This document shows positions 1 to 64,000 of a stretch of DNA of 64,000 nucleotides, piece by piece. The notes below the pieces were generated by a model. That model was not told where the DNA came from, searched no databases, and saw only the letters and a list, made by a program, of their open reading frames with translations. The first letter of the stretch is position 1, and each line of letters begins with the position of its first letter. A program made the position numbers and the translations under genes. This DNA is from a virus (lineage: Duplodnaviria; Caudoviricetes), in the IMG/VR virus record IMGVR_UViG_3300010052_000154, positions 1-64,000 of that record; one strand, given 5' to 3'.

Positions 1-282
1 TCAACGCGCGGCCCTCACCCAGCCGCGGGCCGTAACGGGCTCGAAGCGCCGCTTGCCATCCGTCAGCAGCTCGATCGCCTGCAGCCGGATCTCGGCTTCG
101 TCTTCGGAGACTTCCGCGAAGAGGCCGGCTTTGATCGCCGCGGCTGCGTCGGCGATCTTGTCCGCATCGATCCACGGCACGACCTCGACCAGGGCCAGCT
201 CGACGGCGGCGAGGCGCTTTTCAAGCTCTGTCATTCGCGCATGAAGGCGCCCGAGCGAGCCGGTCGTCAACACCGGGAACAA
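1..282 (-). CDS. Small hypothetical protein (start may be the ATG at 234)
   Basis: ORF with helical composition, no recognisable family. Confidence 0.45.
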   Translation of the reverse strand: MFPVLTTGSLGRLHARMTELEKRLAAVELALVEVVPWIDADKIADAAAAIKAGLFAEVSEDEAEIRLQAIELLTDGKRRFEPVTARGWVRAAR

Positions 283-308
283 TCCCCTGCGCGCCCCGTT
301 GGCCGCCC

Positions 309-512
309 ATGGCCATCAAGGACGAACGGCTTTCGGTCACACTCGGCGGCAAGGCTTGGCACGCCACCTATGACGTCACGCCCGACGCCATTGTGAAGGT
401 CAGCAGCGCCTACGGCTCGGACGAAGAGCACATGGCCATGGATGACGAGACGATCCCCGAACAAGCTGAGCGGATGTTCCGCGCGATCCTGGCCCGCTAC
501 GCCGCGCGCTAG
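309..512 (+). CDS. Small hypothetical protein
   Basis: 67 aa ORF with protein-like composition, stop overlaps the convergent gene. Confidence 0.5.
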   Translation: MAIKDERLSVTLGGKAWHATYDVTPDAIVKVSSAYGSDEEHMAMDDETIPEQAERMFRAILARYAAR

Positions 513-895
513 CGCTTCAGCCAGATCTTGGCCGCCCACCAGCCCATGCAGTCGAACTCTTCGCACTCATCATAGTCCTGGATCAGCACCATGTGCTCGA
601 TCAACGGACCGAGCCGCGCGAAGAACGTCTCATGCGCTTCTCCACCGCCCCAGATGTCGATCTCGGCCGGCCGATCGGGCTCCGGCCTGCGGCTCCAGTC
701 CGGCCGCCAATCGGCCGGCGGCGGGGAGAGCCAAATCAGCAGCTCAACCTCGCCAGGCGCCGCGCCCTCGAACGGCCGCTTGAAGACGTGCATGACATCG
801 GGATGGCTGGACCAGAACTCGACGTCGTCGACGCTGGTCCGTAGCCGAAGGTCGGCCGTCACCTTCCCAACCGGAAGGTCCCCGATCTGGTTCAT
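509..895 (-). CDS. Hypothetical protein, possibly SOS-regulated
   Basis: ATG at 895 preceded by GGAGAGG. LexA-like box about 20 nt upstream. Confidence 0.6.
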   Translation of the reverse strand: MNQIGDLPVGKVTADLRLRTSVDDVEFWSSHPDVMHVFKRPFEGAAPGEVELLIWLSPPPADWRPDWSRRPEPDRPAEIDIWGGGEAHETFFARLGPLIEHMVLIQDYDECEEFDCMGWWAAKIWLKR

Positions 896-914
896 GGCGC
901 CTCTCCGAAGACGT

Positions 915-929
915 GAACGAAAATGGAAC
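915..929 (-). promoter_or_regulatory. Alphaproteobacterial LexA (SOS) box
   Basis: GAAC-GAAAATG-GAAC is an exact GAAC-N7-GAAC match, upstream of the 509-895 gene. Confidence 0.55.
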
Positions 930-1034
930 ATCGCGCATCGTGAGGAACGAGTCGAGTCTGGCCCGTGGAGAAGCGGACCAGTCGCCAGCGAGCGGCTCGC
1001 GAATCAAATCGCGCCGCGGCTATGACCTCGCCCC

Positions 1035-1337
1035 ATGAAGCAGCACACCGGCGAGGAAATTCGAGCGATCATGGCGGACATGCCGGCCGAGGCCATCGAG
1101 CGCCTGAAGGCTGAGTACGCCGAGCATCAGATCACCGAGCATGAGGCCCGCTGGTGGGGCTACCTGATGTTTGCGCGGACGGGCGCCTACGAAGGAACCG
1201 CGTACGCGATCCCAGTCATGGGCGGCGGAGAGGTCCGTCAGGAGTTTCTCAGCTATGTGCTGGACGACCGCGAGGGAAACCGACGCCACGGGCTCATTCG
1301 CAAGCCGTGGCCGGAGAGCGGCTTCGACCGGAGATAA
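1035..1337 (+). CDS. Hypothetical protein
   Basis: 100 aa ORF, typical codon usage, fills the gap before the ncRNA array. Confidence 0.6.
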   Translation: MKQHTGEEIRAIMADMPAEAIERLKAEYAEHQITEHEARWWGYLMFARTGAYEGTAYAIPVMGGGEVRQEFLSYVLDDREGNRRHGLIRKPWPESGFDRR

Positions 1338-1356
1338 TGGCCACAATTTTTCAAAC

Positions 1357-1396
1357 CGCGCAGGATGCACGCTTTACAACCCGTGCAATCTGCGCG
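1357..1396 (+). promoter_or_regulatory. Inverted repeat / paired operator-like sites over the putative promoter of the Y-RNA-rsr operon
   Basis: CGCGCAGGATGCACG (1357-1371) and CGTGCAATCTGCGCG (1382-1396) flank TTTACA (1373-1378). The first RNA unit starts at 1406. Confidence 0.45.
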
Positions 1397-1405
1397 ATTG
1401 AAGCA

Positions 1406-1471
1406 GCGTCCGTGGTGAAGGACGGGGTTACTTCTTCTGGTGAAAGACCCCATCCGCCTGTTCCCGGACGC
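1406..1471 (+). ncRNA. Y-RNA-like unit 1 (short, no tRNA domain)
   Basis: Terminal stem GCGTCCG/CGGACGC, TGGTGAAG motif, inner stem GGACGGGGT/ACCCCATCC, TTACTTC and GCCTGTTCC motifs. Lies upstream of a TROVE gene. Confidence 0.7.
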
Positions 1472-1478
1472 GCAATTC

Positions 1479-1556
1479 TGTGGGTGGTGAAGGCGTCGGT
1501 TACTTCTTTGCATAGAAGGGCTTCGGCCCATTTCCGATGCCGCCTGTTCCCCCACG
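1479..1556 (+). ncRNA. Y-RNA-like unit 2
   Basis: Terminal stem GTGGG/CCCAC, TGGTGAAG, inner stem GGCGTCGG/CCGATGCC, TTACTTC, GCCTGTTCC, internal GGGC-TTCG-GCCC hairpin. Confidence 0.7.
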
Positions 1557-1563
1557 CTGATTT

Positions 1564-1697
1564 GCGGGTGGTGTAGAGGACGGTTACTTCGCTTTGGGAG
1601 CCGTAGGTCGCGGGTTCAAATCCCGCCGTCGAGCGCAAGCCCGATGTAGCTCAGTCTGGTAGAGCAACGACCGTTCCGTCCTCGCCTGTTCCCCCGC
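1564..1697 (+). ncRNA. yrlA: YrlA-like Y RNA with circularly permuted tRNA-Pro-like domain (unit 3)
   Basis: Same scaffold (GCGGG/CCCGC, TGGTGTAG, GAGGACGG/CCGTCCTC, TTACTTC, GCCTGTTCC). It encloses a T arm (1610-1626), an acceptor stem closed by a GCAA tetraloop (1627-1646) and a D arm (1649-1665), in T-acceptor-D order. Confidence 0.85.
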
Positions 1698-1742
1698 GCC
1701 TCGGGTTTTGCACGTCCGGTCGTCCGATAGAGGAGACCGAAA

Positions 1743-3056
1743 ATGCGCATCAACACCGCCCCGGCCCGCACGCCGGTTTTCACCCATCAAGGCTCCGCCG
1801 CCGCCCGCATGACCGCTGAGCAGGCGCTGCGCCGCTCGGTCCTCTCCTGCCTTCTGTGGGAGCGCGAGTTCTATGAGGACGGCCAGGCCATCGCGGAGCG
1901 CATCGAGGCGCTGGCCGACGAGGTCGACGCCCAGGTCCTCGCTGATCTGGCGGTGGAGGCGCGCTCTCAATTCCATCTGCGGCACGTGCCGTTGCTCCTG
2001 ACGCTGGCGCTGGCGAAGCGCGGCGGGCCGATTGTTGGCGACACCGTCGAGCGCGTTATCCAACGCGCCGACGAGTTGACCGAGCTGCTCGCGATCTACT
2101 GGCGTGGCGGCAAGCGCCCGGTTTCGAAGCAGCTCAAACTCGGCCTGGCCCGTGCCCTCCGCAAGTTCGACGCCTATCAACTCGCCAAGTACGACCGGGC
2201 CAACGCGGTGCGGCTGCGCGACGTCATGTTCCTGACCCATGCCAAGCCCAAGGACGACGCTCAGGCGGCGATCTGGGCCAAGCTCGCGGACGGCGAACTG
2301 GAAAGCCCCGACACCTGGGAGGTCGCGCTCTCGGGCGGCGCCGACAAGAAGGAGACGTTCGAGCGCCTGATCCGCGAGGGAAACCTCGGCTATCTGGCGC
2401 TTCTGCGGAACCTGCGGAACATGGCCACGGCCGGCTGCGATCCCGATCTCGTGCGCGACGCGATCGTCGCGCGCCGCAACGGCGCCGAGCGGGTTCTCCC
2501 GTTCCGCTTCGTAGCGGCTGCGCGCGCGGCGCCGCAGTTCGAGCCGGCGATCGACCAGGCGCTCTCCGAGGCGATCTCGGCGCTCCCGGTCCTGCCGGGC
2601 AAGACCGCTGTGCTGGTCGACGTCTCGGGCTCGATGGATGTCCAGCTCTCGCAACGGTCCGACCTCAAGCGGATCGACGCGGCCGCGGCGCTCGCTTCGG
2701 TGATCCATGGCGACCTGCGTGTCTTCTCGTTCTCGAACTCGATCGTCGAGGTCCCGCCGCGCCGGGGCATGGCCGGCGTCGATGCCGTGATCAAGTCGCA
2801 GCCGCACGGCGGTACCTACCTCGGCCAGGCTGTGGAGAAGATCAACGCCAGCGTGCCGTATGACCGCCTGATCGTGATCACGGACGAGCAGTCCGCAGAT
2901 GCGGTCCCGGCCCCGAAGGGCTTGGGCTACATGATCAACGTCGCCTCGGCCAAGAACGGCGTCGGCTATGGGCCCTGGGTCCATATCGACGGCTTCTCTG
3001 AGGCGGTGCTGCGCTTCATCGGCGAGCACGAGCGGGCCACAAACCAACTGGCCTAG
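1743..3056 (+). CDS. rsr: Ro60-related TROVE-domain RNA-binding protein with C-terminal vWA domain
   Basis: TROVE motifs (LRHVPLLL, FDAYQLAKY, TWEVALS, ALLRNLRNM) and vWA/MIDAS motifs (VLVDVSGSM, LIVITDEQS). RBS GAGGAG. Confidence 0.95.
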   Translation: MRINTAPARTPVFTHQGSAAARMTAEQALRRSVLSCLLWEREFYEDGQAIAERIEALADEVDAQVLADLAVEARSQFHLRHVPLLLTLALAKRGGPIVGDTVERVIQRADELTELLAIYWRGGKRPVSKQLKLGLARALRKFDAYQLAKYDRANAVRLRDVMFLTHAKPKDDAQAAIWAKLADGELESPDTWEVALSGGADKKETFERLIREGNLGYLALLRNLRNMATAGCDPDLVRDAIVARRNGAERVLPFRFVAAARAAPQFEPAIDQALSEAISALPVLPGKTAVLVDVSGSMDVQLSQRSDLKRIDAAAALASVIHGDLRVFSFSNSIVEVPPRRGMAGVDAVIKSQPHGGTYLGQAVEKINASVPYDRLIVITDEQSADAVPAPKGLGYMINVASAKNGVGYGPWVHIDGFSEAVLRFIGEHERATNQLA

Positions 3057-3065
3057 GAGGCCGAC

Positions 3066-4292
3066 ATGCAAGTTTTCGAAGGAAAGCGCGGCGGCCTCAT
3101 CAAGGCTTGGATCGATGGTGTCCAAGTCGAAGAGCAGGCCCGAAACCAGCTCGACAACATGGCGGCGATGCCGTTCATCCACAAACACGTCGCGGTCATG
3201 CCCGACGTGCATTGGGGGATGGGGGCAACGGTCGGCTCGGTGATCCCCACCCGCGGCGCGATCATTCCGGCGGCCGTGGGCGTGGACATCGGATGCGGCA
3301 TGTCGGCCCAACGCACCACGCTGACGGCCGCCGACCTGCCTGACAATCTGTTCGGCCTCCGCACGGAAATTGAAAAGCGGATCCCGCATGGCCGAACCGA
3401 CAACGGTGGCCCGGGCGACCGCGGCGCGTGGGGCGATGTCCCGCCGAGCCATGCCGCCGAGTTCGCACGCCTGTCCGCCGGCTTGGCGGAAATCGTCGCC
3501 AAGCACCCGAAGTTGGGCCAGCAGGCTGCGCGCGCGCAACATCACCTCGGCACGCTGGGGACGGGCAACCACTTCGTCGAGGTATGCCTGGACGAGGATG
3601 ATCGCGTCTGGATCATGCTTCACTCTGGCTCGCGAGGCATCGGAAACCGCATCGGCTCCTACTTCATCGAGAAGGCGAAGGAGGACATGCGGCGCTGGTT
3701 CATCGATCTGCCCGACCAGGACCTCGCCTACATTCCGCAGGGCTCGGAGCTCTACGGCGACTACATGAAGGCGCTCGCGTGGGCGCAGGGGTTTGCGCGC
3801 CTGAACCGAGATCTGATGATGGCGGCTGCAATTGAGGCGTTGTCCGTCTCGGTGCCGAAGCCCTTCGCTTGCGACTGCGCGGCCGTGAACTGCCACCACA
3901 ACTATGTCGCCCAGGAGCATCATTTCGGGGCCGACGTGCTGGTGACGCGGAAAGGCGCGGTGCGGATCAGCGAGACGGAACTGGGTATCATCCCCGGCTC
4001 CATGGGCGCGAGATCGTTCATCGTGCGAGCCAAACCCGGTTCGGCTCTGGCGATGGCCATGAACTCGTGCTCGCACGGCGCCGGCCGCGCGATGTCTCGC
4101 GGCGAGGCGAAGCGCCGCTTCTCGCTTGAGGACCATGCGAAGGCCATGCAGGGGGTAGAGGCCCGGCTCGACGCCGACGTGATCGACGAAACGCCGGCGG
4201 CCTACAAGGACATCGACGCCGTCATGGCGGCGCAGGCCGACCACGTCGATATCGTCCACACGCTGAAGCAAGTCGTCTGCGTGAAGGGCTGA
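3066..4292 (+). CDS. rtcB: RtcB RNA 2',3'-cyclic/3'-phosphate-5'-OH ligase
   Basis: Motifs MPDVHWG, VGVDIGCGM, GTLGTGNHF, HSGSRG, CHHNY, SCSHGAGR. Confidence 0.97.
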   Translation: MQVFEGKRGGLIKAWIDGVQVEEQARNQLDNMAAMPFIHKHVAVMPDVHWGMGATVGSVIPTRGAIIPAAVGVDIGCGMSAQRTTLTAADLPDNLFGLRTEIEKRIPHGRTDNGGPGDRGAWGDVPPSHAAEFARLSAGLAEIVAKHPKLGQQAARAQHHLGTLGTGNHFVEVCLDEDDRVWIMLHSGSRGIGNRIGSYFIEKAKEDMRRWFIDLPDQDLAYIPQGSELYGDYMKALAWAQGFARLNRDLMMAAAIEALSVSVPKPFACDCAAVNCHHNYVAQEHHFGADVLVTRKGAVRISETELGIIPGSMGARSFIVRAKPGSALAMAMNSCSHGAGRAMSRGEAKRRFSLEDHAKAMQGVEARLDADVIDETPAAYKDIDAVMAAQADHVDIVHTLKQVVCVKG

Positions 4293-4924
4293 TGACCGGC
4301 GAGGAGCTGAAACTCGCCTTGGTCGCTCTCTTCGGCGGCCACGGCTGGCAGACCCGGGCGGCACAGGCCCTCGGGACGGACACCAGCTCCATCCGGCGCT
4401 GGACCAGCGGACAGATCCCTGTCCCTGGCCCAGTTGCCGCGGCGGTGGCCTGGCGGGGCGAACTGGAAGCGAGGAAGAGCGCCGTGTTCTCGGAAGTGAT
4501 CTTCGACATGGACGGCACGCTGGCCGACGTCGAGCACCGACGCCCCTTCGTCACCGGCCCCGAGCCAAACTGGCCGGCGTGGAATGACCGCATGGGTGAT
4601 GATCCGCCAAACGCCCCTATCGTCGCCCTCGCCCGCATGTTCCACGACGCCGGCGCCAAGATCATCGTCAGCACCGGCCGGGACGAGCGATTTCGACGCC
4701 TGACCGAGACGTGGCTGATGTTCCACGAGGTGCCGGTCCACCGCATGTACATGCGAAAGGACGGCGATTCCCGGGCCGACCACGTGATCAAGCTGGAGAT
4801 GCTCGCCGATATCCGCGCCGATGGCTTCGATCCGCGCCTTGTGGTCGATGATCGAACTAGCGTCGTGGAGATGTGGCGCGCCGCAGGGCTGACCTGCCTG
4901 CAATGCGCTCCGGGAGATTTCTGA
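4292..4924 (+). CDS. XRE-like HTH fused to a HAD phosphatase resembling the 3'-phosphatase domain of phage polynucleotide kinase
   Basis: N-terminal HTH (TRAAQALGTDTSSIRRWTSG). HAD motif I DMDGTLAD, STGRDE, VDDRTSVVEMWRAAGLTCLQ. Confidence 0.85.
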   Translation: MTGEELKLALVALFGGHGWQTRAAQALGTDTSSIRRWTSGQIPVPGPVAAAVAWRGELEARKSAVFSEVIFDMDGTLADVEHRRPFVTGPEPNWPAWNDRMGDDPPNAPIVALARMFHDAGAKIIVSTGRDERFRRLTETWLMFHEVPVHRMYMRKDGDSRADHVIKLEMLADIRADGFDPRLVVDDRTSVVEMWRAAGLTCLQCAPGDF

Positions 4925-5913
4925 TGCGCTCGCTGGTCGAGATGAAGTTCGGCTCGCACCTCTACGGCACGGCGACGCCGGCGAGCGATCTGGACCTGAA
5001 GCTGGTTCACGTGCCCGCGCCGCGGGACATCCTGCTCCAGCGCGCGAAAGCCGTGGTCAACCAGCAGACCAAGGCGTGCGCCAACGCCAAAAACTCGGCC
5101 GACGACATCGACCGCGAGAGCTTCTCGCTGCAGAAGTTCCTCGCCTTGGTCGCGGAGGGTCAAACGGTGGCGCTCGACATGCTCTTCGCGCCAGCCTGGG
5201 CGTTCATCGGGCCGGTCGATCCGATCTGGGAGCTGATCCAGCCCAACCGCGGCCGCCTCCTGACGCGCCGCTATTCGAGCTTCGTCGGCTATTGCCGGAC
5301 CCAGGCGAACAAGTACGGAATCCGCGGCTCGCGTGTCGCTGCGGCGCGGAAGGCGTTGACCTTTCTCACAGACGCCCTGGCGCACGGCGCTCAGACCAAG
5401 CTGGCGGCGTTCGGTCGAGAGGTGACGGTGATGGCCGCCGAAACCGAGCACATGGCAGTGGTCAACATTCCATCGCAGTCCGGGACCGACGTGTTCCATT
5501 GGGAGGTCTGCGGTCGCAAGATGCCCTTCACTTCGAGCGTCAAGTCGGCCCAGGAGATCATGCAGCGGGTCGTCGACGAGTACGGCCATCGCGCCCTCGC
5601 CGCCGAGCGCAACGAAGGCGTGGACTGGAAGGCGCTCTCGCGCGCCGTCCGCATTGCGCGCCAAGCGATCGAGTTGCTCGACACTGGCGAGGTGATCTTC
5701 CCACGGCCGGACGCGGCGGACCTTCTCGCGATCAAGACCGGCGAGCGGCCCTATCAGGCGGTTGCGGACGAGATCGAGGCGCTCCTGCAGGGAGTTGAGG
5801 ATGCCGCGGCTCGGTCCGCCCTGCCCGACGCACCTGACGTCTCGTGGATGGAGGACCTCGTGGCGGCGACTTACCGAGACGAGGTACTGCGTGCGGCGAC
5901 CGACGCCGCCTGA
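4924..5913 (+). CDS. DNA polymerase beta-superfamily nucleotidyltransferase (RlaP / phage NrdC.11-like)
   Basis: GSHLYGTATPASDLD signature and C-terminal DWKALSRAVR...LLAIKTG helical domain. ATG overlaps the upstream TGA. Confidence 0.85.
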   Translation: MRSLVEMKFGSHLYGTATPASDLDLKLVHVPAPRDILLQRAKAVVNQQTKACANAKNSADDIDRESFSLQKFLALVAEGQTVALDMLFAPAWAFIGPVDPIWELIQPNRGRLLTRRYSSFVGYCRTQANKYGIRGSRVAAARKALTFLTDALAHGAQTKLAAFGREVTVMAAETEHMAVVNIPSQSGTDVFHWEVCGRKMPFTSSVKSAQEIMQRVVDEYGHRALAAERNEGVDWKALSRAVRIARQAIELLDTGEVIFPRPDAADLLAIKTGERPYQAVADEIEALLQGVEDAAARSALPDAPDVSWMEDLVAATYRDEVLRAATDAA

Positions 5914-5963
5914 ACTTGTAAGGAACGCTTACAGGTTGCGCTTCGCCGGAACGCTGCTATCTA
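5913..5963 (+). promoter_or_regulatory. Inverted repeat plus putative sigma70 promoter for the tRNA cluster
   Basis: AACTTGTAAG-N5-CTTACAGGTT (5913-5937) overlaps TTGCGC (5936-5941). TGC-TATCTA at 5955-5963. Confidence 0.4.
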
Positions 5964-6057
5964 CACGCCATGGATCGCACCCGCGCCCACTGCCGATTTA
6001 CCTGCCGAAATTCGCAGGTCACCGCCCGCTAGATCAGCGGGCGAGCTACCTGCTGTT

Positions 6058-6132
6058 GAAGGGGTAGCTCAGTGGTAGAGCGGGAGGCTGAAGACCTCCG
6101 CGTCGGCGGTTCGATCCCGTCCCCCTTCACCA
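6058..6132 (+). tRNA. tRNA-Phe(GAA)
   Basis: Full cloverleaf: acceptor GAAGGGG/CCCCTTC, loop CTGAAGA, T loop TTCGATC, encoded CCA. Confidence 0.95.
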
Positions 6133-6134
6133 AC

Positions 6135-6209
6135 GAGCCGATGGCCGAGTGGTTTAGGCGCGGGACTGCAAATCCCGTCACGCGAGTTCGATCCTCGCTC
6201 GGCTCTCCA
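6135..6209 (+). tRNA. tRNA-Cys(GCA)
   Basis: Acceptor GAGCCGA/TCGGCTC, U73, loop CTGCAAA, encoded CCA. Confidence 0.95.
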
Positions 6210-6219
6210 ACCTTTCCAC

Positions 6220-6295
6220 TGGACCGTAGCTCAGTCGGTAGAGCAGCGCCCTGTTAAGGCGACGGTCGCAGGTTCGAGCCCTGCCGGTCCAGCCA
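6220..6295 (+). tRNA. tRNA-Asn(GTT)
   Basis: Acceptor TGGACCG/CGGTCCA, G73, loop CTGTTAA, encoded CCA. G-A mismatch at the top of the anticodon stem. Confidence 0.93.
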
Positions 6296-6296
6296 A

Positions 6297-6372
6297 TGCC
6301 GGGAAGTTTAACGGGTTGAACGCCCCGCTTTGGACGGGGAAGTAGCAGGTTCGAGCCCTGCGCCGGCAGCCA
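6297..6372 (+). tRNA. tRNA-Gln(TTG)
   Basis: Acceptor TGCCGGG/GCCGGCA with a G-G mismatch at 7:66, stem CCCCG/CGGGG, loop CTTTGGA, encoded CCA. Confidence 0.88.
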
Positions 6373-6383
6373 GTTCAAACGAC

Positions 6384-6415
6384 GAAAGGCCCCGCCGGCC
6401 GGAGCCAGCGGGGCC
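6384..6415 (-). terminator. Intrinsic terminator ending the late/lysis operon
   Basis: GGCCCCGC...GCGGGGCC hairpin followed by TTTC on the minus strand, between converging units. Confidence 0.55.
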
Positions 6416-6532
6416 AGTAGGCCAGGAATCCTGGCGAACTCGATTTTCAGCGCCCGATCAGCCTATCGGCGATCCAGAGCGCGGCCGCCCCGCCGCAGGC
6501 GGCGCAGGCCATCCAGAACGTGAAGTTGTCCA

Positions 6533-6838
6533 CTAGCTGTCAGGCGGGGGGGTGGGGCACCTGAAGGGCAACTCCGCCCCATTGGTCACCGCCCAGCGGC
6601 AGAGCCGCCCCACGGCCGCCCAGCCGCGCTCGCCCCAGGCCTCAACCGCCGCATCGTGCTCTGCCAGCGCGTTGTCGCTGGTGAGGGCCTCGACGGTCAG
6701 GGCCGGCTTCGCCTCAACCTCCAGGTCCGCACTCGGCGGGTAGGCGGTCAGCCGGGGTTCCCTGCTGGCGCAACTGCACGCAAGCGCGGCGCAGGCGGCC
6801 AGGGCCAGGCTTCTGATCAGGCGCGGACTGGATAGCAC
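6533..6838 (-). CDS. Outer-membrane spanin (Rz1-like lipoprotein)
   Basis: Lipobox-like LACSC, Pro-rich, overlaps the Rz gene in another frame. Confidence 0.7.
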   Translation of the reverse strand: MLSSPRLIRSLALAACAALACSCASREPRLTAYPPSADLEVEAKPALTVEALTSDNALAEHDAAVEAWGERGWAAVGRLCRWAVTNGAELPFRCPTPPPDS

Positions 6839-7082
6839 GGGACTGCTCCTCTTCGGCGGCGGTGATGCGGTGGGTGTCTTCGGCGCGCTGGCCAGCGGCT
6901 GCGGTGTTGGCCTGGCCGACGATCTCGACGGCCGAGACGCGCGCGGCTTCGGCCCGGTCTTTCTGCAGCTGCACGCCTGAACACTGGCCGAGCATGAAGA
7001 CCGGCCCGGCGACGGCGACGGCGCCGACCAGCGCGGGCCACCAGGCGCGGGCAGCGGCGCGGGCGGCCATCCACTGGATCAT
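6714..7082 (-). CDS. Inner-membrane spanin (Rz-like)
   Basis: N-terminal TM helix, Ala-rich coiled region, C-terminal cysteines, position after the endolysin. Confidence 0.7.
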   Translation of the reverse strand: MIQWMAARAAARAWWPALVGAVAVAGPVFMLGQCSGVQLQKDRAEAARVSAVEIVGQANTAAAGQRAEDTHRITAAEEEQSRAIQSAPDQKPGPGRLRRACVQLRQQGTPADRLPAECGPGG

Positions 7083-7453
7083 GACGCCACTCCCTCAGGC
7101 CAATCGGGAAGATCGACGGTCTGTCCGGCGAGGGCATGCGTGCAGTCGCTGAGGAACTGGATATGGCCGTCGGTGATGAAGGAGTGGCAGCGCGCGCACT
7201 CAAAGCCCCAGCCTTCATCGTCGGGGGGCGGCTTAGTGCACCAGCAGCCCTTCGCCGGATCATGGCCCGGCATGTAGTGGCCGCTGGTAACCAGCACCGA
7301 AGGGGTGAAAGTCGGCCGCTCCGGGTCGCCGTTGTACGCCCATCCCGCCCCGGCGCTGTCCTGGACGCGGATCAAGTGGGGCTCGCTGCAACCTGGGCAG
7401 TGGAACATGATCCGGCCGCCCTCGACCGAGCGCAGCTTCGACGAGAGCATCAT
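7079..7453 (-). CDS. Cys/His-rich conserved phage protein (DUF6527-like)
   Basis: FHCPGC...WAYNGD..RPTFTPSVL...CHSFITDG.IQFLSDCTH pattern. Confidence 0.7.
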   Translation of the reverse strand: MMLSSKLRSVEGGRIMFHCPGCSEPHLIRVQDSAGAGWAYNGDPERPTFTPSVLVTSGHYMPGHDPAKGCWCTKPPPDDEGWGFECARCHSFITDGHIQFLSDCTHALAGQTVDLPDWPEGVAS

Positions 7454-7535
7454 GGCTCCCTCCTGTCGGTGATGATGAAGAGGACCGCGAGCGCCGCGAG
7501 GATCAGCACGACGCCGATCAACTTGAGGCGGCGGA

Positions 7536-8237
7536 TCAGCGCCAGCCGCCAGCCTGCAGGGCGGCCTGGAAGGTCACGGCGTAGCCGGCGATCAGCGCGG
7601 CCTTGTCCGTTCCGTTGACGATCCTGCGGGCGTTCTCGAACTGCTTGGCGTCCGCCACCTCGGGCAGATAGGTCCGAAGGCCCTTGCCGGTGAACCAGCC
7701 CTCGCGCATTCCGCGCACGATGATGCGCGCGGAAATCGCCGGCTCGAGCGCGAGGTCGTAGTTGGCGATCAGCCGGCCGCTGAGCTCGAGCTCGCGGTCG
7801 GCGCGCTCGTAGTTCTGGTCCCAGGTCAACTGGACGTCGCCGCGGCCGTAGGCAATCTGGCCGCCGTTCCGGCCGGGCTTGCCATAGGACCGCCCTGCCC
7901 CCTTCCCGTACTCGCGGACCGGTCGCAGCGTGCCGGCGGTCTCGTGTACCGCCGTGGCTAGCACATAGGCGGCCCACGACGCCGAAAACCGCTCGGCGGC
8001 GCAGGCCGCCAGGATCCGGGTGCAGCCGTCGACCTCCTCCTGGGAGAGCGTCGGGCCAAGCGGCGGGCGGGCGCGGACGTAGGCGAAGAACTGCGCGGCG
8101 TCAGCGAGGCCGCGGGGAGCCGCTGGGGCCGCCTCAGCCGTAGCGGGTGCACCTTGCGGCGCTGAGCCCTCCAGCGCGCCCCGCAGGCCCGCCAGAGCAG
8201 CCTCGGCGGCAGCGAGGTAGTCGAAGGCGGCGCTCAC
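7536..8237 (-). CDS. Endolysin, glycoside hydrolase family 19-like
   Basis: ATAVHETA..L.PVREYG and YGRGDVQLTWDQNY motifs. Confidence 0.9.
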   Translation of the reverse strand: MSAAFDYLAAAEAALAGLRGALEGSAPQGAPATAEAAPAAPRGLADAAQFFAYVRARPPLGPTLSQEEVDGCTRILAACAAERFSASWAAYVLATAVHETAGTLRPVREYGKGAGRSYGKPGRNGGQIAYGRGDVQLTWDQNYERADRELELSGRLIANYDLALEPAISARIIVRGMREGWFTGKGLRTYLPEVADAKQFENARRIVNGTDKAALIAGYAVTFQAALQAGGWR

Positions 8238-8596
8238 AGCTTCACCCGCTGATCCTCGGGCAACTCGCCCTCGTCGGCCAGCGGCGGCTCCACCACAGCG
8301 GGCGTGGCCTGGCCAGAATTCACACGCGCGACCTCGACTTCGGCCGCGACCCGGTTTGACTTGAAGACCTCGATCGACTTGCCGATGTAGATCGCGCCGA
8401 CGCCGGCCAGCGAGGCAGCGATGTAGAGGGCGCCGTCATTGCCATCGTGAACCCGATAGGCGACGACAACGATTCCCCAGGACGCCGCCAGCGAAGTCGA
8501 GATAATCGCGAACGGCCGCGCCAGGTCCGCGATGAAGACCTTCACCGCCTCCATGCCCCGCGGGCCGGCGCCGCGCACAGCACCTTGTCCGTTCAT
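8234..8596 (-). CDS. Probable holin
   Basis: Two hydrophobic helices, directly upstream of and overlapping the endolysin start. Confidence 0.6.
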   Translation of the reverse strand: MNGQGAVRGAGPRGMEAVKVFIADLARPFAIISTSLAASWGIVVVAYRVHDGNDGALYIAASLAGVGAIYIGKSIEVFKSNRVAAEVEVARVNSGQATPAVVEPPLADEGELPEDQRVKL

Positions 8597-9027
8597 TCGG
8601 CCGCTCCTGAAGCTGGTTTCACGCCGGTTCCCCTCGCCTCCCAGACGGTCTGCCGAGGCTTGGCATGGGGGATGTTGTTCGCCTCGAGGAGCCGCTCGTA
8701 GGCTTCAACCTGCGACCAGGCCGTCCGCAGCTCGCCTTCGAGCAAAAGGATCTTGGCGTCCTTCTCGGCGATCTGCCGGGCATGCTCGCGGCGCAGGTCC
8801 GCTAGCTCCTCCTCGACCTCCTCGATGCGCTCCCGGAGCCGCTCGATTTCGTCCTGCTGGGTCTTGATGACCGCGCCAGCGGCATCCTGGGCGATTTTGA
8901 TAAGGTCGCCGCGATCACGCCGCTCAGCGCCGCGATTAGTCGTCCACTGCTTATAGACGGCGAAGAAGCCGGGGGCGGCGACGAGGAGGAACGGCCACAT
9001 CCGCTCCAGAACCTGAAACGCATCCAC
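8593..9027 (-). CDS. Membrane-anchored coiled-coil protein (lysis-associated)
   Basis: One N-terminal TM segment followed by a heptad-rich region. Confidence 0.65.
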   Translation of the reverse strand: MDAFQVLERMWPFLLVAAPGFFAVYKQWTTNRGAERRDRGDLIKIAQDAAGAVIKTQQDEIERLRERIEEVEEELADLRREHARQIAEKDAKILLLEGELRTAWSQVEAYERLLEANNIPHAKPRQTVWEARGTGVKPASGAAE

Positions 9028-9035
9028 TTCGCCCC

Positions 9036-10097
9036 CTATGCTCCAGCACCGGTCACGACCAGCCGCTGGCCCGGCTTCAGGGTGATCTCGATCACCTCGG
9101 GCCGGGGCTCGGCGGGCGCGGGCGGCGAAAGCCAGCGGTCGGCTGCTGCAGCCATGGCCACGGCGCTATCGGCCCCGCGTGGCGTGGTGACATTGGCCTC
9201 TCCGATCACGCCTGCGTTGAGCTCGAAGGCCTGGGCGACGTTGCCCCGCACGCGGCCCGTCGAGTTCGTGGTCATGAACCGCGCGAAGCCGCCATCGCTG
9301 GCCGCCAGCAGGGCCTCGTTGCCTTCTATCAGCAGATCGTCGGCCGCGTTGACGGCGATGGCGTTGTAGCCGCAGCCGATCAGCGTGTTGTCGCGGATCA
9401 CGAGGCGCTTGTGGCGCTTCTGGACGAAGATGCCCTGGATGCGCTGCGGGCCGGCGTCGATCAGGTTGCCTTCGATCAGGACGTCCTCCGCCTCGCCCGA
9501 GGCCTGGATGCCGTCAGGATGGGCGCCGGGCATCGGCACAAAGCCACGCAAGACATTGCGTAGAATGCGGACGGCGCCGCCCCCGCCGTACTGGATGCCG
9601 TCAGAGCCGAGGTCGTGCAGGCGGTTGTCCTGGACCGTGATCTTCCGGCCGGTCAACAGCATGCCCATGGTGAGGTCGAAGAACTCGCACCCGTCCACCA
9701 ACAGGTCCTCGACGCCGCCGACGACCTGAATGCCGACGCCGTAGCGCCCGCCGTCGCCTGCTTTGCGGCCGTAGAACCGGGAGCCTACGAACTGGACGGC
9801 CTTCCCCGTCGTCACCCGCACCGCGTTGGCGTTGACGTCCTTCGCGGCGGTGACGTCGAAGTCGATCCCTCGGAAGATCAGCGGCGAACCGCCCTCCCCG
9901 CCGATGAACGCCGTGCCCTTGATGCGAGCCGGGCTCGCCGCATCGGCCGACACGAAGATCAGGGGTTTGTCGCCACCCTTCACGCCCGAGGTGCGCAGGC
10001 CGACGTAATCGCCCGCCGCCAGCGCGAGGGTATCGCCAGGCGCAGCCTTGCTGATCGCCGCGACCAGTGTCGCGGGCGTGGTCGAAGTCTCTGCCAT
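9036..10097 (-). CDS. Right-handed parallel beta-helix protein (pectate-lyase-like, possible depolymerase)
   Basis: Repeating I.DN.. / VLIEGN / HPDGIQ beta-helix rungs. Confidence 0.8.
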   Translation of the reverse strand: MAETSTTPATLVAAISKAAPGDTLALAAGDYVGLRTSGVKGGDKPLIFVSADAASPARIKGTAFIGGEGGSPLIFRGIDFDVTAAKDVNANAVRVTTGKAVQFVGSRFYGRKAGDGGRYGVGIQVVGGVEDLLVDGCEFFDLTMGMLLTGRKITVQDNRLHDLGSDGIQYGGGGAVRILRNVLRGFVPMPGAHPDGIQASGEAEDVLIEGNLIDAGPQRIQGIFVQKRHKRLVIRDNTLIGCGYNAIAVNAADDLLIEGNEALLAASDGGFARFMTTNSTGRVRGNVAQAFELNAGVIGEANVTTPRGADSAVAMAAAADRWLSPPAPAEPRPEVIEITLKPGQRLVVTGAGA

Positions 10098-10105
10098 GGG
10101 AGCTC

Positions 10106-12241
10106 CTACGGGCTGACGATGTAGTCGCCGCCGGCCGCGTAGTACGGCTGGACGGGAATGCTGGCCTCGCCGGAGAACTGGCCGCGCAGCATGGAGGCCT
10201 TGTTTGCGACGTCGGCGCGGATCGTGGTGTCGTTGGTCGGGTTGAACGGCTGCGAGCCGTAGGGCCCGGAGACGTAGGCCGAGGACGAGGCGAACGGCGT
10301 GCCGCTGAAGGTGTAGGTCACGCTCTGCGTCGTGCCCGAGACGGCGTTGATCGTGGCTCCGGTCGGCGAGAGTGGACTGGCGAAGCTGGACGCCGCCGCG
10401 AACCGCAGCCCGCCCCGGAAATCGGAGGCATAGGCCGTGTTGACCAGTTCCAGGCCGCTCGCCCCGTTGAGATCGAAGGTCACCGTGATCTGGCTGGAAC
10501 TGTTCTTGACCACGGAGACGAGCTTAGGGCCGTTGCGGTCGGACCCGGCGACGCCCTTCATCGCGAGCACCATCTTGCCCATGCGTCGGGCCTGCTCGGC
10601 ATAGGGCGACGGATCGCCGGTGATCACCAGGTGGTAGAGATCGACGTGCTGGAGATCCATCGTGTAGGGGCCGAGGTAGTAGCGGCTCGGCTGGTCCTGG
10701 GTCATCTGCCACTGGAGCCGGCGCATCGCCTCCAGATCAGCGTCGTTGCCGTTCCAGATCGCACCGACCGGCGTCAGCACCACCTTGATCGGGTGACCGA
10801 CGATCTCCTCGATGCGCGCCACAATCAAATCCATGTTCGCGGCGTAGTTGGCGCGCTCGGCCGCCGAGTGATCGTAGTGGCCGCCGGCGTCGATCAGCAC
10901 CGACAAATTGCCGCCGGCCCGGCGAATACCCAGCTCGAGCGCCGTGAACGTCGCCGTGCCCGGGATGCGCTCGCGCACGAAGGTCCCGCCGACGCCGCCG
11001 CGGATGATCGAAAGCGGCGGCGATGAGATGCCGTCCATGATCGTCTTGGCCAACAGCGCGATCGGCGAGTTGTTCGGGACCGTGTTGACGCGGGCCAGGA
11101 TCTCGGACGTCACCGCCGAGTTGGCCGCCGCGGTCGAGCCATCGACCATCCAGGCGTTGGCCGGCCGGGTCAGGGTGATGCCGGCGGTCTGCGACCACAT
11201 CTGTTGCATCAGGCTCTGGCCGTAGGTCGCGATCACTTCCCCGGCCATCATGTTCGGCGTGAACGCGTAGGCCGAAGCACTCGCCGCCAGGCCGCTGCGC
11301 CGCACGCGGGCATAGAAGGAGGAAGGCAGAGACGCCGATGCAATGGTCGCCTTGCCGAGCCACGTCCCGCTGCTGGCGGAGAAGCTGGTGAGGGGCTGAT
11401 CGTCATGGCCGCTGACGATGGCTCCCGTTGCCGCGTTGTAGAGCGTGTAGGTCAGGCCGCTCGGCGCCGAGCCGCTGTAGTCGCCCCGCAGGATCAATGA
11501 GAGATCACCGTTGGTTTCGCGCTGGCGAATGCGCGCCGGGCTTTCGCAGCGGAGCATCGCCATGGTCGCCGCGTCACCGCACTCGAAGTCCTCGACCGAG
11601 ACCGCCGGAATGTTGCCTTGGAAGCCGTGGGCGAAGGTCAGCGGCACGCCCTTCGATGTGACGTTGTAGTCGGCATAGATCTTCATGCCGTTGTGGTAGA
11701 CGTCCATCATCCGGTCCGTACCGGAGGCGAAGTAGCGCTCTTCGATGATGTCGCCGGCCAGAACCGCGACGTTGACCGCAGTGTTGCCGCTGCCGTTCAC
11801 GCCATTGACAGTCGGGGTGATGCTTAGGCCGCCGCTGTTGCCCGACGCGGCCCATGAGAGCGCCACCTTCGACACGGCCCCGCCATTCGGCACGGTCAGC
11901 ATGTCGGCTCCGACGGATGAGGAGAAGGCGGCCAGGGCCGTGCGCCGGCGCACCCATTGTTCCGTCGGAGTTTCTGACGGCGTGTATACCCCGTAGGTGC
12001 TGATCGGCGATGTCCCGATCGAGCCCGAGAGCTTGCCGACTGTGACCACCTGCAGCCCGTCGAAGTTGGTCCCGCTGAGAGCGAGCGTTTGCCAGGAGCC
12101 GCCCGGCCGGGTGCGTCCGTTCAGCGTGCCGGTCGGCGCGCCGAAGTCGTCATAGAAGGCCGCCGGCCAAGGCGTCGGAGCCGGCGCGCCGGGCACATTG
12201 GACCCCGCAGTAAGACCAAGGCCCAAGCCAAGCGTAAGCAT
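10106..12241 (-). CDS. Virion spike/fibre protein with Rcc01080-like N-terminal peptide and SGNH (sialate O-acetylesterase-like) domain
   Basis: Starts MLTLGLGLGL. Contains YGQSL (block I) and DLYH (DxxH) motifs. Follows the spike-base gene. Confidence 0.7.
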   Translation of the reverse strand: MLTLGLGLGLTAGSNVPGAPAPTPWPAAFYDDFGAPTGTLNGRTRPGGSWQTLALSGTNFDGLQVVTVGKLSGSIGTSPISTYGVYTPSETPTEQWVRRRTALAAFSSSVGADMLTVPNGGAVSKVALSWAASGNSGGLSITPTVNGVNGSGNTAVNVAVLAGDIIEERYFASGTDRMMDVYHNGMKIYADYNVTSKGVPLTFAHGFQGNIPAVSVEDFECGDAATMAMLRCESPARIRQRETNGDLSLILRGDYSGSAPSGLTYTLYNAATGAIVSGHDDQPLTSFSASSGTWLGKATIASASLPSSFYARVRRSGLAASASAYAFTPNMMAGEVIATYGQSLMQQMWSQTAGITLTRPANAWMVDGSTAAANSAVTSEILARVNTVPNNSPIALLAKTIMDGISSPPLSIIRGGVGGTFVRERIPGTATFTALELGIRRAGGNLSVLIDAGGHYDHSAAERANYAANMDLIVARIEEIVGHPIKVVLTPVGAIWNGNDADLEAMRRLQWQMTQDQPSRYYLGPYTMDLQHVDLYHLVITGDPSPYAEQARRMGKMVLAMKGVAGSDRNGPKLVSVVKNSSSQITVTFDLNGASGLELVNTAYASDFRGGLRFAAASSFASPLSPTGATINAVSGTTQSVTYTFSGTPFASSSAYVSGPYGSQPFNPTNDTTIRADVANKASMLRGQFSGEASIPVQPYYAAGGDYIVSP

Positions 12242-12290
12242 CGTCGAAACCTCGAAGCGTCGTGATCGATTGTCGGGAGAGGTCTGCGGG

Positions 12291-12722
12291 CTACCGAAGA
12301 CCCAGGAGCCCGGCAGTGTTGCCGGTGGCGGCCAGCTGGACGACGCGGAATGGAATAATCTGACCCGCGGTCACAGGGATCGGCTTGGCGGAGTTGTCAG
12401 ATCCGTCCGCGAACTTCACAGCCAGATAGCCGCTCGAAATGACTGCCACGCCCCTGGTCGGCGTCGACAGCGCGGTCTGAGCCGCAGTCGGAATATCGAC
12501 CACCCCCTTCGCCGGATCTGACGCAGTCAGATCAGCGATGTCATCAAGGGACAGGGTCGCAGCCAGCGACCCAGCTCGCGGCTTCTGGCCTCGAAGGTCC
12601 GAACCGTCGGGCGCGTTGAGGTTCACGCGCTGGACGTGGACTTCCAGACTGTTCTCCTCGAACTCATGGGTCGCGACGCGCTTGCCAGCGCCTTCGGTGA
12701 TCTGGAGGCTTGATGCAGTCAT
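12291..12722 (-). CDS. Head-spike base protein (RcGTA Rcc01079-like)
   Basis: C-terminal TRGVAV..SGYLAVKFADG...VTAGQIIPFRVVQLAATG motif. Confidence 0.75.
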   Translation of the reverse strand: MTASSLQITEGAGKRVATHEFEENSLEVHVQRVNLNAPDGSDLRGQKPRAGSLAATLSLDDIADLTASDPAKGVVDIPTAAQTALSTPTRGVAVISSGYLAVKFADGSDNSAKPIPVTAGQIIPFRVVQLAATGNTAGLLGLR

Positions 12723-12730
12723 GATCGCTC

Positions 12731-13051
12731 CTAAGCGTCGCGCAGGACCGCCCGGTACTTGGGCGTCCCGTTGTGGTCGTAGATTTCGAGCGCGCCCGTC
12801 ACGTCCGCGCCTTCGGGCGGACTGTCGGCCGGCGAGATGGCCTTAATCCCGAACATCGCCCGCTCGTCGGCCGTGGAGCGCTCGAGCCAACCGTCGGGGA
12901 ACTGCAGGTCGTAGGTCAGCTCGCGGGTCGGGCCGTCCGGCTGGTCCGGATCGACCAAGATGCGCGAGGTGCACGCGTTGGGGATCGTGAAGGCGCCGCT
13001 GACGTGCTTCCACGCACCGGGGCGTCCGATCTCGACCGCATATTCCGTCAT
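12731..13051 (-). CDS. Small tail-fibre-associated protein
   Basis: Position in the tail-fibre cluster, protein-like ORF. Confidence 0.55.
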   Translation of the reverse strand: MTEYAVEIGRPGAWKHVSGAFTIPNACTSRILVDPDQPDGPTRELTYDLQFPDGWLERSTADERAMFGIKAISPADSPPEGADVTGALEIYDHNGTPKYRAVLRDA

Positions 13052-13059
13052 CGGTTTCC

Positions 13060-14013
13060 TCAGTTCGGATTGGGGTTGATCCAGACGCGGAAAGTCGCTG
13101 CGACCGTGGCCGTCGCGCTCCGTCCCAGGCTGTCGGTGACCTTGACCTCAAAGGTGCCGGTTGCGGTGCCCGTGCCCATCGAATAGCCAAAGGTCGTCGT
13201 TGCACTATTCGGCGAGCTGATGCTGCCCACGCCGCTCACCAACCGCCACTGCCAGGTGACCGCGCCGACCGCGCCGGAAACAGTCGCCGTGGTTGCGTTG
13301 GTCTCTGGCTGGCCGGCGTCGCTGAAGCCTTCGACGGACGACGGCGAAGCGCTGACAGACAGCGGCGGCGCGGCCGAGCCGTTGTTGATCAGAGTGACGT
13401 AGCAGGTCTGCGTTTGCTGCTGGCCAGTGCCTTGGTCGACGACCGTGACTGACAGCGTGCCCTGCACTCCGCCCGTCGGGTAGAGCGCGCGAGACGCGCT
13501 ACAGCTGTTGCCGGCCGGCGAAATGCTAAAATCACCGCTCTTCGACCATGTCACCGAGAAGGGTCCAACGCCGCCCGAGATCGAGATGCTCGTGGAGCCC
13601 GAGACCGTGATCTCAGTCTGCGAAGGGGTCTGAACGAAGATGTCCGCCGGCGTGCTGACCGACATCGCCGGATTGCCGCGGGTCAGGGTGACGGTGACGG
13701 AGATATGCTTGGTCTCACCGGTTACGCGGTCGGTGACGGCGCAGTCGTAGACCGCGGTCAGCGTCCCGACCGACATGCCTGTCGCCTGCCACTGCGTGAT
13801 CAACGACGCCGGCATGGTTGGCACGATGGAAGTCGAACCCGAAGTTCGCGTCCAGAGGGCGTCCCAGAGCCCGGAACCGCCGCTCGGCTGGGCGGTGACG
13901 CTACCAGACACGACCGTCGAGGAGGTGTCGCTGCCGCCCGCCGTCGTCGACGACTGGCCAAGCGTGTACGGGGGTAGCGCGTACCCCATCATCAGTCCGG
14001 CGCTGTGGAGCAT
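13060..14013 (-). CDS. Ser/Thr-rich tail/fibre protein with about three Ig-like repeats
   Basis: Repeated ...V.GG.G..T..W...SG...I segments. Confidence 0.65.
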   Translation of the reverse strand: MLHSAGLMMGYALPPYTLGQSSTTAGGSDTSSTVVSGSVTAQPSGGSGLWDALWTRTSGSTSIVPTMPASLITQWQATGMSVGTLTAVYDCAVTDRVTGETKHISVTVTLTRGNPAMSVSTPADIFVQTPSQTEITVSGSTSISISGGVGPFSVTWSKSGDFSISPAGNSCSASRALYPTGGVQGTLSVTVVDQGTGQQQTQTCYVTLINNGSAAPPLSVSASPSSVEGFSDAGQPETNATTATVSGAVGAVTWQWRLVSGVGSISSPNSATTTFGYSMGTGTATGTFEVKVTDSLGRSATATVAATFRVWINPNPN

Positions 14014-14019
14014 GTCGGT

Positions 14020-14958
14020 CTAAGCGACTAGGCCCAGCTTCTTGAACTGGGCGTCGAGCACGTAGGGGCTCACGCTGAGCACCTCCGCCCGGCAGACGTC
14101 CCAGGCATTGTTGGCGGTGCTGTGCGCCGGCGCGCCCGCCGCGCCGAACTTGAACTGGCCGGGATAGAGGACGGTGGCGGCCGCCCCGCTGGACGGCTGG
14201 ATACCGATCATCGTCAGGACATCGCCCTCACGCAATCCGCTCGGCAGGGTCAGCGTGTTGGTCCCCGACACTAGCGGCACCTTCACCTTCCAGCCCGCAG
14301 TCAGGACGTCCCAGGTGATGACCCCCGCCGCCGGGGTCAGCGCGCGGAACTTGCGCGCCTCCGCAAGGGTGAAGGCGGTGGCGGCCTTGTCGTTGTTCGT
14401 GCCGCCCCAGAGGTCTTCCTTCGTCGCAGGGGATAGGCTGTTGTCCGCTGCAAGCGCAATGATCCAGTTCGAGCCTGCCGTGCCGGCGCCAAAGACGGTG
14501 TTGAGGATCAGCCGAAGCGCGCCGGTCGCGGGGTCATAGGCATCGATGTAGCCGATACCGCGCTTGCTGCGGTCGGTCGCGAGGGTCTGGGCCGCCCCCT
14601 GTCCCGGCGCAAAAGCCTTCCCGGTCTGGATCACCAGATCCACCGCGCCGGTCTGGAGCGTTGCGGGTGTGACGCTGGTAGCCTTCGTCCCAGGCGCGTT
14701 GATCGCGGTGAGCGCGAACTCCGCGGCCTGGGACCGCGACTGCGAAGCCGCAAGGCGGTCGGCCGCGGTCGCGGTCGCGTCGCTCTGTGTCGACCGGGCG
14801 TTCGCCTCGGCGGCGTCGCCGACCGCCTTGACCTGCTGCCCAAACGGCGACAGCGCCGCGGTGAAGGCGTCTGCCTTGTCGTTGAAGTCGTCTGGCTGGG
14901 CGTTCCGACCTGGGAACGGCGGAAGGACGTCGATGGCCGGGGTTACGGTGACCGCCAT
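14020..14958 (-). CDS. Tail fibre / baseplate-attached protein
   Basis: ATG at 14958 overlaps the upstream TGA. N-terminal PPFPGR..PDDFNDKADAF anchor motif typical of this tail type. Confidence 0.75.
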   Translation of the reverse strand: MAVTVTPAIDVLPPFPGRNAQPDDFNDKADAFTAALSPFGQQVKAVGDAAEANARSTQSDATATAADRLAASQSRSQAAEFALTAINAPGTKATSVTPATLQTGAVDLVIQTGKAFAPGQGAAQTLATDRSKRGIGYIDAYDPATGALRLILNTVFGAGTAGSNWIIALAADNSLSPATKEDLWGGTNNDKAATAFTLAEARKFRALTPAAGVITWDVLTAGWKVKVPLVSGTNTLTLPSGLREGDVLTMIGIQPSSGAAATVLYPGQFKFGAAGAPAHSTANNAWDVCRAEVLSVSPYVLDAQFKKLGLVA

Positions 14959-16655
14959 CAGACCAGGCTCTCCAACTGGAGCGAGAGATCGGAGTCCTCG
15001 GTGTAGCGAATGACCACATCGAAATCCTTGTAGAAGCCGTAGATCACCGTCGGCTCGAATAACTCCGAGCCGATGTAGACGATGGGCGTGGCGTGATAGC
15101 TGGCGAGCTTGCGGACGAGCTGGCTGACGAAGCTGTTCTTCACCCGAACCGGGAGGTCGGCGCGCTGATAGTAGGGACGCTCGACGATGACGGCGTTGCC
15201 GAAGTCGTCGCGTCCCTTGATCGAGGTGTCGATAATCCCGACGCTCGCCCCGTACTGCGTTGCGCCGAGCTGTTGCAGCTTGCCGACCACACAGGCGCCG
15301 CACCGAACAGCATAGCCCGGGTTGGAGAGCGTCAGGGTCAACTGCGCCCCGGCGTAGGGCGGCAGGTTCAGAAGCAGCGCCTGAGAAGCCCGCTCGATGT
15401 CATTGAAGAAATAGGAATACCAGTTGTCGATCCCGGCGGTGCTGACCAAGCTGACGGTGATGTCCCGCACGACGCCATCGACCGGATCGGTGATGGTGGC
15501 GCGGCAGACGGCGGCGTCGACGGCGAACAGAGCCACCGCCGTGACGCGCTTGGTCAGGTTCAGGACGACCGTGATGCTATCGGCGTCGGCGGTCTGGCTG
15601 CCGACCACCTGATCAAACATCCGCCAGCGATTGGTCGACCCGGCCGGCAGCCAAGCGGTCTTGTCACTCAGCTGGTTGCCGCCGTTGCTGTCCTTGACCG
15701 AGATGTAGAGCAGATGGGCCGTCGCCGCCGTGTTGCCCCGAACCGTGACGTTCTTCGCGTAGGTAGTGCCTGCGCTGTAGACCGGCTCGTTCTCCGCCAC
15801 GCTAGACACCAGCATGGGCTTACCCACGTCTGCGGCCCGCGTGACCGCGGTCGTCGTCGTCGCCACGTACGAGGAGACGGGCCCGGCCTTGAGGTCGTGG
15901 CCCCAGACCTCGACGCCTGCGACACCGTCGCCCGCGAAAGCCTCTGATCCGTCCCCGACGCTGATGACGAGGCCCAAGGTAGTGGCCCCGGCTACGGCGC
16001 CCTCGATCTCAAGGCGCCGCCAGCCGCCGGCCAACATCCGCATCCGAGCGACGTTCAGGCTGGCGCCAGTCCCGAACGGGCCAGCGTAGGGCATGGCCCC
16101 GCTGGCGAGGTCGACCACCATCTCGACCCCAGCGCCCTCGCCGGCCGTGGCCAGGCGCAGACGAACCTTCGAGAACCCTGCCGCCCGCAGGAACACCGAC
16201 CCGCCGGCCAGCCCACCGGCCGCGACCACGGCCGCCGCACCCATGCGCGCGGCCTTGTGGGTAGCCGTGCTGGTCGCGCTCGGCCGCAGAATGTCGGCCG
16301 TGGCCGTCCCGTCGGGTGCGACGCCGACGTTCGCCGCGATGGTCGCCTCGGTTGCAGTCCAGCCCGTGAGATCCTGGCTCTGCAGCATCACGTTAGTCCC
16401 GGCCGCTTCTGCAAGGAACTCGGGCACCGCCTTAGGGATGACGCTCATGCCTGGCAGCGGCTGGGTCGGAATGAGCAGCGAGGGGCCCGCCATCCATCCG
16501 GCCGGGGCGTAGATGTGGGTCTCCGGCGGGTTGTTCAGGCGCGGCTCGTTGACCGGGGCGAAGGCGACGCCGCCCGCCGCGGTGTAGTAGCTGGCCACGC
16601 TCGCCCGGCTGAACGCGCCGGTATCGGTGATGGGCAGCGGCTCGATGAGCTTCAT
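14958..16655 (-). CDS. Distal-tail/hub structural protein with an inserted carbohydrate-binding-like domain
   Basis: MKLIEP...MLVSSVAENE...TNRWRMFD..VGSQT core, interrupted by an FSRAS...VTRAAD module. Confidence 0.75.
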   Translation of the reverse strand: MKLIEPLPITDTGAFSRASVASYYTAAGGVAFAPVNEPRLNNPPETHIYAPAGWMAGPSLLIPTQPLPGMSVIPKAVPEFLAEAAGTNVMLQSQDLTGWTATEATIAANVGVAPDGTATADILRPSATSTATHKAARMGAAAVVAAGGLAGGSVFLRAAGFSKVRLRLATAGEGAGVEMVVDLASGAMPYAGPFGTGASLNVARMRMLAGGWRRLEIEGAVAGATTLGLVISVGDGSEAFAGDGVAGVEVWGHDLKAGPVSSYVATTTTAVTRAADVGKPMLVSSVAENEPVYSAGTTYAKNVTVRGNTAATAHLLYISVKDSNGGNQLSDKTAWLPAGSTNRWRMFDQVVGSQTADADSITVVLNLTKRVTAVALFAVDAAVCRATITDPVDGVVRDITVSLVSTAGIDNWYSYFFNDIERASQALLLNLPPYAGAQLTLTLSNPGYAVRCGACVVGKLQQLGATQYGASVGIIDTSIKGRDDFGNAVIVERPYYQRADLPVRVKNSFVSQLVRKLASYHATPIVYIGSELFEPTVIYGFYKDFDVVIRYTEDSDLSLQLESLV

Positions 16656-19600
16656 CAGGCCGCGGCCTTCGTCGGCACCGGATCGCCGGGCTGGGCGCCG
16701 TGGACCGAAATCCCCTCGTTCAGGATCCGGCGGATGTTCTTGTTCATCTCGTGGTTCGAGCGCGCGATGGCGACGAGGGCCGCGTTCATTCGCTGCATCT
16801 CGCCGAGCATCTGCGCGAGCTGGCGGCTGTCCTCGCGGCCCATGACGGCATGGACGCCCATCTTCCCGCCGACGTTGGCCAGCGGCAGGATGCCCTCGGG
16901 TCCGGCCTCGCCGCCGATGCCGCTCTCGCCGAGGGTGATCGGGCGATCCATCAGGCCGCCGGCGGCATAGGGCGTGCGCCCCTCGCCCTTGCCCTTGTTG
17001 TTCCAGTGCCACTCGCCGAAGCCGGCTACGCCCTTGTCGAGGCCATGCTGCTTGAACCAGGGCGAGTTGCGGTCGGCGGTGGCCAGCAGCCGCTCGCCCT
17101 CGGCGCGCACGTCGGTGTAGTGCTGGACGTAGCTGTCCCAATCGGGCGCGCGCGGCGTCGGCGTGGGATTGTCGTTGGCCGGCGGCGGCGCCGTGGGCAT
17201 CGGCGTCACCGGGGCTGGCGTGACGGCCTGGGCCTGCTGGGCGGCTCTGTAGTTGGCCACAGCAGCGGCCAGGCTGAGCACGCTATCGTTGACCGTCAGG
17301 ATCCCGGCGACCATCGCCTTGGCCGCGGCGAGCTGCTGTTCAGCGACACCGACCTGGCGATTGGCCGCCTGCTCGGTGGCGCGCACGCCGTCCCGGGCGG
17401 CGGCGAGGCCGAGATCGTATTCCAGTCGGCTGCGCGCACTGCCCTTCAGGGCCTCGGCATAGTTCTGGGTCACGCCGGCAAGCTGGCCCATGGCGTCGGC
17501 GTCGCCGGCGCGGGCCTTCTGCAGGATGGAGGCGAACTCGTCGGCCGACCGGTTCGCAGCCTCGGCTGGCGTCCGATCCATCAGCGCCTCGAGGTCCTTG
17601 TCGAGGTCGCGCATCGACTTCGCCAGATCCAGGAACTTGTCCCGCATCCGCTCCGCCGCCTCGGTTTCGCGGTCATAGGCGACCTGGACGGCGTCGCGGG
17701 CATCCTGGACGGCCTTGGAGCCTTCGGTCTGGAAGTCGATCACCTTGGCGAAGGCCGGGGCCAGGGCCATCAGGGCGGCGTACATCTGCGCGCCGGCTTC
17801 GGTCGTAAGATCGAGGCCGAGGACGATGTTCTTGAATTGGTCCTTGGTCTTGACCGAGGTCAGGTTCAGCCGCGCGAGTTCTTCGGCGACAGCGCGCTGG
17901 ATCGGCGCCATGCGCTCGACGTCGGTCAGGTAGGTCTCGGCGAAGCTGCGGACCTGATCGGCGAACTCGTCGATGCCGCCGGCCAGGTCGACCAGACGCT
18001 CCCGGGCCTTCAGCGACGAGACGCCTACGGCGCCGAAGGTCATGCCGATCGACTTCAGCGAGACGTCGACCACCTGATACTGCCGGGCGACGCGGGCAAG
18101 GGTCTCGAAGGCCCCCTCGCCCACCTTCTGCAGGACGGTCAGCTCCGGGATCGCGGTGGCGGCGAGGTCGTCGCCCAGCTTGCCGAAGATGGCGTTGAGC
18201 GCTTCCTTGATCTCGGCTCCGGACATGTCCTTGAAGGACATCTTGCCGAGCTCGACCTTGAAGGCGTCGAGCGTGGCCTCGGCCCCGGTGACGCCCAGGA
18301 TGCCGGCGGCGTCGAGCACGCCCCTCTTCAGCGAGCCGATGAGGTCGGTGATCTGCTTCGAGAGATCGGCGTCCAGGGCACCGGTCGTCGTCGTGACCTT
18401 GTCCTTGTTGGAATAGGACAGCCCCAGGAACTTCTTCTGCGTGTTCTCCAGGACCTGCTGATAGGTCTGGCCCTTGATGCCGCCCGACAGGATGTCCGAC
18501 AGGGACTGCGAGCCGAACTGAAGGCCCTGGTCCTGAAGCGTGCGCGTCGTCCGCGTGCCGAAGAGGCCAGGCAGCAGGTTCGAGATCGGCGCGAAGATCC
18601 GCGTCAGGCCGCCGGGGCCCGTCGAGGTCTTGCCGAGGTTAAGGTCCGAAGTGTCGAGCGCGCCGCCAGCGCTCAGGGAGCGGGCCACCGCGGCGGCCAG
18701 GGCTCCGATGCCGCTGTCGATGCTCATAAGCGCCTTCAGCATGCCGATCGAGTATTCGAGGTCGCGGTTGGTGTTCGCGGCCACGATCTCCAGCGATTTG
18801 GCGATGCTGTCCGACTTCGCCTTGCTGTCACCGAGGACGGATCCGGTGCCCTGCGCCTTCTGGCGTGCCTCCATGTCCCCTGCACCAGGCGCGGAGCCGC
18901 GGCCGCCGCCGGAGAAGCCCAGGCCGGCCATGACCGCCAGCATGCCGCCCACGGCGACGAAGCCCAGCGGCCCCAGCGCCGCGAACATGCTGGCCGCGCC
19001 CTCGGCGACCTTCAGCGGGGTTCGTACGGCAGTCCCGGCCGTCGTGAAGGCGGTCTTGGCCGCTTCGCCTGCCCCGGTCGCCGCGACCTCGGCGCCGACG
19101 GCCGCCATCTTCGTCGCGGTCTCGACCCCCTGCTGGGCCATGGCCCGGATCGACATCGCCATCTCGACGGTGCGGAACGCGATCTCGGCGGCCTGCATGA
19201 CCTTGTAGCCGGCCGATCCCTGCTCGAAGAACGACTTGCCGGCCGCGGCCATATCGCCATAGGCGCCGACGCGCGCCTTCTTGCTCTCGCGGGCGGCGAG
19301 GACCTCGGCGTGCATCCAGGCCTCGGAGCCTTTGACCTGGTCGAACTGCGCGACCTCGCGCTGGCGTCGGATCGCCTCCTCCCGCGCCTGCAAGTCGGAG
19401 TAAGCTCCGATGACGCCGCTGATGGTTCCGGCGGTTCGCTTGGCGCCTTCCCCCATCCCCTCGAAAGCCTGCGTGAACTTGGCGCCTGCGTCCTTCGCGT
19501 GGTCGGCGATCTGACGGAGAAGGTCGAGGGTGTAGTCGAGGCTGGCGTTGTAGTTGTCCGCCTTGCGCTGCACGTCGTTGCTGAGGCCCGCGGCCTCACC

Positions 19601-21829
19601 GGCCTTATCGACTAGAGCGGCCGCGCCTGGCAGCTTGTCCAAGCCGCTGCGTGCCAGATCCTGCTGTTTCTGCATCCGGGCGATGGCGACGGCCCGCTCG
19701 CGGTTCGTCTTCCCGATCAGGCTGCGCTCCAGCTCCAGCATCTCGATCTGGCGACGGAAGTCCGCGCCTTGGGCGATGATCTGCTCTTCCTTCTTCAGCC
19801 GGTTCAGCTTGTCCTGCGCGAACGCGAGGCGGATCACCTGCTCCGTCAGGGCAGCCTTCTCATTTCCGTTGGCCGCGTCGGCCTGGGCGATCATGCCCGC
19901 CAGGCGCGCTTCGTTGGCCATCCGCTCAGCGGCGTCGGCCGCGCTGACCGATCCGCTAACGACGGCGCGGTTGGCCCGCTCCTGCGCCGCGATCTGCTGC
20001 TCGAGCCCGAAGACGGTCTTGGCCGCGGCTTCGGCAGCCTTGGCAGCGTTGAGGTCGAGTTGTCGGCGCACGAACGCCTCAGCGTCGCCGCGCTTGGTGA
20101 TCGCTTTCGAGGTTGCGTCAGCAGTCGCAGCGGCGCGCAGGGCCTCCGCTTCGCCAATCCGATAGGCGGCGGCGACCTTCAGCGCGCCTTCGGCGGCCGC
20201 GTCCATCGCGCGCGCCTCACGCTCCAACTGCTCGGCATGGCGCGCGGCGGCCTTCGCGGCCGATTCCGCGGCGCTGGCGGCCTTGCTCGCCGCGCCGCTG
20301 GCGGCCGGGGTGTAGCGCTTCATAATCGCGGCCTCGGCGTCCCGCTGGCGCGCCGCGCTGGGGATCAGGTCCGAGTTCGGGTTCGCCTTGCGGATCGCCT
20401 CGATGTCGGCGCGGTACTTCGCGATCTCGCTGCGCGCCTTGCTGACATTGTCGCCCATGCCGGCCCACGAGGTCCGCATGCGCTCGGCCGCGGCCACGCC
20501 GGCGTCCTGGACGCGCGCAGCCTCCCCGGCCGCCTTCTGTTGGGCGAGGGTCGCTTCCAGCGCCGCCTTCTGGGTCAGCAGATTGTTGCGGGTCGTCTTG
20601 TCCCGCTTCGCATACTCGCCGCCGAGCTGGTCGTTGATCAGGGCAAGCTTCTGCTCGACGCCTGCCGCCTTCCCGAAGTCCTTCAGCGCCTCCCAGGCGT
20701 CGCCGATCGCGCCGGTGACGCCCTTCCACGCCCGCTCCAGCAGACCGAGGTTGGCGGGCCCGATCTTCCCGAGGCCCTCGTAGATCGCCACGCTGGCCGC
20801 ATACTGCGCGGCCTCGATGTCACCGCGGTCTTCCAGCGCCCGGATGTGCTCCAGCTGCGCCAGCGTCATGAGGTGGTGCTGATCGTTGAACTTGGTGGCG
20901 TAGTCGGCGACGCTATCGCCCATCTTGGCGAAGTCGGCCGCGACCTCAGCTGCCGATTTGCCGGTGTATTCCGACAGTTGCAGCGCGCTCTTCGACAGGA
21001 CTTCAATAGACCTGGCGCTGAAGTCGCCTGTCGATACCAGGGTGGCGATGGCGCCGCGCGCCTTGCCGACCCCGACGTCGACGGCATCGGCCGAGCGCTT
21101 GGCCATGGCTTCGAGTTCGCCGGCCGTGGCGCCCGCGAAATTCCCGGTCACCGCAAGGGCGTTGGCGAAGCGGTTCGCATCCTTCTCGGCCGACAAGAAC
21201 GCGCCGCCGAGCGTGCCGATCACTATGGTGCCGATCGCGAACGGGCCCGCCTTGCCGAGCACGTTCATCGCCATGGTGCCCAGCTCGCCCAGGATAGCCT
21301 TGGTGCTCATCCCCCGCGCGCCAGCGGTCTGCAGGATGTCCCCGATCTGCGGAAGCTGCTGGATCGCGATCATCAGGGGGTTCATCCCCATCGCCGCGGT
21401 GACCCCGATGTCGGCGAACTGGCGCGAAAGGTTCAGGACCTCATGCGCCTGCAGCTTCGCGGCCTTGGCGCCAGCGACGTGGGCCTTCTCCATCGAGCCG
21501 AGCTGGCGGGTGTATTGGGTCGCGAAGTTGCGCTGCGCCGCGTCGTAGAAGTCCGCATAGGCGTTGGTGGCCGACTGGATCGCCTTGGTCTCCCTGACCA
21601 GGGCGGCAGTAGCGTCGTCATGCGCCGATCCGGCCGAGGCTGCTGCCTGCGTAAGCCGGCGCGTTTCGGCCGCGAGTTCCTTGTCGGCAGCGGTTAGCTT
21701 CTTCGCCGCGGTCTCCGCACGGCCGCCGGCATCCGCCATCTCGTTAAGGCGGGCGATTCCCGCCGGTACCGGGGTGGTGTCGATCTCGACCGCCAAGGAG
21801 GCGAGCGAAACTGCGCCGTCGTCGGCCAT
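16655..21829 (-). CDS. Tail tape measure protein
   Basis: 1724 aa, Ala-rich helical, lambda-H-like N-terminus (QQLPQIGDI). Confidence 0.93.
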   Translation of the reverse strand: MADDGAVSLASLAVEIDTTPVPAGIARLNEMADAGGRAETAAKKLTAADKELAAETRRLTQAAASAGSAHDDATAALVRETKAIQSATNAYADFYDAAQRNFATQYTRQLGSMEKAHVAGAKAAKLQAHEVLNLSRQFADIGVTAAMGMNPLMIAIQQLPQIGDILQTAGARGMSTKAILGELGTMAMNVLGKAGPFAIGTIVIGTLGGAFLSAEKDANRFANALAVTGNFAGATAGELEAMAKRSADAVDVGVGKARGAIATLVSTGDFSARSIEVLSKSALQLSEYTGKSAAEVAADFAKMGDSVADYATKFNDQHHLMTLAQLEHIRALEDRGDIEAAQYAASVAIYEGLGKIGPANLGLLERAWKGVTGAIGDAWEALKDFGKAAGVEQKLALINDQLGGEYAKRDKTTRNNLLTQKAALEATLAQQKAAGEAARVQDAGVAAAERMRTSWAGMGDNVSKARSEIAKYRADIEAIRKANPNSDLIPSAARQRDAEAAIMKRYTPAASGAASKAASAAESAAKAAARHAEQLEREARAMDAAAEGALKVAAAYRIGEAEALRAAATADATSKAITKRGDAEAFVRRQLDLNAAKAAEAAAKTVFGLEQQIAAQERANRAVVSGSVSAADAAERMANEARLAGMIAQADAANGNEKAALTEQVIRLAFAQDKLNRLKKEEQIIAQGADFRRQIEMLELERSLIGKTNRERAVAIARMQKQQDLARSGLDKLPGAAALVDKAGEAAGLSNDVQRKADNYNASLDYTLDLLRQIADHAKDAGAKFTQAFEGMGEGAKRTAGTISGVIGAYSDLQAREEAIRRQREVAQFDQVKGSEAWMHAEVLAARESKKARVGAYGDMAAAGKSFFEQGSAGYKVMQAAEIAFRTVEMAMSIRAMAQQGVETATKMAAVGAEVAATGAGEAAKTAFTTAGTAVRTPLKVAEGAASMFAALGPLGFVAVGGMLAVMAGLGFSGGGRGSAPGAGDMEARQKAQGTGSVLGDSKAKSDSIAKSLEIVAANTNRDLEYSIGMLKALMSIDSGIGALAAAVARSLSAGGALDTSDLNLGKTSTGPGGLTRIFAPISNLLPGLFGTRTTRTLQDQGLQFGSQSLSDILSGGIKGQTYQQVLENTQKKFLGLSYSNKDKVTTTTGALDADLSKQITDLIGSLKRGVLDAAGILGVTGAEATLDAFKVELGKMSFKDMSGAEIKEALNAIFGKLGDDLAATAIPELTVLQKVGEGAFETLARVARQYQVVDVSLKSIGMTFGAVGVSSLKARERLVDLAGGIDEFADQVRSFAETYLTDVERMAPIQRAVAEELARLNLTSVKTKDQFKNIVLGLDLTTEAGAQMYAALMALAPAFAKVIDFQTEGSKAVQDARDAVQVAYDRETEAAERMRDKFLDLAKSMRDLDKDLEALMDRTPAEAANRSADEFASILQKARAGDADAMGQLAGVTQNYAEALKGSARSRLEYDLGLAAARDGVRATEQAANRQVGVAEQQLAAAKAMVAGILTVNDSVLSLAAAVANYRAAQQAQAVTPAPVTPMPTAPPPANDNPTPTPRAPDWDSYVQHYTDVRAEGERLLATADRNSPWFKQHGLDKGVAGFGEWHWNNKGKGEGRTPYAAGGLMDRPITLGESGIGGEAGPEGILPLANVGGKMGVHAVMGREDSRQLAQMLGEMQRMNAALVAIARSNHEMNKNIRRILNEGISVHGAQPGDPVPTKAAA

Positions 21830-21858
21830 GGCTCGCCTCCTTTCATTGTGGATGTGTG

Positions 21859-22263
21859 CTAGTCGGCCCCCGGACTGCTGGCCGGAGCCATCTGCTCGGC
21901 CATCGAGCCGATCCAGAGATTGTCGATGTCTATGAGCGCCCGGCGCTCCCAGTATTCGAGGCGCTGGGCCTCATCTGCTTCCCAGAGCCGGATATCGAGC
22001 CGCGTCAGGCGACATGGCCCCATAGCGCCGGTCTGACGGGTCCGGCTCAACTCAAGGAAATATCGCCAGACGTGGAGCGCCTGGCGCGGGCAGTCCTGAG
22101 CGGCGGCGAGTTCGGCCTTGGCCTCCGGGTCGCCGGCCCGCGCGAGAACCGCGAGGTGGTCGCGCCGCCGCGCCTTCAGGTCGCCCTCACCCTCGATTGC
22201 ATCGAGAGCGAAGGCGGCCTTCGCGAAGGCAAGTAGTCGCTGCGTCAGACCTTGATAAAATTT
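21859..22263 (-). CDS. Tail assembly chaperone frameshift extension (gpT-like part of gpGT)
   Basis: Open -1 frame entered at the slippery heptamer and running to 21859, just before the tape measure gene. Confidence 0.75.
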   Translation of the reverse strand, partial: KFYQGLTQRLLAFAKAAFALDAIEGEGDLKARRRDHLAVLARAGDPEAKAELAAAQDCPRQALHVWRYFLELSRTRQTGAMGPCRLTRLDIRLWEADEAQRLEYWERRALIDIDNLWIGSMAEQMAPASSPGAD

Positions 22264-22697
22264 TCCAGGCGACGCGACTGCGCCAGGACTTGGCCGGCGA
22301 CATGCGAGTTCGACTGGCAAAGGGCCAGCGCCCTCGCGGGTGTGAATTCCTCCTGGATGCCGCGCCACCCGACCAGGCGGACGGCCGCGAGTTTCTGACC
22401 GAGCACCGTGCTTTCCTCCACCGGCTCAACCGCCTCGATCGCCGAGGTCGCGCTCGCCTCACGCTGGGCGGCCGTCCGACGCTGCTCGTTCAACAGTTCG
22501 TTGGACGCGCTGCGGACGCGTTCCGAGTGCTCGCCGAGGACTGAGAAGAAGATCGACGTCGCATTGCCACGAGGGCCGACATAGTTGAACTCGAACGCTT
22601 CCTCGCTGTGCTGGCGCGCGTTCAGCGCGTCGAGCGAGATCAGTTGGACCTCGTCAGGGGCCGCCGTGTTGTTGCCGGCGGTGTTGGTGCTGGTCAT
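22245..22697 (-). CDS. Tail assembly chaperone (gpG-like)
   Basis: Between the major tail and tape measure genes, carries the slippery site. Confidence 0.8.
   Translation of the reverse strand: MTSTNTAGNNTAAPDEVQLISLDALNARQHSEEAFEFNYVGPRGNATSIFFSVLGEHSERVRSASNELLNEQRRTAAQREASATSAIEAVEPVEESTVLGQKLAAVRLVGWRGIQEEFTPARALALCQSNSHVAGQVLAQSRRLENFIKV
22257..22263 (-). other. Programmed -1 ribosomal frameshift site A-AAT-TTT
   Basis: X-XXY-YYZ heptamer in frame, four codons before the gpG stop. Confidence 0.8.
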
Positions 22698-22767
22698 GGG
22701 ATTTGCCTTTAAAAAGCAGGCGGGTGCGACCCGCCCTTGAAGTTGGTGGGGTGGGTGCAGGCGGGCC

Positions 22768-23994
22768 TTAGGCCTCGCTGTCCTGGTGGCTGAAGATCGT
22801 CTGCTCGGTGGCCTGGCCCGCGCCCCCCGCGCCGTTGAGCTGGGCGGTGAACGGGTAGGTCCGGATGATCTCCTTCTCCCCGTCGTCCGCAGCGTCCCCG
22901 AACAGCTTCACGGCCGGGATGACGAAGGTCATGAAGGGAGAGGCCGCCGACGCATCGACGGGAAGCACGAGCAGCAGGCTGATCGTGGTCTGATCGTCGT
23001 AGACCTGCTGCAGGTCGGAGTTCCGGAACTTGGCGGTGAAGGACCCGCTGACCTTGATCCGGCCGCGCTGGACGTCGGTGCCGACGTTCGTACCCGCCTC
23101 GGGCTCACCCTGCCCGATGCCGCCGTCGATGGTGATCTGGAAGCCGGTCACCGTGGTCGCGACACCGTTGACGATGACCACGCCCGTGACCATGCCGACG
23201 ACGCCGGTCGTGGCTTCGGCGGCCGGCGCGGTCAGGACCTGGACGTCTCCGCGGACGCGGTCCAGCGCGACGAACTCGATGCCGAGCGTGGAGTTGCCGG
23301 TGGCCGGCAGGCCGATGTTGATCGTGCCGGTCTTGGTGTTGATCGCCATCGACGACTTGCCGAGGTCGCTGAAGAACTCCTCGAACGTGAACCAGTCGTC
23401 GGTGTGGCCGCTGGTCGGCGCCCAGGTCTTCTTGCCGATCACCGTCGCGGTGCAGCCGGCGATGGCGCTCTCGGCGACCATGGCCACACCGTTCACCGGC
23501 CGCACCGTCGCGATCGTCGCGGTCAGCGCGATGATCAGGAGGTTCTTGTTGAGGTTGGCCGCGTTGAGCGGGCCGGCCGACAGGCGGATGACGTCGCCGA
23601 TCTTGAAGCCGTCTGTGAGGTAGGAACCGGCCGCCCGGGTGACGGTGAAGGCCCCCGCGTTGCCGGCCGCCGCTGCGATGGTCAGCGACATCGCCGTGGC
23701 GTTGGGGCCAGCAACCACGGCCTTGCGGAGCGCCGCGGCGAAGAAGTCGATGTAGGTCTTCGGCGAGAGGAGACCGTCCAGCGTGCCGGCGACGCGCTTC
23801 TGCCCGGCCGTGGCGCCCGTCGACTGCTGGTGCGAGACGATCTCGTCGTTCTCGTAAGTGTCGCGGGTCAGGTTGAAGACGCCGGTCCGGCGGCGCAGCA
23901 ACTGGCCGCCCGCGCCGCTGGCGGGCGCGCCGTTCCCGGTTTGCTTCTTGTAGGCAAGGGTCTTCTTGATCCCCTGCGCGACAGTGTCGGACAT
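22768..23994 (-). CDS. Major tail tube protein
   Basis: Phage tail-tube pattern (NDEIVSHQQ..., FTAKFRN..L, IPAVKL) and position. Confidence 0.85.
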   Translation of the reverse strand: MSDTVAQGIKKTLAYKKQTGNGAPASGAGGQLLRRRTGVFNLTRDTYENDEIVSHQQSTGATAGQKRVAGTLDGLLSPKTYIDFFAAALRKAVVAGPNATAMSLTIAAAAGNAGAFTVTRAAGSYLTDGFKIGDVIRLSAGPLNAANLNKNLLIIALTATIATVRPVNGVAMVAESAIAGCTATVIGKKTWAPTSGHTDDWFTFEEFFSDLGKSSMAINTKTGTINIGLPATGNSTLGIEFVALDRVRGDVQVLTAPAAEATTGVVGMVTGVVIVNGVATTVTGFQITIDGGIGQGEPEAGTNVGTDVQRGRIKVSGSFTAKFRNSDLQQVYDDQTTISLLLVLPVDASAASPFMTFVIPAVKLFGDAADDGEKEIIRTYPFTAQLNGAGGAGQATEQTIFSHQDSEA

Positions 23995-24066
23995 GGAATG
24001 GTCCTCCGATCAGATTGTTGGGGGTAGTTCAGACGGACCGGGGACCGGCCGTGGCAGCGGCGCGGA

Positions 24067-24495
24067 TCAGGCGCTGATGTGGGCGTAGAAGGGGCAGCGC
24101 ACCGGAAGGCAGTCGCGACCCTGGTGCGCGTAGGCCGGCAGGAGCTCGGCGGTCTTGTCGATGGTCACGGTGGCGCCCGGGGCGCTGAAACTGGCGGTGC
24201 GCCGGAAGGTCTGTCGCAGCATGTCCGCGCGGCTCTCCAGCAGCGCCTGGCCCGTCGGAACAGCCGTGCCCGGCGCGGGGTAGCAGAGGGTGACCTGGAA
24301 GAGCCCGATCTCCGTCCAGGAGGCCGAGTTCTCGTTGTTCGCTGGCCGGTTCCAGATGATGTGGGCGAGCTGATACGGCTCGTCGGCCGGAAAGACCGTG
24401 GCGTCGAAAGGATCGCGCTGCCAGACCGTCCTGATCGGTGGCGCGATACCGTCGAGGGCGAGCTCAAGAGCTGCACGGATGGCGACGAGGCTCAT
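24067..24495 (-). CDS. Tail terminator-like protein
   Basis: GLFQVTLCYP motif, position before the major tail gene. Confidence 0.7.
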   Translation of the reverse strand: MSLVAIRAALELALDGIAPPIRTVWQRDPFDATVFPADEPYQLAHIIWNRPANNENSASWTEIGLFQVTLCYPAPGTAVPTGQALLESRADMLRQTFRRTASFSAPGATVTIDKTAELLPAYAHQGRDCLPVRCPFYAHISA

Positions 24496-24938
24496 TTCGA
24501 CCTCGCCTTCTTCACCGCGTCGTCGGTGATCCCTTTGAAGTCCTGGACGGTGAGACCGACCATGCCGTGGGGGGCCTGGCTGGAGTGACCGCGCTCCAGC
24601 GGCCAGGCGTACGGCAGGTTGTTCTGGATGTAGTGGACGGAGCCGGCCGCCTTCACAGGCAGGTCCGACGTGTTCTGAAGCACGGCGGCGTAGCGCACGG
24701 CGACGTCCGCCCCTTGGTAGATCGCGGCGGCGACCTCCGGCTCCGGGCCGGTCGTCAGTCCGCGCTCCAACTGGTCGAGGCTGTAGAACCAGTTGCCCCG
24801 GAAGCGCCCCGTATCGACCGGCGATCGGTAGATCAGGCGGTTGGCGACCTCCAGGACAACCTCGCGCACGGCCACGTCGGCTCGCTCGCCGGCGTCCTTC
24901 GCGAATTGTCGGAGGGCCAGCTCGAACGGCCCGGCCAT
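24492..24938 (-). CDS. HK97 gp10-like tail completion protein
   Basis: SPVDTGRFRGNW and NNLPYAWPLERGHS.QAP.GMV motifs. Confidence 0.8.
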   Translation of the reverse strand: MAGPFELALRQFAKDAGERADVAVREVVLEVANRLIYRSPVDTGRFRGNWFYSLDQLERGLTTGPEPEVAAAIYQGADVAVRYAAVLQNTSDLPVKAAGSVHYIQNNLPYAWPLERGHSSQAPHGMVGLTVQDFKGITDDAVKKARSK

Positions 24939-25333
24939 CAGGCTCGCAACTGCAAGAAGAAGTGGATGGCCAGGCCGGCCGGCTCGAAGCCTTCTACGTC
25001 CAGGATCCGGCGGCTCGCGCCCGAGGCGTAGACCAGCCTCATCCCCGAAACTGGCGGCGTGATCGGCTGACCATCGACGCCCAGCGCCGACAGCATGAAC
25101 ATGCGATCCGTCGCCAGGATCTTGGTCCCGTCGATCTCGCGCAGGCTGTACTTCAGTTCCAGCCCACAGGCCGCCAGCTCCTCGGGCGCGAGCGGCGCGC
25201 CGGATCCGGTCGCGGGGTTGTAAGGCGCGTGGCCCGCCTTGATCAGGCCGACCGCCTGGCCCTTGCCGCCCTGCGCGATGGGCCGAAGGATGCGATGGGC
25301 CGCCTCGCGGGCCCGGACGTCGTAGGCGCTCAA
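24938..25333 (-). CDS. Head closure / neck protein
   Basis: Position and IDGTKILATD motif. Confidence 0.65.
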   Translation of the reverse strand: MSAYDVRAREAAHRILRPIAQGGKGQAVGLIKAGHAPYNPATGSGAPLAPEELAACGLELKYSLREIDGTKILATDRMFMLSALGVDGQPITPPVSGMRLVYASGASRRILDVEGFEPAGLAIHFFLQLRA

Positions 25334-25860
25334 CAGCGCACCACGCCGACGACGGAGGTGCTGCCGCCGCGCTTTAGGAGCGGGGCAAGCGCGAGATCAA
25401 TCGCCGTGAAGCGCGGCGCGACCGGCGTGTTCTTGTCATACGTCGTCGAGATCGGCCCAACGGTCTCGCTCAAGATCGCGCGGGTCTGATCGGGGATGAG
25501 TTCGACGCCGGCGCCGAGGCGAAGCATCAGCTCCGACTGCGCGTCGCCAACTTCGCGCGGCACGAAGTTGGCGGGGTAGTAGGCCACGCTCGCCCCGTAG
25601 CCGGTCGGCGCGTCCTTGATCGGAACCAGGGTGCGCGGCCAGTCGAGCGCCTGGGCCAGGCTGACCCGCTGACCGGCCCAGCGCATCCGATAGCGCTGGG
25701 TCATCGCCGCCGTCGCGCGCCGGGCGTCCTGCTCAAGCTGCTGGTCCGACTTGCCCGCGTAGCTGAAGCCCATGGCGTCGCAGTACGCCTTGTGGTCAGC
25801 CACGGAGCGGTAGGCCTCGGCGTTGACCAGGCCGGAGCCGTTCTCGACGATGAGGGCCAT
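25330..25860 (-). CDS. Head-tail adaptor (DnaT-like ssDNA-binding family)
   Basis: MALIVENGSG..NAEAY.SV and QALDWPR motifs. Confidence 0.8.
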   Translation of the reverse strand: MALIVENGSGLVNAEAYRSVADHKAYCDAMGFSYAGKSDQQLEQDARRATAAMTQRYRMRWAGQRVSLAQALDWPRTLVPIKDAPTGYGASVAYYPANFVPREVGDAQSELMLRLGAGVELIPDQTRAILSETVGPISTTYDKNTPVAPRFTAIDLALAPLLKRGGSTSVVGVVRC

Positions 25861-26045
25861 CAGTCTTCGAGCTCCACCAAGAGGTCCGCCGCGTAAGTTT
25901 CGAGGAGCGGGCGAGCGCTCTGGATCGCGCTCTGCAGTTCATCCAGAGCCAAGCGCCGAACCAGAGGGTCGGAGACGCCCTCGACAGCGTTGGAAAGCGA
26001 TAAGACTGCGACGAGTTGGGCCTTTAGCTCCTGCACCTCGGTCAC
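25860..26045 (-). CDS. Small hypothetical protein
   Basis: GTG at 26045 overlaps the upstream TGA. Confidence 0.5.
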   Translation of the reverse strand: MTEVQELKAQLVAVLSLSNAVEGVSDPLVRRLALDELQSAIQSARPLLETYAADLLVELED

Positions 26046-26473
26046 CTGGCCGCCCCCACCATCGCGATGCCGCGAATGGTCTGAAGCTTCTCCTCGAACC
26101 ACGCTTGGCGGGCCGAACCCGAGAGATCGTCGTGCCACATGCGGACCGTGCCGTCGGCGGTCACCACGATCACAGCAGTGAGGACGCCTGCCCCCATCGC
26201 GTCCTGCGCTGATCGCAGAACCCTACGCTGGGCCAAGCTCTCGTCCGCTAGATCGCGATCGATGAAATCCCCCCCCTCGACGTCGGCCGGGATCTGAGGC
26301 GCTTCGGGGAGCCGCCGACGCCAGTCATTCGGGCTGTGGTCCACCGGCACATTGCAGGAGGCGCACTCCACCGCGCCGTCAGCGCGCAGGTAGTGCGTCA
26401 GACACCCGCACGGGCATCGAAGGATAAGCGCCGGGTCGATCCGCGCGGGAAAGTCGACGACGTTGTTCGACAT
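26042..26473 (-). CDS. Hypothetical zinc-ribbon protein
   Basis: CPCGC...CASC motif, ATG at 26473. Confidence 0.6.
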   Translation of the reverse strand: MSNNVVDFPARIDPALILRCPCGCLTHYLRADGAVECASCNVPVDHSPNDWRRRLPEAPQIPADVEGGDFIDRDLADESLAQRRVLRSAQDAMGAGVLTAVIVVTADGTVRMWHDDLSGSARQAWFEEKLQTIRGIAMVGAAR

Positions 26474-26477
26474 TCGA

Positions 26478-26792
26478 CTAGGCCAGCGCCTTCGCCGCCA
26501 CCTTCGAGCCCACCGGCGCCATGAGCGGCTGGCTCCACTGGCCCGCCGCGATAGGCACTGCAGCCGAGGTCGCCGCGCCTTCGGCGGTAGCGGCGGCGTC
26601 AGGCGTTGGGCCGAACGCCACCAGGACCGCGCTGGCCTCGGCGTTGAAGACGAGGATAGCCTCGCCGTCCCGGCTGGCGCCGGTCGTGGTGCCGTCCAGC
26701 GCCAAGGCCTCGCGCGCCCGCACCGCCCCAATGCCGGGCGCATGGATCGAACCAACGCCCTTAGGCGTGAAGAAGGTCACGTGCACGGCCAC
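26478..26792 (-). CDS. Conserved phage hypothetical protein (head region)
   Basis: Protein-like ORF in the head operon. Confidence 0.6.
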   Translation of the reverse strand: MAVHVTFFTPKGVGSIHAPGIGAVRAREALALDGTTTGASRDGEAILVFNAEASAVLVAFGPTPDAAATAEGAATSAAVPIAAGQWSQPLMAPVGSKVAAKALA

Positions 26793-26821
26793 GGGCGGCT
26801 CCTAGTGCTGACGGGTGGGGC

Positions 26822-27409
26822 TTAAGCTTCGTCGCCGACCAGCGGGCGGCCCCGCTTCTGGCGCTCGGCGTTACGCTGGGCCAGGAGATCGGCCTTCGAC
26901 GCCTTCGGGTCGAACTCGATCTCCATGGCGGCGAGATCGGCCTGGATCTCGGCGACGGTCAGCTTGGCGGTGCGCGCGTGGGCTTCGTCGCTGTAGTCGT
27001 GCTTGGACGCCGGCGGGAGTTGCTGGCCGTCGGCCGTGGCGCCGCTGACCTGGTGGCCCGGCTCGGCATGTCCGGTCCGTTCGTCGACGGCGGTCGTCAC
27101 CGCAGCGGCCTCGAGCGCGGCGGTCAGTTCGGTGATCTTTTGATCGCGAGCCTCGATCTGCTGGTCGCGCTCAGCGATGGTCGCGGACAGCTCTGCGATC
27201 TTCGCCGTCAGCGTCTCGAGCTCCTCGTCACGCAGTTCGACGGCGGTGCTGGTCGCGGACAGGCCCGCGATCAAGTCGAATGGCCCTTCGCCCGCCGGCA
27301 GGCGCTCGCCTTCGAGCAACTCGTGGACGTCCGGATCGTAGTCCGCGACGTTGATAGTGACGAAGGCGCCCTGGCCCTTGCCCCAGGGCTTCACGTTGAT
27401 GGTGCGCAT
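26822..27409 (-). CDS. HeH/LEM-like domain head-associated protein
   Basis: C-terminal LTVAEIQADL...IEFDPKASKADLL motif. Confidence 0.7.
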   Translation of the reverse strand: MRTINVKPWGKGQGAFVTINVADYDPDVHELLEGERLPAGEGPFDLIAGLSATSTAVELRDEELETLTAKIAELSATIAERDQQIEARDQKITELTAALEAAAVTTAVDERTGHAEPGHQVSGATADGQQLPPASKHDYSDEAHARTAKLTVAEIQADLAAMEIEFDPKASKADLLAQRNAERQKRGRPLVGDEA

Positions 27410-27464
27410 GTCGGGGTGCTCCCTGTTTCCTCAGAGCGGCCTGCGGGTTGCGGGCGGCTGTGAC

Positions 27465-27494
27465 GAAACAGGGCCGGCGGTGACGCCGGCCCTG
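27465..27494 (-). terminator. Intrinsic terminator after the capsid gene
   Basis: CAGGGCCGGC/GCCGGCCCTG 10-bp hairpin plus TTTC. Confidence 0.6.
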
Positions 27495-27510
27495 CTGAAG
27501 GTCGGTCGGC

Positions 27511-28677
27511 CTAGCCCAGCATCGCCCCGGCGTGACGCGGCGCGATGAGCCTCTGCCCCCACGCCAGGTTCACTTCGTAGCGGAGCTGGCGCTTCTGGCG
27601 GTACAGGCAGAACTCGTACGTGATCAGCGACACCGGATCGGTGAGCATCAGCACGTCGTCGGCACTGTCGCCGCCCTCCGGCATGGCCGGGGCGCGGGTG
27701 GCCAGCTGCACCGCAGTCCGCTGGAAGAACATGTCGCGGCGGGCGGTGCCGACCACGGTGATGTTCGTCGCCGCCGCCGGAATGGCCTGGATCAGGCCCG
27801 GTTCGGCGAGCGTGATCGTGCCGCCGTTCGACACGTCGGCGTCACCGGCCACCACCAGATACTTGCGCGGGTCACCGGCGAACGAGATGAAATCGCCCGC
27901 GAGGACGGTGCCGGTGCCGGCGTTGGCCAGCGTGATCTGGACGGCGCCAGCGGCGTAGCCGGCAGCGTTCGTGGTGGCAGAAGCGCCGGTGCCGGCGGTG
28001 ACCGGCAGCTTGCCGGCCGCGGTCTTGTGGACCTGGAAGCCCTCGACCTCACCGACGACGCCTTTGCGCAGCAGGTCGTCCGTCCCGGCTTCGTTGACCT
28101 TGAAGAGCACAGACTGCGTGCCGCTCAGATTGCGGTAGCCGGCCGAACCGAGAACCATGTGGCGATCCGCGTCCGGCGCGCCGTTCTCGTCCAGCAGCTC
28201 GTTCGCGCGAGCGAAGTCCGAAAGGTCGCCCGCGATGCCGAACGGGGTGGTGCCCGCCGTACCGACCGCGCGGCTCACCGACTTGTACATCTCGGTATAG
28301 ACGTCGGCTTCGACCTCGTTGGTCAGGGTGCGGAGGGCCTGGGCGATCCGGTCGCGGTTGACGGTCCCGAGGGTGCCTCCCGATTGCAGGCCCTTGGTCT
28401 CCTCGCCGTTGATGCCGAAGGGCACCGACCGGGCTTTCGTGATGGTCATATCGACCTTGCCGATCGTTTGGTTGGGCGGGTTGCCGGCCACGTTGCCGAC
28501 GGTCAGGTCCTCGGCCTGCATGGCGCCGACGACCGGCGAGGAGATCGTTTGGCCGACGGCGGCCCGTTCGGCGGAGAAGTCCTGCGAAACGGCGCCGATC
28601 AGACCCACTTTCTCGCGGGAGACGACGTCGAAGGCTTCGTAGATGGTCGGAATGAGACCATTGAGGGTCAGGCCCAT
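27511..28677 (-). CDS. Major capsid protein, P22 coat (gp5)-like
   Basis: 388 aa after the scaffold gene, P22-coat-like features with an inserted beta domain (GTVLAGDFISFAG). Confidence 0.88.
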   Translation of the reverse strand: MGLTLNGLIPTIYEAFDVVSREKVGLIGAVSQDFSAERAAVGQTISSPVVGAMQAEDLTVGNVAGNPPNQTIGKVDMTITKARSVPFGINGEETKGLQSGGTLGTVNRDRIAQALRTLTNEVEADVYTEMYKSVSRAVGTAGTTPFGIAGDLSDFARANELLDENGAPDADRHMVLGSAGYRNLSGTQSVLFKVNEAGTDDLLRKGVVGEVEGFQVHKTAAGKLPVTAGTGASATTNAAGYAAGAVQITLANAGTGTVLAGDFISFAGDPRKYLVVAGDADVSNGGTITLAEPGLIQAIPAAATNITVVGTARRDMFFQRTAVQLATRAPAMPEGGDSADDVLMLTDPVSLITYEFCLYRQKRQLRYEVNLAWGQRLIAPRHAGAMLG

Positions 28678-28790
28678 CGTGGGGTCCTTTCAGTTCTGGA
28701 TTGTGGGGGAGCAGGTGGCGGATGGCCGCCGGGGGTTTGGGCCATCCGACCCGGGCGCCGTCCCCCATCCAGGGGCTCGGCAGAACTCGA

Positions 28791-29618
28791 TCAGGCGTCG
28801 GTGAGCGTGAGCTTCCCGGCGCGCATCTCTCCGGCCTTCGCGGCCTTGTCCGCGGGCGACAGGGCGTCGAACTGGCTGCGGCTCATGGTGGCCTTGCCGG
28901 ACTGACCGCCGTTGCCGTTCCCGGCACCGCCACCGGAACCCATTTGCCCCTTCAGGATTTGGTCGCGATGGGGGTAGCTGCTGACCAACTCCTCGAGCGC
29001 CTCGTCGAACTCGGCGAGGTTTCCGGGACTGGCGCGGCTGTAGATTTTCTTGCCGGCGGCGTCGTAGGCGACGAGGCGGTTGTCCTCGACCTTGAAGTTG
29101 CGGCCGAACTGCGCCTGCATCAGATCGACCGGCACGGCGATCTTCTCGGAGATGAACTTCGAGCGGTTGAACCCGCCGCCGATCAGCTCGCCGTGGAACG
29201 CCGAGGTGACGGCGTCGCGCTCGTCCGAGATCTTCTTGATCTCCTCGTCCTTCGCCTTCACGGCGGCGGCGACCTGCTCTTCAGCGGCGCGCTTGGCGGC
29301 TTCGGTGATTTCCTTGATCTGAGCGGCGGTCTTGATATCCCCGCTGGCCAGGCTCTTCACGGTCTCCAGGGCCGTGCGCGCGGCGTCGGCGTCCTCGATG
29401 CCGTCGAAGGCCTTGAGCGCAGCCTCGGCCGCCTCTTTCTCCTGCCGGTGGCGCATGGCCTCGCCGTTCAGCGCGGTGACCTTGGACACCGTAGAGGGGG
29501 CGTCGAACCCGATCTCCTTGCCGTCCTCATGGACGTAAACGGGCAGTCCCGCGCTATCGAGGACAGCCAGGGTCACGGTCTTGCCGTCGACCTGCACGTC
29601 GATGGTCTTGAGCTTCAT
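28791..29618 (-). CDS. Capsid scaffolding protein (DUF6651-like)
   Basis: LPVYVHEDGKEIGFDA, KIYSRASPGNLAEFDEAL, and a Gly-rich tail. Confidence 0.85.
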   Translation of the reverse strand: MKLKTIDVQVDGKTVTLAVLDSAGLPVYVHEDGKEIGFDAPSTVSKVTALNGEAMRHRQEKEAAEAALKAFDGIEDADAARTALETVKSLASGDIKTAAQIKEITEAAKRAAEEQVAAAVKAKDEEIKKISDERDAVTSAFHGELIGGGFNRSKFISEKIAVPVDLMQAQFGRNFKVEDNRLVAYDAAGKKIYSRASPGNLAEFDEALEELVSSYPHRDQILKGQMGSGGGAGNGNGGQSGKATMSRSQFDALSPADKAAKAGEMRAGKLTLTDA

Positions 29619-29696
29619 GGTGGTGCTTTCTCCGGCATCCGCCGGCGGCTATGGGCCTCCGGCCCGGGCGCCCTGCCCGTCCTGGGCGCGGGCATG

Positions 29697-29722
29697 AAAA
29701 AACCCGCCTGGGTGGGCGGGTT
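29697..29722 (-). terminator. Terminator-like hairpin before the scaffold gene
   Basis: AACCCGCC/GGCGGGTT hairpin followed by a T run. Confidence 0.55.
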
Positions 29723-29916
29723 GTGGTGGTGCTGGCGAGGGTCGCCCCGCCTATTGGTCCGGGCTTCCCACCTTCGGCGCTGCATGGCGCCCTCCCTGCC
29801 CGGTGTCATGCAGGGAAGAGGAACCTCGGCGCGGCGATACGATCAGGATGGGCTTTGCGGTCGCGCCCGGGCGACCGTGGAAACGCCGAGGCTCCCAAGA
29901 GTTCGGCGCGCCCCGA

Positions 29917-30168
29917 CTACGACGTCTGGGGCGTGATCTTTCCGCGGGCCAAGCACGAGGCGCAGACCCAGATATCGGAGCCCCCGGTGATCCGGAGGCG
30001 TTCGTCTTCGAAGGCGCCCTGTCGGACCTTGATGAGTGCGCGGGTACGGACACCGATGGCGGTCTCGCAGACCCGGCATTCCCAAAACCGGAGCGACTTG
30101 GCCTTGCGGTTGCGCTTGGGCTTGGCCGGCTGGCCGCCTTCGATGACGCGCAGCCGGCTGTTCGTCAC
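29917..30168 (-). CDS. Small zinc-finger hypothetical protein
   Basis: CRVC...CASC, GTG overlaps the upstream stop. Confidence 0.55.
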   Translation of the reverse strand: MTNSRLRVIEGGQPAKPKRNRKAKSLRFWECRVCETAIGVRTRALIKVRQGAFEDERLRITGGSDIWVCASCLARGKITPQTS

Positions 30169-30332
30169 GCGGCGGCTTGCTCGACCTCTGCCCGGACCTC
30201 GTCCCGGTTCGCCTCGGGATGCAGGCGCATGTAGTCGTCCACGGCGTCGTCGACACCGTAGTCATCCACCATCCGCCGGCCGTTCAGCAACATCCTGGTC
30301 GGCGTGTAGTTCTGGCGATGGTCCGCCGTCAT
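30165..30332 (-). CDS. Small acidic protein, candidate immunity protein for the MuF-ART
   Basis: 55 aa, ATGA overlap with the MuF stop. Confidence 0.5.
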   Translation of the reverse strand: MTADHRQNYTPTRMLLNGRRMVDDYGVDDAVDDYMRLHPEANRDEVRAEVEQAAA

Positions 30333-31993
30333 TCCACGACCTCGAGCACGATGGTCCGGTAGATAAGGTTGTCGACCACATCTACCAGCTTCTCGGCGAC
30401 ACGATACTTCAGGCCGAGCGGAAACAGAACCTCCTCCTCCCCAGGGTTGAGCGAGAGGGGTTCGATGTAGGCGCCGCGGCCCGGATTGCGGATCTCCAGC
30501 AGCAGCCTTGTCGCCCCGCTCCAGGACTGCGCGAAGCCCTTGCTGCGGCTGAAGCTCAGGAGCTGGTTGCCGAGGTCGAGTTCCTCGCCAGCGACGGCGC
30601 GATCCCAGAACCGCTCGGCGACGTCGGCGCGTTTGGCCGGCGCCCGCCACACCGGCGAGGTCTCCTGCGGCAACTCGTCTGCGCCGCGCGAGGCCAGGGC
30701 CGTGAACTGCCGGTCCTCAAGGGTGAAGCCGCCCTCCCGCATGCGGCGGTTGATCGGCCCATACCCCTGGCCGGTGTAGTAGCGGATCGCCGAGAGGTCT
30801 TCGGCCTTGGCGTTCCAACTCTCGTCCTCGGCAATTTCCTTCACCCTGGCCTTGTGCCGGGCCGCTGTTCCCCCATCGCCCCACAGGCGCTCCAGGAGGG
30901 CGTTCTGGGCCTTCGGGTCGGCCAGGAACTTGGCGATCTCGTCCTTCGGCACGCCCGGTGGCGGCTTGATCGGCAGGTCCAGCCCTGATTCCGCGAAGGC
31001 CTCCGCATCCCGCTGGCGAAGCTGGGCCAGGGAGAGCGTCTTGCCCCCCTCATCGACGAAGCGCTCGACCTTGAGCCCCCCGGTGCGGAACAGCGCGCCA
31101 CGAGCCGGGCCAAGGATGTCGTCTTGCACCTTCACCGGCTGGCGGCCGAGCCACTCGGCGTAGGACATCGTCTTCATCGGGGCGACGCCGGCGATGTCGC
31201 GGATCTTCGGCCGCATCGTGGAGCGGCAGTTGATGTGCGCCGGCGGCCGCGGGCCCTTGTCGATCGGGAAGACCTGCTCCGACCGCGAGATGCAGACTAG
31301 CGAGGTCCGGCCGTCCAGCGTCGAGGTCCAGATCAGGCCGAGGATGACGTCGGCGTGGGCCTCCCAGGTCTTCTGGTGGGCCACGGTGCTCGTGTGCGTG
31401 ATCGCCGTGCGGACCATCGCCTCGGCGCCGCGGCGGGACACCTCCATGATCCCGTCGCGGTACTGGTTGGCGCGCGTGCCCCGCAGGCTGCGCACGATCT
31501 GATCGGTCGTCCGCCCCTCGACGAACCCCTGGCGGATCGTCTCACGCACGCGGGTGGCGGCGCCCTCCTCCGCCCCGGCCAGCCATTCCCGGAGCAGCCG
31601 CCCCTGGAATGGCCGTGCCCGGACGGCCCCCATAACTTGGTCCACCGCCGGAGCAGCGCTGGAAATCTGCACCCCGGCCGCGCGCGCCGCGACGCGCGCG
31701 ACGTTCTGGGCGAAGTCCACCTCGACCTCGGACAGCGCCGTGAGGTCGGCCTCGAACGCGGGTCGCACGAGGGCCCATCCGGCGGCCTGGATCTCGCGCA
31801 CTGCGGTCAGGAGCTGCGCCAGCCGCCGACCGGCGACCGTCTCGCCAGCCTCCTCCGCTATCCGCTCCACGACGGACGCCTCGGTGCGATTGAGCAGCGC
31901 CAGCATGCGGCGGACGAGCGTGGTCGAGTACCGGCTCAGGCCGATACGGTGGCGCACCACCTGGTCGTGGATGCGCTCGGCCGTCGTCGCCAT
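30329..31993 (-). CDS. MuF/SPP1 gp7-like minor head protein with C-terminal ADP-ribosyltransferase domain
   Basis: MuF motifs (TLDGRTSLVC, PPAHINCRS), then YYTGQGYGPINRRMR, VWR, SFS and EEEVL (R-S-E clade). Confidence 0.88.
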   Translation of the reverse strand: MATTAERIHDQVVRHRIGLSRYSTTLVRRMLALLNRTEASVVERIAEEAGETVAGRRLAQLLTAVREIQAAGWALVRPAFEADLTALSEVEVDFAQNVARVAARAAGVQISSAAPAVDQVMGAVRARPFQGRLLREWLAGAEEGAATRVRETIRQGFVEGRTTDQIVRSLRGTRANQYRDGIMEVSRRGAEAMVRTAITHTSTVAHQKTWEAHADVILGLIWTSTLDGRTSLVCISRSEQVFPIDKGPRPPAHINCRSTMRPKIRDIAGVAPMKTMSYAEWLGRQPVKVQDDILGPARGALFRTGGLKVERFVDEGGKTLSLAQLRQRDAEAFAESGLDLPIKPPPGVPKDEIAKFLADPKAQNALLERLWGDGGTAARHKARVKEIAEDESWNAKAEDLSAIRYYTGQGYGPINRRMREGGFTLEDRQFTALASRGADELPQETSPVWRAPAKRADVAERFWDRAVAGEELDLGNQLLSFSRSKGFAQSWSGATRLLLEIRNPGRGAYIEPLSLNPGEEEVLFPLGLKYRVAEKLVDVVDNLIYRTIVLEVVE

Positions 31994-31998
31994 GTGGG

Positions 31999-33474
31999 TT
32001 AGGCGGCGACGTCCGGGTTCAGCGGATCGTCCTCGACGTCACCATCGTCGGTGTGGGTGCCGAGACCTGGCCCCTCCGCCTCGACGCGTTCGATCTCCTG
32101 GTCGGCGTCGACCTCCGGCGCGAGTTCGCCGCGCCGCTTGAGCTCGTTGATCGCGGTGGCCTTCGAGAGCAGACCGCTCTGCTGCATCGACAGGATCAAC
32201 TGGCCGCTCGCCAGGCCGAGCACGACGGCGCCGAAGTCCTTGAAGAGCGTGACGTTGCCGCCGGATTTCAGGCCGCCAAGCTCGGCGAGGAGTTGCAGCG
32301 CCTGGTCGAGGCTGTCCTCGAACCCTTCGGCGATCCGCTGGAGGTCCGACTTGTTCGCCTCGTTGTCGTTGGCTGATTCCGTGGCGGTGCGCGTGCCCGG
32401 CCGCTTCTCCAGCAGCTCGGCGCCGGCCTGGATCATCTGCTGTTCGAGGTCCTGCAGGCTTTCCTTGCCCGCACCGATCCCCTCACCGGAATGCTCGACG
32501 AACTTGAGGTCGGCTTCGGTCGACGTCGTCTTCACCGCCGTGGCGACGCCGACCACGATGTCGTCGTCCTCCTGGAAGCCCTTGCCAAACAGGATCGGGA
32601 CGCGAGCGACGTGTAGGATGTTGTCCTGGTCGCTCTGGCTCTGCCAGTGCTTCACGTTGAGGTAGGCGAGGTCCAGGAGAGGCGAGACGCCCATCATGAA
32701 GCCCAGCCGCGTGCCGTAGATCGGGACGAAGGGGATGCGGTTGAGCGTCGTGGTGCCGCTGTCGGCGATTACCCACTCCTCCGACCTCTCAGCCTTTTCG
32801 TACGTGGCCCACCGGCCGGGCTCCAGCACCCGGACGCGCTCGACCTCCTTTTCGCCCCACTCGCCATCGTCACGGGTCTCGCACTCCAGGATGCGCAGCT
32901 GGACCAGGGTCGCCACGCCGTCGACGCGCTTGATCTTCCAGCCCAGGATCTGGTTGTGCATGACCCGAACGAAGTACGGGCGGACGCCCGCGGCCTTTTC
33001 GTCTGCACGGGTGATGTTGGCGGCGACGCCGACGATGGGCTTCGGCGCCTCGACGAGGATGCCGCACAGCCCGTAGGCCAGCGCCTCGAGGGCCATTTCG
33101 CTCGCCAGGGTGAGCAGGTTGACGCCCTCGCGGTCGATGTCGTCGGCCCAGCCGGAGACGCCGACGATCGGTGGCGTGGCGTTTGGATCGGCGGTGCGCC
33201 CACAGATCTCGACCGGGGTCTCCGGCGAATAGGTGAGCGGCCGCGCGAAGGGCTTGGCGGCCATGACCTTCGCGGTGCGCCGGAAGGCCGGGAACAGCGT
33301 CGCCTGCGCCAGGCGCGCCTTGTACGCGTCCGGATCCTCGTTCGGAAACTTCGGCAGGAACTTCTCGCCGGCCGCGCGCATCGCACCAGTGCCCGCCATC
33401 AGCGCTTCGAGCATGGGCCAGTGCTCGGCCATCGTCGCGACGGCCGCCGACCTATCGTTGACCTTGGCCGCCAT
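31999..33474 (-). CDS. Portal protein (DUF4055-like)
   Basis: YKARLAQATLFPAF, PLLDLAYLNVKHWQSQSD, position after TerL. Confidence 0.88.
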   Translation of the reverse strand: MAAKVNDRSAAVATMAEHWPMLEALMAGTGAMRAAGEKFLPKFPNEDPDAYKARLAQATLFPAFRRTAKVMAAKPFARPLTYSPETPVEICGRTADPNATPPIVGVSGWADDIDREGVNLLTLASEMALEALAYGLCGILVEAPKPIVGVAANITRADEKAAGVRPYFVRVMHNQILGWKIKRVDGVATLVQLRILECETRDDGEWGEKEVERVRVLEPGRWATYEKAERSEEWVIADSGTTTLNRIPFVPIYGTRLGFMMGVSPLLDLAYLNVKHWQSQSDQDNILHVARVPILFGKGFQEDDDIVVGVATAVKTTSTEADLKFVEHSGEGIGAGKESLQDLEQQMIQAGAELLEKRPGTRTATESANDNEANKSDLQRIAEGFEDSLDQALQLLAELGGLKSGGNVTLFKDFGAVVLGLASGQLILSMQQSGLLSKATAINELKRRGELAPEVDADQEIERVEAEGPGLGTHTDDGDVEDDPLNPDVAA

Positions 33475-33477
33475 GGG

Positions 33478-35181
33478 CTAGACCCGGAACCCCGAGACGG
33501 TCGCCTTGGGCGGCGGCGGCGCGAGCGCCAGCTCGTTCAGCCCATCGGCGAACGCATCGACCTGATCGTCGTACGTCCCGGCAGGGAACGTGCAGACCTC
33601 GTTCATGAAAGCCTCATTCCAATCGCCGCGGAGCAGCTTGACGTTACCGACCTCGGCCTGGGCCGATGCGGGGGTTGCGCGGGTCACCTTGTCGCCGGTC
33701 GGCGGAATTGCCTTCACGGCGTAACCGGCAAGCTCTGTGATGAAGGTCAGCGCCTGGGCTTTGCCGGCCTGGGCTGGGTCCTGCGGGATGCGGACGGTCG
33801 TTCCCTTCGGATCCTGGCTGGCGACCGCCTTCAGGAGGCGCTGCACACCGGCCGGGCCGAGGCGGTCACGGACGACGTCGACGACGTAGAACACCCCATC
33901 TTCGTCCCGGGTGATCTTGAGGCCGACGGTGTAGTCCCCGGCGCCCTCGGTGGCGCCGAAGTCCCACGCGCGCACCCAGCGCTTGCAGCTTGCGGGCAGG
34001 ACATCGACGACCTGGAACCAGGCCCGCTTGAAGAGACCGCCTTCGCGGGGCGCGGGCCGTTGCTGGTACTGGCCGGCCCAGGCGTACTCGCCCTTGAGCT
34101 TCTTGAGCCGGTCGACCTCGGCGCGTGGGAAGCGCTCGGGGAAGAGCAGCTCCCCGTCGACGGTCCGTGGGTCCTCGAAGAAGAGACGCCCTCGGATGAA
34201 GGTCTGGCAGGGCCCGCCCGACCGCTGGCCTGTTTCAGGATCGATCCGCTCGGCCTCGAACTCCATCGGGAGGCAGAGGTGAACGAACCCGACGTCGAGC
34301 CCGATGATTGCGCCGGAGACGTCTTTCTCATGCAGGCGCTGCATGATGATGACGGTGGCGCTGCGCTGCAGGTCGTTGAGACGGTCGGACGCGCCCTCGC
34401 GGTACTGCGTGACGGTCTTGGCCCGCTCGACGTCGCTCTCGGCCGTGGTGGTCGAATGCGGATCGTCGCAGATGAAGCGATCGCCACGGCCGCCGGTCAG
34501 CGACTTGAACGGACGGCAGTCGCGGACACCGCCCAGGCTGTTCTCGAAGAGGAACTCGCCCCACTTGGCGGTCTTCCTGACGAAGCTCTCGCGGTCCTCG
34601 CCCTCGCCCCACAGCGCCTGGTACTTGGGGCTCTCGATGATCTTCTTCGTCTTGCGGCTATCGCGCAGGACGTTGTCTTCGGAGTACGAAGTCGTCAGGT
34701 AGCGCAGGTCGGGCCGCTCGCACGGCCCCCACTCCCAGGCCGGCCAGAACACCGACACCGTGAGCGACTTCATCATCCCCGGAGGGACGTTGATCAGCAG
34801 GTTCTGGATCTCGCCACGGGTGACCGCCTCGAGGTGATCGCAGATCGCGCGGATCGCCCAGCCGCCGACAAACGGCGTGCCCGGCTCGACGACGCTCCAG
34901 AACTCCTGGATGAAGCCGTAGAGCGACTTGCAGCGCTCGCGGATCTTGGTCTCGTTGCGCTTGGCCTGCTTTCGCAGCAGCGCGGCGAGTTCGGCTTCCT
35001 TGAGCGCGAGGAGCTCGGCCTCAAGCGCATGCCGGCTCGTCCGCTCGGCGATGGTCCGATAGGCGTTCGGCCGATGCGCCTGGCCACGACAGCCCGGACG
35101 CCGCAGATCACGGCGGCGCGGGGCCAGGGGCGCCGGCGCGAGCGGTGCGACGCCCCCAAGGAGCCGACCCGTCCGCGTCAC
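33478..35181 (-). CDS. terL: Terminase large subunit
   Basis: INVPPGMMKS Walker A, FICDDPH Walker B, HDDQVDA-like YDDQVDAFAD nuclease motif. Start uncertain (GTG overlapping the terS stop). Confidence 0.92.
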   Translation of the reverse strand: MTRTGRLLGGVAPLAPAPLAPRRRDLRRPGCRGQAHRPNAYRTIAERTSRHALEAELLALKEAELAALLRKQAKRNETKIRERCKSLYGFIQEFWSVVEPGTPFVGGWAIRAICDHLEAVTRGEIQNLLINVPPGMMKSLTVSVFWPAWEWGPCERPDLRYLTTSYSEDNVLRDSRKTKKIIESPKYQALWGEGEDRESFVRKTAKWGEFLFENSLGGVRDCRPFKSLTGGRGDRFICDDPHSTTTAESDVERAKTVTQYREGASDRLNDLQRSATVIIMQRLHEKDVSGAIIGLDVGFVHLCLPMEFEAERIDPETGQRSGGPCQTFIRGRLFFEDPRTVDGELLFPERFPRAEVDRLKKLKGEYAWAGQYQQRPAPREGGLFKRAWFQVVDVLPASCKRWVRAWDFGATEGAGDYTVGLKITRDEDGVFYVVDVVRDRLGPAGVQRLLKAVASQDPKGTTVRIPQDPAQAGKAQALTFITELAGYAVKAIPPTGDKVTRATPASAQAEVGNVKLLRGDWNEAFMNEVCTFPAGTYDDQVDAFADGLNELALAPPPPKATVSGFRV

Positions 35182-35633
35182 TGGTCGGCGGCCTCCGCCT
35201 CCCGCGCGGCGACAAGCTGGGCGTCGACCTCGGCGGTACGCTCACGGATCTCTTCGGGCGATAGATGCTCATAGGACAAAGCGACGCGCTGAACAGGCGC
35301 GGTCTTCGGCGCCATGCGGGCGGTTGCCCACTTGGTCGCCTCGAGGTGCGCGCGGGCGCCGGCAGCATCGACCTTCTTGCCCCTGTACTGCATGCCCATG
35401 GCCGCAGCGCGCGTGATCGACAGGACTTCTTCCTGCATTGCCTCCGCGCGGCCCTCGCGCGCACGCGCGTACTGTTCGCGGCGTCCGTCGTCGGAATGCA
35501 GCCACGTGCTGGTCGAGGGCACGTGCAGGCCCAGCTTTTCGCAGGCGGCTCGGAGGCTCTGCCCCTCCCAGATCATGTCCAGGAGGGGTGTCAGGTCCTC
35601 TTCCTTAGGCCGCCTCTGTCCGGCGCCGTCCAT
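35178..35633 (-). CDS. terS: Terminase small subunit (Sf6-like HTH)
   Basis: GQSLRAAC...TWL...EQYARARE...KWATARMAPK. RBS GAGG before the ATG at 35633. Confidence 0.8.
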   Translation of the reverse strand: MDGAGQRRPKEEDLTPLLDMIWEGQSLRAACEKLGLHVPSTSTWLHSDDGRREQYARAREGRAEAMQEEVLSITRAAAMGMQYRGKKVDAAGARAHLEATKWATARMAPKTAPVQRVALSYEHLSPEEIRERTAEVDAQLVAAREAEAADQ

Positions 35634-36984
35634 CGCATTCCTCTTCGAAGGTTCGGCCCGTGGCCGCATGGAGCGCGGCACGCCCGGTGAACTGCTGCCA
35701 GCGCTGGACGATCACGTCGGCGAAGCGCGGATCCAGCTCCATGAGGCGGCAGATGCGCGAGGTCTTCTCCGCAGCGATGAGCGTCGAGCCGGCGCCCCCG
35801 AAGAGGTCGAGCACCACCTCGCCCGGGCGGCTGGAGTTCTCGATCATCTCCTGGACGAGGCCGACAGGCTTCATCGTGGGGTGCAGGTCGCTACGTGCTG
35901 GCCGGTCGTGCTCGATGACGGTCGATTTGATGGCCGTGCGGATCTCCAAGAGGAGCGCGACGAGATCAGCCTTCCGCATCGAGGCGAACGACGGTGCGTC
36001 GTCCCGCAGTAGGGTGGTGAGGGTGTAGTCGCCGGCGAAGTAGTGCGCAGCGCCTTCCTTCCAGCCGTAGAGGATCGGCTCGTGCTGCCAGTTGTAGTCG
36101 TTCCGGCTCAGCGTGGCGCTCTGCTTGGCCCAGATGCGGACCTGGGAGAGCTTCAGGCCTGCGCCGACGAAGGCGGCGGTGAAGTTCGCCCGCTCGCTTT
36201 CCGCGTGGGCGACGTAGATCACCGCGCCGGGGCGCATGACCCGCCAGTACTGTTCGAACACCTGGTCGAGGAAGGCGCGGAAGGCGCCGTCGTCCATGTC
36301 GTCGTTCAGGATGGAGCCAGCGACGCCGTTGATGGCGACATTGTAGGGCGGGTCTGTCCAGACGAGGTCGGCGCGGACGCCGTCCATGAGCTGGTCGACG
36401 GCTTCGGTCGAGGTGGCGTCGCCGACAAGCAGACGATGCCGGCCGAGGATCCAGAGGTCACCAACGACGCTGATCGGCTCGGCGGGCGCCGGCGGTACGA
36501 CGTCGTCGGCCACTAGGCCCTCTCGCGTGGCGTCTTGGGAGGCGAACAGAGCGTCTAGCTCGGCCTGATCGAAGCCGATGAGGTCGGTCTCGAAGCCCAT
36601 GCCGACGAGCGCATCGAGCTCGGCGACCAGGAGGGCCTCGTCCCAGCCGGCGTTGAGGGCCAGCTTGTTGTCGGTGATGACGTAGGCGCGCCACTGCGCG
36701 TCGGTCAGGCCGTGCAGGACGATCGTCGGCACGAGATCGAGCTTCGGCTCGAGCATCGCGGCGGACCAGCGACCGTGGCCGGCGCCGATCATCTCGCCAT
36801 CGTCCCGTAGAAGGATCGGATTGGTGAAACCGAACTCGCCTATCGAGGCGCGTAGCTGCAGGACCTGCTCGGGGCTGTGGGTCCTTGCATTCCGCGGATC
36901 TGGGCGGAGGTCGGCCGGGTCGCGGTAGACGACCTCAAGGGTGGTGGATTCGCCGGAGAGGCGTTCGGAGTCGCGTTGGTGCAT
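35605..36984 (-). CDS. ParB-like domain fused to an N4/N6 DNA methyltransferase
   Basis: RNARTHS ParB start, DLVWTDPPYNV, HPTMKPV, VLDLFGGAGST. Confidence 0.92.
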   Translation of the reverse strand: MHQRDSERLSGESTTLEVVYRDPADLRPDPRNARTHSPEQVLQLRASIGEFGFTNPILLRDDGEMIGAGHGRWSAAMLEPKLDLVPTIVLHGLTDAQWRAYVITDNKLALNAGWDEALLVAELDALVGMGFETDLIGFDQAELDALFASQDATREGLVADDVVPPAPAEPISVVGDLWILGRHRLLVGDATSTEAVDQLMDGVRADLVWTDPPYNVAINGVAGSILNDDMDDGAFRAFLDQVFEQYWRVMRPGAVIYVAHAESERANFTAAFVGAGLKLSQVRIWAKQSATLSRNDYNWQHEPILYGWKEGAAHYFAGDYTLTTLLRDDAPSFASMRKADLVALLLEIRTAIKSTVIEHDRPARSDLHPTMKPVGLVQEMIENSSRPGEVVLDLFGGAGSTLIAAEKTSRICRLMELDPRFADVIVQRWQQFTGRAALHAATGRTFEEECDGRRRTEAA

Positions 36985-37110
36985 GACTTGGTCCAGGGGA
37001 CGCCCCGCCGCGTACGCGGTGGCGGGGTGGCCGGCAGTGCGGCCGAACTGGGGTCATGCGAGTTGCTGTCTCGCGGTGAAGGGCGCTGCAACGCCCTCGC
37101 TCCCGCCTCT

Positions 37111-37323
37111 TCAGACGGGGGTAGTTACCGGCGACCGGCCAGGCTGGACGCGCCTTTGCCTGCCGGGTCGCCGTGGCGAGCTTTCGTATCGACTGCAGGG
37201 TGCGCCACGTCCCCTCGCCGCTCGACCCTCCCTAGTCACGGGTCGAGGTTGGGTTTCTGCCTGCTCGGCTTGTCTGCGCAGGCGCTCGCGCTCTTGGCGC
37301 ACGAGGAAGATCGCCCTCGTCAT
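37111..37323 (-). CDS. Small hypothetical protein
   Basis: ATGA overlap with the upstream gene, but the 3' part overlaps structured sequence. Confidence 0.35.
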   Translation of the reverse strand: MTRAIFLVRQERERLRRQAEQAETQPRPVTREGRAARGRGAPCSRYESSPRRPGRQRRVQPGRSPVTTPV

Positions 37324-37595
37324 GCTGGCCAGATGAGCGGTAAGCACACCGCGACACCATCACGCCCGCGGCGGCGCTCTGAGAACGCGCAGAAACCGCC
37401 AAGGCGAAGCACCGCGGCGACATACCGGTCATGGAGCGCGAAGCGCGGGACCTGGATGTCCTTGGATGCGCTCTTCAGGAAGCCGCGCTCGAACGCCCGT
37501 GCCGCCTCGGCCGAGAGTTCGAGGTCAGCTTTCGCGGCCGCCGGAGAGCGGCCGGCGAGACGGAGCGCGGCGTAGTCCTGGGCGGTAACGATCAT
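37320..37595 (-). CDS. Hypothetical protein, first ORF of the late operon
   Basis: GGAG RBS before the ATG at 37595. Confidence 0.6.
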   Translation of the reverse strand: MIVTAQDYAALRLAGRSPAAAKADLELSAEAARAFERGFLKSASKDIQVPRFALHDRYVAAVLRLGGFCAFSERRRGRDGVAVCLPLIWPA

Positions 37596-37820
37596 GCCGC
37601 GCTCCAGCGTGATGGGGTCGCGCCGCAGCCTCAGTGCGCAGGAAAGGCGGGCTGAGCGTCGCCGGCACGACATGGCCGGGTGGCTCGCCACTCTGAGGTT
37701 GATCGACTGAGCTGGGCGCGATGGTGATGCTCGTCCGGCGCGCCCCGCCGCAGCACCTCACCGCCGACCAATCTAGGTCATCGGCAGGGGCTGCGGCGGG
37801 GCTATTGCCGGTGCGGCAAC

Positions 37821-37923
37821 TGGTCGGACCTGGCGGAATTGCACCGCCGCCAACCGTAGAGGGCCATGGCCGCCGCGTGGGGTGCGGGGCCGGTCTCCCT
37901 CGGGCCGGGTCTTAGTGGGTCCG
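37821..37923 (-). ncRNA. Degenerate tRNA-like RNA
   Basis: Acceptor CGGACCC/AGGTCCG (6 of 7 pairs), A73, encoded CCA, T arm GGCGG-TGCAATT-CCGCC. Interior enlarged and non-canonical. Confidence 0.55.
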
Positions 37924-37929
37924 GGAATG

Positions 37930-37958
37930 AAAACGCCCCGGCCGGCGGGCTCGGGGCG
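37930..37958 (-). terminator. Terminator at the start of the late leader (tR'-like)
   Basis: CGCCCCG/CGGGGCG hairpin followed by TTTTC. Confidence 0.6.
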
Positions 37959-38119
37959 GTGTATGGGTCTAGTCGCAATTCGCGACCGCACAGATTTGAT
38001 GATCGATTTCCGGACGGTCTGCAACGGGCTGCTCGCGCGCGCGCGCGAGACCGGTACAAATGCAGGACGAAACACGGCATATATCGGCACAGATGCATGA
38101 AAATGCATGGGGCGGGCGA

Positions 38120-38353
38120 GTGACCGGTGACGAGCTGCGAAAGGCTAGGATTGAGCTCGGGCGCCTCTGGCGTAAGGGCCGGCCTGCCCATGCGTCCGAG
38201 CTGGGCCGCGCGATTGGCTACTATGACGCGGATCCTGGAGCGATCATCCGCCGCCATGAGCGCGCAAGGGCGAAGCCGGTGCCGGTTTCGCTGGCCTGTT
38301 CGGTGAGGATGATGTTGCGTGGGGCTTTGCCGCCGGACGGGATACCGGGGTAG
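38120..38353 (+). CDS. Small XRE-like HTH protein
   Basis: GTG start, MTGDELRKARIELG...ASELGRAIG. Confidence 0.55.
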   Translation: MTGDELRKARIELGRLWRKGRPAHASELGRAIGYYDADPGAIIRRHERARAKPVPVSLACSVRMMLRGALPPDGIPG

Positions 38354-38354
38354 G

Positions 38355-39011
38355 TCAGAAGAACAAGGGCGCGCCAGCTTCAAGATCGCGCGCCGCGATG
38401 TCGAACATGTTGGCAGGATGCGTGTTTACGGTCTGACCTGCGCATAGTGCGTGTTCGACCTGATAGCCGAAGTGGCGGAGCGCACGCGCACAAGCGACCA
38501 CGTGCCCACCCGTCGTGCCGACGTCATCCACCAGCACTATCGGCCGGGGATCAAGCTCCGTCGCAACCCACAACTTACCGTACAGGATATTGGGATCTCG
38601 CGTGCCGCCCTCGTGGGCCTTCTTAAGCGCCTCGTCCCAATGCAGAGCGCCGGTGGCGACCGCGCCCTGCGTAAACTTCGCGACGGCCTCAGCTATCTTC
38701 ATTCCCTTCGGATCGTCGCCCAGCTTGACGCAGTTCGAGGACGGAACCGGTACTATGCGCGGCGCCGCGATCCCGATTTGTTTGATGCGCGCCCCCGCCC
38801 ACTCTCCGAAAATCTCAAAGGCTGGGCTTGGGTCTTCAGCACAAACCTTAGACCACTTGCCGCCAGCACGAGCAAACCATGCCCAGCCCTTGACCGGCTT
38901 GCCTTTGAGCGCCTGGATGAGCTTGAGAGCCCGATAATCGTCCTGCTGCCACTGCTCCCCCGAGTAGCCATAGCTCGGGTATCCGCCGTACGCATGAAGC
39001 CAAAGCGCCAT
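38355..39011 (-). CDS. Phosphoribosyltransferase-fold protein (ShosT/ComF-like)
   Basis: IVPVPSS and IVLVDDVGTTGGHV PRPP-binding loop. Confidence 0.85.
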   Translation of the reverse strand: MALWLHAYGGYPSYGYSGEQWQQDDYRALKLIQALKGKPVKGWAWFARAGGKWSKVCAEDPSPAFEIFGEWAGARIKQIGIAAPRIVPVPSSNCVKLGDDPKGMKIAEAVAKFTQGAVATGALHWDEALKKAHEGGTRDPNILYGKLWVATELDPRPIVLVDDVGTTGGHVVACARALRHFGYQVEHALCAGQTVNTHPANMFDIAARDLEAGAPLFF

Positions 39012-39805
39012 CAGCCGTAGATGCGGCTCAACAGCTGTTCAGTGGACCGGAGGGGGACGAACCTCGCGTAGTCAGTAAAGCGCGGCGGCCATGTCAATTC
39101 CGGGTCATCGAGTACGCTCTGCGCGATGCCGAGCCAGCGACCGAGCCGAACGCATTCCGCCGCCTGATGAAGGGTCCCGGAGGTGTCCGACGCCTCGATC
39201 ACGACGCTCGCATCCGAAAGCGCGGCCATCGTGCGGTTGCGTGCCGGGAAGTTCGACGGGAACACACGCTGACCAGGCGTGAACTGCGAAACCAGCAGGT
39301 GGTTTTCGTAGATTTCCTGCTGAAGCGCCTTGTTCTTAGCGGGATAGGCCTGATCGAGCGGCGTGCCGATCACTGCGATTACCTTGCCGCCAAAGTCGAT
39401 CGCGGCCGACAGCGCCTCCGTGTCGATACCGTCCGCAAGACCGGACACAATGACGACCCCAGCGTCGACTAGTTGCCTCGCGAATTGGCGCGCCCGCTGC
39501 CGCCCACGCTCGCTTGCCTTACGGGCGCCGATGACGGCGATGCACCGGCGCTTTAACAGCGATGTGTCGCCGGCCACGAAGAGGCGGCCCGGCACGCCGT
39601 CGTCGCCACGGGTGACGGCGTTGACCCAATCAATCTGCTTCGCGCCGAGGTTCGCGCGCTCGGTGCCGGTCAGCAGGTCGATGAGGGCGACATTCTCCGG
39701 GGCCTCTGGCGGTCGGTACAATGAGCGCGGCGCCGACGGCCGGTTCGCTCCATCATGTCGCCGTGTCTGTCGCAACGCGGTTGCCTGCATAGCGTGATCC
39801 CCCAA
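39011..39805 (-). CDS. DprA/SMF Rossmann-fold protein (ShosA-like)
   Basis: IAVIGARKAS, VSGLADGIDT, RNRTMAALSDASVVIEA..SGTL. No SAM or winged-helix domain. Confidence 0.88.
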   Translation of the reverse strand: MGDHAMQATALRQTRRHDGANRPSAPRSLYRPPEAPENVALIDLLTGTERANLGAKQIDWVNAVTRGDDGVPGRLFVAGDTSLLKRRCIAVIGARKASERGRQRARQFARQLVDAGVVIVSGLADGIDTEALSAAIDFGGKVIAVIGTPLDQAYPAKNKALQQEIYENHLLVSQFTPGQRVFPSNFPARNRTMAALSDASVVIEASDTSGTLHQAAECVRLGRWLGIAQSVLDDPELTWPPRFTDYARFVPLRSTEQLLSRIYG

Positions 39806-39883
39806 CCGTCAACACACGTTAACGCTCGAATCGACGATCATCAAACTTGCAGGTGGCCGAGCACCTGTACCACCCCGGCGACG

Positions 39884-41038
39884 CTAGAACCCGGGCGCCA
39901 CTCTCCGCAGGATCGCGTTGACCTCGGCGACGTGCTGGCCGATCGGCTGCTGGCCCCCGCTCGCGCGGCGCTTCCGAGCAGCGATCCTCCCCTCTTCCGC
40001 GGCGCGGAGGCCGGTGACGAGCGCCGTCTTGGTCGCGCTGAAGCCCGCGCCGAGCGATGCAGCCGCCGGCCGGAGGCGCCAGTTCTTCCCGCAGACAAGG
40101 TCGAGGACGTCTCGCTGGCGCGGGGATAGCGCATGGCGCATGTCGGCCAGGGTCTCGCCGGCTTCGATGTTTCGAGGAAGCGGAGCCTTCGGCTTGAAGC
40201 CGCTGCCGCCCTCCCCGGCGTGGGTCGCCGCGCCTTCTATGATCTCGTAGGCGGCGGCGTAGGCCTCCCCGATCTGGACGAGGCGAAGCTCCGGAAGCGC
40301 GCCCTTGACCCCGCGAAGGTAGCCGGAGGCGAGCGCATGCTGGATCCCCTCCAACTTGGTGACCCGCGTGTGGTTCGAGATCACGAGCGCTGGAAGGCCG
40401 CGGCGGGAACCGCGCCGCTCGATGATCCGGGCGCCGTACTCGTCGACTGCGATCTCGGCGGTCTCGACGTCACGGGCGTCGATCTCCTCGCCCCGAAGCT
40501 TCGCCAGCAGGATCTGATCGCGCGCGGCGCCGTAGAGCCGATACTGCTCCAGCTCCTGGTCGCGGATCTGCTCGGCCATCCAGTCGAACTCGCGAGCCTG
40601 GTTAAGCAGGACCTTGATTTCGCGCCGGTGCTTCTTGGCCCCGGCCGCACGCAGTTCCTCGGCCCGTTCGCGCCGCTCGTGTGCCGACATGGCGGCCTTT
40701 GCGATCTTCTCCACGAACTCGGGGTCGCGAGCCTGGGCCGGCCGGGTAGCCGCCTCGCGGCTGGCGTCGAGCATGCGGCGGCGTTTGTCGGCGATCTCCG
40801 CACGGACATCGGCCGGCGAAGTGTCGAGCGCTCGTCGGTGCGCGGGGTTGACCCCGAGGCGTTGCTCCAGGAGCGCGATCATCTCGCGGGCGGGACCTTC
40901 GTAGCTGCCGGCGTGCAGCAACACAGCGGCGGCCAGGTCGATCCGCTGGGCGTTGGTGAAGCTCCGGCCCTGGTCAGGGACGACGACGGCGAGCTCGCCG
41001 ACCGGAAGGCGATAGGGCTGGTGCGCGCGCGAGGTCAT
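39884..41038 (-). CDS. DUF6456-like protein with sigma-region-4-like HTH, probable late-gene activator/antiterminator
   Basis: C-terminal ALSPRQRDVLDLVCG...AAASLG, in the lambda Q position. Confidence 0.65.
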   Translation of the reverse strand: MTSRAHQPYRLPVGELAVVVPDQGRSFTNAQRIDLAAAVLLHAGSYEGPAREMIALLEQRLGVNPAHRRALDTSPADVRAEIADKRRRMLDASREAATRPAQARDPEFVEKIAKAAMSAHERRERAEELRAAGAKKHRREIKVLLNQAREFDWMAEQIRDQELEQYRLYGAARDQILLAKLRGEEIDARDVETAEIAVDEYGARIIERRGSRRGLPALVISNHTRVTKLEGIQHALASGYLRGVKGALPELRLVQIGEAYAAAYEIIEGAATHAGEGGSGFKPKAPLPRNIEAGETLADMRHALSPRQRDVLDLVCGKNWRLRPAAASLGAGFSATKTALVTGLRAAEEGRIAARKRRASGGQQPIGQHVAEVNAILRRVAPGF

Positions 41039-41250
41039 TGAAGCGCTCCTGACGCCCTGGCCAGCTTCAGCGCCTCGGCCTCGACCGCGGCCAGGGCTGC
41101 GCGCCAGGCGCCCACGACGGCTTCGTACGCGTCCTTGTCGAAGGGCTTGGTCATCATGCTGTCGAGGTCCATTTTCGCGCGCGCATAGGCGATCGCTGCC
41201 TCCTGCATCGGCGTGGCCACGACGGTCGGTGCGGGGGTCGCGTCGTCCAC
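41035..41250 (-). CDS. Small hypothetical protein
   Basis: Stop overlaps the next start, helical composition. Confidence 0.55.
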   Translation of the reverse strand: MDDATPAPTVVATPMQEAAIAYARAKMDLDSMMTKPFDKDAYEAVVGAWRAALAAVEAEALKLARASGALQ

Positions 41251-41304
41251 GGGTACTCCTAAGCTTTCACGCGCTGTGGGCTGATTTGGTTGACGTTCTA
41301 TCGA

Positions 41305-41955
41305 TCACGACGCACCCGCGGCTGGCGGCCAGGCGATGCTCGGCGTCTCGTTCTCGAACCACCAGTAGAGCCGCGTCCCGTACGCCGCGATGATGGTCCC
41401 GCAGTAACCGCAGGTTCGGACCTCGCCGATGGAGATTACAGGCTGGCGCCAGTCACACTCCGGGCAAACCGCGGCTAGCGGCGGCTCCGGGCAGTGTAGC
41501 CCGTGCGAGTGGCGCGTCGGCCGCGGCGCGAACACCGAGAAAAGGTGCCCGGCTTCCCACTTCACCGACCGGGCGTCGGCCGGGATGAGGCTGGGGTCGA
41601 GGCGGCCTAGGAGCCCGGCGCCTCTAACCGGCCGGCCTCGACCGGCGTAGATGCTGTCGGGGCCCACCTTCGGGGGCGGGGCCTTCGGTGGGATCAGCGC
41701 CTCACGGTCAGGGTCGTCGTCCTGCCCCTTGTCGAGGCTGATCTGGACGTCCGTCACCCTGAACTCCATGCCGTTGAACAGCACAGTTCCAGTTTGGCGG
41801 TCCGCGATGCTCCCGGCCGCGTGAGGGGCTGTGATTGGCTTCGCCACCCGACGCGCGAGCCGACCGAGCCGGTGCGCGAAACCTCGGAGAGCCTCGAGCA
41901 ACCATAGGATTAGCGCGAGCACGGCCTGGCGGATCTTGATCGAGATCGGGCTCAT
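41305..41955 (-). CDS. Hypothetical protein with C-terminal zinc ribbon
   Basis: CPEC...CGYC, ATGA overlap. Confidence 0.6.
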   Translation of the reverse strand: MSPISIKIRQAVLALILWLLEALRGFAHRLGRLARRVAKPITAPHAAGSIADRQTGTVLFNGMEFRVTDVQISLDKGQDDDPDREALIPPKAPPPKVGPDSIYAGRGRPVRGAGLLGRLDPSLIPADARSVKWEAGHLFSVFAPRPTRHSHGLHCPEPPLAAVCPECDWRQPVISIGEVRTCGYCGTIIAAYGTRLYWWFENETPSIAWPPAAGAS

Positions 41956-42866
41956 GCCGCCTGCTCCCGCACGATGATCTCGTAGCCGGCGCGATCGAGC
42001 CCAGCCTCGATGAGCTTGTCGCGAACCCAGATGTCAGGAGCGATCACCGCGCGGACCGGCATGTCCTGCCAGGTGCACCGGCCGAGGTAGCTCAGCGCCT
42101 TGGCCGCGCTGCCCAGACCATCGGCGACGAGGTCGGCGACCCGCTCGGGCCCGTGCCAGATCAGCTCCGCATGCGTCGGCGCCGCCTCCCCGACGAGGTA
42201 GGCGACGAACCCGCCGTCACGCAGCCAGCGGTCGAAGGTCTTGGCCTTCCCGCCTGACCTCTGAAGCTGGGCGGCATGGGCCTCAATCGCGGCTTGCAGC
42301 TGGGCGACGCCGCCTGCCCGCTGAACCGCCTGCAGCCACTCCGCCGCTGCACGGTCGGGTCCATGGTTGCCCCGGCCCTCCAGCGGATAGGTCCGCCATC
42401 CCTTGGCGAAACCTTCGGGCTCCTCGCCCCCCGACGGGGGGTTGGGGGGTAAACCTTCTGATTCTGGTTCTGATATGCTTGGCGTTTGCTTAGGCAAACC
42501 GGAAGCAATTGCTTGGGCTACCGGGCTGTTTTTCCTCGCCTTCTGGACCGCACCCCGTTTTCCCGCCTCGGAACGGACCTCACTTTTCGTCGCGACTTTG
42601 TTGAGCTCCAGGGTCACGCGTTTGTGGGTCAGCGACCCGCCACGCCGCTGGAAGAGCGCGACGACGTCGGGCCCTATTTCGAGCCATCGCTCAAGAGGCA
42701 GGCCGGTGATGGTCGCCAGCTTTTGCGGGTTGTTCGGCAGCTTGCCCTTGGCGCGCCACATGGCGCGGAGCAGGCGCCAGTAGGCGCCGTCCTGTTCGCA
42801 GGTCAGCGCCTGCACATCCGCCGTATAGTCGGCGATGTAGACGCTCATGTAGGGAGGCGCGCTCAT
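41952..42866 (-). CDS. Replication initiator (YdaU/DUF1376 N-terminus)
   Basis: PYMSVYIADYTAD..ALT.EQDGAYWRLL. Confidence 0.85.
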   Translation of the reverse strand: MSAPPYMSVYIADYTADVQALTCEQDGAYWRLLRAMWRAKGKLPNNPQKLATITGLPLERWLEIGPDVVALFQRRGGSLTHKRVTLELNKVATKSEVRSEAGKRGAVQKARKNSPVAQAIASGLPKQTPSISEPESEGLPPNPPSGGEEPEGFAKGWRTYPLEGRGNHGPDRAAAEWLQAVQRAGGVAQLQAAIEAHAAQLQRSGGKAKTFDRWLRDGGFVAYLVGEAAPTHAELIWHGPERVADLVADGLGSAAKALSYLGRCTWQDMPVRAVIAPDIWVRDKLIEAGLDRAGYEIIVREQAA

Positions 42867-42890
42867 GCGTCGCCCCGCTGCGCCAGGGGA

Positions 42891-44393
42891 TCAATCACGG
42901 TCGTCTCCATAGGGCAGCCGGGAGGCGCCGAAGTGGACGTCCCGGGCGAGGTTGCTGAACTTGGTGGTGGCGTCGTTGAAGGCGACGTGGACCGTGCCGA
43001 TGGGCCCGTGCCGCTGCTTGCCGACGATGATCTCGGCGCGGCCGCGGACCTTGGCCATATCCTCTTGCCAGGACTGGTGTTCCACCGACCCGTCGGCCGG
43101 CTCCTTTCGGCTGAGGTAGTACTCGTCGCGGTACAGGAACATCACCATGTCGGCGTCCTGTTCGATCGAGCCCGATTCCCGCAGGTCGGAGAGCTGGGGC
43201 CGCTTGTCCTCGCGGGTTTCGACCTGCCGGGAAAGCTGCGACAGGGCCAGCACCGGGACACCCAGATCCTTGGCCAGCGCCTTCATGCCTTGGGTGATGT
43301 CGCTTACCTCCTGCACCCTACCCTCCCCCTTGCGGCCGGGAGAACTGGCGAGCTGCAGGTAGTCGACCACGATCAGATCAAGGCCATGCAGCCGCTTGAT
43401 GCGACGAGCGCGCGCGGCCATTTGGCCAACGGAAATCCCTGCGGTGTCGTCGATGTGCAGAGGAAGGGTGTCGATAAGCGTGGCGGCGTCTCGGATCCGC
43501 CCGAAGTCGCTCGCGTCGATCTCGCCTTTGCGAATCCGGTCGCCCGAGACGCCCGAGGCCTCGGCCAGGATGCGCAGCGCCAGCTGCTCGCCGGACATTT
43601 CGAGGGAAAAAAACGCCACTACGCCGCCCGCGACGGTCTTGCGGCTGCCATCCGGCTGCACCTCGTACCGGTAGTGCTTGGCCGCGTCGAAGGCGATGTT
43701 CACGGCAAGTGCGGTCTTACCCATGGAAGGGCGTGCCGCGAGGATCACGAGGTCGGACGGGTGCAGCCCGCCGATCTTGCGGTCCAGGTCCATCAGGCCC
43801 GTCGAAAGCCCCGACAGTGAGCCGTCCCTGCTGAAGGCCTCGGCGGCGTGGTTCACTGCCTCCGTCAGGTACTCCGAGAAGGGCCGGAAGCCCTGGCGCT
43901 GCGTTGTGTCGCCGAGCGCGAAGAAGTCCTGCTCGACCTGGTCGAGGATCTCGCGGCCGGTGCGCTCCTGGTCCTGCTCGGTGCGCTCGATGGCCTCCGC
44001 GCCGATCCGCGCCACGTCCCGGCGCAGCGCGACGTCGATGATCGTCGCGGCATAGCTCGGCGCCGAAGTCGCCGGCGGAGCGCGATCCAGGAGGTCCGCC
44101 AAGTACCGGATGCCGCCTAGTTCCTGGTACGCCGCATCGGCCGCGAACTTGTCGCCTAGCGTAATGGCGTCAGCGATGTGGCCCTTGGCGGCGGCCGTCG
44201 AGATGGCCGACCAGAGCCGGCCGTGGAAAGGCTCGTAGAAGTGGCCAGCTTGCAGGCCCTCGACCCGGTGGAACGCCTCGTTGTCGTAGAGGATGGCGCC
44301 CAGGAGCGCTTGTTCAGCCTCGATGTTGGCCGGCGGGGCGCGCTTGCCGGCGGTCTGCTGGGCCGGAGGCGGTAGCGTCAGGTGGGCATTCAT
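42891..44393 (-). CDS. dnaB: Replicative DNA helicase
   Basis: PANIEAEQALLG, LAARPSMGKT, IVVDYLQL, LSDLRESGSIEQDAD. Confidence 0.96.
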   Translation of the reverse strand: MNAHLTLPPPAQQTAGKRAPPANIEAEQALLGAILYDNEAFHRVEGLQAGHFYEPFHGRLWSAISTAAAKGHIADAITLGDKFAADAAYQELGGIRYLADLLDRAPPATSAPSYAATIIDVALRRDVARIGAEAIERTEQDQERTGREILDQVEQDFFALGDTTQRQGFRPFSEYLTEAVNHAAEAFSRDGSLSGLSTGLMDLDRKIGGLHPSDLVILAARPSMGKTALAVNIAFDAAKHYRYEVQPDGSRKTVAGGVVAFFSLEMSGEQLALRILAEASGVSGDRIRKGEIDASDFGRIRDAATLIDTLPLHIDDTAGISVGQMAARARRIKRLHGLDLIVVDYLQLASSPGRKGEGRVQEVSDITQGMKALAKDLGVPVLALSQLSRQVETREDKRPQLSDLRESGSIEQDADMVMFLYRDEYYLSRKEPADGSVEHQSWQEDMAKVRGRAEIIVGKQRHGPIGTVHVAFNDATTKFSNLARDVHFGASRLPYGDDRD

Positions 44394-45109
44394 GCGGCAA
44401 GGCGCTCCCGGCGCCAATGGGCGAGGAACTGCTCGCCGATGTATTTGCAGAAGGACGGCGGCACCGCCTCAGACATGCCCGCCATGCTGGCCCAGGGCAT
44501 GCCCATGAGCTGGCGCGCGAGCGCGGGGCGGTCTTCGCCGGGGAAGTCGACCGTGCGGCCGGTGCCCTTCCCGGTCCGATGGGCCTTGTCGCGGCAGCGC
44601 AAATGGCAGCCGTAGACGTTGGCGATCGGCAGGCCGCCGGCGCCGGGGTCCAGGGGTAGCTCCAGCGGGAAGCTGGTCTCGAAGTAGCGGGCGCGCTCAA
44701 GCACGTACCGCCGGCCGGCCGACGTCGTCATGCTGTTGCCGAACATCGTCCCGGTCAGGGCCACGGGGTTGATCAGGTGCCCGGCCCTTGCGACCGCCTC
44801 TACGTTCTCGATGACGTAGGGCACACCAGCAGCCTCAAGCAGCCGGCGCGTAGCCGGGATCAGGTTGAGATGGCGGCTCTTGTCGCTGTTCAGCGCCGTG
44901 CCGAACTGGCAGGGCGGCGAGGCGTGGATCAGGTCGAACTGGCGCAGGAAGCGGACGTCGAGCTTGAGGACATCAGCCACGACCGGCCCGAAGGGGTACC
45001 GCGTCCGGCGCTTGTGATCGACGCCGACAATGAGCGTCGCGCCGGCCTGGCGGTAGCCTTCGGCGGCGCCGCCCTCGCAGCAATAGAGGTCGAGAACGCT
45101 GAAGCTCAT
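44390..45109 (-). CDS. Phage C5-cytosine methyltransferase-like protein
   Basis: VLDLYCCEGGA, IHASPPCQ, YVIENV motifs. Confidence 0.85.
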   Translation of the reverse strand: MSFSVLDLYCCEGGAAEGYRQAGATLIVGVDHKRRTRYPFGPVVADVLKLDVRFLRQFDLIHASPPCQFGTALNSDKSRHLNLIPATRRLLEAAGVPYVIENVEAVARAGHLINPVALTGTMFGNSMTTSAGRRYVLERARYFETSFPLELPLDPGAGGLPIANVYGCHLRCRDKAHRTGKGTGRTVDFPGEDRPALARQLMGMPWASMAGMSEAVPPSFCKYIGEQFLAHWRRERLAA

Positions 45110-45375
45110 GCCTGCCCCCGGGTTCCGGGCATAAAGCCAGCCGGCAGGCATCGCCTGCACCACGCCGTCTGGCCCTCCCTGAAGGGCGCAGCCGCGCGAC
45201 AACCCTGGCAGGCGTCCTCGCCGCGGGTCGGCGCGCGCCAGGCGCGATCGATTGACAGATCGGCCGTTTCGGTTGTCACCCTGGCGGCCGCAGGGTGCGA
45301 AACCGGCGATGTCGGTTGACGGATCGGCGCTTTCGTCTGCGCCGGCATGTCGAAGAGGGTGGCCTGCTGGGTCAC
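45106..45375 (-). CDS. Hypothetical protein
   Basis: Overlapping start/stop junctions on both sides, two CxxC motifs. Confidence 0.5.
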   Translation of the reverse strand: MTQQATLFDMPAQTKAPIRQPTSPVSHPAAARVTTETADLSIDRAWRAPTRGEDACQGCRAAAPFREGQTAWCRRCLPAGFMPGTRGQA

Positions 45376-47888
45376 GCCGCCACCTCCCCGCTGTTCGAGC
45401 CCGCGTCCAGCAGGTCGAAGAGCGAGATCTGGCGCTGCTCGTTCTCCAACATCCGCAGGTATCGGACGCCGTCGGCGAAATAGTCTGCGTTCAGCTCGGT
45501 CCCAATGCCGCGCCGGCCGGCGGCGACTGCCCGCACCGGGACGGTGAAGATCCCGGCGAAGGGGTCGAACACGAGGTCGCCGGGGTTCGAGTAGAGCCGG
45601 ATCAGCCGGTCGACGAGGTCAATCTGCAGGGGGCAGACGTGCTTCTCGCGCCCGGCCATGGACTGCTCCTTGTTCAGGGTGTCCATCCGCAGGATATCGG
45701 TCCAGACGCCGCCAGCGGGCGATTCCAGTGCGAGCGCGGCATAGGTCTTCGGCAGGGCCCCGCGGTCGGCCAGTGCGTCGGCGGTGGCGACGTGCGCCTC
45801 ATGGTCATAGACCGCGGCGGCCGATTGAGCGCGGAAGGCCCGCTGCATCGCCTTCGGGGGCATGCCGGCCAGTTCGGCGGAGGTCAGTAGCCGGTCGCCG
45901 CTGGAGCGCCAGTACGCCGAGGCGTCGACCTGCCAGCGGCCCAGGCTGTAGTCCTCGGCCGACTTCACCACTCGGATGTCCGCGTAGCCGTTGGAGCGGT
46001 CGCTCTGCGGCTTGCGGAAGACCAGCACGTACTCCGGGGAGCCCGAGCCCATGCGCGAGGCGTCCTTCAGCATCTCGCTGTAGCCGAGGCGGTAGGTCTG
46101 GTTGTTCTCGCGGACGACGTCGGTCTCGATGGGCCGCACCGAGATGAGCTGGAAGCCGTGCTTGCGGTAGTGGGCGATGCAGTCGGCGTGGAACGGCTCG
46201 ACCGTCGGGAAACCCAACCCGGAGACGGCGCCGAAGATGATGCGGTCCTTGACGTGGACGCACATGTCGCGGCCGGGGCCCAGGATCCTGAACAGCTCCG
46301 GCGTCAGGTGGTCCATCTGCCGGAAGAAGGCGGCATTGTCCTCGTTGTGGCCGAAGTCGTTGTAGCTCTCGCAGTATTCGTACTGCGTGCCGAAGGGGAT
46401 CGACGTGACGATCAGCCCGACGTTGTCGCTTGGCATGCGCCGGGTCTCCTCGACGCAATCGTTGTGGATCGCGGTCCAGGACGTCCCCTGCTCCTGGCGG
46501 CGGTCGACACCGATCGTCCGGCGCATCTCGGTCAGGGCGTCGACGTGGTTGAGCCCGAAGCGGCGGATGATCTCGCTCATCCGGTCGCGGAGCTGGCGGT
46601 CGCGCTCCCACTTCGCCTCGAACTCGCGGCGGACCTCGCGCTCGGTTTCGGCGTAGATCATGTCGATGATGACCGGCCGCTCCTGGCCGAAGCGCTGGAG
46701 CCGGTGCCAGGCCTGCGCGACGTCACGGAACTTGAAGCCGATGCCGGCGAAGATGGCGCGGTGGCAGTGGCGCTGCAGGTTGCCGCCGGCGCCGAGCATC
46801 ACGGGCTTGGCCGCCAGGTCGGTGATCTTGCCCTCTTTGAAGCCGCGGACGATCTCCTCGCGCTCTTCCAGGTCCTGGCTGCCAAAGACGCTCGCCGCAG
46901 CGGGGATCGCCTTTTCAATGGCCCGGCGCTCGTCCTCGAGGTCGTGCCAGAGGATGAAGTGGTTCTCCGGCTCGGCCTCGCGCAGCTCCTTCATCTTGGC
47001 GATGCGGGTGGAGATGGTGTCGCGCTTCTCGCGGGCCGCCCCGGTGACGCCGACGGCGGCGTCGCGCATCAGGCGGAGCTGGCCGTTGGTTTCCGCGGTG
47101 TCGTCGCGCAGCTCGGCCGGCACCTCGTGCCAGCGGACTTCCATCTCCGGCAGGATGTAGCCATCGTCGCTGAAGCCGAGATCGGACGGGCGTTGCAGGA
47201 AGATCGCCCAGGTCGAGACCCACAGCCAGAACTCGGCCTCCTTGTGGGGGTAAAGCGTGAGATCGTTCGCCTTCTTGGGGTTTCGCTGGAACCAGCGCGT
47301 CAGGGCCTGGCCGGTGTCGCAGATCCCGAGGAAGCCGGCGTAGTGGATCAGCTCCTTGAGCCGGTTCGGCGACGGCATGGCCGTGGCCACGAACTTGTGG
47401 GCGACGCCGTCGAACGCCGGCAGGAACTCCTGGTAGGTCTTGGAGCCGAAGCTTCGAAGCACCTCGGCCTCGTCCAGGCTGGCACCACGGAACAGGCCTG
47501 GCGTGATCTTGCCGTCGCGCACGCTCTCGTAATTGGCGAGGTTGACCTGGCCGTCGCGGATCTCGGCGTCCGACCGGATGAAGGGGATGTCCATCCCCAG
47601 CTTCGCGGCGTCGTCGAAGAACTCCTGGCGCACGCCGAGCGGCGCCGTGATCAACGCCGGCCCGCCGGTGTGGCGGACGACCTGACGCATGACCTCAAGC
47701 TGCAGGCTGGTCTTGTGGAGACCGTAGGCCAGGAAGAAGGCCCGGCTGCCGCCGGCGAGGCCCCATTGCGCGATCCTGCGGACATGGGGCTTCAGCCACG
47801 GATGAAGGTCGGCTTCATCGACATGGAAGCCGGTCGAGGGGGCGGAGATCGCCTTCGCCTCAAGTAGTTGGCGGTAGGCGTCGGTCAC
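45372..47888 (-). CDS. SNF2-like helicase fused to an N4/N6 DNA methyltransferase
   Basis: Degenerate Walker motifs (AYGLHKT, LDEAE), then VTSIPF, HVCPLQ, VFDPFAGIFT. Confidence 0.88.
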   Translation of the reverse strand: MTDAYRQLLEAKAISAPSTGFHVDEADLHPWLKPHVRRIAQWGLAGGSRAFFLAYGLHKTSLQLEVMRQVVRHTGGPALITAPLGVRQEFFDDAAKLGMDIPFIRSDAEIRDGQVNLANYESVRDGKITPGLFRGASLDEAEVLRSFGSKTYQEFLPAFDGVAHKFVATAMPSPNRLKELIHYAGFLGICDTGQALTRWFQRNPKKANDLTLYPHKEAEFWLWVSTWAIFLQRPSDLGFSDDGYILPEMEVRWHEVPAELRDDTAETNGQLRLMRDAAVGVTGAAREKRDTISTRIAKMKELREAEPENHFILWHDLEDERRAIEKAIPAAASVFGSQDLEEREEIVRGFKEGKITDLAAKPVMLGAGGNLQRHCHRAIFAGIGFKFRDVAQAWHRLQRFGQERPVIIDMIYAETEREVRREFEAKWERDRQLRDRMSEIIRRFGLNHVDALTEMRRTIGVDRRQEQGTSWTAIHNDCVEETRRMPSDNVGLIVTSIPFGTQYEYCESYNDFGHNEDNAAFFRQMDHLTPELFRILGPGRDMCVHVKDRIIFGAVSGLGFPTVEPFHADCIAHYRKHGFQLISVRPIETDVVRENNQTYRLGYSEMLKDASRMGSGSPEYVLVFRKPQSDRSNGYADIRVVKSAEDYSLGRWQVDASAYWRSSGDRLLTSAELAGMPPKAMQRAFRAQSAAAVYDHEAHVATADALADRGALPKTYAALALESPAGGVWTDILRMDTLNKEQSMAGREKHVCPLQIDLVDRLIRLYSNPGDLVFDPFAGIFTVPVRAVAAGRRGIGTELNADYFADGVRYLRMLENEQRQISLFDLLDAGSNSGEVAA

Positions 47889-48121
47889 GCAGCATTCTCC
47901 TGGGGCGACCAGCAGAGCGGGACCGTCACCGCGAACCGGCGCGGCGAGTTGGGCTCTGCGAAATAGGTGACGGTGGCGACGAACCCTCGCTCGGGGGTAT
48001 GGGCGACGGTGGCGTTGGCCTCGAAGCGGCCGCCGCGGTCGGCGACGTGCTTGAGGCGCTCCTCACCGACGGCGGTGGCGGAGGCGCGGACTGCCTCGAC
48101 GGGGATGACCCAGGCCCTCAT
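47885..48121 (-). CDS. Small hypothetical protein
   Basis: ATGA-coupled 78 aa ORF. Confidence 0.5.
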   Translation of the reverse strand: MRAWVIPVEAVRASATAVGEERLKHVADRGGRFEANATVAHTPERGFVATVTYFAEPNSPRRFAVTVPLCWSPQENAA

Positions 48122-48909
48122 GCCGCGTCCTCCGCGGGGATGAGCCCGGCGACCGCCTTCCCCCAAGTCGGGAGATCGGCCTTGATCTGGTCGTAGTTGA
48201 CCGGGTGCTGCGCCTTGAAGTTCGGTTCGCCATGCGACAGCCAGCGACCGTCGCCGCCGGACTTCAGCCAGAACTGGGTCCATCGCGAAGGGTCGATCTT
48301 GAGCGCGCGGAAGTCCGCTCTAGTCACCCAGCCGCGCGTCTCCAGAATGACGGCGATCTTGATGGCTTTGATCTTCCACACGGTTAGCGCGACCGGCGAG
48401 GCGTGCCCGCCAGTGACGTCGGGAACGTAGTCTGGCAAGGGGTGCCGCGTGTCCGGGCAGCGCTCTGGCCAGCCGCGGGAATCGAGTTCACTGGCTTGGT
48501 CCCACGCGCGACGGCTCGGCAGCGCGGGAGTGAAATCGACGACGTCGACATAGACGTATTGGCCGTCGACGCGCTTCGGGGTCGCGCGGGTGAAGGCCTC
48601 GACAACTACGATACCGAGGTGGCGGGCCAGCGTCGCCATGCCGGTGACCGTTTTCTGCCGTGGCGCCAGAGCAGCGACGCAATCGGGGCCCGTGCCCCTC
48701 GTATAGGAATGCTCGCGGCTCAGGACCTGGCAAAGCACGGTGGCATTGAGCGAGAGCTTCGCCTCGACACCGATCTGGAAGCCATCTTCAGGGCGAACCA
48801 GCAGAACATCCCAACCAGCGGTCTCGGCATAGACGATCCATCCTGCCTTCTGCGCCCACGCCGTGAAGTCGGCGACGAGATCAGCTTCCGATTTCCAGGC
48901 CCCGCTCAT
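48118..48909 (-). CDS. Restriction-endonuclease-like (PD-D/ExK) protein
   Basis: WDVLLV...IGVEAKL motif. Confidence 0.6.
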   Translation of the reverse strand: MSGAWKSEADLVADFTAWAQKAGWIVYAETAGWDVLLVRPEDGFQIGVEAKLSLNATVLCQVLSREHSYTRGTGPDCVAALAPRQKTVTGMATLARHLGIVVVEAFTRATPKRVDGQYVYVDVVDFTPALPSRRAWDQASELDSRGWPERCPDTRHPLPDYVPDVTGGHASPVALTVWKIKAIKIAVILETRGWVTRADFRALKIDPSRWTQFWLKSGGDGRWLSHGEPNFKAQHPVNYDQIKADLPTWGKAVAGLIPAEDAA

Positions 48910-49229
48910 GCCGCATCCTTCCGAGCGAAGAGGGCCTCGGCATCGGCTGCGCCGCGTGGGCCGGGGGTGAAGGCCGGCGACAGATCGGTGGCCGCGCCGG
49001 CGAGCACGCCATGTGCGCGACCGATGTCACCGCGCTCTTCGACCACGCGGGAGAGGCGCCGGATCAGCGCCCGGCAAACCTCAATGACCAGCTCGCGGTC
49101 TTTGCCTTTCAGCACCGTGCGTAGGGCCAGGATGAAGCGATCGGCATAGCCGGCGGCCACCTCGCGCAGCATCTTCGCCTTGCGCTCGGCGGGGCCGCGG
49201 ATGCGCTGACTTTCGAAGCGCGGCGCCAT
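48906..49229 (-). CDS. Hypothetical protein
   Basis: Coupled ORF in the early operon. Confidence 0.55.
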   Translation of the reverse strand: MAPRFESQRIRGPAERKAKMLREVAAGYADRFILALRTVLKGKDRELVIEVCRALIRRLSRVVEERGDIGRAHGVLAGAATDLSPAFTPGPRGAADAEALFARKDAA

Positions 49230-49756
49230 CAGATGTACCGCCGCAGGCTGCGCGCAAGCTCGTTGCCGGTGGGCCGCCGCTTGCCGTTGTGGACGACAGG
49301 CTGAAAGGCGATCCTAGCGTGCTCGACGCAGTAGGGCCCGTCGTTGCGTCGCCGGCCGCACAAGGTGAAGTCGTCGGTCCCGGGCTCCCCTATCGGCCAC
49401 TTGCACATATGTGCGCCAAGGGTGGCCACGGTCGCGAGGCCGGGAACCTCCGGCGCCCGCGGCGTCTCTTGAATTGCGGGTTGCTGATCCGGCGCCAAAT
49501 CGGGGCGAGCCTGCCGTGAGGAAGGGTTGCTTCTCGCCTTCCGCTGCTTGGGCTCGCGCTCCTCGATCGGCACCCGCGTGGTCATCGGCCGCGATGGCCT
49601 CTCCCGGCCGGGGAGACCCAAACGGTGAACCTTTCCGATTATTGCGGACCGCGTTGAGCCTGGGATCTGCGCCTTGATCTCCGAGCAGCTCAGACCTTCG
49701 GCCCAGAGCTTCTTGAGCGTCTCGACGTTGTCGTCGTCGTTCCAATCTACGGCCAT
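49229..49756 (-). CDS. gcrA: GcrA cell-cycle regulator homolog
   Basis: W....VETLKKLWAEGLS.SEI...TRSAIIGKVHRLGL, CKWPIGEP...F.LCG...GPYCVEH, C-terminal NELARSLRRYI. Confidence 0.93.
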   Translation of the reverse strand: MAVDWNDDDNVETLKKLWAEGLSCSEIKAQIPGSTRSAIIGKVHRLGLPGRERPSRPMTTRVPIEEREPKQRKARSNPSSRQARPDLAPDQQPAIQETPRAPEVPGLATVATLGAHMCKWPIGEPGTDDFTLCGRRRNDGPYCVEHARIAFQPVVHNGKRRPTGNELARSLRRYI

Positions 49757-51213
49757 CAGCGTTGCTCCAGGCGGCGCGCCAGGTCGTCCGCATCGAGGTT
49801 GAAGAGGTTGGCCAGCTCGGCCACGGATTGGCCGGCGGCGTGGTACTTGCGGACCCAGCCGAGCACGCGCTCGGAGATCGGCTGGATGCGGATGCGCTGG
49901 ACGCCGCCGCCAAGACTTTCGAGGCGTGCTCCAGCAGGGAGCGCCCGTCCGCGAGGCGCGGGCCGTGGCTTTGGCGGCGGAGGTGGCGCAGGCGTTCGCA
50001 CCACCAAGGCGGGCGCCGGAGCCTGAGGAGCCGGTGACAGATCGGCCGCCGCCCTACGCTTCATCCCATGCTTGAGGAAGGCGATGGTCCGGTCGCGGCA
50101 CCGATCTGCCCAGCAGAGCGTGCACGTCGAGCAGGCGGCGGTGCTGTCCGCCTGCTGCGGGCACATGATGACGCCGGCCATCTCGACCGGCTTCCCGACG
50201 ACGATGGAGCGCTGGGGCCCTACAAGGGTGTGCGAGGTTCGGATCGCGAAGCGCGACCACATCGCATCGGTGAGGATCCTGATGGCCCGCGCGATCTTCC
50301 GCGTGCCTGGATCGACGTCGTCTTCGCGGCGGGCGGTGTAGCCGAAGACGTGGAGCTGCGGCAGCGCGGCCAGCAACTCCGCCCACATCAGGACGTACTC
50401 GACCGAGAAGAAGTCGCCGAGCGTGTGGAGGCGGATCAGCAGGCCGTCAGGATGCTCGCGCGCCTTCGTGAACACCTCGCCCCGCAGAGCCGCCATGAAC
50501 TCGCCGTCGACGCCGTGTCGCCGGGCATAGGGCATGGCGTTGCCGTAGCAGGACCGCCATTGCGCGCAGGACCGCGGACAGGTCGCTCGCTCCTCAAGCG
50601 TGAGGTGGAATAGCGGCCAGCCGGTGCGTTCGCCCTTCAGGACGGTCTTGCCGAGCTTGGCGTTGTTGTGGCCCGACACCAGGAACCGCGGGCTCTGGAG
50701 CGTGCCGACGACTCCATCGGTGAAGATGGAGTGGCCGTCGACGACCGCGGGGTGATCGGCTGCGAGGTCGACCACGCGCGACGGGTCGATCTCCGCGCTC
50801 GCGAACCGGGTGACTGAGGATCGGTGCTGCCTCACCTTCTCGGGGCGAATAGCGCTCGGCGCCGTCGCTTGGGCCGCAGGCGCGGCTGGCGCCGCATCGG
50901 GCACCTTGCCACCGTCGATGTAGGCCTGAACGACCCGGATCATCGCGTCGGTGACGCTGGATCGCTCAATAGAGCTGGGCGAGAGACGGTTCGGGCCACC
51001 TAGGCAGAACCGGCGCGCCGCGGCAGCGGCGGTCATCCTTCCGGCGCGGAATAGAGTCGCCGCGGCTAAGATTCGCACCTGGGTCGGATAGTCCTCGACC
51101 CGCTCAGCGAACTCGGCGCCGACGGCGATCCGCGCACCGGTCAAAGCGACCCCGATCAGCGGGGCGTTGGGGTCGGAGTTGTCCCAGGCCTGCGCGGCCG
51201 GCAAGGCGCTCAT
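49756..51213 (-). CDS. GP88-like Fe-S/radical-SAM-like protein with flanking HTH-like segments
   Basis: LTLEERATCPRSC....SCY, IRLHTLGDF, VFGYTA, CPQQ...CSTCTLCW. Confidence 0.7.
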   Translation of the reverse strand: MSALPAAQAWDNSDPNAPLIGVALTGARIAVGAEFAERVEDYPTQVRILAAATLFRAGRMTAAAAARRFCLGGPNRLSPSSIERSSVTDAMIRVVQAYIDGGKVPDAAPAAPAAQATAPSAIRPEKVRQHRSSVTRFASAEIDPSRVVDLAADHPAVVDGHSIFTDGVVGTLQSPRFLVSGHNNAKLGKTVLKGERTGWPLFHLTLEERATCPRSCAQWRSCYGNAMPYARRHGVDGEFMAALRGEVFTKAREHPDGLLIRLHTLGDFFSVEYVLMWAELLAALPQLHVFGYTARREDDVDPGTRKIARAIRILTDAMWSRFAIRTSHTLVGPQRSIVVGKPVEMAGVIMCPQQADSTAACSTCTLCWADRCRDRTIAFLKHGMKRRAAADLSPAPQAPAPALVVRTPAPPPPPKPRPAPRGRALPAGARLESLGGGVQRIRIQPISERVLGWVRKYHAAGQSVAELANLFNLDADDLARRLEQR

Positions 51214-51662
51214 GCGGCGCTCCGCTTTGCCAGATACGCGCGGGGCTTGCGGCCGAAAGCGGCCAGCCAGCGAAGGACCGTCCTCTCGGCATCTTCCGGA
51301 GAGCGCCACTCAGCAACCGCGACGCCGAGGGCGACGAGTTTCATCCGGTGATCGATCTGATCGCCAGAGAACTTGCCCCCGACCTCGCGCTTGACCTCAG
51401 CGCTCGCGAACTGGCCGTTGGGAAGCACGAACTGAAAATCGTGCCACCCGGGCTTGAGGCCCATGCGCTTCAGACGTTGCCCTGCAGGGCTGTAGCGATA
51501 GGTCTTTCCGGTGCGAGGGTCGGTTCGCTCGACCTGCTCGCGCTTCTCGCCTGCGGGAAAATGGGTCCAGGGCAAGTCTTCCGGCCACGCCAACTCGAGG
51601 TAGGCGGCGATCGCTTCATGCGGGCCGATCTCTTTCGCTGTTGACGTGGCCGGCCGACGCAT
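51210..51662 (-). CDS. VRR-NUC-like endonuclease
   Basis: WTHFPAGE...MGLKPGWHDFQF....AEVK. Confidence 0.75.
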   Translation of the reverse strand: MRRPATSTAKEIGPHEAIAAYLELAWPEDLPWTHFPAGEKREQVERTDPRTGKTYRYSPAGQRLKRMGLKPGWHDFQFVLPNGQFASAEVKREVGGKFSGDQIDHRMKLVALGVAVAEWRSPEDAERTVLRWLAAFGRKPRAYLAKRSAA

Positions 51663-52456
51663 TAGGCGGCCGCCTGATCGTTCGCCGGCTCATCGCTGTC
51701 GCGGCTTTCGACCACGGCTTTGCGGGTCGACTGCTGGGCCAGTTCGTCTTCGGAAGCCTCGAAGTCCTCGTCAGGCGCAGAGCGGTCCATGAAGGACGAG
51801 CGGGCCAGCTCGTCCGCCTTGTCGGCGATGACGTCCGGGTCCAGCGCGTCGTCGCCGTTGAGGTCGACGGCTTCCTGGCTGGCATCCGGCTCGCCCTCGC
51901 GCTGCTTCAGCTCCATGGCGGCGGCGACGCGCTCCTGCGTCTTGGCCTGGCCCTCGCGATAGCCGCGCATGATCGCCTGATGGAAGGCGGGCGGGTCGCC
52001 AGACTGGATCTCTTCCAGGTCCCCTCGCAGGCCACGGTGATAACCCTCGGCCTCCCAGGCCATCTCGTCGCGCGCCGCCGTCGGGGTTTCTTCACCAGGG
52101 AAGAGTTCGGGCTGTTGGCCATAGACAGGCTGGTTCAGCGCCAGCTTGTCGGTGGCGCGCATCTTCTCGTGCTCGACGAGCGTCCGGATCTTGGCGTCGC
52201 CGTCGGCGATTAGCCCTTCGAGGTACTTGCGGGTGTAGGCCCGCCCGAGGTCGATCTGCGCCTGATCGAAGCGGCTCGACAGTTCGTCCCGCTCTTCCTT
52301 CAGGTCGGCCTTGGCCTCCTCGACGGGCCCGTTGGCCTTCTCGACTGCGGCCCGCTGCATGCGGATCTGCGCGATGTGGTAGGTCAGGAGCGCCGCGTGC
52401 TCCTCCTTGCTTCGGACCTTGCCCACCTGCGGGCGCCCGCTTTTCGGATCGGCCAT
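51662..52456 (-). CDS. Hypothetical protein
   Basis: 264 aa coiled/acidic ORF, GGAG-like RBS. Confidence 0.65.
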   Translation of the reverse strand: MADPKSGRPQVGKVRSKEEHAALLTYHIAQIRMQRAAVEKANGPVEEAKADLKEERDELSSRFDQAQIDLGRAYTRKYLEGLIADGDAKIRTLVEHEKMRATDKLALNQPVYGQQPELFPGEETPTAARDEMAWEAEGYHRGLRGDLEEIQSGDPPAFHQAIMRGYREGQAKTQERVAAAMELKQREGEPDASQEAVDLNGDDALDPDVIADKADELARSSFMDRSAPDEDFEASEDELAQQSTRKAVVESRDSDEPANDQAAA

Positions 52457-52572
52457 GCGGCCCTCCCTGATCGGAGCCGCTCTTGACCCGGGGCCCTTCG
52501 GGTTGGGTGTGCGCTGGTCGCCCGATGAGCGACTAGCGATCACGTTCTGTTCTTGGATGGGCGCGCTCCGCC

Positions 52573-52980
52573 TCAGCGAGCGCGCGCCACTCCGTCAGTC
52601 GGCGCCAGAGGTTGCGCATCGCTGTCGCGATCGCCTCCCGCCTGGCGGCGATGTGCGCGAACACGCTCAAGCGCCTCCTCCAGTTCACGTTCTTCTTGGG
52701 AAAGCCGGGCGAGCACGGGCTCGATCTCCGGCGCGAAAACCGCGTCCCACAGGTCCTTGCCGAACCGGCGGACGATGGCGGCCAGGTGCAGCTCGCTCGG
52801 CCAGTGGCCCTCGAGCACGTTCTCCGCCGCCTTCACCGTCGAGCTCATGTCGGCGGCGAGGGCCTTGGCCTGGCCCGGCCCGCGGTACCGTCGGCGCAGG
52901 AAGTGCTTCAGGCGATCACGCGGTCGGTCTGTCGAGGCGTGGGGGAAATCTCCCATGCGACGTCGCTCCACATAGGTCAT
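52573..52980 (-). CDS. CII-like regulator
   Basis: HTH-like AKALAADM...VKAAENVLEG, located downstream of cro. Confidence 0.6.
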   Translation of the reverse strand: MTYVERRRMGDFPHASTDRPRDRLKHFLRRRYRGPGQAKALAADMSSTVKAAENVLEGHWPSELHLAAIVRRFGKDLWDAVFAPEIEPVLARLSQEERELEEALERVRAHRRQAGGDRDSDAQPLAPTDGVARAR

Positions 52981-53504
52981 GACTGGTCACGACCTTGCGG
53001 AACGGAGGCGCACACGCGGCGCGCAGCATGGAGAGAACCTGGGACGCCAAGTGCTTTGACGACGCCCTGCGCTGTTGGGACAGCGGAGAAGGCAGGGACG
53101 ACACGATCCGCCGCGCGCGCGAGCGTCAGGCGGTCAGATACTTCTGGGCGGCGCTCGGAATGCGCCGCCCGCATGATGTTGGGGAGGCGGCGGCATACGG
53201 GATCGCCGCCTCCCCTCCTCACGTGGCCATCCGTGCCGAGAGGCCGTGAGGATTTCAGGATCAGGAGGCCGGGGCGGCGCAATACGCTACGCGCGCCGCC
53301 CCGGCTGCACGCGCCAGACCGAGGGCTCGTTTTGGGGCGTGCAAAGGGTTGGCCCTCGGCGGGTGGAGGCTCGCCGAGGGCCGCGCGCACCGGCAGTCGG
53401 GGGCCAGGCCCGGGCGCGAAATGAGAATTGGGCGCCCCGCCGCGCGGATTGCGACGCGCGACGGGGCATGCTCCCGTGGAACTGGCGAGAGAAACCAGGG
53501 AGCA

Positions 53505-53747
53505 ATGGGGATGGATGTGGAGCTGGCCGGCCGGCTCGAAGCGCTGGAAGGCTTCGTCGCCATGCTGCTTCGGGATGGCATGACCCCCGAGCAGCTGACC
53601 GCCTACCGCACGGCGGGCCTGGTGGCACTTCAGAAGCGCGCCGAGGCCGGGTTGAGCGGCGCAGTGATGGACGCCCTGCTCTCTACCCAACTTCGGATCC
53701 TCGCAGATGCGCTTGACGGTCCCGCTCGAGGTCAACATCAAGTCTAG
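53505..53747 (+). CDS. Small hypothetical protein, antisense to the early operon
   Basis: AGGGAG RBS, amphipathic 80 aa ORF. Confidence 0.45.
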   Translation: MGMDVELAGRLEALEGFVAMLLRDGMTPEQLTAYRTAGLVALQKRAEAGLSGAVMDALLSTQLRILADALDGPARGQHQV

Positions 53748-53864
53748 CTTTGAGATGCGCCGCCATGCGGGCGCCGCGATCCACGCGCAGGGCAGCCAGC
53801 TCCTCCCGCACGATCTCGCGCAGGCGGGCCACTTGCTCCGGCGTGAACGCGCCCCCCGACATCG

Positions 53865-54077
53865 TCAGGCCGCCTCGCTCGGCGCGATCCGCGCCGCAGC
53901 CGCTTCGGCCAGCTCTTCAAGCGTGGCCAGGCCAGCGTCAGCGACGGCCTTCCAGTACCTGTCGGGGATGGCGCCGCGTCGTTCCCAGAACCGAACCTGC
54001 GACTTCGGCAGGTCGACCTTCTGGGCCACCGCTTGGTAGCCGCCAGCATCCTGGATGATTTGAAGGTGCGTTCGCAT
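53865..54077 (-). CDS. cro: Cro-like repressor
   Basis: 70 aa HTH (IIQDAGG..AVAQKV...QVRFW.RRGAIP), divergent from cI. Confidence 0.85.
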   Translation of the reverse strand: MRTHLQIIQDAGGYQAVAQKVDLPKSQVRFWERRGAIPDRYWKAVADAGLATLEELAEAAAARIAPSEAA

Positions 54078-54088
54078 GACGCGCATTC

Positions 54089-54170
54089 TGTGCATTACGC
54101 ACAGTCGCGCGTCAACTCAGATTGTGCCTCACGCACAGGGGTTCGGCGCCAAAATTGTGCAATGAGCACG
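54089..54170. promoter_or_regulatory. OR region: three 15-bp operators TGTGC-N5-GCACA plus PR
   Basis: 54089-54103 and 54123-54137 are perfect, 54156-54170 has one mismatch and covers the cI start. Minus-strand TTGACG at 54110-54115. Confidence 0.8.
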
Positions 54171-54749
54171 GAAGAAGAGAAGCGCGCGCTCCAGCGCGAA
54201 CAAGGCCGCCGGCTCAAGGCAGCCCGCAAGCAACTCGGCTTGCCGTCAGCTGCTGCGGCCGCCGACCACCTGAAGGTCTCCCCCACGACCTACGCACAGC
54301 ACGAAAACGGCACCCGCGGCATCGGTCGCGCCTCGGAAGAATACGCAGCCAAGTTTGGCGTCTCGGAGGAGTGGCTACTCCGCGGCCGAAATCCGCCCAT
54401 CTGGGCCCGCCCTGATATCGATCACTCAGAAGCGGTCGAGCCTTCACCTAGTGAGCATTATCTCACCGCCTGGAGGCTGTATTCGAAGCTGTCCCCGCAG
54501 GACCTCGCAGACCGCCTAGACGCTCCGCTACAACTCGTCGAGGATTGGGAAGCTGGCCGCTCCGACATTTCGGGAAAGTGGCTGCGGCGCCTTGCAGATG
54601 TCTTCGCAACGACCCCCGGCAGCATCCTGGATGTCGATCCCGGCTCGGTCCCACCGGACCTTCTCGAAATCTGGCGCGACACAGCTGCACGACAACGCGA
54701 GGTTCGGCAGAAGATCTCGACGCTGCGCAAGACCGGTACCGATGGTTAG
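54162..54749 (+). CDS. cI: CI-like repressor with two tandem XRE HTH domains and no S24 peptidase
   Basis: RLKAARKQLG...YAQHENGTR and LTAWRLYSKLS..DLADRL...DWEAGRS. Confidence 0.85.
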   Translation: MSTEEEKRALQREQGRRLKAARKQLGLPSAAAAADHLKVSPTTYAQHENGTRGIGRASEEYAAKFGVSEEWLLRGRNPPIWARPDIDHSEAVEPSPSEHYLTAWRLYSKLSPQDLADRLDAPLQLVEDWEAGRSDISGKWLRRLADVFATTPGSILDVDPGSVPPDLLEIWRDTAARQREVRQKISTLRKTGTDG

Positions 54750-55167
54750 ACCAATTGTCCTAGGGCTTTTGGCGTCGCTTGCCGCCTCACGTGTGCATGC
54801 TGCGGATCAGTTCAACCTGGTCTGCAAAGGAACAGCGAACGGCGCGCCAACCTCCTACGGCTTCCGGATCGATCTGGCCTCAAAGCTTTGGTGCGACCTG
54901 GATTGCAAAACCCCTCGGCAGATTGTTGAGGTTAGTCCCGATCGGATCGTGCTGGAGCGCGGCGACCGTGAAGATCAAGGCCCCGCGCGCGGCGACGCAT
55001 TCAGTCGCACTGACCTCAACCAAGTCAGCCGCATGGATGGCGCGCATCGCGAATACCATAGCAGCCTCACCATGCTGAGGGGCCAGGTGGCCAGTTCGTC
55101 GCGTCGCGAGATTTCGGGCACTTGCGAGACCGCTCCCTTCACAGGGATGCCGGGGCCGAAGTTCTAA
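54742..55167 (+). CDS. Secreted/periplasmic protein co-transcribed with cI
   Basis: Signal peptide ending VHA-AD, four Cys, start overlaps the cI stop. Confidence 0.7.
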   Translation: MVRPIVLGLLASLAASRVHAADQFNLVCKGTANGAPTSYGFRIDLASKLWCDLDCKTPRQIVEVSPDRIVLERGDREDQGPARGDAFSRTDLNQVSRMDGAHREYHSSLTMLRGQVASSSRREISGTCETAPFTGMPGPKF

Positions 55168-55538
55168 TGGAGGACGATAATCTCCTTAGATGGGAAGTGG
55201 CGCGGGACCTGAGCGCGCAACAGCTGATCGAGTTGCTGCCGATCTCCGAGATCGACACCATGGTAGCGAGGCGACACGACCTCACGCACCAAATGGCGAT
55301 CTGCGAACGCATGATGGCCGGCGGCACCTACCTCCCCTACCCGTTTGTCCGGGCTGCAGTGTTGCTCGCGAAGGAGCAGCGCTACGCCGATGAGGTTCGG
55401 ATTTGCGAGTACGCCGTCGCCTGGGCAGACCGCATAGTGCGCGAGCGCCGGCCAGGAGCAGAGAACGCCCTGTCGTACATTGGCAAACTTGCCAGCCGGC
55501 TCCCGCGGGCGAGAGCGCGGCTCGCGGCGCAAGCCTAA
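55167..55538 (+). CDS. Helical (TPR-like) lysogen-expressed protein
   Basis: TAATG overlap, YPFVRAAVLLAKEQRYADEVRICE. Confidence 0.65.
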   Translation: MEDDNLLRWEVARDLSAQQLIELLPISEIDTMVARRHDLTHQMAICERMMAGGTYLPYPFVRAAVLLAKEQRYADEVRICEYAVAWADRIVRERRPGAENALSYIGKLASRLPRARARLAAQA

Positions 55539-55816
55539 GCCAGCGTCAGCTTGTTCGGCACCTCCCCACAGACGGCGAGCAACCGCGGATCCCCCCAAAT
55601 CCCGTACTCCGGCCGGGCGCTCACCTCGTAGGCCACCGCACCAGCGATGCCGTGGCCGACCGCCTCTGCGGCCCGGCACGCCTTGGCGGCCGTCGGATAG
55701 TGCTTGAGATCACGCGGCTGGATCCGACCAGCATCCCGCCAGAAAGTCTGCACGCAAAAATAGATCGGATCGCCCAAAGCTTCCCCCTTCACAATTGTTA
55801 ACGAGATCGATTCCAA
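55535..55816 (-). CDS. Small hypothetical protein
   Basis: Convergent ORF, start uncertain. Confidence 0.5.
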   Translation of the reverse strand: MESISLTIVKGEALGDPIYFCVQTFWRDAGRIQPRDLKHYPTAAKACRAAEAVGHGIAGAVAYEVSARPEYGIWGDPRLLAVCGEVPNKLTLA

Positions 55817-55882
55817 CCCGCTACGGTTAAGTCAATCTCGCCGGGAACAACCGGCGACCGAATTTGGCGCAGTACGATTTTC

Positions 55883-55934
55883 CGTGCGTTTTGCACAATT
55901 CGTATTGACGGCGATCAGTGCATTTCGCACAGTC
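55883..55934 (+). promoter_or_regulatory. OL region: two operators plus PL
   Basis: CGTGC-N5-GCACA (55883-55897) and AGTGC-N5-GCACA (55917-55931). TTGACG at 55905-55910 with the same geometry as PR. Confidence 0.8.
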
Positions 55935-55956
55935 TCTTCACAACCGGAGAGACGCC

Positions 55957-56424
55957 GTGCCCTTCACGCCCACAATCACCAGTGCTGAAGAAGTCGCCCG
56001 CCTGGGACCGTTCATCGCGGCCGAGGAAGCCGCCGACGCCGGCCGTGAGCGCCTCTATCAAGCCGACCTCGCCCGCAACCGCTGCTCGCTTCACGGCGCC
56101 CTGCCGCTGGCCGCTCCGGTGGAGCGGACCTACGCCGAGCGCCTGATCGCCGCCCGCAAGGCCTACGAAGCCGCCATGGCGTTCGACGCCGCGCCGCGTG
56201 GCCGATTCCTGGCGGCGCTGCGGCTGATCCGCGAGAGCGGCGCGCACGGCCGGGAGGCTGAGCAGGCGCGCAAGGCCTTCAACCGCGGCATCCAGGACGG
56301 TGAAGACGCTTATGAGATCGGTGTCGCGCTGAAGGCGCTGGCGGCGGTCCCGGGTGACGCGGCGGCGGCGGCGCGCGATGCGCTGGCCGACCTGTTGATG
56401 GCCTCGACGAAGGCGGCGGCGTGA
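55957..56424 (+). CDS. Early hypothetical protein
   Basis: GGAGAG RBS and GTG start, first gene after PL. Confidence 0.65.
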   Translation: MPFTPTITSAEEVARLGPFIAAEEAADAGRERLYQADLARNRCSLHGALPLAAPVERTYAERLIAARKAYEAAMAFDAAPRGRFLAALRLIRESGAHGREAEQARKAFNRGIQDGEDAYEIGVALKALAAVPGDAAAAARDALADLLMASTKAAA

Positions 56425-56783
56425 TGGGGGACCTGATTTTCCTCTCCGCGCGCCGCGCGACCACGGCCATTCCGCAGATCGGGGATGCTGCTGCGGTGGC
56501 CGAGAGCCTGCTGACCCAGGCCAACGCGCTTGAGGCGCGGGCGGACGCTCTGATGGCGGTCGAGGCCGGGCATGCCGGGATGGCCGCAGGGAAGCTGCGG
56601 GACGGTGACGCGCTGGCCGCTGAGCATTTCGAGGCCCTGCGGGCGGATGCTGAGCGGACCTACCTCGCCATGGACGAAGAGGTTTTCCGGCTGCGCCTGC
56701 AGGCGGCGGAGCTGCAAGCCCGGTGCGGCCGCGCGTCCGTGCTGGCGGACATCACGTCGTTCTCGACGGGAGGCCCGTTCTGA
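56424..56783 (+). CDS. Hypothetical coiled-coil protein
   Basis: Translationally coupled ORF. Confidence 0.6.
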   Translation: MGDLIFLSARRATTAIPQIGDAAAVAESLLTQANALEARADALMAVEAGHAGMAAGKLRDGDALAAEHFEALRADAERTYLAMDEEVFRLRLQAAELQARCGRASVLADITSFSTGGPF

Positions 56784-56977
56784 TGGGCCAGCCGTCGATG
56801 ACCGCCGAGCAACTGATCCAGGCGACGATCGCCAAGCGCATCGCCGCGGGCCTCACAACTGAGGTCGAGGGCTTCCGGCGCCACCACGCCACCGAGGCGG
56901 CCCGCAACGCGTACATCGCGCGCTGCCGTTCGCGTGGCCCCGCGGTGCACCTCGTTCTGCCGGGGGTGGACCGCTGA
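56783..56977 (+). CDS. Small hypothetical protein
   Basis: TGATG coupling on both sides. Confidence 0.55.
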   Translation: MGQPSMTAEQLIQATIAKRIAAGLTTEVEGFRRHHATEAARNAYIARCRSRGPAVHLVLPGVDR

Positions 56978-57303
56978 TGGACGCGCTCACGCTCACGATC
57001 ATGCGCCCCGGCGCCGCGGTTGAGACGCGCGAGGTCGCCTACAGCGGCTTTAGCGCCCTGCGCCCGCTCTTCGAGGAACTGCTCGACGGCGGCTTCCCGG
57101 AACATGTCGCAGTCCTGCACGACGGCAAGCGCGCCGACATGTTCGTCGACGGAGACGGGATCGCGAAGGAACTCGACCGCAACGGCGCGGCGACGGCGAT
57201 CTACCGCAACAACACGTTGACGCGCGCGCCGGGCACCGATCCGGAGAGCCTGCCCGCAATCGTCGGGACGGCGGTGCTGTGCAGCCGACGGGTGTGGTTC
57301 TGA
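56977..57303 (+). CDS. DUF3846-like protein
   Basis: DMFVDGDG...L.RN..AT.IY...IVGTAVL. Confidence 0.65.
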   Translation: MDALTLTIMRPGAAVETREVAYSGFSALRPLFEELLDGGFPEHVAVLHDGKRADMFVDGDGIAKELDRNGAATAIYRNNTLTRAPGTDPESLPAIVGTAVLCSRRVWF

Positions 57304-57431
57304 TGCGCCGCGCCCTCCTCTCCTACCTCTGCCGCCGCGGCCTCAGCGACGGGTTCGCCGCCGTCGTGGTGAGCCTCGGCCTCGGAACACTGATGTGGTG
57401 GTTCTGCGCCCTGGCGGGGCTGCCGCAATGA
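57303..57431 (+). CDS. Small membrane peptide (42 aa, absent from the ORF track)
   Basis: TGATG start coupling, one hydrophobic helix, ATGA overlap with the next gene. Confidence 0.45.
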   Translation: MRRALLSYLCRRGLSDGFAAVVVSLGLGTLMWWFCALAGLPQ

Positions 57432-57637
57432 CGGCTGGCCCCCGCTACTACGGCGCTGGCCCCGGCTTCGTCGTCACCGGCGGCGGCGAGCGCCTGGGCG
57501 AGCAGGCGGCTACGGCCGCCCTCGCCCGCGAGACCGCCCTCTCTAAGGACCTGACCGTGACCGAAGGCCTGCGAGCCCAGGCTGGGCTCAAGGCGCGCCA
57601 GCTCGCGGACGCCATCGCCCGATCCTTCAACCCCTGA
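57428..57637 (+). CDS. Small hypothetical protein
   Basis: Coupled ORF. Confidence 0.5.
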   Translation: MTAGPRYYGAGPGFVVTGGGERLGEQAATAALARETALSKDLTVTEGLRAQAGLKARQLADAIARSFNP

Positions 57638-57646
57638 GGAAGTGCC

Positions 57647-57856
57647 ATGACCACGACCACCACCACGAAGAGCCGCCGCGGGTTCGCCGCGATGAGCCCG
57701 GAGCGCCGCCGGGAGATCGCGCGTAAGGGCGGGGCCAGCGTGCCCAGCGAGAAGCGCAGCTTCTCGAAGGACCGCGACCTTGCCGTCTCGGCCGGCCGGG
57801 TCGGCGGCGAGAACTCGCGCGGCGGCGGCCGTGCCCGAACTCAGGCGGCGAGCTAA
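57647..57856 (+). CDS. KGG-repeat general stress protein (YciG/Con-10-like)
   Basis: RRGFAAMSPERRREIARKGG...SFSKDRDLA..AGR.GG. Confidence 0.88.
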   Translation: MTTTTTTKSRRGFAAMSPERRREIARKGGASVPSEKRSFSKDRDLAVSAGRVGGENSRGGGRARTQAAS

Positions 57857-58398
57857 TGAACCTCACCGATCTGGGCCTGACGCCCGACGAACTGCGCGAC
57901 CTCGTCATCGAGCGTGCAGCGGAGAAAATCGCGGATGAAGCTGCCGGCCGCGAGTACGTCGGCGACAGTGTCACGCGCATTATCCAACAGCGCATCGACA
58001 CCGAGGTGAAGGCCCGCCTAGTCGACCGCATCGAAGCGCTCCTTGCGGAAACGCTAGAGCGCCTGCTGAACGATGCGATCCGGCCGGTCGACATCTGGGG
58101 AGATCCCGTCGGTGCGCCAACGACCATCAAGGCTGAGCTGGGCGCCCGCGCCAAGGACTACTGGCTGACCAAGGTCGACAACGGCGGCAAGCCGATGGAC
58201 CGCAATAGCTATGGCTTCCAGACCGCCAAGACCCGCGCGGAATGGATGCTCGGCCGGGTCGTCTCCGAGCAGTTCGCCGACGAGGTAAAGCAGAACGCGG
58301 TGAACATCCTCGCGGTCTTCAAAGAGAAGATCCGTGCGGACGGGCACGCCGCGCTCGACAAGCACCTCGATGAGATCGTGCGGGTGAAGTCGCGATGA
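57856..58398 (+). CDS. Hypothetical protein
   Basis: 180 aa coupled ORF. Confidence 0.65.
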   Translation: MNLTDLGLTPDELRDLVIERAAEKIADEAAGREYVGDSVTRIIQQRIDTEVKARLVDRIEALLAETLERLLNDAIRPVDIWGDPVGAPTTIKAELGARAKDYWLTKVDNGGKPMDRNSYGFQTAKTRAEWMLGRVVSEQFADEVKQNAVNILAVFKEKIRADGHAALDKHLDEIVRVKSR

Positions 58399-58667
58399 GC
58401 GCCCGGATCAGACCCACCCTCGCCGTCGTGCGCTCGACCTCGCCGCTGGCAGAGCGGATCGCCCGCTTGCAGCGCGAAGAACGCGCCCTGGCCAACGAGC
58501 ATGTCGACCAGCTCACCGCTGCGCTCGCCGAAGTCGAGCGCCTGGCCGGCGAGATCGCCGACGGCGGCGGCGCCTATCACGTCGGCGTCCGCGAACTCGC
58601 ACGGCGGCTGGCGGCGGAAGTCGGCGCCCACGGCCAGACGATCGAAGCGATCCGGAGCCGCACCTGA
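58395..58667 (+). CDS. Hypothetical coiled-coil protein
   Basis: ATGA overlap. Confidence 0.6.
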   Translation: MSARIRPTLAVVRSTSPLAERIARLQREERALANEHVDQLTAALAEVERLAGEIADGGGAYHVGVRELARRLAAEVGAHGQTIEAIRSRT

Positions 58668-58882
58668 TGGTGATCCGGCCCGACCACACGCCGCCGTCCG
58701 GCCGTTGGACGCCCGCCCGTAAGGAAGCGGTCGTCGGTGACGTGCGCGAGGGCCGGATCACCTTCGCCGGCGCCGTCGCCCGCTACGCCCTATCCGCCGA
58801 GGAGCTCGCCTCCTGGATCGGCCGCTTCGAGCGGCATGGCCGGCGTGGGCTGGCCATCACCGACCTGCAGGTGCGGCGGTGA
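58667..58882 (+). CDS. sciP: SciP (DUF1153) CtrA-inhibitor homolog
   Basis: RWTPARKEAVV..VREG.IT...A.ARY.LS.EEL.SW...FERHG..GL.IT..Q. Confidence 0.8.
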   Translation: MVIRPDHTPPSGRWTPARKEAVVGDVREGRITFAGAVARYALSAEELASWIGRFERHGRRGLAITDLQVRR

Positions 58883-59103
58883 CGGTTCACCACCTTCGGC
58901 CGGAGGAGCGCGTCGCGCTGGGCCTGATCGTCGCTGAGGGCGACGGCGGGCTCCTCATCGACGGGCGGGCACTGCCCCTCTCCATCGCCATGCGGCTTTC
59001 GACCTTCGGGCTGACCGCGCTCACCCAAGAACACCACCAGCGCGCCATCGCGACGCGCGAGGGCCGGGCCGCTGCCCGCGCCCAAACCTTCGACGCCTAC
59101 TAG
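58879..59103 (+). CDS. Small hypothetical protein
   Basis: GTGA overlap. Confidence 0.5.
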   Translation: MTVHHLRPEERVALGLIVAEGDGGLLIDGRALPLSIAMRLSTFGLTALTQEHHQRAIATREGRAAARAQTFDAY

Positions 59104-59111
59104 GAGCCGAC

Positions 59112-60521
59112 ATGATCAATATCCGCGAACACCAGTCGGAGCCCACCGCTGGCTCGACCGACGTCGCCGTCGTCGTCGAGCGCGAGACCGCACTCAGCGT
59201 CCTGACCGACAAGGAACAGTTCGAAGCCTTCTACGCGAAGGTGAAAGCAGAGGTCGACGCGCACGTCCCCGACACCACCACGGATAAGGGCCGCAAGGCC
59301 ATCGCAGCGCTTGCTTACAAGGTGACCAGGACCAAAACGGCGATCGATGCGGCCGGCAAGGCCCTCACCGAGGAAGCGCGCGCGCAGATCGCGACGGTCG
59401 ATGCTTCGCGCCGACAGATCCGTGAGAAGCTCGACGCGCTGCGTGACGAAGCCCGGCGCCCGCTGGACGAATGGGAGGCCGTGGACGCGGCGCGCGCCAA
59501 GGAAGCAGCTGAACTGCTGGCGTCGCTAGCCGCCGCCGCGGTCGTCACCATCGAAGACACCGCCGCCACGGTCGAGGCACGGCTGGACGAGGTGCGGGGG
59601 CGCAATCTCAACCCGCTCCTCTTTGGTTCGGACGTCGATCTGGCCCAGGAACGCCGCGACCATGCCGTTGCAGTCCTGACAGCCGCGCTGGACCGCCTGC
59701 GGAAGGAGGAGGCCGACCGCGCCGAACTGGAGCGTCTGCGCCATGAGGCTGCCGAGCGCGAGGCGCGCGAGGCTGCAGAAAGGGCGAAGGCTGAGGCGGA
59801 GGCCCAGGCCCGCAAGGCGAAGGAAGATGCCGAGCGGCTGGAGCGCGAGCGCGCTGAGCAAGCAGAGCGCGACCGTATCGCAGCCGAGGAGCGCGCGGCC
59901 GAGCAAGAGCGCCAAGCCGCCCAGCGGACCGAAGAGGCTCGCCAGGAGGCCGCGGCTGAAGCCGCCCGGCAGGAACGCGATCGGGCCGCCGCAGAGCAGC
60001 GCCAGCGCGAACAGGAGCATGAGGCCGCCCTGGTCGCAGAACGCCGCCGCGCCGACGAGGCCGAGCGCGCTCGCAAGGCCGAGGCCGACAAGGTCGCCGC
60101 CGAAAAGCGGGAGCGGGACGCAGAGGAGCAGCGGCGACGCGACGAGCAGGCTCGGCGGGAAGCCGATGTCGCGCACCGCTCCACCATCATGACCGCAGTG
60201 AAGCTCGCCCTCATCGAGCACTGCACCCTGTCGGAGGAAGCGGCGAAAGAGGTGGTGCGCGCGATCTCGTCCCGGCTCATCCCCTACACCTCAATCGACT
60301 TCGCCCAGCAACTGGACCTGAAGGCGGCGCCGGGCCGCTGCGAGGAGGCGTCCCCGCTCTCGGGTGAGCGCTACATCCCCTGCAATGCGCCGGCCGAGAG
60401 CATGGTGGGCTGGCCGGGTCGCGGCGAGGGCCCCTACCGGATGTGCGCCGCGTGCGCGGACCACAACGTCAAGAATCGCGGCGCGACGCTGGTCGGCCCG
60501 TTCATCGCTGAGGCCGCCTGA
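59112..60521 (+). CDS. Long coiled-coil phage early protein
   Basis: Conserved KGRKAIAALAYKV.RTKTAID N-terminus, then Glu/Ala/Arg repeats. Confidence 0.75.
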   Translation: MINIREHQSEPTAGSTDVAVVVERETALSVLTDKEQFEAFYAKVKAEVDAHVPDTTTDKGRKAIAALAYKVTRTKTAIDAAGKALTEEARAQIATVDASRRQIREKLDALRDEARRPLDEWEAVDAARAKEAAELLASLAAAAVVTIEDTAATVEARLDEVRGRNLNPLLFGSDVDLAQERRDHAVAVLTAALDRLRKEEADRAELERLRHEAAEREAREAAERAKAEAEAQARKAKEDAERLERERAEQAERDRIAAEERAAEQERQAAQRTEEARQEAAAEAARQERDRAAAEQRQREQEHEAALVAERRRADEAERARKAEADKVAAEKRERDAEEQRRRDEQARREADVAHRSTIMTAVKLALIEHCTLSEEAAKEVVRAISSRLIPYTSIDFAQQLDLKAAPGRCEEASPLSGERYIPCNAPAESMVGWPGRGEGPYRMCAACADHNVKNRGATLVGPFIAEAA

Positions 60522-61501
60522 TGGAAGCGCGCCTCTGGACGGGCAAGATCGACGGCCCTGGCCTTTATCTGGGGGTGCCGGTCGAAGACTACCGGGCGGA
60601 TCCGTGCCCGGAGCCGTCGCTCAACGCCTCGATCGCCAAGCTCTGTCTCGCCGAGAGCCTTGCGCATGTCGCCGCCGCGCATCCGCAGATCTCGCCGCCT
60701 GAACCTGATGCGGACGAAGAGGAGGCCAAGGCGCCTTCCCGGGCCATGGACATCGGGTCCGCGGCGCACGCGCTCGCCTTCGGGGTCGGCGCGGACATCT
60801 GCCTTATCCATGCGCCGAACTGGAAGAAGAAGGCCGACCAGGAGGCGAAGAAGGCCGCCTATGAGGCCGGGGAGATCCCGCTGCTGCCGAAGGAGCTGCG
60901 CCGGGCCAAGGCCATGGCCGCGATCTCCGGACCGCTCATCCGCGAGATGCTCGACGGCTCGCTCGTCGCCGAGGCCATGCTCGTCTGGCAGGACGACGAG
61001 GGATACTGGTACCGCAGCCTGATAGACCGCATGCGCGCCGACGCGCGGGTCATCGTCGACTACAAGACGACCGAACACAGCATCGCGCCAGAGGCGGCCA
61101 AGAAGCTCGTCTACACCAGCGGGGCCTACTTCCAGGAAGGCTTCTACCGGCGCGGGCTCGACATTCTCGACCCGGGCGGCGCCGGCCGCCGCAGGTTCCT
61201 GTTCCTGTACCAGGAGCAGCGCGTCCCCTTCACGCCCTGCATGGTCGAGACCAGCGAGGCTGGCCGCAGCCTCGCCGATGAGCAGGTGGCGCTGTCTATC
61301 AACGTCTGGAAGCGCGGCCTGATCACCAAGGAGTGGCCCGGCCATCCCATTGGGCCGCACACCGCCAGCCCGCCGGACTGGATGATCAACGCCTGGGTCC
61401 GTCGCGCTGAGACCGACGAGACGCTCAACCCCCACTACGATCCCTACGAAGACGCCCGCCGCGCTGCGGCCGCGCCCGTTCCCCACATGGAGCTTTCCTG
61501 A
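60521..61501 (+). CDS. RecE/ExoVIII-like PD-(D/E)XK exonuclease
   Basis: SLNASIAK, AMDIGSAAH, RSLIDRM....IVDYKTT, FQEGFYRRG. Confidence 0.85.
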   Translation: MEARLWTGKIDGPGLYLGVPVEDYRADPCPEPSLNASIAKLCLAESLAHVAAAHPQISPPEPDADEEEAKAPSRAMDIGSAAHALAFGVGADICLIHAPNWKKKADQEAKKAAYEAGEIPLLPKELRRAKAMAAISGPLIREMLDGSLVAEAMLVWQDDEGYWYRSLIDRMRADARVIVDYKTTEHSIAPEAAKKLVYTSGAYFQEGFYRRGLDILDPGGAGRRRFLFLYQEQRVPFTPCMVETSEAGRSLADEQVALSINVWKRGLITKEWPGHPIGPHTASPPDWMINAWVRRAETDETLNPHYDPYEDARRAAAAPVPHMELS

Positions 61502-62766
61502 TGAACGCGCATACGCGCCGCTTCACGGCGACTGTCGCCGTCCGTGAGCAGGTTCCCCTGCTGATCGGCCTCATGGGCCCGAGTGGCGGCGGGAAGACCT
61601 TCTCCGCCCTCCGCCTCGCACGCGGCATCCAGAGCGTCACCGGCGGCGACATCTACGGCATCGACACCGAAGCCAACCGGATGAAGCACTACGCGGACCA
61701 GTTCAGCTTCCACCACGTGCCCTTCGGCGAGCCCTTCGGCTCCCTGGACTATCTGGAAGCCTTCCGGTTCTGCCACCGGTCCGGCGCCAAGGTCATCATC
61801 GTGGACAGCATGAGCCACGAGCATGAAGGCGTGGGCGGCCTGCTCGATTTCCACGAAGCCGAGCTGACCCGGATGGCGGGGGACAATTACTCAAAGCGTG
61901 AGGCCATGAAGATGTTGGCCTGGGGCAAGCCTAAGGCTCATCGCCGCCAGCTCATCAACGCCCTGCTCCAGATGCAGTGCAACTTCATCTTCTGCTTCCG
62001 CGCGAAGAACACCGCCAAGCCGGTGAAGGTCACGGATCCCGAAACCGGCCGGTCCAAGACCGAAGTCATCCAACAGGGTTTCATGCCCATCGCGGGCGAA
62101 GAGTTCGTGTTCGAGATGACGCTCAACGCGCTGCTGCTCCCAGGCGCTGCCGGCGTCCCGACTTGGCGGCCGGAGCATGTTGGCGAGAAGCTGATGAGCA
62201 AGCTGCCGGAACAGTTCCGAGGCCTTGCTTCTCATCCGCGCGCCTTCGACGAACAGATGGGTGCGGATCTCGCGCGCTGGGCCCGTGGCGATGGCTCGGT
62301 GAACGGCGGCACGCAGGGTGGTCAGCGGCCGCCGGCCACGCAAACGATGTCGCTGGCCGAGCGCGTGTCCGCGTTCAAGGACCGTGTCTCTGCGGCCCCT
62401 AACGAGATCAAGCTCAACGCCATCAACAACGCCTCGGCGCAGCTACGACTCGACGTCGAGGCCGCGGCGCCTGAGCTGATCGAGGAGATGGACGCGGCGG
62501 TCGAGGCTAAGCGCGCGACTTTCGAACCGCAGCTGTCGGTGCGCCTTTCGCTCGGACAGCGGATCGCTGCCTTCAAGGCCGAGATTGATGAAGCTCCGAC
62601 GGCAGCTGCGGCGCTGAAGCTGCGCGCCGAGAGCCGAGACCTTTGGGCCGATGTCGACGCCGCGGATCCTGACGAGGTCGGGACGACCGCTGAGCTCGAT
62701 TCCTACGTCGACGATCGCTGCATCCAGATCGAGGACGCCGACCGCGGCGCCCAGGGTGACGCCTGA
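61501..62766 (+). CDS. AAA ATPase, Sak4-like recombination protein
   Basis: GPSGGGKT Walker A, IIVDSMSHE Walker B, next to the exonuclease. Confidence 0.8.
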   Translation: MNAHTRRFTATVAVREQVPLLIGLMGPSGGGKTFSALRLARGIQSVTGGDIYGIDTEANRMKHYADQFSFHHVPFGEPFGSLDYLEAFRFCHRSGAKVIIVDSMSHEHEGVGGLLDFHEAELTRMAGDNYSKREAMKMLAWGKPKAHRRQLINALLQMQCNFIFCFRAKNTAKPVKVTDPETGRSKTEVIQQGFMPIAGEEFVFEMTLNALLLPGAAGVPTWRPEHVGEKLMSKLPEQFRGLASHPRAFDEQMGADLARWARGDGSVNGGTQGGQRPPATQTMSLAERVSAFKDRVSAAPNEIKLNAINNASAQLRLDVEAAAPELIEEMDAAVEAKRATFEPQLSVRLSLGQRIAAFKAEIDEAPTAAAALKLRAESRDLWADVDAADPDEVGTTAELDSYVDDRCIQIEDADRGAQGDA

Positions 62767-63164
62767 TGTCCGGCGAGAACCATGCCCCCGATCCCGTTGA
62801 CGTCCACGTCGGAATGCGGATGCGGACCCGCCGTCAGCAGCTCGGCCAGTCGCAGACCGCCCTGGCGGACGCACTCGGGATCACCTTCCAGCAGGTGCAG
62901 AAGTACGAGCGCGCGGCGAACCGCATCAGCGCCTCGATGCTCCACCGCGCGGCGGCCTTCCAGGATGTCCCGGTCGGCTACTACTACGAGGGCCTGGAGC
63001 AGGCTGCCGGCCTGCGGACGCTCCCGACCGAAGCGCGCGAGGCGGCAAACTGGCTGACCAGCTCGTCGGCCTGGCCGTTCGCCAAGGCGATGTCCCGCCT
63101 GCCCGAGCGGTTCCAGCGCTCGGTACTGAAGGTCGCGCAGGACATGGCGGAGGCCAGCGTCTGA
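62766..63164 (+). CDS. XRE-family HTH regulator
   Basis: DVHVG.RMR.RRQQLG.SQ.ALA.ALGITFQQVQKYE...NRIS. Confidence 0.9.
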   Translation: MSGENHAPDPVDVHVGMRMRTRRQQLGQSQTALADALGITFQQVQKYERAANRISASMLHRAAAFQDVPVGYYYEGLEQAAGLRTLPTEAREAANWLTSSSAWPFAKAMSRLPERFQRSVLKVAQDMAEASV

Positions 63165-64000
63165 TGGCCGAGAACACCTCCATCTCCTGGGCCGATGACA
63201 CCTTCAACCCGTGGGAGGGCTGCCAGAAGGTCGGACCTGGCTGCGACAACTGCTACGCCGAGGCGCGCAACGCTCGCTATGGCGGCGGTGTCGCCGCGAA
63301 TTGGGGTCCGGGCGCGCCGCGCCGGCGGACCTCGAAGGCGAACTGGCGCAAGCCGCTGAAGTGGGAGCGGGAGGCCGCGGCCGACGCTCTGCTACCGTCC
63401 GAGCAACGCATGTGGCCACGCGGCCGGTTCGTGTTCTGCGCTTCCCTCGCCGACGTCTTCGACAACGCCGTCCAGACGGAGTGGCGGCGCGATCTCTTCG
63501 ATCTGATCCGCGCGACGCCGCACCTGACTTGGCTGCTGCTGACCAAGCGGCCGGGGAACATCACACCGATGTTCAAGGCGATCGCCGAGAAGGATCTTGG
63601 CCCTTATGCGGACGACAGGGGCGTCCGCTCAGCTTGGCCCCGCAATGCCGCCATCGGCTGTACGGTCGTCAACCAGGACGAGGCGGAGCGCGACGTCCAG
63701 AAGCTCCTCCTCGCAAAGGACTTGCTGCGTCCTGCCTTCGCGTTCCTGTCGTTGGAGCCCCTTCTAGGCCAAGTCGACCTCACTTCGCTCCAGCGCTTCC
63801 CGGCGGGAACTGCTGATCGCGAGTTCATGGACGCCCTGCGCGGCCGGTTCTGGACGGACCAGACCGACCTCCCCAACCCTGATCCACGCTGGGCCAAGCC
63901 TGGCGTCCCCTTCGACTGGAACTATAGCCGCCGTGGCGGCATCGACTGGGTTATCACTGGAGGGGAGACCGATCAGGGCGGCCACAAGGCCCGGCCAACG
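63164..64000 (+). CDS. Phage Gp37/Gp68 (DUF5131) protein, truncated by the window end
   Basis: MAENTSISWAD.TFNPW.GC.KV.PGCDNCYA, VFCASLADVFD, LLLTKRP, DWVITGGE. Confidence 0.9.
   Translation, partial: MAENTSISWADDTFNPWEGCQKVGPGCDNCYAEARNARYGGGVAANWGPGAPRRRTSKANWRKPLKWEREAAADALLPSEQRMWPRGRFVFCASLADVFDNAVQTEWRRDLFDLIRATPHLTWLLLTKRPGNITPMFKAIAEKDLGPYADDRGVRSAWPRNAAIGCTVVNQDEAERDVQKLLLAKDLLRPAFAFLSLEPLLGQVDLTSLQRFPAGTADREFMDALRGRFWTDQTDLPNPDPRWAKPGVPFDWNYSRRGGIDWVITGGETDQGGHKARPT

Follow-up and report, generated by a model that had tools for sequence, protein, structure and literature searches.

The analysed window comprises the first 64,000 nucleotides of the IMG/VR provirus record IMGVR_UViG_3300010052_000154, which is 75.8 kb long and an estimated ~91% complete. 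The record ends are cuts at gene boundaries, and the att sites lie outside the record. At the far end from the integrase-like gene, a cassette of ~5 kb (window positions 1345–6554) encodes three Y-type RNAs, Ro60, RtcB, an HTH-HAD fusion, RlaP, three canonical tRNAs and one atypical tRNA, all on the plus strand. Every part named in the initial annotation (three Y RNAs, Ro60, RtcB, HTH-HAD, a nucleotidyltransferase and four tRNAs on one strand) was thus recovered. The features are as follows:

1358–1370, unstranded: operator-like palindrome, upstream copy, GCGCA-GGA-TGCAC (matches GYGCA-N3-TGCRC)
1374–1402, plus strand: inferred promoter-like site, −35 TTTACA (1374–1379), 17-nt spacer, −10 GATTGA (1397–1402), read from sequence and alignment
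1383–1395, unstranded: operator-like palindrome in the promoter spacer, GTGCA-ATC-TGCGC (matches GYGCA-N3-TGCRC)
1403–1473, plus strand: Y RNA 1, short, YrlB-like (fold z = −2.8; short-Y-RNA alignment)
1479–1556, plus strand: Y RNA 2, short, with two extra small hairpins (fold; motifs GGUGAAG and GCCUGUUCCC as in the Y RNA scaffold)
1563–1698, plus strand: Y RNA 3, YrlA-like, with a tRNA-like T-arm/D-arm module (Rfam YrlA; covariation)
1743–3056, plus strand: Ro60 (Rsr) orthologue, TROVE ring and vWA domain (Pfam TROVE, VWA; phrog_850, 167 bits)
3066–4292, plus strand: RtcB 3'-phosphate RNA ligase (Pfam RtcB, 406 bits; phrog_1075)
4292–4924, plus strand: fusion of a Cro-like HTH (residues 1–64) and a PNKP-type HAD 3'-phosphatase (residues 69–210; PF25109 over these residues, 125 bits)
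4924–5913, plus strand: RlaP family Pol-beta nucleotidyltransferase (PF10127, 40 bits, cut-off 23; phrog_388, 264 bits)
5917–5940, unstranded: inverted repeat TGTAAG-N5-CTTACA, then GGTTGCG (read from sequence)
6058–6132, plus strand: tRNA-Phe (GAA), CCA encoded, G37 in the anticodon loop (ARAGORN and Rfam, 63.9 bits)
6135–6209, plus strand: tRNA-Cys (GCA) (ARAGORN and Rfam, 61.9 bits)
6220–6295, plus strand: tRNA-Asn (GUU) (ARAGORN and Rfam, 66.8 bits)
6297–6371, plus strand: atypical tRNA, probably Gln (UUG) (Rfam, 40.2 bits, gathering score 29; cloverleaf fold)
6388–6415, unstranded: G+C-rich hairpin, probable two-way terminator (fold of 6376–6432, −25.6 kcal/mol, z = −2.0)

Ro60 and RtcB are separated by 9 nt in one apparent transcription unit. 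The TGATG stop/start overlaps reported earlier are real, lying at 4290–4294 (RtcB/HTH-HAD) and 4922–4926 (HTH-HAD/RlaP). The described convergence with the lysis genes was likewise found, with the endolysin at 7536–8237 and the hairpin at 6388–6415 between the two units. The absence of RtcA and RtcR, first noted for the window, extends to the whole 75.8-kb record, in which neither RtcA nor an RtcR-type domain was detected.

The presence of three Y-type RNAs at 1403–1698 is supported by covariation. They have a constant scaffold in common, and their stems vary in sequence with pairing kept. Compensatory changes were observed in 19 of 36 pairs of the long form (Y RNA 3 and 10 homologues upstream of Ro in other loci) and in 10 of 14 pairs of the short form (Y RNAs 1 and 2 aligned with 12 homologues). 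The Rfam YrlA match covers only the tRNA-like core of Y RNA 3 and, at 41.1 bits (E = 1.5e-6), falls below the gathering score of 69.

A strict sigma-70 scan made no call at 1374–1402; in the alignment, relatives carry TTGACC/TTGACT and TAATCC/TAATCT flanking the palindrome. The 13-bp palindrome GYGCA-N3-TGCRC has only two matches in the 64-kb window, both in the Y RNA promoter region (1358–1395). The same pair, with identical geometry, is present in a Caulobacter prophage (L157), and the same palindrome type occurs upstream of Ro in HTH-encoding loci. Its association with the HTH is directly supported by a comparison of 146 Ro loci (2 × 2 table of HTH by palindrome, 28/16/4/98; Fisher's test, p ~1e-14, a statistic inflated by the shared ancestry of the loci), among which the half-site type was tracked by the sequence of the HTH recognition helix. 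Given this co-occurrence, the palindrome is probably an operator standing in for RtcR, and the cassette likely carries its own predicted repressor and operator.

The gene and RNA identities given above are directly supported, and the catalytic motifs of the cassette proteins are intact. Ro60 contains the MIDAS motif DVSGSM; its best PDB match is to TROVE-domain chains (9l5y/9kop, E = 1e-25) attributed to the phage Ro60 of PMC12135203. RtcB has the Cys and HGAGR-His motifs, and its metal-binding and GMP-His motifs are conserved in comparison with RtcB structures in the PDB. In the fusion protein, the HTH part matches P22_Cro weakly and is spanned by phrog_3626 (residues 1–64), and the HAD part contains DMDGT. 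This fusion is unique among the 120 nearest homologues, nearly all of which are HAD-only proteins of 143–151 aa. The gene also has a possible internal GTG start at 4484. RlaP contains the GS-x9-DLD motif, and its start was set from the TGATG overlap.

The tRNA genes are spaced by 2–10 nt. ARAGORN did not call the atypical tRNA, detected by Rfam only; its D arm is unusual and G7 is mismatched with G66, its Gln-UUG identity was read by eye, and its T arm is common to the adjoining tRNA-Asn (family D7). The four tRNAs showed 73–84% identity to any tRNA of five Caulobacteraceae genomes, in which no comparable array was found. The best host match of tRNA-Phe (78%) is a tRNA-Met gene, tRNA-Cys differs from the host tRNA-Cys, and the acceptor and anticodon stems of tRNA-Asn are unlike those of the host.

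Two close relatives (L352 and L353) with the same backbone and flanks 82–91% identical lack the cassette. They align to window positions 8253–6555 (90.6%), continue with 458 nt and resume at 1344–318 (82–83%); L352 alone also aligns to 287–9 (88%). Their lysis genes are joined straight to the genes left of the cassette, and a relic of the RlaP C-terminus persists in the 458-nt filler; in L352, the 14-nt block GCTTACAGGTTGCG of the 5917–5940 repeat is retained. Two wastewater contigs (X1 and X2, ~93% identical) span the interval from RlaP to position 6555 and have 399 other bases where the tRNA array would lie. In three other phage contigs, the HAD-RlaP pair occupies the cassette's slot between phage genes, with the same stop/start coupling. 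The order in L266 is integrase, T5orf172, HAD (72%) and RlaP (64%), facing convergent genes for a tailspike (37%) and an endolysin (45%), while in L267 and L268 a NinB-region early operon is followed by HAD-RlaP converging on the endolysin. Unlike the cassette, these modules have a HAD without HTH and no Ro, Y RNA, RtcB or tRNA within 10 kb. The search for this neighbourhood in other phages, proposed in the initial annotation, recovered HAD-RlaP in the same slot, but all four proteins (Ro60, RtcB, HAD and RlaP) occurred together in none of ~315 related loci.

Because of the L352/L353 deletion junctions, the slot in L266–L268 and the tRNAs unlike those of the host, the earlier placement of the cassette inside a temperate phage genome is directly supported; the conserved adjacency among related lysogens argues for phage membership, though it is not absolute proof. 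We consider it very improbable that the cassette is a host chromosomal Ro/RtcB operon and tRNA cluster abutting the prophage, with attL between the tRNAs and the lysis genes. Caulobacterales chromosomes do bear Ro-HTH-RtcB (L159; RtcB 78%, Ro 69%) and Ro-HTH-Rnl-HAD/kinase-Hen1-Pnkp-RlaP (L248) islands among housekeeping genes, so the cassette parts are not phage-specific; moreover, the provirus borders are software predictions and tRNA genes often serve as att sites. However, the genes left of the cassette (9–1344), joined to the lysis genes in L352/L353 with the RlaP relic in the gap, are near-orphans (two relatives of the 128-aa protein; seven loci for the 100-aa protein, one beside an integrase). 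The phage genes flanking HAD-RlaP in L266–L268, the limited identity (≤84%) of the tRNAs to those of the five family members, which lack such an array, and the integrase-like gene at the far end of the record also speak against a host origin.

Several known systems resemble the cassette. The Salmonella/E. coli rsr-yrlBA-rtcBA operon (PMC4201824, PMC7790460) shares with the cassette the order of its parts: Y RNAs, among them a YrlA type that contains a tRNA-like domain, immediately precede Ro60, and RtcB comes next. That operon is under RtcR, whereas the cassette lacks RtcA, RtcR and sigma-54 control, has a Cro-like HTH and a 13-bp palindromic predicted operator instead, is phage-borne, adds the phosphatase, RlaP and tRNAs, and has Y RNAs under the Rfam YrlA threshold. 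Caulobacterales Ro-HTH(-RtcB) loci (Asticcacaulis chromosome L159 and the prophage L157) are similar in Ro (69–78%), RtcB (78%), HTH (50–64%), Y RNA scaffold and promoter palindrome type, but their HTH is free-standing (~75 aa) directly after Ro, and they lack HAD, RlaP and a tRNA array. The closest Ro is that of L157 (78% identity), which adjoins tail-fibre-like genes.

Kits that combine RtcB, RlaP, Ro/TROVE, phosphoesterases and tRNAs have already been described in phages (PMC7824862), as have Y RNAs adjoining Ro (PMC4201824). Large lytic phages (T4, with its Pnkp/Rnl1 paradigm, and jumbo phages, PMC7824862; CcrColossus) share with the cassette RtcB, RlaP, Ro/TROVE and its tRNA-like partner RNA, a phosphoesterase, tRNAs and the proposed purpose of undoing or bypassing host tRNase attack. 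Their parts are dispersed over 150–300 kb genomes, whereas a temperate phage of 75 kb here has them gathered in a single 5-kb cassette, which has neither a kinase domain nor an ATP-dependent ligase. In CcrColossus, a lytic phage of Caulobacter, Ro (at 107 kb), which also converges on a lysis cassette, is remote from RlaP (139 kb) and RtcB (168 kb). Thermus phage phiLo likewise has a Ro60, distant in sequence (E = 1e-25; PDB 9kop, 9l5y), and at least two Y-like RNAs (Yrl1/Yrl2); in the available part of its description, this Ro60 with Y RNAs was characterised as binding host PNPase, and repair enzymes are not mentioned (PMC12135203).

We propose, with a probability of about 0.6, that a temperate siphovirus of Caulobacter type carries the locus as an accessory cassette, built of stacked modules, with RNA repair working as follows. 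The HTH domain would hold the promoter at ~1374–1402 on the two 13-bp palindromes, replacing RtcR/sigma-54 control. On expression of the cassette, RNA that is damaged or misfolded would be bound by Ro60 and the Y RNAs, which may also engage PNPase of the host. RtcB would reseal 2',3'-cyclic-phosphate/5'-OH breaks, for example in cleaved anticodon loops; the HAD phosphatase would remove 3'-phosphates, allowing RlaP to extend trimmed 3' ends by one or two nucleotides; and the four tRNAs would substitute for isoacceptors beyond mending. The net effect would be to keep translation going under host or competitor RNase attack on tRNA. From the literature, RlaP adds 1–2 NMP to RNA 3'-OH ends and helps to restore trimmed tRNA (including preprint 10.64898/2025.12.29.696909), and phage tRNAs are an answer to tRNases (PMC10264068). 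RlaP and a 3'-phosphatase yield 3'-OH ends, whereas RtcB requires a 3'-phosphate (same preprint); a single linear pathway is not established, because the ends made by the former cannot be sealed by the latter. The counter-defence role and stepwise repair are plausible, and we infer the enzyme activities, targets and expression timing. We know of no tRNase defence in the host.

It is possible, if rather doubtful, that the same biochemistry serves a lysogenic-conversion moron, shielding the lysogen rather than lytic growth from colicin- or CDI-type tRNases, toxin-antitoxin RNases or stress. The cassette's own predicted promoter and operator, the hairpin insulating it from late genes, the int-proximal cargo slot typical of morons and the host homologues that serve the cell would suit this role; phages that are strictly lytic, however, carry the same parts (CcrColossus, T4-like). 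Ro60 and the Y RNAs might instead mainly brake host PNPase and exonucleases to protect phage transcripts, with RtcB, HAD and RlaP as independent passengers. Thermus phage Ro60 with Y RNAs binds and attenuates host PNPase (PMC12135203), and in most viral contigs Ro has no nearby ligase. We regard this as unlikely here, where Ro and RtcB form one apparent unit and their linkage recurs in the clade (L159, L161, L167, L175, L186, L187, L194 and L291). Still more improbable is a role of the tRNAs unrelated to repair, either codon supply or replacement of a host tRNA gene destroyed by integration (tRNA-dependent lysogeny). Both are documented for phage tRNAs (PMC10865867; PMC10264068), and in relatives (X1/X2) the array is acquired or lost separately from the protein genes. 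Against these roles, phage use of Phe, Asn and Gln codons resembles that of Caulobacter genes and Cys is only slightly higher (by a rough count), and four different isoacceptors exceed the need of one att site.

In the accessory-cassette reading, the slot is best explained as a variable site that, in the circularised genome, has the end of the lysis/tail operon on one side and the small genes after the integrase on the other. Three modules appear to be stacked there: a Y RNA-Ro60-RtcB unit with Cro-like HTH, a type that Caulobacterales chromosomes carry as well; a phage HAD-phosphatase/RlaP pair; and a tight array of four phage-type tRNAs. The initial annotation knew of no such combination in a lambdoid prophage. 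The idea of the kit was already established by the phages discussed above, while its condensation into a single operon of a 75-kb temperate phage, together with the HTH fusion, is unusual. The association between the palindrome and the HTH is one new point to come from the analysis.

The 75,826-bp record, whose first 64 kb make up the window, is classified by IMG/VR as a provirus with a CheckV completeness of 91%, and its G+C content is ~68% along the whole length. Both record ends coincide with gene boundaries: a minus-strand ORF stops at base 1, and a 386-aa ORF (record positions 74666-75826) stops at the last base. The C-terminus of the latter is tyrosine-recombinase-like (HGLRHT...Y, i.e., HxxR...Y) and matched Pfam Phage_integrase weakly, at 18.3 bits, under the 27.1 cut-off; judged by this motif, it is a divergent tyrosine recombinase. 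Replication, terminase, portal, capsid, tape measure, tailspike and endolysin genes occupy the minus strand from ~53.7 kb to 6.5 kb, while plus-strand genes extend from 55.9 kb to the integrase-like gene. Between these two main operons, a divergent region of lower G+C encodes a 238-aa protein with two Xre-type HTH domains (window 54033-54749), a candidate immunity repressor. Near the integrase end, two neighbouring genes (record positions 68579-71004) have homologues lying up to a few kb from RtcB in viral contigs L295 and L350; linkage of RtcB with such cargo genes may be recurrent.

By capsid, the nearest cultured relative is the temperate Caulobacter phage DMCA (75% aa identity), which contains no cassette of this kind. 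The late region gave no megablast matches to cultured phages. The closest Ro homologue is located in a Caulobacter chromosome. Given this location and the DMCA-like capsid, the host is probably a member of Caulobacterales.

All elements listed in the initial annotation of the cassette are present. Those discussed below by position are as follows.

Elements of the cassette (window coordinates, strand, description)
~1403-1473, +, Y RNA unit 1 (sequence, fold, alignment)
~1479-1556, +, Y RNA unit 2 (sequence, fold, alignment)
~1563-1698, +, Y RNA unit 3, in tandem with the preceding two (sequence, fold, alignment)
4292-4924, +, HTH-HAD, Cro-like HTH fused to a PNKP-type HAD 3'-phosphatase
4924-5913, +, RlaP nucleotidyltransferase
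6298-6368, +, fourth tRNA

Ro60 matched Pfam TROVE at 47.9 bits and includes a VWA domain, with the MIDAS motif DVSGSM aligned to PDB 9l5y. RtcB (Pfam, 406 bits) starts 9 nt past the Ro stop and retains intact Cys and HGAGR-His motifs. In HTH-HAD, residues 69-210 matched the PNKP-type HAD phosphatase family PF25109 at 124.8 bits, with the DMDGT (DxDxT) motif intact, and residues 1-64 correspond to a Cro-like HTH (Pfam, PHROGs). RlaP matched PF10127 at 40.3 bits (cut-off 23) and phrog_388 at 264 bits, with the active site GS-x9-DLD plus a downstream Asp; its sole match among PDB sequences was a DARPin, judged spurious. The previously reported TGATG stop/start overlaps are present at 4290-4294 and 4922-4926. 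Nearly all of the best 120 HTH-HAD homologues are HAD-only proteins of 143-151 aa, and the HTH-phosphatase fusion is unique among them. Of 146 Ro loci, 43 have the HTH as a free-standing gene of 60-95 aa following Ro. An internal GTG at 4484, preceded by a ribosome-binding site, could give rise to a free HAD protein. Four nucleotides past the RlaP stop, an inverted repeat TGTAAG-N5-CTTACA is followed by GGTTGCG (5917-5940). The same block is found as a perfect 16-bp palindrome in L352, a related metagenome contig without the cassette (at about 3170-3200), and may represent either another control site or a seam left by recombination.

At gathering thresholds, Rfam reported no Y RNAs. The third unit scored 41.1 bits against YrlA (RF02553), below the gathering threshold of 69 that defines family membership, and the match covered model positions 16-93 only, corresponding to the tRNA-like core. 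The three units share the motifs GGUG(A/U)AG, GUUACUUC and GCCUGUUCCC; their two stems vary in sequence between units with pairing kept. RNAalifold analysis of the third unit, aligned with 10 homologues that precede Ro genes in viral contigs or bacterial genomes, predicted a closing stem, a second stem, and T-arm-like, variable and D-arm-like hairpins; 19 of 36 pairs showed compensatory changes. For the two short units, aligned with 12 homologues, such changes were found in 10 of 14 pairs. The three units thus belong to a divergent subfamily of true Y RNAs that occurs in Alphaproteobacteria and their phages. Y RNA arrays adjoining Ro have been described in over 250 bacteria and phages (PMC4201824). 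Where YrlA-type Y RNAs lie upstream of Ro, their tRNA-like core is prone to annotation as tRNA: it appears as "tRNA-Gln" in the lytic Caulobacter phage CcrColossus (L269, 5128-5195) and as "tRNA-Thr" in Xanthomonas phage 10KY502B, and ARAGORN calls it "tRNA-Ser" in a Caulobacter prophage-like region (L157, 9701-9835).

Within the tRNA array, tRNA-Phe(GAA), tRNA-Cys(GCA) and tRNA-Asn(GUU) were called by both ARAGORN and Rfam, and the fourth tRNA by Rfam alone (40.2 bits). The latter was read by eye as Gln(UUG); it has U1-A72, G73 and a G7-G66 mismatch, and its D arm is odd. The spacers are 2, 10 and 1 nt, and all four genes encode CCA. Compared with the tRNAs of five Caulobacteraceae genomes, the cassette tRNAs showed only 73-84% identity; the same-isotype host genes recovered, tRNA-Asn and tRNA-Cys, have stems unlike those of the cassette, and the best host match of tRNA-Phe was a tRNA-Met gene. 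The T arm is identical in tRNA-Asn and the Gln-like tRNA (repeat family D7), which suggests that this pair arose by tandem duplication. Position 37 of bacterial tRNAs is usually A37. The anticodon loops of tRNA-Phe (CUGAAGA, 6089-6095) and the Gln-like tRNA (CUUUGGA, 6329-6335) both have G37, and such anticodon-loop changes are what the idea of tRNase-insensitive phage tRNAs predicts. Codon supply showed no obvious fit as a reason for the array, phage and host codon usage being similar in a rough count. tRNA-dependent lysogeny, documented for phage tRNAs (PMC10865867), may account for one of the four.

We weighed two placements of the cassette, inside the prophage and in an island of the host chromosome adjoining it. 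No att repeats were evident when the leftmost 7 kb were compared with the rightmost 12 kb: the longest shared exact repeats were ≤16 nt and all lay inside genes. The att sites are outside the record, and attR is beyond view because the record is cut precisely at the edges of genes. The host-island explanation deserves serious consideration because chromosomes of the same order hold similar islands: in Asticcacaulis (L159), Ro-HTH-RtcB is located among housekeeping genes, and a Caulobacteraceae chromosome (L248; G291:C11, 9563-17988) contains a larger island among ordinary metabolic genes, comprising Ro, HTH, Rnl-type ligase, HAD-phosphatase/kinase, Hen1, Pnkp and RlaP. Against this stand the flanking sequences. 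Two metagenome contigs without the cassette (L352 and L353) align to window 8253-6555 at 90.6%, continue with 458 nt of filler and then align to window 1344-318 at 82-83%, L352 going on to 287-9 at 88%. The genes flanking the cassette thus form one conserved backbone, in which 1345-6554 is an indel. The filler retains a relic of the RlaP C-terminus and the block GCTTACAGGTTGCG, which argues that the L352/L353 lineage lost the cassette. The backbone in both contigs also includes a 124-aa DUF6527/BubE-family protein (window 7079-7453), encoded within the lysis cassette beside the endolysin. Two wastewater contigs ~93% identical to the window come from small-share sequencing runs, and evidence was taken from them solely at bridged junctions; there, RlaP (to 5864) is joined to 6555, with 399 other bases replacing the tRNA array. 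The right-hand breakpoint at 6555 is common to the wastewater contigs and L352/L353.

The host-unlike tRNAs likewise speak against chromosomal origin, as does the position of the nearest HAD homologues (71-73% identity), which are paired with RlaP (64%) in three phage contigs (L266-L268), in the same slot. In L266, an integrase is followed by T5orf172, two small genes and then HAD-RlaP, converging on homologues of the tailspike and endolysin of the window; in L267 and L268, an early operon with NinB has HAD-RlaP at its end and converges on an endolysin. On a circular map of the window record, the integrase-like gene is followed by small genes, the cassette and the converging lysis genes, matching these contigs. 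Near-orphan small genes lie to the left of the cassette; a homologue of one adjoins an integrase in another element, and the loci of homologues of the 100-aa gene (L230-L236) contained no cassette genes. We place the cassette inside the prophage with a probability of about 0.9. The indel in the L352/L353 backbone and the shared slot in L266-L268 support the phage location proposed in the initial annotation.

The rarity of the combination was assessed in loci collected for Ro (75 viral, 73 genomic), RlaP (80 viral, 9 genomic) and RtcB (80 viral). None of ~315 loci had Ro, RtcB, HAD and RlaP together within 8-10 kb, and most had a single one of these genes. Partial sets included Ro with RtcB at several loci, Ro with RlaP and tRNAs (L096), and HAD with RlaP (L122, L266-L268). 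Among cultured phages, 1,715 records contained RlaP homologues and 95 contained Ro homologues. The concept of such a kit is known, as are all of its parts (PMC7824862), and the novelty suggested in the initial annotation was overstated. Nearest relatives of the parts are scattered: the closest RtcB (87% identical) is in a viral contig without other cassette genes (L272), and the closest Ro (78%) is in the L157 prophage-like region, with tail-fibre genes adjoining. The cassette accordingly looks like stacked modules, namely Y RNA-Ro-RtcB-HTH, HAD-RlaP and the tRNA array, with the HTH::HAD fusion as the apparent module seam. Its distinctive traits are compactness, carriage by a temperate phage, removability, the HTH-phosphatase fusion and a candidate operator.

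The cassette resembles the enterobacterial rsr-yrlBA-rtcBA operon in its Ro60 with TROVE and vWA domains, adjacent Y RNAs and RtcB in the operon; the Y RNAs also combine a closing stem with an internal loop, and at least one of them adds a tRNA-like module. It differs in lacking the RtcA cyclase and RtcR, a CARF and sigma-54 activator. No matches to RtcA (PF01137) or RtcR-type PF00158 were found in the whole 75.8-kb record, and control genomes did match, so the absence noted earlier for the window extends to the entire record. HTH-HAD shares with T4-type Pnkp the HAD 3'-phosphatase domain with DxDxT, but has a Cro-like HTH at the N-terminus and no P-loop 5'-kinase domain; its more distant homologues include kinase fusions. 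CcrColossus also encodes Ro, RlaP and RtcB, and its Ro likewise converges on lysis genes, but the three genes are tens of kilobases apart. As in phage RNA-repair and tRNA-resupply kits, the cassette is phage-encoded and combines a ligase, end-healing enzymes and four tRNAs; by this analogy, its role would be to counteract host tRNase defence, as initially suggested.

The palindrome GYGCA-N3-TGCRC has two matches in the 64-kb window, versus 0.9 expected, at 1358-1370 and 1383-1395. The latter occupies the 17-nt gap separating a -35-like TTTACA from a -10-like GATTGA, a few bases 5' of Y RNA 1, and the former is just upstream of this promoter-like site. A sigma-70 consensus scan of 900-6700 returned no promoters. 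A sigma-54-like TGGCC...TTTCA at 1341-1357 was dropped because it lacks the -12 GC and no activator is encoded in the record. Relatives show the same layout with half-sites TTGCA, GTGCA or GCGCA, both arms being altered symmetrically. Across 146 Ro loci, we scored an HTH gene downstream of Ro and a palindrome ≤700 nt upstream, the window counting as HTH-positive. Both were present in 28 loci, HTH only in 16, palindrome only in 4 and neither in 98 (Fisher's test, p ~ 1e-14, against a palindrome background rate of 0.036 per 700 nt; these statistics are inflated by shared ancestry). The predicted recognition helix varied with the half-site: DR(T/S)(Q/S)(I/V)(W/S)R with TTGCA and D(G/T/A)S(S/T)(I/V)RR with G(T/C)GCA. 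The simplest reading is that the HTH would act as an operon repressor or autoregulator in the role of RtcR. We regard as improbable the bolder proposal that the HTH and the 13-bp palindrome regulate Ro/Y-RNA operons of Alphaproteobacteria and their phages in place of RtcR, with HTH-phosphatase as a single-protein RNA-damage switch. It would be such a switch because one polypeptide would both sense damaged RNA ends and let go of the operator.

For RtcB, PNKP-type phosphatases and RlaP, enzymatic activities have been established in relatives. RlaP adds 1-2 NMP to RNA 3'-OH ends, as shown for Pseudomonas enzymes only, and raises the recovery of tRNA trimmed by one nucleotide. Binding of host PNPase by phage Ro60 and Y RNAs has been described (PMC12135203), and phage tRNAs can bypass tRNA-targeting defences (PMC10264068). 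Because of these precedents, the best reading of the cassette would be a kit to mend or replace cut tRNAs. RtcB needs a 3'-phosphate, and the phosphatase and RlaP yield a 3'-OH, a problem raised as unsolved by the RlaP authors (10.64898/2025.12.29.696909). Repair may proceed in two branches, with direct sealing by RtcB in one and rebuilding of 3' ends by HAD and RlaP in the other. The kit would benefit either the phage, during lytic growth, or the lysogen.

With all parts in 5 kb of a temperate phage, the cassette offers a small, genetically tractable model of phage RNA repair, for which natural variants exist without the whole cassette or without the tRNAs only. The candidate repressor-operator pair provides a testable point for Ro/Y-RNA operons that lack RtcR, and the natural RtcB-phosphatase-RlaP trio bears on how RlaP-extended 3'-OH ends become RtcB substrates. 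More broadly, the cassette would illustrate how phages build defence-evasion kits from stacked modules that elsewhere travel singly.
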